NCBI GenBank assembly: GCA_048938385.1
Contig: JBHLMG010000031.1
Coordinates: forward strand, 1 to 21,402
Source of the DNA: Promethearchaeota archaeon
Lineage (GTDB): Archaea; Asgardarchaeota; Hermodarchaeia; Hermodarchaeales; Hermodarchaeaceae
DNA: 21,402 nt
Reading direction: 5' to 3'
In this document: positions 1-21,402 of the stretch, piece by piece
How positions within the stretch are numbered: the stretch's first letter is position 1
Layout of the letters: every line of letters begins with the position of its first letter
The notes under the pieces: generated by a model
Told to the model about the DNA's origin: nothing
Database searches by the model: none
Seen by the model: only the letters and a program-made list of their open reading frames with translations
Made by a program: the position numbers and the translations under genes

Positions 1-1028
1 TGTTGGGCTTTTTCGACGGAGTTGAGGAGTTCGACCATGCGGGCCCAGTGGTAGAGGAAGGTGTGGTGCCAGGGTTTGTCGAATTGGGCTTTGATGCGGT
101 TGTATTCTTCGCGGGCAAGGGGGGTGCTCATGTCGTCGGCGACGTTGACACGGGCGAGGGGACCAACGCGGTACATGCCTTTGGGCCAGCCCCAGGGCTT
201 GTAGAAGGGAAATTTGAGGTAGCTGTAGTCCTCGACGTGTTCGCCGATGTATTGGAGGTAGTCTTTGACCGGGAATTCTGCGAGCTTCTTGCCGGTGGCG
301 TCGATCATCCGGAGAGGGCCTTGGTAGACTTCAAGTTCACCTTTGGGGGTGACCAAGCCGAGGTAGCCGGTTTTGGGTTCATCGAGGAGTTCGACTTTGT
401 CGAGGAGGGGGCGCACGGCGGGTAAGAGTTCGGTGGCGAGGGTTTGGGCTTCTTGGGCTTGTTTGAGGAGGTCGTCACGGGCATCTTCGGAGAGCGGTTG
501 AGATATGCCGCCAGGTTGGGCGGTGACTGGGTGGATGGCGCGTCCGCCGGTCGCTTGGATGATGTTTTGCCCAATTTGGCGGAGGCGGATGACTTTGCCA
601 ACGAGGTCAGGGTTTTGTTTGAGGAGAGTGACGACATGGCGTTCTTCGGGTCCTGTACCGGGCAGGAGGAGGTCGGGTGCCGCTAGGTAGAAGAAGTGGA
701 GGGTGTGGGAGTGGATCATTTGACCATGGTGCATGAGTTCGCGGAGCATTTTGGCGGTGCGGGGCGGATCGACGCCGTAAAGCGCATCAGCGGCGTGGGC
801 GGAGGCGAGGTGGTGGCTGACCGGGCAGATGCCACACATGCGAGTGGCGATGCGTTGGGCTTCTTCGACAGGTCGGTTTTGCATGAACTTCTCAAAGCCG
901 CGGACATCCATGACATGGAAGTGGGCATCGGCGACATTGCCTTTGTCGTCGAGTTGAATCGTGATGGCGCCGTGTCCTTCGACACGGGAGACCGGGGCGA
1001 TTTTGATGGTTTGGGCTTTCTTACTCAT
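1..1028 (-). CDS. mvhA: [NiFe]-hydrogenase large subunit (group 3c, Mvh type), partial: C-terminus beyond window start
   Basis: Not in the ORF track because it is open to the edge. Manual translation from ATG 1028 (ATGA overlap with mvhG stop): MSKKAQTIKIAPVSRVEGHG...RGFEKF...TRMCGICPVSHHLAS...HSHTLHFFYLAAPD...YRVGPLARVN. Has the L1 RxCGxC motif and follows mvhD-mvhG. Confidence 0.95.
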   Translation of the reverse strand, partial: MSKKAQTIKIAPVSRVEGHGAITIQLDDKGNVADAHFHVMDVRGFEKFMQNRPVEEAQRIATRMCGICPVSHHLASAHAADALYGVDPPRTAKMLRELMHHGQMIHSHTLHFFYLAAPDLLLPGTGPEERHVVTLLKQNPDLVGKVIRLRQIGQNIIQATGGRAIHPVTAQPGGISQPLSEDARDDLLKQAQEAQTLATELLPAVRPLLDKVELLDEPKTGYLGLVTPKGELEVYQGPLRMIDATGKKLAEFPVKDYLQYIGEHVEDYSYLKFPFYKPWGWPKGMYRVGPLARVNVADDMSTPLAREEYNRIKAQFDKPWHHTFLYHWARMVELLNSVEKAQ

Positions 1029-1981
1029 GCTTTCACACCCTTTTTGGTTTTGATGGCATTAACATTGATGGCTTTCTTGAAGGTGGATGCTGCTAAGCTG
1101 AACCGGAGGTAGGTGCCGACGAGGTCGGGGATTTCTTTGACGATTTCTTCGGCGGGAGGTGCTTGGGTGGGGTCTTGGACGACGACGCTGCCGATGGCGC
1201 CAATCATTTTGGCGGCTTGATCGTCAACGGCTTCGGTGGGACCGAAACAGCCGCGGCAGGGGGTGAGGGCCGTGGGGCAGCGGGCTTCGCAGCCGCCTTG
1301 GGTGACGGGACCCATGCATTGGAAGCCTTGTTCGAGCAGGCAGCGTTCGGGGATGATTTTCTTGGTGCTCCAGCGTTTGAAGTTGGTGACGCTTTTTTCT
1401 TCTTTGGCGAGTGGACATTGGTCGCAGACGGTTTTGGGTTCGAGTTTGAACTCTCTGCCTTCGAGGAGGCAGGTGACGAGTTCGGCGATGAGCTTGGGTG
1501 GGGGTGGACAACCGGGGAGGATGTAGTCGACTTTAACATAGTCGCTGATGGGGTGGAGTTCATCAAGAATGGGAGGGACGACTTTGTGGGGGATGACACC
1601 TTTGGGGTTGACGGTGCTTTTGGTGTTGATGTAGACTTCTTTGAGGATTTCTTCCTTAGGATGGAGGTTGGCTAATCCTGGTACGCCACCAAAGGCTGAG
1701 CAGGCACCGAAGGCGACGAGGATTTGGCTGCGTTCGCGCATTTTGTGGAGGAGTTCGACTTGCTCTTCGTTGCGAACACCGCCGGAGACGAAACCGACGG
1801 TGACCCCTTCTTCAGGGGGTTCGCGGAAGTCCATGAGGACTTGGATATACTTGAGGTCGATGGCATCCAGGACGCCAGGCAGGGCCTGGTGGAGGTCGAG
1901 GATGGCGATTTCGCAGCCTGAGCAGATGCTGAGCGTTTCGACGGCGAGGGATGGTTTGGTCATCTTATTGGGGTCCTCCAT
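1025..1981 (-). CDS. mvhG: [NiFe]-hydrogenase small subunit MvhG
   Basis: CSGC, GACSAFGG, PGCPP, CDQC, CLLEQGFQCMGP, CEARCP and CRGCFG Fe-S motifs; lies between mvhD and mvhA. Start may be 1981 or 1963. Confidence 0.95.
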   Translation of the reverse strand: MEDPNKMTKPSLAVETLSICSGCEIAILDLHQALPGVLDAIDLKYIQVLMDFREPPEEGVTVGFVSGGVRNEEQVELLHKMRERSQILVAFGACSAFGGVPGLANLHPKEEILKEVYINTKSTVNPKGVIPHKVVPPILDELHPISDYVKVDYILPGCPPPPKLIAELVTCLLEGREFKLEPKTVCDQCPLAKEEKSVTNFKRWSTKKIIPERCLLEQGFQCMGPVTQGGCEARCPTALTPCRGCFGPTEAVDDQAAKMIGAIGSVVVQDPTQAPPAEEIVKEIPDLVGTYLRFSLAASTFKKAINVNAIKTKKGVKA

Positions 1982-2393
1982 TTGCCAGCGGATTGGGTCC
2001 TAAAAGCTTGATCTCTTTTACAAAGGACTTCATGGTCTCAGCGAATTTGTGACCTTCTGCGGCAGAGATCCATTCGAGGCGGAGCCGTTCAGGTTCGAGC
2101 CCGATTTCTTTGAGGTACTCTTTGAGGAGGGCGACGCGCCTGGAGGTTTGGTAGTTCCCGGAGACATAGTGGCAATCGCCGAAGTGACAGCCTGCGATGA
2201 GGACGCCGTCAGCGTTGAGTTTCAGGGCGCGGAGAATGAATTGGGGGTCGACGCGTCCGCTGCAGTTGACGCGGATAACTCGAGCGTTGGGGGGATATTG
2301 GATGCGGGAGGTTCCGGCCATGTCTGCGCCGGCGTAGCTGCACCAGCGACAGGCGAAGGCGACGATTTTGGGTTCCCAATTCTTGGTGGGCAT
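1965..2393 (-). CDS. mvhD: Hydrogenase [2Fe-2S] adaptor subunit MvhD
   Basis: PKIVAFACRWCSYAGAD, CSGRV, GCHFGDCHY, RLRLEWISAAE. Start moved to ATG 2393, just after the hdrA stop; the track's 2513 start overlaps hdrA. Confidence 0.95.
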   Translation of the reverse strand: MPTKNWEPKIVAFACRWCSYAGADMAGTSRIQYPPNARVIRVNCSGRVDPQFILRALKLNADGVLIAGCHFGDCHYVSGNYQTSRRVALLKEYLKEIGLEPERLRLEWISAAEGHKFAETMKSFVKEIKLLGPNPLANGGPQ

Positions 2394-2395
2394 GG

Positions 2396-4366
2396 TTACT
2401 TCGCTTCCTGAAAGAGGGCATCGAGTTGGGCGATGATTTGCTCCATAGTGAAGTGTTGCGGGGCAATGGCTTCGTTGGGACAGGCCGCAGCGCAGGTACC
2501 ACAGCCCTTGCATTGGGCTTCGGTGACCTGAGCACGGTTGTCTACGACTTTCACGGCGCCATAGGGACAGGAGGCTTCGCAGATTCCACAGCCTGCGCAG
2601 AGGTCTTCGTTGACCACAGCAGCGTAGGGTTGGACTGCGACATGTCCAACGGTCACCATGGCGAGGGCACTAGCAGCAGCACCTTTCGCTTGAGCGACGG
2701 AGTCGGGGATATCCTTGGGTCCTTGAGCGGCACCAGCAATGAAAATCCCGTCAGTATTGGTTTCAACGGGGCGCAACTTGGGGTGGGCTTCTAAGAAGAA
2801 ACCGTCGGCGCTGCGTTGGATGCCTAGGACTCGAGCGAGTTCGGCTTGATTCTGGGGTGCTTCGATTCCGCAGGAGAGCACGACAATATCAGCTTCTGCT
2901 TCTACGGGCTGACCGAGGAAGGTGTCTTCGGCACGGACAACGAGACTGTCGGATTCGAAGGATTCCCGAACTTCGGATACACGACCTCGTACAAAGGTGA
3001 CGCCGTACTCTCGTGCAGTAGTTTCGTAGAATTCTTCATAACCTTTCCCAAAGGCACGCATATCAATGTAAAAAATCGTGACCTTAACATCGGGGTACTT
3101 CTCACGGATCTGCCGGGCCTGTTTCAGAGCAGCCATGCAGCAGACTCGAGAACAATAGCTGTTGTACCGTTCGTTCCGTGATCCGACGCATTGAATGTAG
3201 GCGATGTGTTTGGGTTTCTTCATGGTGGAGGGGCGGATAATTTTGCCTTCTGTGGGTCCTGCGGCGCTTAGCATTCGTTCCATTTCAAGGTTCGACATGA
3301 CATCGGGGTACTTGCCATACCCGTATTCGAGTTGTTTCATGGCATCGAACAATTCAAAGCCGGTGGTCACGATGATGGCTCCCACCTCCAGTTCGACGAT
3401 TTCCGGCTTCATTTCATAATCAATGGCTTCCGCCTCGCAGGCATCCTTGCATTTCCCACAGGCAATTGGTGTCATACCTAGGCAGTGATCGGTGTCGATG
3501 ACATACGCGTTAGGCACGGCTTGGGCGAATGGAATGTAGATTGCCTTCCGCCACCCTAACCCTGCATTAAACTCGTCTGGCACATTTACCTGACAAACTT
3601 CCAAGCAGTCCGCGCAAGCGGTACACTTGTCTTCGATGACATACCGGGGCTTCCGTTCTACTTTGACCTTGAAGTTGCCCACAAATCCATTAACTTCACG
3701 AACCTCACTGTAGGTCATCAACTCGATGTTCGGATGTTGCCCTACTAAGCTCATCTTCGGGGTCAGAATACAACTACTACAATCCAAAGTCGGAAACGTC
3801 TTATCGAGTTGAGCCATGTGCCCACCGATGCTCGGTTCTTTTTCAACGAGATAGACTTTGTAGCCCGCATCCGCGATGTCGAGCGCTGCTTGGATACCAG
3901 CGATGCCAGCGCCAACAACGAGGACATTAGCCTTGACATCGACTTCTTTTTGTTCGAGGGGCTCAAGTTTGGCAGCCCGAGCGACTGCCATTTTGACGAG
4001 GTCTTTTGCTTTTTCGAGAGCGGCTTCTTCTTCATGGGTATGGACCCAGCTGCAGTGTTCCCGGATGTTTGACATGTCAAAAAAGAAGGGGTTCAGTCCC
4101 ATGCTTTCGAGGACGCGGCGGAAGGTGGGTTCGTGAAGGGTTGGGCTGCAAGCGGCGACGACGACGCGGTTGAGGCCTTTTTCCCGGGCGCGTTCTCGAA
4201 TGAGGTCTTGTCCGGGGTCAGAGCACATGTAGCGGTAATCCTCGGCTACCGTGACATGGGGGAGGGTGGCGGCGTATTCGACGAGTTTGGGGATGTCGAT
4301 GACGCCGGCTATGTTTGAGCCGCAATGGCAGATGAAAACGCCGATTTTCGGTTCTTCTGTGGACAT
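2396..4366 (-). CDS. hdrA: Heterodisulfide reductase flavoprotein subunit A (electron-bifurcating)
   Basis: ICHCGSNI, VAACSP, NIREHCSW, GAGIAG FAD motif, LDKTFPTLDCSSC, inserted ferredoxin, CVGSR/YCSRVCC, C-terminal 2x[4Fe-4S]. ATG 4366 has a GGAGTGA SD; alternative GTG at 4378. Confidence 0.96.
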   Translation of the reverse strand: MSTEEPKIGVFICHCGSNIAGVIDIPKLVEYAATLPHVTVAEDYRYMCSDPGQDLIRERAREKGLNRVVVAACSPTLHEPTFRRVLESMGLNPFFFDMSNIREHCSWVHTHEEEAALEKAKDLVKMAVARAAKLEPLEQKEVDVKANVLVVGAGIAGIQAALDIADAGYKVYLVEKEPSIGGHMAQLDKTFPTLDCSSCILTPKMSLVGQHPNIELMTYSEVREVNGFVGNFKVKVERKPRYVIEDKCTACADCLEVCQVNVPDEFNAGLGWRKAIYIPFAQAVPNAYVIDTDHCLGMTPIACGKCKDACEAEAIDYEMKPEIVELEVGAIIVTTGFELFDAMKQLEYGYGKYPDVMSNLEMERMLSAAGPTEGKIIRPSTMKKPKHIAYIQCVGSRNERYNSYCSRVCCMAALKQARQIREKYPDVKVTIFYIDMRAFGKGYEEFYETTAREYGVTFVRGRVSEVRESFESDSLVVRAEDTFLGQPVEAEADIVVLSCGIEAPQNQAELARVLGIQRSADGFFLEAHPKLRPVETNTDGIFIAGAAQGPKDIPDSVAQAKGAAASALAMVTVGHVAVQPYAAVVNEDLCAGCGICEASCPYGAVKVVDNRAQVTEAQCKGCGTCAAACPNEAIAPQHFTMEQIIAQLDALFQEAK

Positions 4367-4374
4367 TCTGTGGT

Positions 4375-4938
4375 TCACTCCGGTTTGGGTGCTGGGTTCA
4401 TGGCCGTCTGTCCGAGTTTCATACCTTCAGCGAAGGCGCGGAGGTTGAGTTCCCGGTACTTCGGGAAGGCCTTGGCAATGGCTTTCTCCATTGCTTGGGG
4501 AGTGACGGCTTTGGTGATTGCGGTGAAGGCACCAAGCATGACGACATTGGTCACGAGGGGGTTTTTCAACACCTTGTGGGCTGTTGCCGCAGCTGGTATC
4601 TCATACAGCTTTATGCCCGGTTTAATGTCTCCCGCTTTCACCAAGTCTGAGTCGATGATGAGGATGCTTCCGTCGACGAGGTCGTCTTTGTATTTGTGAA
4701 AGGCGTCATTGGAGAGGGCGACCATGATCTGAGGGGTGAGGACGAGGGGATAGTCGACGGGGGTGTCGGAGATAATGATTTCGGCTTTGCAAGCGCTTCC
4801 TCGGGATTCGGGGCCATAGGAGGCGGTTTGAACGGCTTCTTTACCATCATGGATGGAGGCAGCTTCGCCGATTATGACAGCGGATTTAATGACGCCTTGT
4901 CCACCGAGCCCGCCGAGCCGAATTTCTATGCGTGTCAT
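4375..4938 (-). CDS. korC: 2-oxoacid:ferredoxin oxidoreductase gamma subunit
   Basis: IRLGGLGGQG, YGPESRG, NVVMLGA and N-x-x-AF-x-x-G motifs typical of POR/KOR gamma subunits. Confidence 0.92.
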   Translation of the reverse strand: MTRIEIRLGGLGGQGVIKSAVIIGEAASIHDGKEAVQTASYGPESRGSACKAEIIISDTPVDYPLVLTPQIMVALSNDAFHKYKDDLVDGSILIIDSDLVKAGDIKPGIKLYEIPAAATAHKVLKNPLVTNVVMLGAFTAITKAVTPQAMEKAIAKAFPKYRELNLRAFAEGMKLGQTAMNPAPKPE

Positions 4939-4944
4939 GCTTCA

Positions 4945-5790
4945 TCACTTCTGTTGGACTTTTTCTGCTTGCGCTCCAAGGAGCTCGGTGAATTCGGGTT
5001 TTTCTGTATCGATGAATTCACCGCACACAATCTTGGTGCGATAGTCAATTTCCGCTTTCATGGGATCTGTGAAGTTACGAATGACTGAGATTTCTCGATA
5101 TCGTTTCATCACATCGAGGCCTGAGCCATGACGGTTGTAACGGTCATACAGGGTGGGGCAGGGTGAGACAACTTCGATGAACTTGAAGCCTGGTTTTTGA
5201 AGGGCTTTTTCGATGGATTTGGTCATTCGGCGAGCATGGAGGGCGGTCCATCGGGCAACATAGACCGCTCCGGAAGCGGCAGCGACACTGACGAGGTTGA
5301 AAGGGTGTTCAATGTTACCATCAGGAGAGGTAACGGTGATTGCTGAATCGGGGGTGGTGGGGCCCATTTGGCCACCGGTCATGCCGTAGTTGAAGTTGTT
5401 GACGCATAGGACAAGCATGTCGACATTTCGGCGCGCCGCGTGGATGAAGTGGTTTCCACCAATGGCGAAAAGGTCGCCATCACCACTGATTACGACTGGC
5501 GTTAGATTCGGATTCGCAACTTTAACGCCGGTTGCGAAGGCGATGGCTCGACCGTGGGTGGTGTGGTAGCTATCAGCGTTAAAGTATCCGCTGGCCCGTC
5601 CGGTGCAACCGATTCCACTAATAACGACGAGGCGGTCCATATCAAATTGTAGGCTGCGCAGAGCGATGGCAAAGGCTTGCAGCACAGTTCCGATGCCACA
5701 AGCGCTGCAAAAGATGTGGGGAAGCCGATCTCGACGGATGTATTCTAAAATGGGATGTTCATCTTGTATGGTGCGAGTTGTTACAGTCAA
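4945..5790 (-). CDS. korB: 2-oxoacid:ferredoxin oxidoreductase beta (TPP-binding) subunit
   Basis: FCSACG, SGIGC, HTTHGRA, GDGD...NN TPP motif, YGMTGGQ, SPCPT. TTG start overlaps the korA stop, with a GGAGG SD. Confidence 0.93.
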   Translation of the reverse strand: MTVTTRTIQDEHPILEYIRRDRLPHIFCSACGIGTVLQAFAIALRSLQFDMDRLVVISGIGCTGRASGYFNADSYHTTHGRAIAFATGVKVANPNLTPVVISGDGDLFAIGGNHFIHAARRNVDMLVLCVNNFNYGMTGGQMGPTTPDSAITVTSPDGNIEHPFNLVSVAAASGAVYVARWTALHARRMTKSIEKALQKPGFKFIEVVSPCPTLYDRYNRHGSGLDVMKRYREISVIRNFTDPMKAEIDYRTKIVCGEFIDTEKPEFTELLGAQAEKVQQK

Positions 5791-6938
5791 TTGACATGCC
5801 TCCGAATTTCTTTCACCAGTTCATCGGGAGTGTGTGGAGTGCCACATACCCGAGGAATGAAATGGACGGGTACTTCGTTGCGAATGATGCGTTCTACTTC
5901 GCCAACGAGTTGTCCATAATTCAATTCTGCCACCACTACATGTTGAGCGTTGGTGGCGGCTTCTTTCAGTTGTTCTTTGGGAAACGGCCAAACGGTAATG
6001 GGGCGGAACAGTCCAATTTTCACGCCGTTGGCGCGGGCATCCTTTATGGCGCGCATGGCTGTGCGGGCTTCACCGCCGTAAGCGACTAGGAGGATTTCAG
6101 CGTCTTCGGTTTCGGTGGATTTCGCCATGGTGATTTTGTGAGCGTTTTTACGGATTTTTTCGCAAAGTCGTGGTACCAAGGCCAGTTGGGCTTCTTCGGT
6201 CATTTCAGGATAGCCCCGTTCGTCGTGAGTTAATCCAGTAGCGTAGAAGTGATATCCTTCACCGAAGTTCGCCATGGGAGGAACGAGGTCTTCATCGGCC
6301 TTGAAGGGTAGGTAATCTTCGGGTTCCACAACGGGTTTCTTACGGTTGATAATTTTAATTTCCTCTTCGGGGGGAATGATGAGGCGTTCCCGCATGTGCC
6401 CGATAATCTCATCTGCTAGCACGAAGGTGGGGACGCGGTACTGTTCAGAGAGATTGAAGGCTTTGATAGTGAGATCAAACATTTCCTGCACCGAAGAGGG
6501 AATGAGGGCAATGATTTCGTAATCGCCATGACTGCCCCATTTTGCTTGCATGATATCGCTTTGACTAGCTTCGGTAGGTTGCCCTGTTGATGGGCCTCCA
6601 CGCATGACATTGACCAAGACCATGGGGGCTTCGGTCATCACGGCTAGCCCAATGGTTTCGTTCATCAGACTGACGCCAGGACCCGAGGTGGCCGTCATGG
6701 CTTTAATGCCGGCATAGGAGGCGCCGACCACGGCGGTGCAGGAGGCGATTTCATCTTCCATTTGGATGTATCGCCCACCAATCCGAGGGAGCCGATAGGC
6801 CATGCGTTCGGAGATTTCTGTGGCCGGAGTGATGGGGTAACCAGCGAAGAAGCGGCAGCCAGCAGCGAGGGCGCCTTCAGCAGCTGCGATGTCGCCCTGA
6901 GTAAACATTTCTCCGGTGAGAACGGCTCTATGCATCAT
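5787..6938 (-). CDS. korA: 2-oxoacid:ferredoxin oxidoreductase alpha subunit
   Basis: AGYPITPATE, QMEDE, TATSGPG, MRGGPSTG. KorA-like; substrate cannot be determined from sequence. Confidence 0.93.
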   Translation of the reverse strand: MMHRAVLTGEMFTQGDIAAAEGALAAGCRFFAGYPITPATEISERMAYRLPRIGGRYIQMEDEIASCTAVVGASYAGIKAMTATSGPGVSLMNETIGLAVMTEAPMVLVNVMRGGPSTGQPTEASQSDIMQAKWGSHGDYEIIALIPSSVQEMFDLTIKAFNLSEQYRVPTFVLADEIIGHMRERLIIPPEEEIKIINRKKPVVEPEDYLPFKADEDLVPPMANFGEGYHFYATGLTHDERGYPEMTEEAQLALVPRLCEKIRKNAHKITMAKSTETEDAEILLVAYGGEARTAMRAIKDARANGVKIGLFRPITVWPFPKEQLKEAATNAQHVVVAELNYGQLVGEVERIIRNEVPVHFIPRVCGTPHTPDELVKEIRRHVN

Positions 6939-7222
6939 TTTTCACCTTTTTTGGGCTTTGCCTCTTCTTCGACATGAATCGCAAAATCAGGGCATAAGGC
7001 TTCGCAGAGTTCGCAGCCAACGCATCGATCAATGTTGGTTGCAACGGGGGGATAGTAGCCTTTGGAATTGAATTTGGTAGATTGTTCTAAGACTTCGCGG
7101 GGGCAGAAGGTGTAGCAGAAGCCACAGCCTTTACACCACTCCTCGTTCACGACGATTCGCCACTTCGTGTTGGAATCCTCCTGTGGTACAATCGGTACTC
7201 GTTCCTGCCTCGTCAACATCAC
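6935..7222 (-). CDS. korD: 2-oxoacid:ferredoxin oxidoreductase delta subunit (2x[4Fe-4S])
   Basis: CKGCGFC...CP and CVGCELCEALCPDFAI; N-x-KGY motif; overlaps hdrB and korA. Confidence 0.92.
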   Translation of the reverse strand: MMLTRQERVPIVPQEDSNTKWRIVVNEEWCKGCGFCYTFCPREVLEQSTKFNSKGYYPPVATNIDRCVGCELCEALCPDFAIHVEEEAKPKKGEK

Positions 7223-8112
7223 ACGCTCATCCCAATTTTGTCAAGAAAGGAATCAGTAGGTATGTAGTGTTTATCTAACCCCATCTGTTTGGGTGTAAAG
7301 CCTTGGGCAAGTCCCAGTAGCTGGGTATAGTACAGAACCGGAATTTGGAAGTTGGCCCCTAGCTCCTTGTTGACTTGCATCTGCCCCAGGTCAAACTGAA
7401 GGTGGCAGAAATTGCACACATTCACCAGGGCATCAACTTTAGCGTCTTGCATTGCTTGGAGCTTCTCACGGACCATATCCAAGGAGACATTGAGCTCGGC
7501 GGATCGGAGACCGCCACCAGCACCACAGCACATGTCCTTCAACTTATAATCCACCGTGGTTCCTCCCACCAGTTCGACGAGTTCATCGACCAGGGTAAAA
7601 TCTTCAACCACACCCCAGGGTCGGATGTCACTGGGTTTGAGGAGGTGGCAACCAACATGAATGGCAAAACGGGCATTAATAGGGTGAACGATGGTTTCTT
7701 CGATGGCTTCCTTCCCAATATCGTTGTATAAGACTTCGACCAGGTGCTTAGCGGTGGCAGTACCCTTGACTTGGTGCCCTGTACCCTTCAGGATGTTGTT
7801 GACGCGTTTTCGAGTCTCAGGATCTTGAAGTTTGTGATATCCTGCGATGAGGGTGCCATAACAGCCATTGCATAGAACGAGAATGTCAAGCCCGTTTTCC
7901 TCAGAAAGAGCGATGTTCCGAGCCGTGATTGCGAGCCAAGTATCAATGTCGAAGGATTTAATGACACCAGGAGCAGGACAACAAGACGCCCCTTCCATTT
8001 CGACAAGTTCGATGCCTAACTTAGGAGCTACCAACCGTGTCGCTGCTTCGATTTGCGGAAGCCGATTAGGAATAACGCACCCCAGAAAAAGGCTGTACCT
8101 ATGAGTCTCCAT
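7219..8112 (-). CDS. hdrB: Heterodisulfide reductase subunit B (CCG domains)
   Basis: FLGC, CCPAPG, CNGC, HVGCH, CCGAGGG, CNFCHLQFD: full ligand set for two non-cubane clusters. Confidence 0.96.
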   Translation of the reverse strand: METHRYSLFLGCVIPNRLPQIEAATRLVAPKLGIELVEMEGASCCPAPGVIKSFDIDTWLAITARNIALSEENGLDILVLCNGCYGTLIAGYHKLQDPETRKRVNNILKGTGHQVKGTATAKHLVEVLYNDIGKEAIEETIVHPINARFAIHVGCHLLKPSDIRPWGVVEDFTLVDELVELVGGTTVDYKLKDMCCGAGGGLRSAELNVSLDMVREKLQAMQDAKVDALVNVCNFCHLQFDLGQMQVNKELGANFQIPVLYYTQLLGLAQGFTPKQMGLDKHYIPTDSFLDKIGMSV

Positions 8113-8659
8113 CCTCTTTTTCCTCCTTGTATCCGACTAGTTTATCAAACCCGGTTTTTTTGATAATATGTTGAATCTCTTTCACTGCCTTGGGATGAGA
8201 ATGAACAGTGGGAGGTAAGGAGGGGAGGCCTAAGTCTTCACGCATTTTACTCCATCGTTTATCGTCAATAGGAACCGCGTGACCGGTTTCGATGAGCTTA
8301 TGTGAGACGCCTTTATGCTCAGGTCTCATGTAACCAGCTTGACAAGAAAGATTACGAAGAAAAAGGATCGCCTCGGTGACATCGATTTTCCGTGGACATC
8401 GTTCAGTACAGGTTCCGCAGGTCGTACACAGCCATAATCCTGGATCAGAAAGAACCTCTTCACGAAGTCCTAACAGGGCTTTTCGAAGTAGCTGTCGTGT
8501 TCGATAAGCTGTCCGGCGTCCGGAGGGACAAGAGCCAGTACAGGTTCCGCATTGGATGCAAGCACGAATACGATCTAGCCCAGCTTTCTCCATCTCATCG
8601 GCAAGCCCGGGATCGATTTTTGCTCCATAAATTACTCGATGCTCAACCACAAAAGTCAC
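8099..8659 (-). CDS. hdrC: Heterodisulfide reductase subunit C
   Basis: CIQCGTCTGSCPSGRRT, WLCTTCGTCTERCPR, TGHAVPI; GTG start. Confidence 0.95.
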   Translation of the reverse strand: MTFVVEHRVIYGAKIDPGLADEMEKAGLDRIRACIQCGTCTGSCPSGRRTAYRTRQLLRKALLGLREEVLSDPGLWLCTTCGTCTERCPRKIDVTEAILFLRNLSCQAGYMRPEHKGVSHKLIETGHAVPIDDKRWSKMREDLGLPSLPPTVHSHPKAVKEIQHIIKKTGFDKLVGYKEEKEDGDS

Positions 8660-8680
8660 CCCAAGACAAGTGACGCCAAG

Positions 8681-8698
8681 GGTTTACAAATGTAAACC
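8681..8698. promoter_or_regulatory. Palindromic putative operator GGTTTACA-aa-TGTAAACC upstream of hdrC
   Basis: Perfect 8-bp inverted repeat with a 2-bp spacer, between the candidate TATA box and the hdrC start. Confidence 0.6.
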
Positions 8699-8723
8699 AA
8701 GATAAACATTTGCCTTTGACAGC

Positions 8724-8731
8724 CTTTAAAA
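8724..8731 (-). promoter_or_regulatory. Candidate TATA box of the hdr-kor-mvh operon
   Basis: TTTTAAAG on the minus strand about 65 nt upstream of hdrC. Confidence 0.5.
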
Positions 8732-8755
8732 TCTGACTCCTTGCGAGCAGCAGGC

Positions 8756-8767
8756 TTAAATTATAAG
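8756..8767 (+). promoter_or_regulatory. Candidate TATA box of the divergent membrane-protein gene
   Basis: TTAAATTATAAG about 45 nt upstream of TTG 8811. Confidence 0.45.
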
Positions 8768-8810
8768 AAAAAGAGAGTGTTCTGTACCTTCTCCTCAGGC
8801 GGGGTTTGCC

Positions 8811-9488
8811 TTGGTCTATGGAACATTCGATTCGGTTGAAACCGTCATTATCGGCGGCTGGTTTGTCATCATCGGATACTTCTTTCTCCTGTTCATCTAC
8901 TTTCTAGCATTCCGGTTCCGTGACTCGAAGAACCCCTTTCATTTAGGGTTTGGCTTGTTCTTCCTCTTACTCGGCGTCGCGAGGGCCTTTTTCTTGGCGT
9001 GGGACTTTTACTCACCGAACCCCTTATGGTGGTTGGTAGCCACGGTAGTGTCCTGGCTAGCCATCTTTACAGTGTTCCTTGCCCTAGCGTACCAAACCAT
9101 TGAGCGCCACCTATGGCAGATCGTGTTAATTTCCTCACCACCCCTCATCATCGCCATCCTCATCGGAGCTTTTCCGATCTTTTTCTGGCCACCAGCGGTT
9201 GTTGGAGTCGTCAACATTGGTTACGCGATTTCAAATTTAGCGATACTTCCCCTCTATGTCGTCGTGTTGCCAGCAATCTTCTTCTGGATCGGCTTTCAAC
9301 TAAGAGGGCAACTGCGGACAAGTAACTTCCTCCTGGGAACCGGGTTGCTCATCTATTATGGTGGGCGTGTCGTTCAGTCTAGCCTAGCCACCTTCCTTGG
9401 AACCCTTGGTGGCATCCTTGCACCCATTCTTGTCTTCATCGCTTTAGTCCTTATTGCTGTAGGAGTGCTCCTCGAAGAACACGAATAG
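8811..9488 (+). CDS. Uncharacterised integral membrane protein with about 7 TM helices
   Basis: 225 aa, seven hydrophobic segments with short loops, no soluble domain, no Lys in the last helix. Confidence 0.85.
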   Translation: MVYGTFDSVETVIIGGWFVIIGYFFLLFIYFLAFRFRDSKNPFHLGFGLFFLLLGVARAFFLAWDFYSPNPLWWLVATVVSWLAIFTVFLALAYQTIERHLWQIVLISSPPLIIAILIGAFPIFFWPPAVVGVVNIGYAISNLAILPLYVVVLPAIFFWIGFQLRGQLRTSNFLLGTGLLIYYGGRVVQSSLATFLGTLGGILAPILVFIALVLIAVGVLLEEHE

Positions 9489-9515
9489 TTAACCCTTCAC
9501 AGAAAGTGAGTATTC

Positions 9516-10109
9516 CTATTCGATGAGATCGAGCTTATTGAGCTTATACAGGAGTGCTTCAACATCGTGTTGAGGTAGCCCAACAACCTCAGCGATATCC
9601 TTCGGTGAACGCTTACCGTTACACTCCTTCGCGACATTGTATTCTTCTTCGCTAATTTGGCCGAGTTTGACCATTAAGCGAGGAAGCCCCCGTTTCAATT
9701 TGGGTGCAGGAACATCGGCTTCTCCGATGAGCCCATTATTGAGTAATTCGTTAAGTTCGGGCGTAAAGGAGAAGAACACAAGCTTCCCATCCCATTCTTT
9801 AAGGACCTCTTGGTAGCGAACAGTGAATTGGGAAATCACTTCGTCTAGCGCCCGAAGGACATGCAATCGGCTATCTTCTTTGTCGACCACCGCCGCAACG
9901 ACGATTAGGTCGCCGGCCGCATAGGTAATGTAGAACTCGCCCATCTCCACGATTCGGGCTTCACCTTTCCCTTTAGACACCATTCGGGCAAACTCCCGGA
10001 TGGCAGAAAAGAACCCCGCAACTAGCGTGGGATCGAGGTCGATTTCTCCGAATTTTTGGTCGAGGAGACAGACCCCGCTTGGGTGCATTAGATAGACCAC
10101 ATGCAGCAC
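9516..10109 (-). CDS. Longin-like domain plus C-terminal winged-helix protein
   Basis: N-terminus VYLMHPSGVCL...LVAGFFSAIREF...WDG resembles Asgard longin-like domains; C-terminus CNGKRSPKDIAEVVGL...LYKLNKLDLI is WH-like. Confidence 0.75.
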   Translation of the reverse strand: MLHVVYLMHPSGVCLLDQKFGEIDLDPTLVAGFFSAIREFARMVSKGKGEARIVEMGEFYITYAAGDLIVVAAVVDKEDSRLHVLRALDEVISQFTVRYQEVLKEWDGKLVFFSFTPELNELLNNGLIGEADVPAPKLKRGLPRLMVKLGQISEEEYNVAKECNGKRSPKDIAEVVGLPQHDVEALLYKLNKLDLIE

Positions 10110-10164
10110 TTTTCGAGCCCCGTGGAAATGGGTTTTCGTATTATTTGCTTAGGAAAGCCCAGTC

Positions 10165-10169
10165 AAAAA
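10165..10169 (-). terminator. Oligo-T tract downstream of tRNA-Leu, possible terminator
   Basis: TTTTT on the minus strand about 15 nt after the encoded CCA. Confidence 0.4.
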
Positions 10170-10201
10170 GGTAACGATAGCAAGTGGTGCGGGGGGAGGG
10201 A

Positions 10202-10228
10202 ATTTCGGACCTCGCATCGCGTGGTTCT
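10202..10228 (-). other. tRNA intron 4 (position 59/60, 27 nt)
   Basis: GAGGG-TTCG-AA|A-GA...TC-CGAA-AT|T-CCCTC; perfect BHB on the T-stem. Confidence 0.92.
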
Positions 10229-10259
10229 TTCGAACCCTCGAACCGCTGCCGGACAGGAT

Positions 10260-10281
10260 TTCTCCATCTGCCTGGTCAGAT
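10260..10281 (-). other. tRNA intron 3 (canonical position 37/38, 22 nt)
   Basis: CTCA-AG|A-TCTG..CAGA-t-GGAG-AA|A-TCCTG; relaxed BHB with an A.G mismatch. Confidence 0.9.
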
Positions 10282-10288
10282 CTTGAGT

Positions 10289-10318
10289 AACGCCGTCAAC
10301 CTGCCTTCGCAGGTGACT
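10289..10318 (-). other. tRNA intron 2 (position 30/31, 30 nt)
   Basis: GG-CGCA-GG|A-[GTCACCTGC-gaag-GCAGGTTGAC]-GGCG-TT|A-CT; BHB with one A.G mismatch in the central helix. Confidence 0.85.
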
Positions 10319-10343
10319 CCTGCGCCGTTGACCAGGCTTGGCT

Positions 10344-10365
10344 TTAGGGTCTAGCTGTGCTAGAA
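10344..10365 (-). other. tRNA intron 1 (position 8/9, 22 nt)
   Basis: GGC-GGGG-GT|T-TCTAGC-aca-GCTAGA-CCCT-AA|A-GCC forms a complete BHB; removal restores U8-A9-G10. Confidence 0.85.
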
Positions 10366-10444
10366 ACCCCCGCCGCCTAGTCTAGCGAGATGGACCTATG
10401 TACAGGCCCCCGCACGGGAGCTGTGTCAATGAATGCCGTCTGTG

Positions 10445-10454
10445 TATTTTAAAG
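10445..10454 (-). promoter_or_regulatory. Candidate TATA box for tRNA-Leu
   Basis: CTTTAAAATA on the minus strand; standard spacing puts the TSS near 10420-10425, giving a leader of about 50 nt. Confidence 0.55.
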
Positions 10455-10507
10455 ATTTGTCATGCGGGCTTTGGGATTTCTCTTCTTTGAATGGCACAAC
10501 TAAAGAC

Positions 10508-10516
10508 CTTTATATC
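10508..10516 (+). promoter_or_regulatory. Candidate TATA box for gcvH
   Basis: CTTTATATC preceded by A-rich AAAGAC, about 50 nt upstream of ATG 10566. Confidence 0.5.
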
Positions 10517-10565
10517 GGGAAAAGCGAACACGAATTTAATTAAATGCTTTGAGGCTGTTGTGACG

Positions 10566-10958
10566 ATGTCAAAGATTCCCTCAGACTTATTTTATACAAA
10601 AGAACACGAATGGGTCCGTCAAGAAAAGGACGCCATACGTGTAGGCATTACTGATTATGCCCAAGAAGAACTGCACGAAATTGTGATGGTCGAACTTCCT
10701 TCGGTGGGAACTGAAGTTAAAGTCGGTTCGATTTTTGGCACGGTCGACTCAGTGAAGGCCACCTCAGAACTCTTTTCGCCTATTTCTGGAAAGGTTGTAG
10801 AGGTTAATGATAAACTCGAGGAGGCACCAGAGCTAGTCAACAACGATCCCTACGGGGATGGATGGATGATTGTGATTCAGCCCACTAACCCGGACGAGGT
10901 TAAGGCTCTGATGAATCCTGATGATTACAAGAAGTTCCTAGCCGAACTGGTGAAATAA
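10566..10958 (+). CDS. gcvH: Glycine cleavage system H protein (lipoyl carrier)
   Basis: YTKEHEW, GITDYAQ, DSVKA lipoyl-Lys motif, VNNDPYGDGW. Start set at ATG 10566; the track's longer start spans the candidate promoter. Confidence 0.96.
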   Translation: MSKIPSDLFYTKEHEWVRQEKDAIRVGITDYAQEELHEIVMVELPSVGTEVKVGSIFGTVDSVKATSELFSPISGKVVEVNDKLEEAPELVNNDPYGDGWMIVIQPTNPDEVKALMNPDDYKKFLAELVK

Positions 10959-10987
10959 CCAGAAACCAGCGTGGTCGGTACGAGAAC

Positions 10988-10996
10988 TTTTTTAAG
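10988..10996 (+). promoter_or_regulatory. Candidate TATA box for aglB
   Basis: TTTTTTAAG about 50 nt upstream of ATG 11046, which has an AGGTGA SD. Confidence 0.45.
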
Positions 10997-11045
10997 CAGA
11001 CGGAATTATCAAGGCACCACTTGTCCTGCCAATATAGGTGACCGA

Positions 11046-14000
11046 ATGTCAGTGCGTGATTCGCTCCGGTCCATTGGATCTTTCTTACGGCGACACATCA
11101 TTGGTCCCCAGATGGAAATCTCAAAGGCCAATGTGATGGCAGCGTTCGCTTTACTGGTTATTGCAGTCATTGCCCTCATGATTCGGCTCTTGCCTATGAT
11201 TGGATTCGAAACGATGGTTCGAGCCTTCGACCCATGGTACAACTTTCGTGAAGTCGAATTCATTATCGAGAATGGCTTTCAAGCTTGGTTTGGATGGTAT
11301 GATAATACTTCCTGGGTACCTTATGGACGCAATATTCCACGATCGTCTTATCCTGGAATTCCATTCACCACAGCCTTTATGTTTCTCGCCCTTCAGAGTG
11401 TGGGAATTCAGATTGACCTGTTGACTCTCGCAGTCCTGTTCCCCGCCATCATGGGCGTGCTTGGCGTAATCGCCATGTATTTTCTAGGAGTAGAAGTCGC
11501 CTCTAAGGAGATTGGATTGTTTGCTTCCTTTTTCATGGCCATCATTCCCGCCTATACGCAACGAACAATCGCAGGATTCTTCGATAACGAAGCGATTGGT
11601 ATCGTAGCAATTATTCTTGTTCTCTTCTTCTTTCTGCGCGCCCTACGAAAGGGCTCAATTGCCTCGGCAATACTCGGTGGTCTATCCCTAGGGTATCTTT
11701 CTGCGAGTTGGAGTGTTTATTTGTACATGTTCCAGATCCTCGCAATCTTCGCACTCCTCATGATCTTAATTCGACGCTATTCGCGTCGACTTTTACTTGC
11801 CTATACCGGAGTGGTGCTCACGGGGATGGTGATTGCAGTATGCATTCCCCGTATTGGGCCTGACTTTCCCACCTCTACGACAGGATTAATCCCGTTAGGT
11901 GTTTTTGCGCTCTTATTACTTGTCGAATTTAGCCGATCCTTCCGCCTTTCCGAAATCAATCTGCCCGGGGTCATAGAAGGTTTCTCGACTCGTATTCGAC
12001 CTTATTTGGCATACATCTTTGGTGCTATGTGCGCGCTCATCGTCGTCGGTCTTGGATACCTGTTCCAGTCAGGCCTCATCATTAACCTAGGAACAGCCAC
12101 TCCGAGCACAGGAATTTTTGGAAGCCTTGCTGGTAAATTCTATACGGTTATTGATCCCCTAATTCGACAGAACGCGTTTCTCCTTGCCTCAGTAGGCGAA
12201 CACCTTCCCGCACCCTGGGCTACCTTCTGGTACAATCTCACCTTTCTTGTCCTGCTTATGCCCTTTGGATTCTACATAGCTTTTCGTCGAGAACGAGAAA
12301 CCGATATTCTCCTCATCATTTTTGCCCTGACCGCGCTTTATTTCAGCGGATCCATGATTCGATTGGTCCTGTTGCTTGCTCCCGCAGCCGCCATCCTTGG
12401 TGCCTACGGATTGATGATGGCTATCCGTCCTTTGCGCCCGATTTTCTGGCAACGCCCCATTTTAACCCGGCGTCGCCGCCGTATCACTCCACCAGCTTCA
12501 CGAAGTTACGCCACGACAGCATACCTGTTTCTCATCATCCTGCTCCTCGGTGCAACCTTTACATCACTGCAAGCCGTGGATCAAATGGGTGCGCCCGAAA
12601 TTACTCCAGGAGGACGAGATGCCAACCAAAATCCCTTTGACTTTAGAGACTATCTGGAAGCCTTTTCCTGGATGCGCTATCATACTCCCCAAGACTCGAT
12701 CTTTGTGTCTTGGTGGGATTATGGTTACTGGACTCGAGAAGTGGGAGATCGGCGAACTGTGGTGGATAATGCTACAATAAATAAAACCCAGATAGGATGG
12801 GTTGGCCGAATGTTCCTGGAAACTGATCCAGTGGAAGCTTTGCGGATATGTCAACGCTTTGGCGTGGATTACGTCTTCGTGCATTTCGGACTAGGTAGGA
12901 GCTCCTTTAGCGGTGACGAAGGGAAATGGCAGTGGATGATACGGATCGCTGGAGAAGTCTTTGGCGATGAAGTACCCCCTGAGAGCGCCTTCTGGAACGA
13001 AACCGAAGGGTGGTACAAACCAGCCTACTGGCAGACCCTCATCTACAACATGCTCTGGGTAAACTCCACGGCTATTGGAGCAGATGGTAACCGCCCCAAG
13101 GACGAAGAGGGAAACCTAGGACCAATGCCTGGGTACACCATTGAACCAGGTGGAACCATCTTCAGCCTCTTTGAACCAGTGTACTTCTCTCAGACCCAGT
13201 TGATGAAGATCTTCAAATGCAACTACACCTATCTAGAAAGCTCAATGACTTTAGGCGGTGCCAGCGCATACGCGGTCCACCAAGGCGAAACAGGCATTCG
13301 AGATCTTTCCTCAGTGGTTGTTGAGGTGAAAAACACAGGACAACATTCCTTCGTCATTGACTCGGCCGATATCGGATACTGGGATGCCCGGAACAATAGG
13401 TATTCGGTGGACACATTCTCCAATTTGTGGCTTACCACAACCACAGGAACGCTCCAAGTGGAGCCTGGCGAGACTACGATGTTGCACATACGCGCCCAGC
13501 CTTTCTTCACTGTCGGCACAGATGTAAATGTGACCGTTAAAGCCGCTGGATTTCGACCCACACTGAATGCTACCATTACAGTTCCAGTACGCTCAGCTCC
13601 TGCCTATGAGTTGAGTGCTATCACGGCCAATTCCTACGCTTATGCAAATGGCACAATCTACATTGAGCTCGAAAACACAGGTGAAGGCTATTTAGAAATC
13701 GACAAAGAAGCCACCATCGAGGATACTGACATCCCCCTTGAGGGAACCAGTGACCGCGGTCGCCTCCTCTTCAAAGGGGAACGTATCGGTTTTAGGTTAG
13801 ATGCGGCCGCGTACGGTTTATCCCTTAGTCTTGGAGAAATAATCTCGGTGAGGGTGCATTACATGAGTTTCCTTCCAACCTATTCGGGGTTGAATGTGTC
13901 ATTTTCTCTAACAGTGCAGGCAACTCCCAGCCCCTCAGTGCCCCAATCATCGGTGATTTCGGATTCGCAGGTTGAACGACTCCAGGCGGACCTTCTACCT

Positions 14001-14096
14001 GAGATTACTGGTCCTGATTATTCTATTAGGCCGTTTCCATTCACGGTTTTTGTCGAAAGTAGTGCCTTTTTCATTTTACGGCGATACGAGCCGTAA
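11046..14096 (+). CDS. aglB: Oligosaccharyltransferase AglB/STT3 with a long C-terminal extension
   Basis: FDPWYN, GFFDNE, SVGEH, WWDYG, DNAT and DEGKWQWM (DK motif); multi-TM N-terminal half. Confidence 0.95.
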   Translation: MSVRDSLRSIGSFLRRHIIGPQMEISKANVMAAFALLVIAVIALMIRLLPMIGFETMVRAFDPWYNFREVEFIIENGFQAWFGWYDNTSWVPYGRNIPRSSYPGIPFTTAFMFLALQSVGIQIDLLTLAVLFPAIMGVLGVIAMYFLGVEVASKEIGLFASFFMAIIPAYTQRTIAGFFDNEAIGIVAIILVLFFFLRALRKGSIASAILGGLSLGYLSASWSVYLYMFQILAIFALLMILIRRYSRRLLLAYTGVVLTGMVIAVCIPRIGPDFPTSTTGLIPLGVFALLLLVEFSRSFRLSEINLPGVIEGFSTRIRPYLAYIFGAMCALIVVGLGYLFQSGLIINLGTATPSTGIFGSLAGKFYTVIDPLIRQNAFLLASVGEHLPAPWATFWYNLTFLVLLMPFGFYIAFRRERETDILLIIFALTALYFSGSMIRLVLLLAPAAAILGAYGLMMAIRPLRPIFWQRPILTRRRRRITPPASRSYATTAYLFLIILLLGATFTSLQAVDQMGAPEITPGGRDANQNPFDFRDYLEAFSWMRYHTPQDSIFVSWWDYGYWTREVGDRRTVVDNATINKTQIGWVGRMFLETDPVEALRICQRFGVDYVFVHFGLGRSSFSGDEGKWQWMIRIAGEVFGDEVPPESAFWNETEGWYKPAYWQTLIYNMLWVNSTAIGADGNRPKDEEGNLGPMPGYTIEPGGTIFSLFEPVYFSQTQLMKIFKCNYTYLESSMTLGGASAYAVHQGETGIRDLSSVVVEVKNTGQHSFVIDSADIGYWDARNNRYSVDTFSNLWLTTTTGTLQVEPGETTMLHIRAQPFFTVGTDVNVTVKAAGFRPTLNATITVPVRSAPAYELSAITANSYAYANGTIYIELENTGEGYLEIDKEATIEDTDIPLEGTSDRGRLLFKGERIGFRLDAAAYGLSLSLGEIISVRVHYMSFLPTYSGLNVSFSLTVQATPSPSVPQSSVISDSQVERLQADLLPEITGPDYSIRPFPFTVFVESSAFFILRRYEP

Positions 14097-14218
14097 CGAT
14101 CTTCAATGGAAAACCGAGCAGGATGAGCATTTTTTACTGGTCCATCACATGTTGGACATTGCTGGGCATTCATAGTGTAGCCATTACATCGACTACACTT
14201 TTTCAAAAGTCGCGTCAA
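14018..14218 (-). CDS. nop10: H/ACA RNP protein Nop10
   Basis: KCSRC..YTM..CPTC..HPARFSIEDRYGSYR; follows aIF2alpha. Start uncertain (TTG 14218 or 14233). Confidence 0.92.
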   Translation of the reverse strand: MTRLLKKCSRCNGYTMNAQQCPTCDGPVKNAHPARFSIEDRYGSYRRKMKKALLSTKTVNGNGLIE

Positions 14219-14250
14219 GAATATCACACTCAAATTTGATGGGGGTTCTC

Positions 14251-15060
14251 CTAGCTAGCTGAAGACATTTGGCCCTCGCCACCGCAGGCTTTGATTACTT
14301 CAAAGCTTTTCTCGACGGCTTTTTCTAGGACATGTTCTGCTTGTTTGTAATCTTTGCCCATGACACGAATTCGATACCGAGGTGCACCTTCAAGGAATAC
14401 CTCGCCACCATCAGGTGTAACGATCTCTTCAGCAGCGAGAAGTGCTTTGCGAACCCCCTCAACACCCTCAGGACCTCGGCAAATGAGTTCAATAGTTTTT
14501 TCTACACTAACTTCTCGCACAATCACATGTGCTTGAGCTAGTTCGTACAGCAACTCAGCCCATTTTTTGGGAATACCCAAATCAGTTAAGATTTTAGGAC
14601 CTTTCTCTTTGGTTTCTTCGAGCGCTTCCAGCATGTCGGAGTAGGCTGCAGCCATTTGTTGCCCTGCAATTTCATAGGCTTCTTCAGGGGTCTTCTTCAT
14701 GCGTTCAGCAGCCAAAGCGAGAAGTTTACTGCCGCGTTGTGCCCGTTTCCACTCTTGAATTTTCATTCGGCTCTGTTCTTTGGTGACTCGCCGTAAGGAA
14801 GTGTCAACTTGTCGGCGTGATGGATCTACACGGAGAACTTTTAGGACAATCTTTTGATTTTCACGAACAAAGTTCCGGATGTTACGGACCCAAGTGGAGG
14901 CAATTTCGGATATATGGATGAAGCATTCATGTTCAATGTATTCATCCATAGTGGCGTAAGCACCATGGGAAGTGATCCGTTGCACGGTAGCGATAACAAG
15001 ATCGCCAACTTCAGGAAGTTTCTGCTGAGATGAGGAGGTATGTGGTTCTGCACGCGGCAT
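14251..15060 (-). CDS. eif2a: Translation initiation factor aIF2 alpha subunit
   Basis: S1 domain LPEVGDLVIATV...IHISE...VLRVD, GAPRYRI; conserved synteny; ATG 15060 has a GGGTGA SD. Confidence 0.95.
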   Translation of the reverse strand: MPRAEPHTSSSQQKLPEVGDLVIATVQRITSHGAYATMDEYIEHECFIHISEIASTWVRNIRNFVRENQKIVLKVLRVDPSRRQVDTSLRRVTKEQSRMKIQEWKRAQRGSKLLALAAERMKKTPEEAYEIAGQQMAAAYSDMLEALEETKEKGPKILTDLGIPKKWAELLYELAQAHVIVREVSVEKTIELICRGPEGVEGVRKALLAAEEIVTPDGGEVFLEGAPRYRIRVMGKDYKQAEHVLEKAVEKSFEVIKACGGEGQMSSAS

Positions 15061-15098
15061 CGATATCACCCTGAATAAATGGGTTTGTGAGTAGCGAA

Positions 15099-15296
15099 TC
15101 AGCTTAATTCTTGCACGGTTTCCCCAAGGATTTTTGCTTTCCCTCCGGTGGGTTCCGTGAGGGGTTTTCCACAGACATCACACGCTACTTTTCGGGTCGC
15201 CCAACCAAAGACAATTTGCTCATGTTCACATTCGTTGCACTTGACAAGAAGGAATCGGGATCGGGGTTCCGGAATAGATTTCTTTGATTTCGGCAA
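15099..15296 (-). CDS. rps27e: 30S ribosomal protein S27e
   Basis: PRSRFLLVKCNEC...CDVCG..PTGGKA. Confidence 0.96.
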   Translation of the reverse strand: MPKSKKSIPEPRSRFLLVKCNECEHEQIVFGWATRKVACDVCGKPLTEPTGGKAKILGETVQELS

Positions 15297-15314
15297 TGTT
15301 TTTTCACTCCATGA

Positions 15315-15590
15315 CTACACTAATTCCAGTTTTTTCAGTCTTAGGCCCTCTCGTACCGTGACATGCCCGCAATCTTTGCATTTCAAGCGAAGAGATTGCT
15401 TCTTGGTAACCTTCGAGAATCGTTTTTGAATTGGTTTAGGCTGTGAACCGTAACCTGATTCTTTTCGATTGTAGCGACGGCGTCCAGCCGATAGAATGCG
15501 TTCGCGACCCTTCTTGTATAGACTGACGGCGTGTTCCCGGTGTCCTTTGCACCGCGCACAATATGTGTTAATGGTCTTTGGCACCTTCAT
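15315..15590 (-). CDS. rpl44e: 50S ribosomal protein L44e
   Basis: MKVPKTINTYCARC..H..GYGSQPKP..KVTKK..LKCKDC. Confidence 0.96.
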   Translation of the reverse strand: MKVPKTINTYCARCKGHREHAVSLYKKGRERILSAGRRRYNRKESGYGSQPKPIQKRFSKVTKKQSLRLKCKDCGHVTVREGLRLKKLELV

Positions 15591-16131
15591 TGTGGATTTC
15601 TCCAAAGCTAACCGGTTCTGCTTGGTTTTTGCGAATCATGAGCCGAGCATTCTCAGCTGGTAGCATCGCTAGGTCATCCGCTCTGAATGGTCCATAGGTT
15701 TTTAAATCTACTCCAACGAGCTGAGGGTGATCGTCGAGAAAACGGACGAGGAGGAGTGTGGCCGAGGAATTGGCGTCTATGGGTGTGAACAAGTCATCTG
15801 TGACCATGAATACGGACCGTAGGTTACGAGTGATTTGTTCGACGAACCGTCGTTCATTACGGGTCAAAAGCTCAAAGTCAACTTCCTGGTCTGGTATCAG
15901 TGCTAAAATTTTACGAACGCGAAGTTGAATAAGATTATTAATCATGAACCGAAGATTAGCAAGTTCGGTTTTGTAGAGTTGGCGTTGAATACTGTTCTTT
16001 TCTGCGGATTGTGAAAGGTCAAGGACTCGTTCGATGTATGAGCGGAGGTTTTGGAGGAAAGAGTCGCGCAAAGAGAGGAGGGTGGGTGCTTCGCGTTCAG
16101 CCTGCCAACGTTCAAGGAGTTCGGTGTACAA
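15568..16131 (-). CDS. gins15: GINS complex subunit Gins15 (Gins51)
   Basis: Helical A domain (R-x-x-KI, LTRNE) plus C-terminal B domain VRFL...VGVDLKTYGPF..DD..LP.ENA; lies between priS and rpl44e. Confidence 0.9.
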   Translation of the reverse strand: MYTELLERWQAEREAPTLLSLRDSFLQNLRSYIERVLDLSQSAEKNSIQRQLYKTELANLRFMINNLIQLRVRKILALIPDQEVDFELLTRNERRFVEQITRNLRSVFMVTDDLFTPIDANSSATLLLVRFLDDHPQLVGVDLKTYGPFRADDLAMLPAENARLMIRKNQAEPVSFGEIHNEGAKDH

Positions 16132-16147
16132 GGTGACGATTCCTCCA

Positions 16148-17383
16148 TTATTTTGCTAGTTCTGCTACTCCTTTACAGAGCAGTAGCATAGCTGCGGAGA
16201 GAGGAAGGTCCTTTTTAATTTCGCGCATTGCGGGGTACTGTACTCCTTCCAAGGTAAACGCAGGAGCATCATGAATAAAGACTGTAGCAGTTCCCGAAAA
16301 TACCTGCGCGTTACGAAAGGGATCAAACCCCTCAAGAGACGCGCTGTCCAAAGGCTTGACGAGAAATCCCGTCTTTCCATTAAGCGATCCTGGTAATCGT
16401 ATAAGCCGATGGATGTCTGTAGTTACCGGTTCATCGACGATTGCGCTGAGGGATTCAATGACATGTTGGGTTAAAACTTGCCATGCTTTGGACCCGATGC
16501 CTTTAGGGGTGATATACCTGGCTGGTGTTGCGCTGAGATTTTTCCGGATTGTGGGAGCGTTTTGCTGAAGGATTCGGGCTTGATTTGCTCTTAGACCAGG
16601 GATTTGGTGTAATTGTTGAGGGGCTTGGAAGAGAGAGAGAAGGCCTTGGGCAAGTTTGCTTTCCCAACCAGGGATTCGAGGGTCTGGTCCTTTCGGGAGT
16701 CCATTGCTGTCATCTGTGAAGCCGTAGTGTTGGAGATCGATACCAATACCGGAGATGTAATCAACAATTTCTCGACGCTCTTGCGAACCTAAACTGTGAA
16801 GTTCAGGCGTGAAACAATGGATGTGATAACCACGGTGTCCGGAAAATACGAACATGATTTCGGAGCGAGAGAGCCCTAGCTCTGGAATGAGGAAGGTCTC
16901 AACAATTTTGACGGCTTCATCCTTGGCTTTGCCTAGGCACTCCTCGCACATCCATTTGAGTTCTTGAAGGCGGTTTCCTGTGCAGGTGGGGCATCGTTCG
17001 GGTCGACGCCCGTGATCACGATGGTTACAATCCTGACACCACCAGGCATCGTGTTGTTGTTGACAGGGTAAATCGTAATGGTCGGCATCGATGTCGAAAA
17101 TTAAATCCGCTCCACGCCAACCTTTCAGCGGCATTTGTGGGGCGTCTGGTTCGTCATAATAGGCTGCAGAATAGAAGGTGTGAGCTGGTCCTTCATTAAC
17201 CATGAATTGGAGGAGTTCCTTCTGACTGACAAAGCTTGTATGGCGTAGGGCGCCTTCGCGGGAGAACCAGAAGAAGGCAAATTCTCGGTGTTCAAATTGA
17301 GGTGGTAGAGTGAGATCGGTCCCGTGTTGCTGATAGTATTGGACAAATTGGTTAATGAGGAACTTCAGGGTTTGGATGACCAT
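16148..17383 (-). CDS. priS: DNA primase small (catalytic) subunit
   Basis: REF, DLIFDIDAD, FSGHRGYH, DEPVTTDIHRLIRLPGSLN. Confidence 0.96.
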   Translation of the reverse strand: MVIQTLKFLINQFVQYYQQHGTDLTLPPQFEHREFAFFWFSREGALRHTSFVSQKELLQFMVNEGPAHTFYSAAYYDEPDAPQMPLKGWRGADLIFDIDADHYDLPCQQQHDAWWCQDCNHRDHGRRPERCPTCTGNRLQELKWMCEECLGKAKDEAVKIVETFLIPELGLSRSEIMFVFSGHRGYHIHCFTPELHSLGSQERREIVDYISGIGIDLQHYGFTDDSNGLPKGPDPRIPGWESKLAQGLLSLFQAPQQLHQIPGLRANQARILQQNAPTIRKNLSATPARYITPKGIGSKAWQVLTQHVIESLSAIVDEPVTTDIHRLIRLPGSLNGKTGFLVKPLDSASLEGFDPFRNAQVFSGTATVFIHDAPAFTLEGVQYPAMREIKKDLPLSAAMLLLCKGVAELAK

Positions 17384-18393
17384 TTCCTCCTTCGACGATA
17401 ATAGGCAAGGGGGTGTCGGCGCTGCTCTGCCTTATCAGGATCTACGCACAATCGCACAGATACCATGTATGCGCAACTCGGTGAAGTGTATTCAGTGCTA
17501 CCCCGTTTCCCGGCAATGTGTTCGATTTGGTACCGAGCTAAATCTTCTCGGAAGTCTGGAGCTTTCATGAAGATTTCGAGGATGGAATCAACATCCATGC
17601 CAATGTTTAGTAAAAAGGCTGTGATTGCGAAGCGAGCAATGTGAGATAGGGGTTTTCCTTCTTTTAAGTTGGCTAAAAGGACTTGCATGCAGGGTGGAAA
17701 GGCTTCGGGAACGATTTCGCCCTGGATGTCTTTGCGAAAGCGATCTGCTCGCTTTTGGACTTTTTCGTCAAGGTTCTCATAGATTATTTGGATGTTGGGA
17801 GGGAAATTTGCTGGAACCTTTTTGATGTCTCGTATGAGCAGGTTTTCTAAGGCAGCCCGGAGTATGCGGGCAGTCTCCGCTTTGCGAAGGAGTACATACC
17901 CATTGGCAAGGCGTTTGTTCACTAGCTTCCATTCTCGTTCATGGAATCCTGTGGTGGCGTTAAGGTAGTTGGCAAAATGGAGCTTGTGAGTGAAGACCCT
18001 TCCACCCACTCGAGTCATTTCAGCGGTTAGTTTCCAGTCAAACTCTCGTTGTGCGATCTGAACAAGTCCAGCCTCGGTTTCTCGTAGTAGAAAGATTTCG
18101 GCTCGTTTTGCTTCAGCTGTGGCCCAACGCCGGCGTAAGAACATGCTGCCTATACCATCAACGAGGGCTTTCGCAACAAAAAAACTGGTAAACTCGATGT
18201 AGGGGTCGTCGCTTTTTTGTTCACGACCAGTTTTTGAGTCTAATGCTTGGAGGAGACGCTGTTCAGCGCGTTGAATGATGCGAGGGTTTTCATCGACTTC
18301 TCCGAGCGTAACATCCAGGTCTTTTAGAAACGATCGTGCCATCACTGACCAAGGGTATTTGGCTGCTTCGTGAATAGAAATTTCCTCGCGCAT
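17365..18393 (-). CDS. priL: DNA primase large subunit
   Basis: KYP, WKLVN..L..GYV, FPPCM, LSH.ARF, PDF..YQIEHI, Y..PSC, HPLAYY. Confidence 0.95.
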   Translation of the reverse strand: MREEISIHEAAKYPWSVMARSFLKDLDVTLGEVDENPRIIQRAEQRLLQALDSKTGREQKSDDPYIEFTSFFVAKALVDGIGSMFLRRRWATAEAKRAEIFLLRETEAGLVQIAQREFDWKLTAEMTRVGGRVFTHKLHFANYLNATTGFHEREWKLVNKRLANGYVLLRKAETARILRAALENLLIRDIKKVPANFPPNIQIIYENLDEKVQKRADRFRKDIQGEIVPEAFPPCMQVLLANLKEGKPLSHIARFAITAFLLNIGMDVDSILEIFMKAPDFREDLARYQIEHIAGKRGSTEYTSPSCAYMVSVRLCVDPDKAEQRRHPLAYYRRRRKWSSKP

Positions 18394-18430
18394 TTTCTCG
18401 GCCTAAGCATTGGAATTAGTTTCAATCGGA

Positions 18431-19186
18431 TTAGAATTCGTCTTCGACGCGGGGGGCAAGAAAGTAGGTTATGTGTCCGCCGCTACTGACAGCAAAGACG
18501 AGTTTTATGGGTGTGCCTTTACCAAACTCCATCTGGACAGTGTCGGAAGCGGCCACTGCTTTCATCATGTCATTGAGGTATTCAAGGGCATACAGTGATT
18601 TGGAGGCATTTTTGACAGTGTATTCTAGAAGGGCTTCCTCATCTTTTTTAATTGCCACTTCGAGGTTGCCTGTATCTCCACGCGCCGAGACGGTAAGTGT
18701 TTCAGGAGTGGCGTCGATGGCGATAAAGTCGCTGATGATGTCAGCATCTTGAATGATTTCTTTCAAAGTGTCGCCAGTAATTTTGATAGTGACATCGAAT
18801 TCAACATTAAGACTGGGAGGCCGATCAGCTCCAAGGTCAATGAGGGATATTTTGAAGCTACGGCGTGTTCGACCTTCTAGAGTTATTTGTAGTTGGTTCA
18901 GTTCTCGGTCAAGCCCTAAAGCAAGGCTGTTTCCAGCCCCAGCACGCTTTACGATTTTTTCCATCTCATCTAAGTTAATGCCCATTTGCCCTTCTTCGTC
19001 ACAATCATACTGACTAAAGGCGCTCTTAGGCAGTTCGAAGTCGACCATGGCAATTCGTGATGGGTCCATGGCTCGAAGAGTCATGCCCTGGGGTGAGATT
19101 TCAAAGTTGGCCTCATCAACCAGAGCAGAAATAGCGCTAATTAGTGCTTGCCAAGTCTTCGCATCATCAAATTTAGCAGTAAACAA
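18431..19186 (-). CDS. pcna: Sliding clamp PCNA
   Basis: DEANF, AMDPSRIAMV, Y..EYL, YFLAPR; TTG start with a GGAGG SD. Confidence 0.97.
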   Translation of the reverse strand: MFTAKFDDAKTWQALISAISALVDEANFEISPQGMTLRAMDPSRIAMVDFELPKSAFSQYDCDEEGQMGINLDEMEKIVKRAGAGNSLALGLDRELNQLQITLEGRTRRSFKISLIDLGADRPPSLNVEFDVTIKITGDTLKEIIQDADIISDFIAIDATPETLTVSARGDTGNLEVAIKKDEEALLEYTVKNASKSLYALEYLNDMMKAVAASDTVQMEFGKGTPIKLVFAVSSGGHITYFLAPRVEDEF

Positions 19187-19528
19187 TTATGGAGACCTCC
19201 CGCTGGCAGCGGCGTCGATTATTTTCTGTGCTTTGATATAAAGCTGTTTGTCAAGTGCCGCTAGATCTTGAATAATTTCTGCACGAACAAGGGGTTGACC
19301 ATCCTCTGTGGTTGCGAGCGATCCAAAGACGCGTACAAAGGCTTCCAGACGCGGTGGATGCTCGGTTACGACGCGAATTCGACCCGTGTCGTCACTGAGG
19401 ACAAAACCACCCGAGTCTTGGTCGACAACATAGCCCATTATCCGAACACGACGGCCAGTAGAATCGCCTGTAATGGTACCAATATTCGTAGAGACTGCGG
19501 GAGTTCGGATAAAGGGATCAATTGACAT
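19187..19528 (-). CDS. Single OB-fold protein, RPA3/RPA14-like small subunit of replication protein A
   Basis: R.PAV...I..I...RVRIMG.VV...LSDDTG...VRVFG...AEIIQD followed by a C-terminal helix; matches the pattern I recall for Pyrococcus RPA14. Confidence 0.75.
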   Translation of the reverse strand: MSIDPFIRTPAVSTNIGTITGDSTGRRVRIMGYVVDQDSGGFVLSDDTGRIRVVTEHPPRLEAFVRVFGSLATTEDGQPLVRAEIIQDLAALDKQLYIKAQKIIDAAASGRSP

Positions 19529-19574
19529 GAATGGACTCCGCCACTTGTTTTAATGTAGAGTTTTACAAAGTTCT

Positions 19575-19630
19575 CTTTAAGGTTATATTTATTCTTGGTT
19601 CGCTCATTAAAAGGAGAAACTTTATAGAGC
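19575..19630. promoter_or_regulatory. Divergent AT-rich promoter region (rpa3-pcna operon / winged-helix gene)
   Basis: AAATATAA..TTAAAG on the minus strand; GGAGAAAC-TTTATAG (BRE-TATA-like) on the plus strand. Confidence 0.45.
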
Positions 19631-19719
19631 ATTCATGCTTGAATTGTGCTGGCAGCCTCCAAGAAGAAGTTCGTGCTTCTTGAAGGCCCGTTTTCTTGAA
19701 TCAGATGAGGTCGAATACT

Positions 19720-19971
19720 TTGACTTGGCGTACAGTACCCCTTCGGAATTCAATCCTTGCCATTCTCCAGAAGCGTCAAGGTGTAGTAATTGATAAGGAA
19801 CTGCTTCGGTTGCTGAAGACGAATCGTGTCAGTGCCACTCCTGAAGAGCTTGATCGGGCTTTGTTAGAACTTGAAATCGGAGGGCAAGTTCATGTTCAAC
19901 AGATTACCAAGACGAAACGCAAAATTGAGCTCTTGGGTGAACGCCGATACTTGTCGATTGCTGAGGACTAA
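19720..19971 (+). CDS. Small winged-helix protein of unknown function
   Basis: Three helices then a beta hairpin (LLELEIGGQVHVQQITKTKRKIEL). TTG 19720 has a GAGGT SD; the ORF is open from 19696. Confidence 0.7.
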   Translation: MTWRTVPLRNSILAILQKRQGVVIDKELLRLLKTNRVSATPEELDRALLELEIGGQVHVQQITKTKRKIELLGERRYLSIAED

Positions 19972-19998
19972 TTTCATTGATGGATTCAGCCACAGGTT

Positions 19999-21402
19999 TT
20001 AAGCGAAAGGCGTGGTGCTCGGTCGGGTTTGACGAGCTTGTTTACCCCAGGACCGATAGGCCTGTTCCATTTCTGGGGTAACCGTCGGATTGATTTCTTC
20101 AATGGCTTTGAGGAAATGCGCCCGAGTTACCTTTTGGGTTTTCATATCGTCTTCGAGAGCCGCAAGTGCCGCTTCGCGACAACATGCCGCAATATCGCTA
20201 CCTGCGAAGTTCTCGGATAACCGAACTAGCTCATCGAGTTTCACATCTTTAGCAATGGGCATGTTCTTAGTGTAGATTTCAAAGATTTGTTTCCGCGCAC
20301 CTTCATCGGGGGCGGGTACGAGAATATGCCGGTCAAACCGTCCTGGACGAAGCAAGGCAGGATCTAACAGATCAGGACGATTGGTAGCAGCTAAAACAAC
20401 GATGTCTTGGAGCCCTTGGATCCCATCCACTTCTGTGAGAAATTGGCTGATGACACGCTCTGATACATGCGAGTCTCCACCGCCAGTACCACGAGCAGGG
20501 GCAATCGCGTCGATTTCATCGAAAAATACAATGGCGGGAGCCGCATGCCGAGCACGACGAAAGACTTCGCGCACCGCCTTTTCCGACTCCCCCACCCATT
20601 TGCTCAACAATTCTGGGCCTTTAATGCTGATGAAGTTAGCTTCGCTTTCGGTGGCGACCGCTCGGGCCAGTAGTGTTTTTCCACATCCAGGGGGACCGTA
20701 GAGGAGGACGCCTCGGGGGGGTTCGACGCCCAGGCGATTAAAGGCGTCTGGGTTCTGGAGAGGCCATTGAACCGCTTGTTGGAGTTTGTGTTTGATGAGC
20801 TCAAGACCCCCAACATCGGACCAACGGACATTGGGCACTTCGATGGTCACTTCTCGCATAGCAGTTGGTTGAACTTCTCGTAGTGCACTTACGAAATCGT
20901 CATTAGTAACACGAAGATCTGCGAGCACCTCTGGCGGGATTTCGTCTTCTTCTAGGTTGATGCGGGGAAGATAACGGCGGAGGGCTCGCATAGCAGCTTC
21001 TCGGCACAGCGCAGCAAGGTCGGCGCCCACGAAGCCGTGAGTCACCTCTGCGATTTGTTTAGGATTGACGGATTCAAGAGGCATTCCACGCGAGTGGATG
21101 AGAATAATTTTGTGGCGACCTTCTTTGTCCGGAACGCGGATTTCGACCTCGCGGTCAAATCGTCCCGGTCGACGAAGCGCAGGATCGATAGCATTTGGAC
21201 GATTACTCGCTCCGATAACGATCACCTGTCCACGTTTCTGGAGTCCATCCATTACAGCGAGGAGCTGAGCGACCACTCTTCGTTCAACTTCTCCGATAAC
21301 TTCTTCCCGCTTGGGTGCAATGGCATCAAGTTCATCGATGAAGATGATGCTGGGGGCGTTCTTTTCGGCTTCCTCGAAGATTTGGCGGAGGCGTTTTTCG
21401 GA
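19999..21402 (-). CDS. cdc48: CDC48/VCP-family AAA ATPase, partial: N-terminus beyond window end
   Basis: Frame open to the edge ([20 protein letters not shown]); D1 [12 protein letters not shown]; D2 [22 protein letters not shown]. Confidence 0.97.

Follow-up and report, generated by a model that had tools for sequence, protein, structure and literature searches.

A conserved tRNA-Leu(CAA) gene, probably with four BHB-type introns, in a Hermodarchaeota-like Asgard archaeon

A tRNA-Leu(CAA) gene in five exons

The window, the whole stretch of 21,402 nucleotides analysed here, carries on its minus strand a tRNA-Leu(CAA) gene whose 5' end lies at position 10373 and whose encoded CCA ends at 10185. 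One of its neighbours is a gene for an AglB/STT3 oligosaccharyltransferase of 1041 aa (10971-14096, plus strand), which shares 57-73% identity with proteins from MAGs; the titles of several of these MAGs read Candidatus Hermodarchaeota or Hermodarchaeum. These matches indicate that the host is an Asgard archaeon of Hermodarchaeota-like affiliation and not a member of the Thermoproteales. The other recognizable neighbours encode a glycine cleavage H protein (10491-10958, plus strand) and, on the minus strand, a CCG-domain protein and a 4Fe-4S dicluster protein that form a heterodisulfide-reductase-like pair (7219-8659). The open reading frames at 8811-9488 and 9516-10109, beside the tRNA gene, gave no Pfam match.

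The tRNA locus occupies 189 nt, of which 101 are intronic. It is divided into five exons of 8, 25, 7, 31 and 17 nt by four introns of 22, 30, 22 and 27 nt, which are inserted at 8/9, 30/31, 37/38 and 59/60 in standard tRNA numbering. Exon 1 (GCGGGGGU, 10366..10373, minus strand like all parts of the gene) covers tRNA positions 1-8 and is followed by intron 1 (10344..10365). Exon 2 (10319..10343, positions 9-30) supplies the D arm together with the 5' part of the anticodon stem; it is separated by intron 2 (10289..10318) from exon 3, a micro-exon of only 7 nt (10282..10288, positions 31-37) that reads ACUCAAG and contains the anticodon CAA. Intron 3 (10260..10281) occupies the canonical 37/38 site. 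Exon 4 (10229..10259, positions 38-59) provides the 3' strand of the anticodon stem, the variable arm, the 5' strand of the T stem and most of the T loop, and intron 4 (10202..10228) precedes exon 5 (10185..10201), which consists of U60, the 3' strands of the T and acceptor stems, A73 and the CCA end.

The joined exons form an 88-nt class II tRNA, which ARAGORN identifies from position 1 to 88 as tRNA-Leu(caa). Its acceptor stem has 7 bp and its variable arm is long (a variable region of 14 nt with a 3-bp stem), and it carries the T-loop UUCGAAU, A73 and CCA; the conserved nucleotides U8, A14, G18G19, U33, G37, U54U55C56, A58 and C61 can all be read from the sequence. A first-pass annotation of this DNA had proposed exactly these exon and intron lengths and this product, ARAGORN accepts the spliced form, and the micro-exon that it had pointed out indeed holds the anticodon (ACTCAAG in the DNA, 10288-10282). 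As the five exons are colinear inside the 189 nt, the gene belongs to neither the split nor the permuted class of tRNA genes. A TATA-like box (TTTAAAAT, 10446..10453, minus strand), recognized from its sequence, lies upstream of the gene. An oligo-T run (10165..10169, minus strand), located 15 nt past the CCA and conserved in the genus, likely serves as the transcription stop. We consider it very probable that the locus is a real, conserved and probably essential four-intron tRNA-Leu(CAA) gene.

BHB motifs at the four junctions

In the rule used to score the junctions, the last two bases of the exon and of the intron are set aside, and the preceding four of the exon must pair with the preceding four of the intron; 3-nt bulges and flanking helices are further part of the rule. 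BHB motifs fit at all four junctions, those of introns 1 and 4 being strict and those of introns 2 and 3 having three central pairs out of a possible four in this genome. A flanking helix of at least 2 bp is present at every one of the junctions (outer/inner helix lengths in this genome: 3/6, 2/4, 6/0 and 5/2 for introns 1 to 4).

In the first motif, the central helix is formed by G3-G6 with CCCU of the intron and the outer helix by G-1/G1/C2 with G10-C12, such that G-1 of the leader belongs to the motif; the inner hairpin of the intron has 5-6 bp. In the fourth, U54-G57 pair with CGAA of the intron and the T stem is the outer helix. The central helix of the second motif comprises C25-G, G26-C and C27-G together with a conserved A28.G beside the 5' bulge; its outer helix has only 2 bp (G24-C32 and G23.U33), and the hairpin of intron 2 has 9 bp with one bulged U. 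The third motif pairs C32-G, U33-A and C34-G, with A35.G as its fourth position in this genome, and its outer helix is the anticodon stem, which becomes contiguous only after removal of intron 2.

The central helices of introns 1 and 4 keep all four pairs in 17/17 genomes. That of intron 2 keeps three pairs in 17/17, its fourth position being A.G in 16 genomes and A.A in one. For intron 3, scored in strict register, 10 of the 17 genomes have 4/4 central pairs and seven, including this one, have 3/4; the fourth alignment column is U (A35-U) in 10 genomes and G in seven. The intron 2 motif is thus relaxed throughout the 17 genomes and the intron 3 motif is relaxed in this genome. The four BHB-type introns of the first-pass annotation are borne out here and in the 17 orthologs, but 'flawless', the word it used for the spliced tRNA, would be too strong for the motifs, as introns 2 and 3 reach only 3/4 central pairs, with an A.G, and their motifs overlap.

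This overlap concerns C27, A28, C32 and U33, which are shared by the motifs of introns 2 and 3. Only one of the two motifs can consequently form at a time, and the 7-nt micro-exon would never be freed on both sides. This arrangement implies that cutting and joining around the anticodon micro-exon would be sequential, in an enforced order. The first and second motifs use one D-stem strand each and could coexist, and the fourth is independent of the others.

Conservation of the gene in two genera

The locus is found in 13 other genomes of the genus, at 81-88% identity, and in four genomes of the sister genus, at 70-73%. The four-intron architecture is common to 17 related genomes and is thus stable across two genera. 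In the 17-sequence alignment used for column counts, in which this genome is G000, only six of the 88 exon columns vary, as compared with 87 of the 115 intron columns. Exons 1, 3 and 5 are invariant, as are the acceptor strands; three of 25 columns vary in exon 2, all of them in the D-loop region, and three of 31 in exon 4. All 17 orthologs yield an 88-nt product and show BHB geometry at the four junctions when these are scored in spliced context.

Variation within the introns follows their predicted structure, since the hairpins of introns 1, 2 and 4, as well as the variable-arm stem, have undergone two-sided changes that preserve pairing. The hairpin of intron 1, an intron that is 34 nt long in the sister genus, shows AU<->CG and GC<->CG swaps. 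Compensatory changes occur at four pairs at least in the hairpin of intron 2, and also in the distal hairpin of intron 4. The sole compensatory change within exons is found in one relative (G016, locus L017), where a C-G pair of the variable-arm stem in exon 4 has become A-U on both sides.

In one further relative, G002, the gene occurs naturally with three introns (L012, C12:8945-9134), and GCGGGGGU is followed directly by AGCC, that is, by the predicted junction of exon 1 with exon 2. In this allele, intron 1, the 33-nt leader spacer and one of two GCGGGGG copies (see below) are missing together, and the remaining copy is in the upstream position; this looks like the result of one deletion or of a cDNA-type conversion event. 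The other three junctions can be read from a paralog within the genome studied here, the tRNA-Leu(UAA) gene at C23:187439-187546. This gene has only the 8/9 intron and is contiguous at the remaining junctions (E2-E3-E4 and E4-E5), and its 23-nt anticodon arm differs from that of the spliced tRNA-Leu(CAA) only in the first anticodon base.

A search for the micro-exon pattern with the exact exon sequences retrieved 18 of the 19 genomes of the family, the remaining one having a contig end at the locus. The same search matched none of 381 other Asgard genomes; it depends on these sequences, and the architecture itself may occur there.

Detection by tRNA finders and chance controls

None of the standard tools applied to the unspliced locus detects it, as the first-pass annotation had thought probable. 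ARAGORN reports no tRNA and Rfam gives no match at its gathering score and no tRNA match at E<=10; in the genome-wide search with the Rfam tRNA model RF00005, the locus is likewise absent from the matches.

One may wonder whether a cloverleaf was simply pieced together from unrelated sequence by the deletion of BHB-like segments, in which case the gene would be an artefact of over-fitting. BHB-like pairs are indeed common, with 36 in 279 nt (approximately 1.2 per 1000 combinations of site and length), and a first, permissive census produced hundreds of false cloverleaves with five to seven long 'introns'. Motif and cloverleaf alone are thus weak evidence. The census was tightened by limiting introns to <=70 nt, scoring the canonical intron in spliced context, filtering with ARAGORN and running the reversed genome as a control. 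This BHB-plus-cloverleaf census returned 35 loci in the whole genome, of which 32 are credible, and none in the reversed genome. The tRNA-Leu(CAA) locus has exactly one solution in this search, and the three of its junctions that are fixed exactly by the cloverleaf coincide with BHB-like pairs. The alignment also speaks against an artefact, as introns vary and exons are nearly invariant across the 17 genomes, and the orthologous loci, at 70-88% identity, are no assembly copies of one sequence. Moreover, the natural intron-less sequences described above match all four junctions. Over-fitting therefore retains next to no probability, and the locus is best read as a genuine interrupted gene. The three census solutions not counted as credible (C1:5460, C2:164623 and C25:38580) each span more than 320 nt and were treated as false.

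Transcripts and the activity of the gene

The sequence of the window, intron 3 included, is confirmed by an independent contig (X4). One further contig, of 218 nt, comes from a sediment metatranscriptome (run X20) and belongs to a close relative, with seven differences from the window. It spans 10229-10381 without gaps and contains leader, exons 1-4 and introns 1-3, all unspliced; its loose ends run into a divergent intron 4 and leader, and it ends near -35 and near exon 5. This contig could represent precursor RNA, and would then be at most a weak hint of transcription, or carry-over of DNA; it does not bear on splicing. No splice joints were seen in the contigs compared with the locus, of which this is the only one from an RNA library.

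These data could also be expected of a decaying or inactive gene, with real inserts and no working tRNA product, in which case UUG codons would be read by tRNA-Leu(UAA). The missing junction reads, the unspliced state of the sole RNA-library contig and the two relaxed BHB motifs can all be cited in favour of such a scenario. It is opposed by purifying selection, across two genera, on the five exons, the central helices and the pairing of the hairpins, and by the retention of the encoded CCA, the TATA-like box and the oligo-T run. Furthermore, none of the genomes yielded a CAA isoacceptor other than this gene. We consequently judge decay to be quite improbable and retain the reading of a working tRNA gene.

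In DNA run X1, several co-occurring strains from one sediment sample differ from the window at 10202-10312 almost only inside introns 2, 3 and 4, with length differences of 1 nt in intron 3.

A leader copy of the acceptor 5' strand

At -40 to -34, the 5' leader of the gene exactly repeats the acceptor 5' strand (GCGGGGG, 10407..10413, minus strand). The spacer between the two copies (10374..10406, minus strand) varies in sequence and forms, just past the upstream copy, a hairpin (CCU-loop-AGG here) whose helix has been kept by one- or two-sided changes. None of the seven columns of the copy varies among the 17 genomes, as compared with 48 of the 54 flanking leader columns.

Among the 32 credible tRNA genes of the census, such copies are present in the leaders of all three genes with an 8/9 intron and in none of the 29 others. 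The three genes are those for Leu(CAA), Leu(UAA) and His(GUG), and each copies its own, different acceptor strand, which excludes a generic promoter element. Apart from the gene in the window, the leader-copy loci of the genome are at C23:187439-187546 and C23:261810-261962. Intron and copy also come and go together. For tRNA-Leu(CAA), both are present in 17 genomes and neither in G002; for tRNA-His, both are present in 13 genomes and neither in three genomes of the sister genus. Moreover, a C-to-U change in the tRNA-His copy preserves pairing with the 3' strand.

In RNAalifold and partition-function folding, the copy pairs with the acceptor 3' strand (P 0.91-0.99), and the G run of exon 1 is then free for pairing with the intron; when the leader is omitted, the acceptor stem forms instead. 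The copy follows the TATA-like box at a distance of 32 nt, equal to that between TATA and tRNA start in the G002 allele without intron 1.

This spacing, which matches that of a normal tRNA start, the single copy in upstream position in G002 and the RNAalifold preference for the upstream copy over exon 1 as partner of the acceptor 3' strand raise the question of whether the upstream GCGGGGG could be the true exon 1, the stretch up to the end of intron 1 then being one large or nested (fifth) intron. However, position 8 of such a tRNA would lack the universal U, since the upstream copy is followed by A or C and the intron ends in A, C or T; the downstream copy alone gives an invariant U8. We consider this reading very improbable and place exon 1 at 10366..10373. 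A separate fifth intron between the two GCGGGGG copies was also considered and rejected, as corresponding positions of the two are not connected by any BHB; the closest candidate has a helix that is not conserved and would leave the product one G short.

With exon 1 placed downstream, the role of the upstream copy can be considered on the basis of its conservation, its co-occurrence with 8/9 introns and the thermodynamic folding. Our tentative proposal, which we hold with somewhat less than even confidence, is that introns at 8/9 may depend on a dedicated cis element, namely this leader-encoded exact copy of the acceptor 5' strand. The main rival is that the copy has no role in splicing and is a footprint of the arrival of the 8/9 intron by local duplication, or is kept for some other reason, for example transcription start. 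A footprint fits the co-occurrence, since copy and intron would be gained and lost together in a single insertion or deletion event, but it does not fit the invariance. A neutral copy should decay like the surrounding leader, and the pairing-preserving change in tRNA-His would also be unexpected. We regard this rival as a serious possibility, if a slightly more doubtful one than a cis element acting in splicing. The leader copy bears on the splicing of acceptor-proximal introns and on the way in which tRNA introns arrive. If our proposal is true, the copy would be a previously undescribed pre-tRNA processing element, and the association would be either a rule for where 8/9 introns persist or a footprint of their arrival.

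Proposed processing and enzymes

A scheme that accommodates these observations would start from a single functional tRNA-Leu(CAA) gene transcribed into one precursor of approximately 240 nt, with its start approximately 10 nt upstream of -40. The introns at 8/9, 30/31, 37/38 and 59/60 would be cut at their BHB motifs by a two-subunit EndA and the exons joined by RtcB; RNase P would then remove the leader, leaving the 88-nt class II tRNA with its encoded CCA. The first motif would need G3-G6 of exon 1, for which it competes with the acceptor stem. By taking the acceptor 3' strand, the leader GCGGGGG may free exon 1 for the motif, and could in addition tether the 8-nt 5' exon to the body of the molecule until ligation. 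We hold the core of this explanation (a single gene with four BHB introns, spliced by EndA and RtcB) to be highly likely.

The genome encodes an EndA that resembles the catalytic subunit of the Aeropyrum heterotetramer (3p1z_B, E 6e-46). A second EndA, a paralog with 28% identity to the first, shows no catalytic His in pairwise alignment and matches the structural subunits 3p1z_A and NEQ261, its best match being the M. jannaschii homotetramer 1a79. The two EndA genes are located at C23:325049-325303 and C23:190407-190667. From these similarities, the enzyme is putatively assigned to the two-subunit type. Of the EndA types, (alpha-beta)2 is one of two that are reported to cut non-canonical introns (PMC5829648). 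RtcB is encoded at C23:204997-206307. The gene for the His-less EndA paralog sits in a cluster of seven tRNA genes (Pro, Thr, Leu UAA, Met, Thr, Tyr and Asp; C23:185600-192000), with the RtcB gene 13 kb further on.

Relation to known interrupted tRNA genes

Pairing of outside sequences within RNA precursors has precedents in archaea. The split tRNA halves of Nanoarchaeum equitans are held together by complementary leader and trailer sequences, and archaeal rRNA precursors form leader-trailer processing stems. The present case would resemble both in that sequence outside the mature RNA pairs within the precursor, presenting a BHB to EndA or holding pieces together. It differs from both in that the 5' leader contains an exact cis copy of the gene's own acceptor 5' strand, which is predicted to take the place of exon 1 within the acceptor helix and not to build the BHB. 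Outside archaea, a study of the red alga Cyanidioschyzon merolae reportedly found a tRNA gene interrupted at non-canonical positions by several BHB-like introns; these are said to lie in a eukaryotic nuclear genome and to be often combined with a permuted gene order.

In Thermoproteales, tRNA genes carry a maximum of three introns (PMC4033280). Their likeness to the present gene extends to intron sites such as 59/60, to the (alpha-beta)2 EndA of broad specificity and to the encoded CCA, which is common there (Sugahara et al. 2007, 2008; PMC4033280). They differ in belonging to another phylum and in having three introns at most, as compared with four here, where a 7-nt micro-exon moreover lies between overlapping motifs.

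The closest parallels are in other Asgard archaea. Asgard genomes in which 92-95% of the tRNA genes contain introns, with several introns per gene, were described in 2024 (PMC11291895), and a preprint of October 2026 reported up to five intervening sequences in one Asgard tRNA gene and found that annotators miss about 30% (10.64898/2026.10.13.758758). The first-pass annotation had suggested that four introns exceed the commonly cited maximum. This stands for the Thermoproteales limit of three; it falls for the actual host, an Asgard archaeon, as up to five have already been reported in that group.

The gene described here shares with the published cases (PMC11291895; 10.64898/2026.10.13.758758) an Asgard host, several short introns per gene and junctions that fit BHB motifs. 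The published introns have a median of about 22 nt, occur at non-canonical sites including the D arm and the T arm, and are often missed by annotators. The focal families of those studies are Freyrarchaeaceae, Jordiarchaeaceae and Atabeyarchaeaceae, and 'Hermod' is absent from the main text of the preprint. The intron load is also different, with approximately 1.1 introns per tRNA gene here, a lower bound, versus 2.2 in the published Asgard families. Heavily interrupted tRNA genes were thus already known in Asgard archaea, and our analysis extends them to a further, Hermodarchaeota-like lineage.

The leader copy is mentioned in neither PMC11291895 nor 10.64898/2026.10.13.758758, the latter, a census preprint, not using the word 'leader', and our literature search returned no relevant description of such an element. 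As far as this search reached, the leader copy and the overlapping motifs at the micro-exon are new.

The tRNA set of the genome

The genome is a 2.48-Mb MAG, 89.8% complete. RF00005 detects 22 tRNAs above its cut-off and the BHB census 32 credible genes, further ones being present only in the ARAGORN list. The census is a lower bound because it requires an intact GTTCRA in the T loop. This difference of 22 versus 32 agrees with the earlier suggestion that genes of this kind account for tRNAs that seem to be missing. Since both ARAGORN and Rfam draw a blank at the present locus, 'missing' isoacceptors in such MAGs are no proof of absence. By intron number, the 32 genes comprise 10 with none, 13 with one, six with two, two with three (Gln UUG and His GUG) and one with four, the tRNA-Leu(CAA) gene.

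Five Leu isoacceptors were found, each of them once. A second Leu(CAA) gene was not found in this MAG, which at approximately 90% completeness may leave a copy unassembled. ARAGORN does name another 'tRNA-Leu(caa)', with an intron at 33/34, at C35:23852-23958. We rejected this candidate, a class I tRNA of 75 nt in which the intron is misplaced. Its loop reads CUCACA before the insert, which makes Val(CAC) with a canonical intron the probable identity, and the locus is a mis-annotation trap. The 3' CCA is encoded in 30 of the 32 census genes, the exceptions being Leu GAG and Leu UAA, which read CCT.

Follow-up and report, generated by a model that had tools for sequence, protein, structure and literature searches.

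The window, by which we mean the whole 21,402-nt stretch of DNA that was analysed, contains a tRNA-Leu(CAA) gene that is interrupted by four introns. The first intron lies at position 8/9, the splice motif around it extends into the leader, and the leader carries a second, spare copy of the 5' acceptor strand. We consider it likely that the locus is a single functional gene with five exons and four introns spliced by EndA and RtcB, that the motif at 8/9 depends on the leader, and that the first intron is spliced before RNase P acts, with the 3' acceptor strand most probably held by the spare copy.

For a protein-spliced tRNA intron to persist, the RNA around it must be able to fold into the splice motif, and an intron at position 8/9 makes the precursor give up its acceptor and D stems. 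The gene described here suggests how this cost may be met: bases of the leader complete the motif, and the spare strand may keep the 3' end occupied.

Exons and introns of the gene

We read the two ends of the tRNA from the minus strand, which places the gene at positions 10373-10185 of the window. The 5' strand G-C-G-G-G-G-G, followed by U, is found at 10373-10366, and its complement, followed by A and CCA, at 10195-10185. Once the four inserts at positions 8/9, 30/31, 37/38 and 59/60 are taken out, 88 nt remain, which ARAGORN folds into a perfect tRNA-Leu(CAA) of class II; its acceptor stem has 7 bp, its variable arm is long and its CCA is encoded. In the raw window, neither ARAGORN nor Rfam called an RNA gene anywhere. 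A BLAST search with the spliced sequence found no second Leu(CAA) gene in the whole assembly (2.48 Mb, 51 contigs, about 90% complete). The parts of the gene are listed in the direction of transcription; the register of exon 2 was set by the helix that adjoins the splice sites.

10366 to 10373, minus strand: exon 1, nt 1-8, comprising the real 5' acceptor strand (G1-G7 at 10373-10367) and U8 (10366)
10344 to 10365, minus strand: intron 1, 22 nt, position 8/9, strict BHB
10319 to 10343, minus strand: exon 2, nt 9-30, with 25 bases owing to extra numbered D-loop positions
10289 to 10318, minus strand: intron 2, 30 nt, position 30/31, relaxed BHB (A28-G mismatch in the central helix)
10282 to 10288, minus strand: exon 3, 7 nt from A31 to G37, with the anticodon CAA within it
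10260 to 10281, minus strand: intron 3, 22 nt, canonical position 37/38
10229 to 10259, minus strand: exon 4, nt 38-59, including the long variable arm
10202 to 10228, minus strand: intron 4, 27 nt, T-loop position 59/60, strict BHB
10185 to 10201, minus strand: exon 5, nt 60-76, comprising the 3' strand of the T-stem, the 3' acceptor strand (10195-10189), A73 and the encoded CCA

The host, an Asgard-type archaeon rich in introns, has in its genome two ORFs with an EndA domain (188 and 219 aa), one RtcB and one RNase P RNA. Two different EndA subunits, as predicted from these ORFs, would fit a heterotetramer of broad specificity.

For comparison, we used 19 genomes of the class, which belong to one family and two genera (g1 and g2). 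The tRNA-Leu(CAA) gene was found in all 19 genomes. The design with four introns is kept in all 18 other genomes, except for one that is without intron 1. The 8/9 motif is present in 17 of the 18 orthologues; in the 17 full-length orthologues, all four inserts lie at the same places. The exception (locus L011, G002:C12, about 1500-1674, minus strand) has kept inserts 2-4. It reads the predicted U8/A9 junction letter for letter and may serve as the closest available stand-in for the spliced sequence.

The intron at 8/9 is also found in a paralogous gene. The tRNA-Leu(UAA) gene of the window's genome (locus L029, G000 contig C23, about 187,587-187,440, minus strand) has its sole insert at this position and the same spare copy 41 nt upstream. 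We retrieved nine such UAA genes in total. In those of genus g2 (L022-L025), the 8/9 intron is 14-16 nt long and has an inner helix of 2 bp.

The three remaining introns were examined in the same orthologues. Intron 2 keeps three of its four central pairs in 17/17 genes, and a constant A-G mismatch in the central helix makes its motif a relaxed one. In the 17-sequence alignment, four pairs of its inner helix show changes on both sides, and introns 2 and 4 both resemble intron 1 in how their helices are kept. The fourth central pair of intron 3 is A-G in the window's genome and A-U in nine orthologues. For intron 4, the T-stem serves as the outer helix and nt 54-57 form the central helix, which is 100% paired. 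Other registers, 31/32 for intron 2 and 38/39 or 39/40 for intron 3, were dropped because 30/31 and 37/38 alone put the inner helix beside the bulges. The motifs of introns 2 and 3 share bases 27-28 and 32-33 (C32-U33) and cannot form together. These two introns would thus have to be removed one after the other, probably intron 2 before intron 3.

The splice motif at position 8/9 and the leader

Intron 1 is surrounded by a complete h-B-H-B-h' motif with splice points between U8 and A9. Its landmarks are the following.

10374, minus strand: G-1, the last base of the leader
10343, minus strand: A9
10340 to 10342, minus strand: G10-C12 (G10 at 10342, C12 at 10340)
10374 to 10380, minus strand: leader nt -7 to -1, which extends the outer helix by pairing with C12 and nt 15-19

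In the outer helix, G-1, G1 and C2 pair with C12, C11 and G10. The central helix is formed by G3-G6 and the intron bases CCCU, which are the four bases before the last two of the intron. G7 U8 U on one strand and A A A9 on the other form the bulges, and the inner helix is the intron's own hairpin with 6 bp and a 3-nt loop. Cutting after the second base of each bulge joins U8 exactly to A9. The earlier note had drawn this motif, with nt -1 to 2 and 10-12 as outer helix and G3-G6 as central helix, and had drawn it correctly; the motif is complete and conserved, and only the start coordinate of 10341 needs correction, as it falls one base short of C12 (10340). That note had further held that the motif cannot coexist with the acceptor stem and the D-stem. 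Since the motif uses nt -1 to 6 and 10-12, this applies to both native stems; however, an acceptor-like helix can still form via the spare copy in the leader.

The 50-nt stretch from -7 to nt 20 has a folding energy of -24.7 kcal/mol (z = -3.0 compared to shuffles). The free-energy minimum corresponds to a register that is slipped by one G, and the canonical 3-4-3 register lies 1.1 kcal/mol higher. We scanned the whole genome for the intron 1 motif in a tRNA context and obtained the leucine gene together with five matches whose flanks are unlike tRNA. When an upstream repeat of nt 1-7 was required in place of the tRNA context, there were 28 matches, and a tRNA D-arm follows only in the leucine gene and its UAA paralogue.

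We then compared the motif among 26 genes, namely 17 CAA orthologues and 9 UAA paralogues, which make up 25 distinct sequences in the joint alignment. Checked directly, each of the 26 genes has 4/4 central pairs, at least 3 bp in its outer helix and 2-7 bp in its inner helix. The three helices are paired in 100% of cells in the 17-sequence CAA alignment, and pairing is likewise full in the 25 distinct CAA and UAA sequences. This pairing is kept with varying sequence. On the intron side of the central helix, C changes to U opposite G among the 17 CAA orthologues, and in the inner helix both partners are replaced in two pairs (A-U by C-G and C-G by G-C). The observed covariation score was reached by 0 of 500 shuffles, a count that is not a probability as the sequences are related. 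Intron 1 therefore shows what is expected of a BHB intron: two 3-nt bulges on opposite strands with a 4-bp helix between them, the flanking helices, a cloverleaf that is restored when the intron is taken out, a conserved structure with varying sequence, and EndA and RtcB in the host.

The outer helix does not end at G-1 but goes on across a two-base bulge (A13, A14). Among the 25 distinct sequences, the pairs -1:12 and -3:16 are G-C in all, -2:15 is C-G or U-G in all, and -4:17 is G-C in 19 and A-U in five, with one mismatch. The A-U form of -4:17 is limited to one clade and thus represents one compensatory event. These alignments support the view that the leader is part of the selected structure. 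The conserved leader pairing, together with the compensatory change, also supports splicing of intron 1 before 5' trimming, and the same is suggested by the motif itself, of which only two outer pairs would be left after the RNase P cut. As the fold needs the untrimmed leader and excludes the native stems, intron 1 would be cut from a conformer other than the cloverleaf before RNase P acts. The earlier note had proposed this order from the single sequence, and the conserved leader pairs -4 to -1 now lend it indirect support.

In genus g1, most CAA leaders additionally contain a GCC-rich stretch that resembles nt 10-17 (columns 37-42 of alignment A1, e.g. L006). Pairing of this stretch with -4 to +2 is possible and would be in competition with the outer helix; the window's gene lacks the stretch.

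A spare acceptor strand in the leader

Upstream of the splice motif, the leader contains the following features.

10407 to 10413, minus strand: spare copy of acceptor nt 1-7 (GCGGGGG), an exact repeat 40 nt upstream of the real 5' end
10392 to 10409, minus strand: leader hairpin directly after and overlapping the spare copy, present in all orthologues with sequences that differ between the two genera
10445 to 10453, minus strand: TATA-like promoter box, 40 nt upstream of the spare copy

All 17 CAA orthologues and all 9 UAA paralogues carry the spare copy without a single change. The eight bases that precede it, and much of the spacer of 34-43 nt, differ among the genes. In all 17 orthologues with two copies, 35-40 nt separate the TATA-like box from the spare copy downstream of it; in the intron-less L011, the distance from the box to the true 5' end is 39 nt. 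For other tRNA genes of the window's genome, this distance is 29-42 nt for most of the boxes found. The distance from box to copy is thus the normal distance from promoter to tRNA, and the spare copy is very probably transcribed. Judged by this spacing, it would occupy the usual start position of a tRNA, just downstream of a putative transcription start.

We next consider with what the spare copy may pair. In the RNAalifold consensus fold of whole precursors, its partner is the 3' acceptor strand, and the splice motif retains the real strand. In the partition functions, the spare copy has a pairing probability of 0.95-0.99 with the 3' strand and the real strand has none. Neither the spare copy nor the 3' strand ever varies, so there is no covariation between them. 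When the copy was replaced by A and U, pairing of the intron to the real strand fell by more than 0.2 in 8 of the 26 genes (4/9 UAA, 4/17 CAA) and never rose. According to these models, the spare copy would give modest help to the pairing of the motif and would not be thermodynamically indispensable.

In the genes compared, the copy occurs together with the intron. Among about 44 tRNA genes from a T-arm scan of the window's genome, such a copy is confined to the two that have an 8/9 intron, and scans of this genome that looked for duplicated acceptor strands, in tRNA-His or elsewhere, returned nothing beyond the two Leu genes and noise. Across the comparison set, the copy is present in 26/26 genes with the intron and in 0/2 intron-less Leu genes (L011 and L020), all positives coming from a single gene lineage. 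As the CAA and UAA genes are paralogous, the link between copy and intron rests on one lineage and one loss. In the case of this loss, L011 has also been left with a single strand copy and no spacer. The sequence upstream of the L011 gene is similar to that upstream of the spare copy in the other genomes, for which reason the loss of the intron looks like a precise deletion or a gene conversion.

The pattern could also have arisen if the spare copy were a scar of the insert's origin, left by a target duplication or by a partial tandem duplication of the 5' part, and had no role in splicing. The spacer of 34-43 nt is indeed bounded by 7-nt direct repeats, the GCC-rich stretch in the leaders of genus g1 gives a further resemblance to a downstream part of the gene (nt 10-17), and the effect of the copy in the folding models is modest. 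However, the seven bases have stayed invariant in 26 genes from two genera and two paralogues amid diverged flanks, and the sole gene that lost the intron (L011, in G002) lost the copy too. We thus regard a mere scar as unlikely.

The two copies might, furthermore, have been assigned the wrong way round. The upstream copy would then be the true mature 5' strand, and the stretch that runs from a point inside the upstream copy to the corresponding point in the downstream copy would be a fifth, relaxed BHB intron, with the same mature sequence as the outcome. The bases in front of the two copies fit this view: the base before the real 5' end (10374) is always G and pairs with C12, whereas the base before the spare copy (10414) is a pyrimidine in 26/26 genes, as at an ordinary RNase P site. 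The upstream site thus looks more like an ordinary RNase P site than the real 5' end does, and the upstream copy stands at the normal distance from the promoter. In addition, a cut after nt 5 of each copy leaves 3/4 central pairs in most genes. However, both central strands would have the same sequence, which makes 4/4 pairs impossible, and the 3/4 pairs are explained by the GC palindrome alone. The flanking helices are missing or lack consistency, with an outer helix of no more than 0-1 bp in the majority of genes, and there is no one cut position that is best throughout. A fifth intron is therefore improbable. Lastly, a decaying pseudogene in which the inserts stay would explain why ARAGORN and Rfam report nothing at the locus, but it is highly improbable given that the exons show little or no variation across 18 genomes, in contrast to the intron loops, that every intron has kept its splice motif, and that this is the only Leu(CAA) gene found.

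Proposed order of processing and comparison to known tRNA introns

We thus favour a functional gene in which the leader serves the splicing of intron 1, and we infer for the spare copy the role of a placeholder in the following order of events. The primary transcript would begin a few bases before the spare copy, which would occupy the 3' acceptor strand by pairing. Around intron 1, the splice motif would be folded from the real strand, the last bases of the leader and nt 10-17; there, EndA would cut and RtcB would join U8 to A9. With its partner gone, the real strand, which is now contiguous with the D arm, would take over the 3' strand. RNase P would then take off the leader of roughly 45-50 nt. 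A stronger version is that the leader copy is a required cis-acting placeholder, which keeps the 3' strand engaged while introns within or beside the 5' acceptor strand present their splice motif and so enforces the sequence of splicing, refolding and RNase P cleavage, and that this reflects a general rule for where such introns persist in intron-rich archaea. This version is tentative, and we lean slightly against it.

Introns at many sites of archaeal tRNA genes have been described. The sites given in a 2014 review are 20/21, 22/23, 25/26, 29/30, 30/31, 45/46, 53/54, 56/57 and 59/60, with 3/4 as the extreme case (PMC4090602). Position 8/9 is not named among the intron sites of this review, in line with the earlier note, which did not count it among the known noncanonical sites; the site is not unique to this gene, however, as the tRNA-Leu(UAA) paralogue has it as well. 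The non-canonical BHB introns (Marck and Grosjean 2003; Sugahara 2008; PMC4090602) are likewise short inserts with a 3-4-3 motif that is partly made from exon bases. They are also removed by EndA and a ligase, lie outside the anticodon loop and can occur several times per gene, and the 3/4 intron of the Thermoproteales likewise lies in the 5' acceptor strand. Compared to these introns, the gene described here differs in the position at 8/9, in the leader bases that take part in the outer helix and in the conserved duplicate of the acceptor strand.

Sequence from outside the mature tRNA is also used in split and permuted tRNA genes (Randau 2005; Soma 2007; Chan 2011; PMC4033280), where it likewise builds the BHB and where the ends mature after splicing. 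In contrast to these genes, the gene in the window is contiguous, and its leader provides one part of a helix as well as a stand-in for the acceptor strand.

Genes with several introns have also been published for Asgard archaea. The papers on tRNA genes of Atabeyarchaeia, Freyarchaeia and Jordiarchaeia concern the same phylum, as judged by the kinship labels, and most of the tRNA genes in them are interrupted. These genes likewise contain up to four or five inserts, many of which are missed by standard software and which are enriched at BHB boundaries. A 2024 paper gives introns for 92-95% of the tRNA genes of Atabeyarchaeia and Freyarchaeia, in a table with columns for up to four per gene; in the Atabeyarchaeia-1 part of this table, none of the called introns is placed 8 nt from the start of its gene. 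The Asgard tRNA-intron papers make no mention of the leader, of the order relative to RNase P or of a duplicated acceptor strand, and a literature search that combined splice motif, leader, acceptor stem and RNase P returned general reviews only. Thus, four introns per gene are already known in Asgard archaea, whereas the 8/9 position, the outer helix built with the leader and the spare strand are undescribed in the literature searched.

If the proposed mechanism is true, the spare strand would add a cis-acting helper element to archaeal tRNA processing, and the order of processing would be fixed, with splicing before 5' trimming. This would also go some way to account for the failure of standard tRNA finders to detect genes of this kind in Asgard genomes. 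When we stripped strict BHB introns and then applied ARAGORN, few hidden tRNA genes were recovered, because many of the introns have relaxed motifs.

We made some further observations on the locus and its surroundings. On the minus strand, the 3' trailer at 10165-10178 ends in a T run that is probably a terminator; the trailer is conserved in most orthologues of genus g1. Elsewhere in the genome, ARAGORN reported a 'Leu(caa)' gene with an intron (G000 contig C35, 23852-23958), which we rejected since the sequence is that of a class I tRNA with CAC in its anticodon loop; it is probably a tRNA-Val(CAC) with a canonical intron. The neighbouring ORFs in the window match HdrA2 (2396-4378), the alpha subunit of a 2-oxoacid:acceptor oxidoreductase (5787-6938), GcvH (10491-10958), an STT3-type oligosaccharyl transferase (10971-14096) and the primase small subunit PriS (16148-17383).
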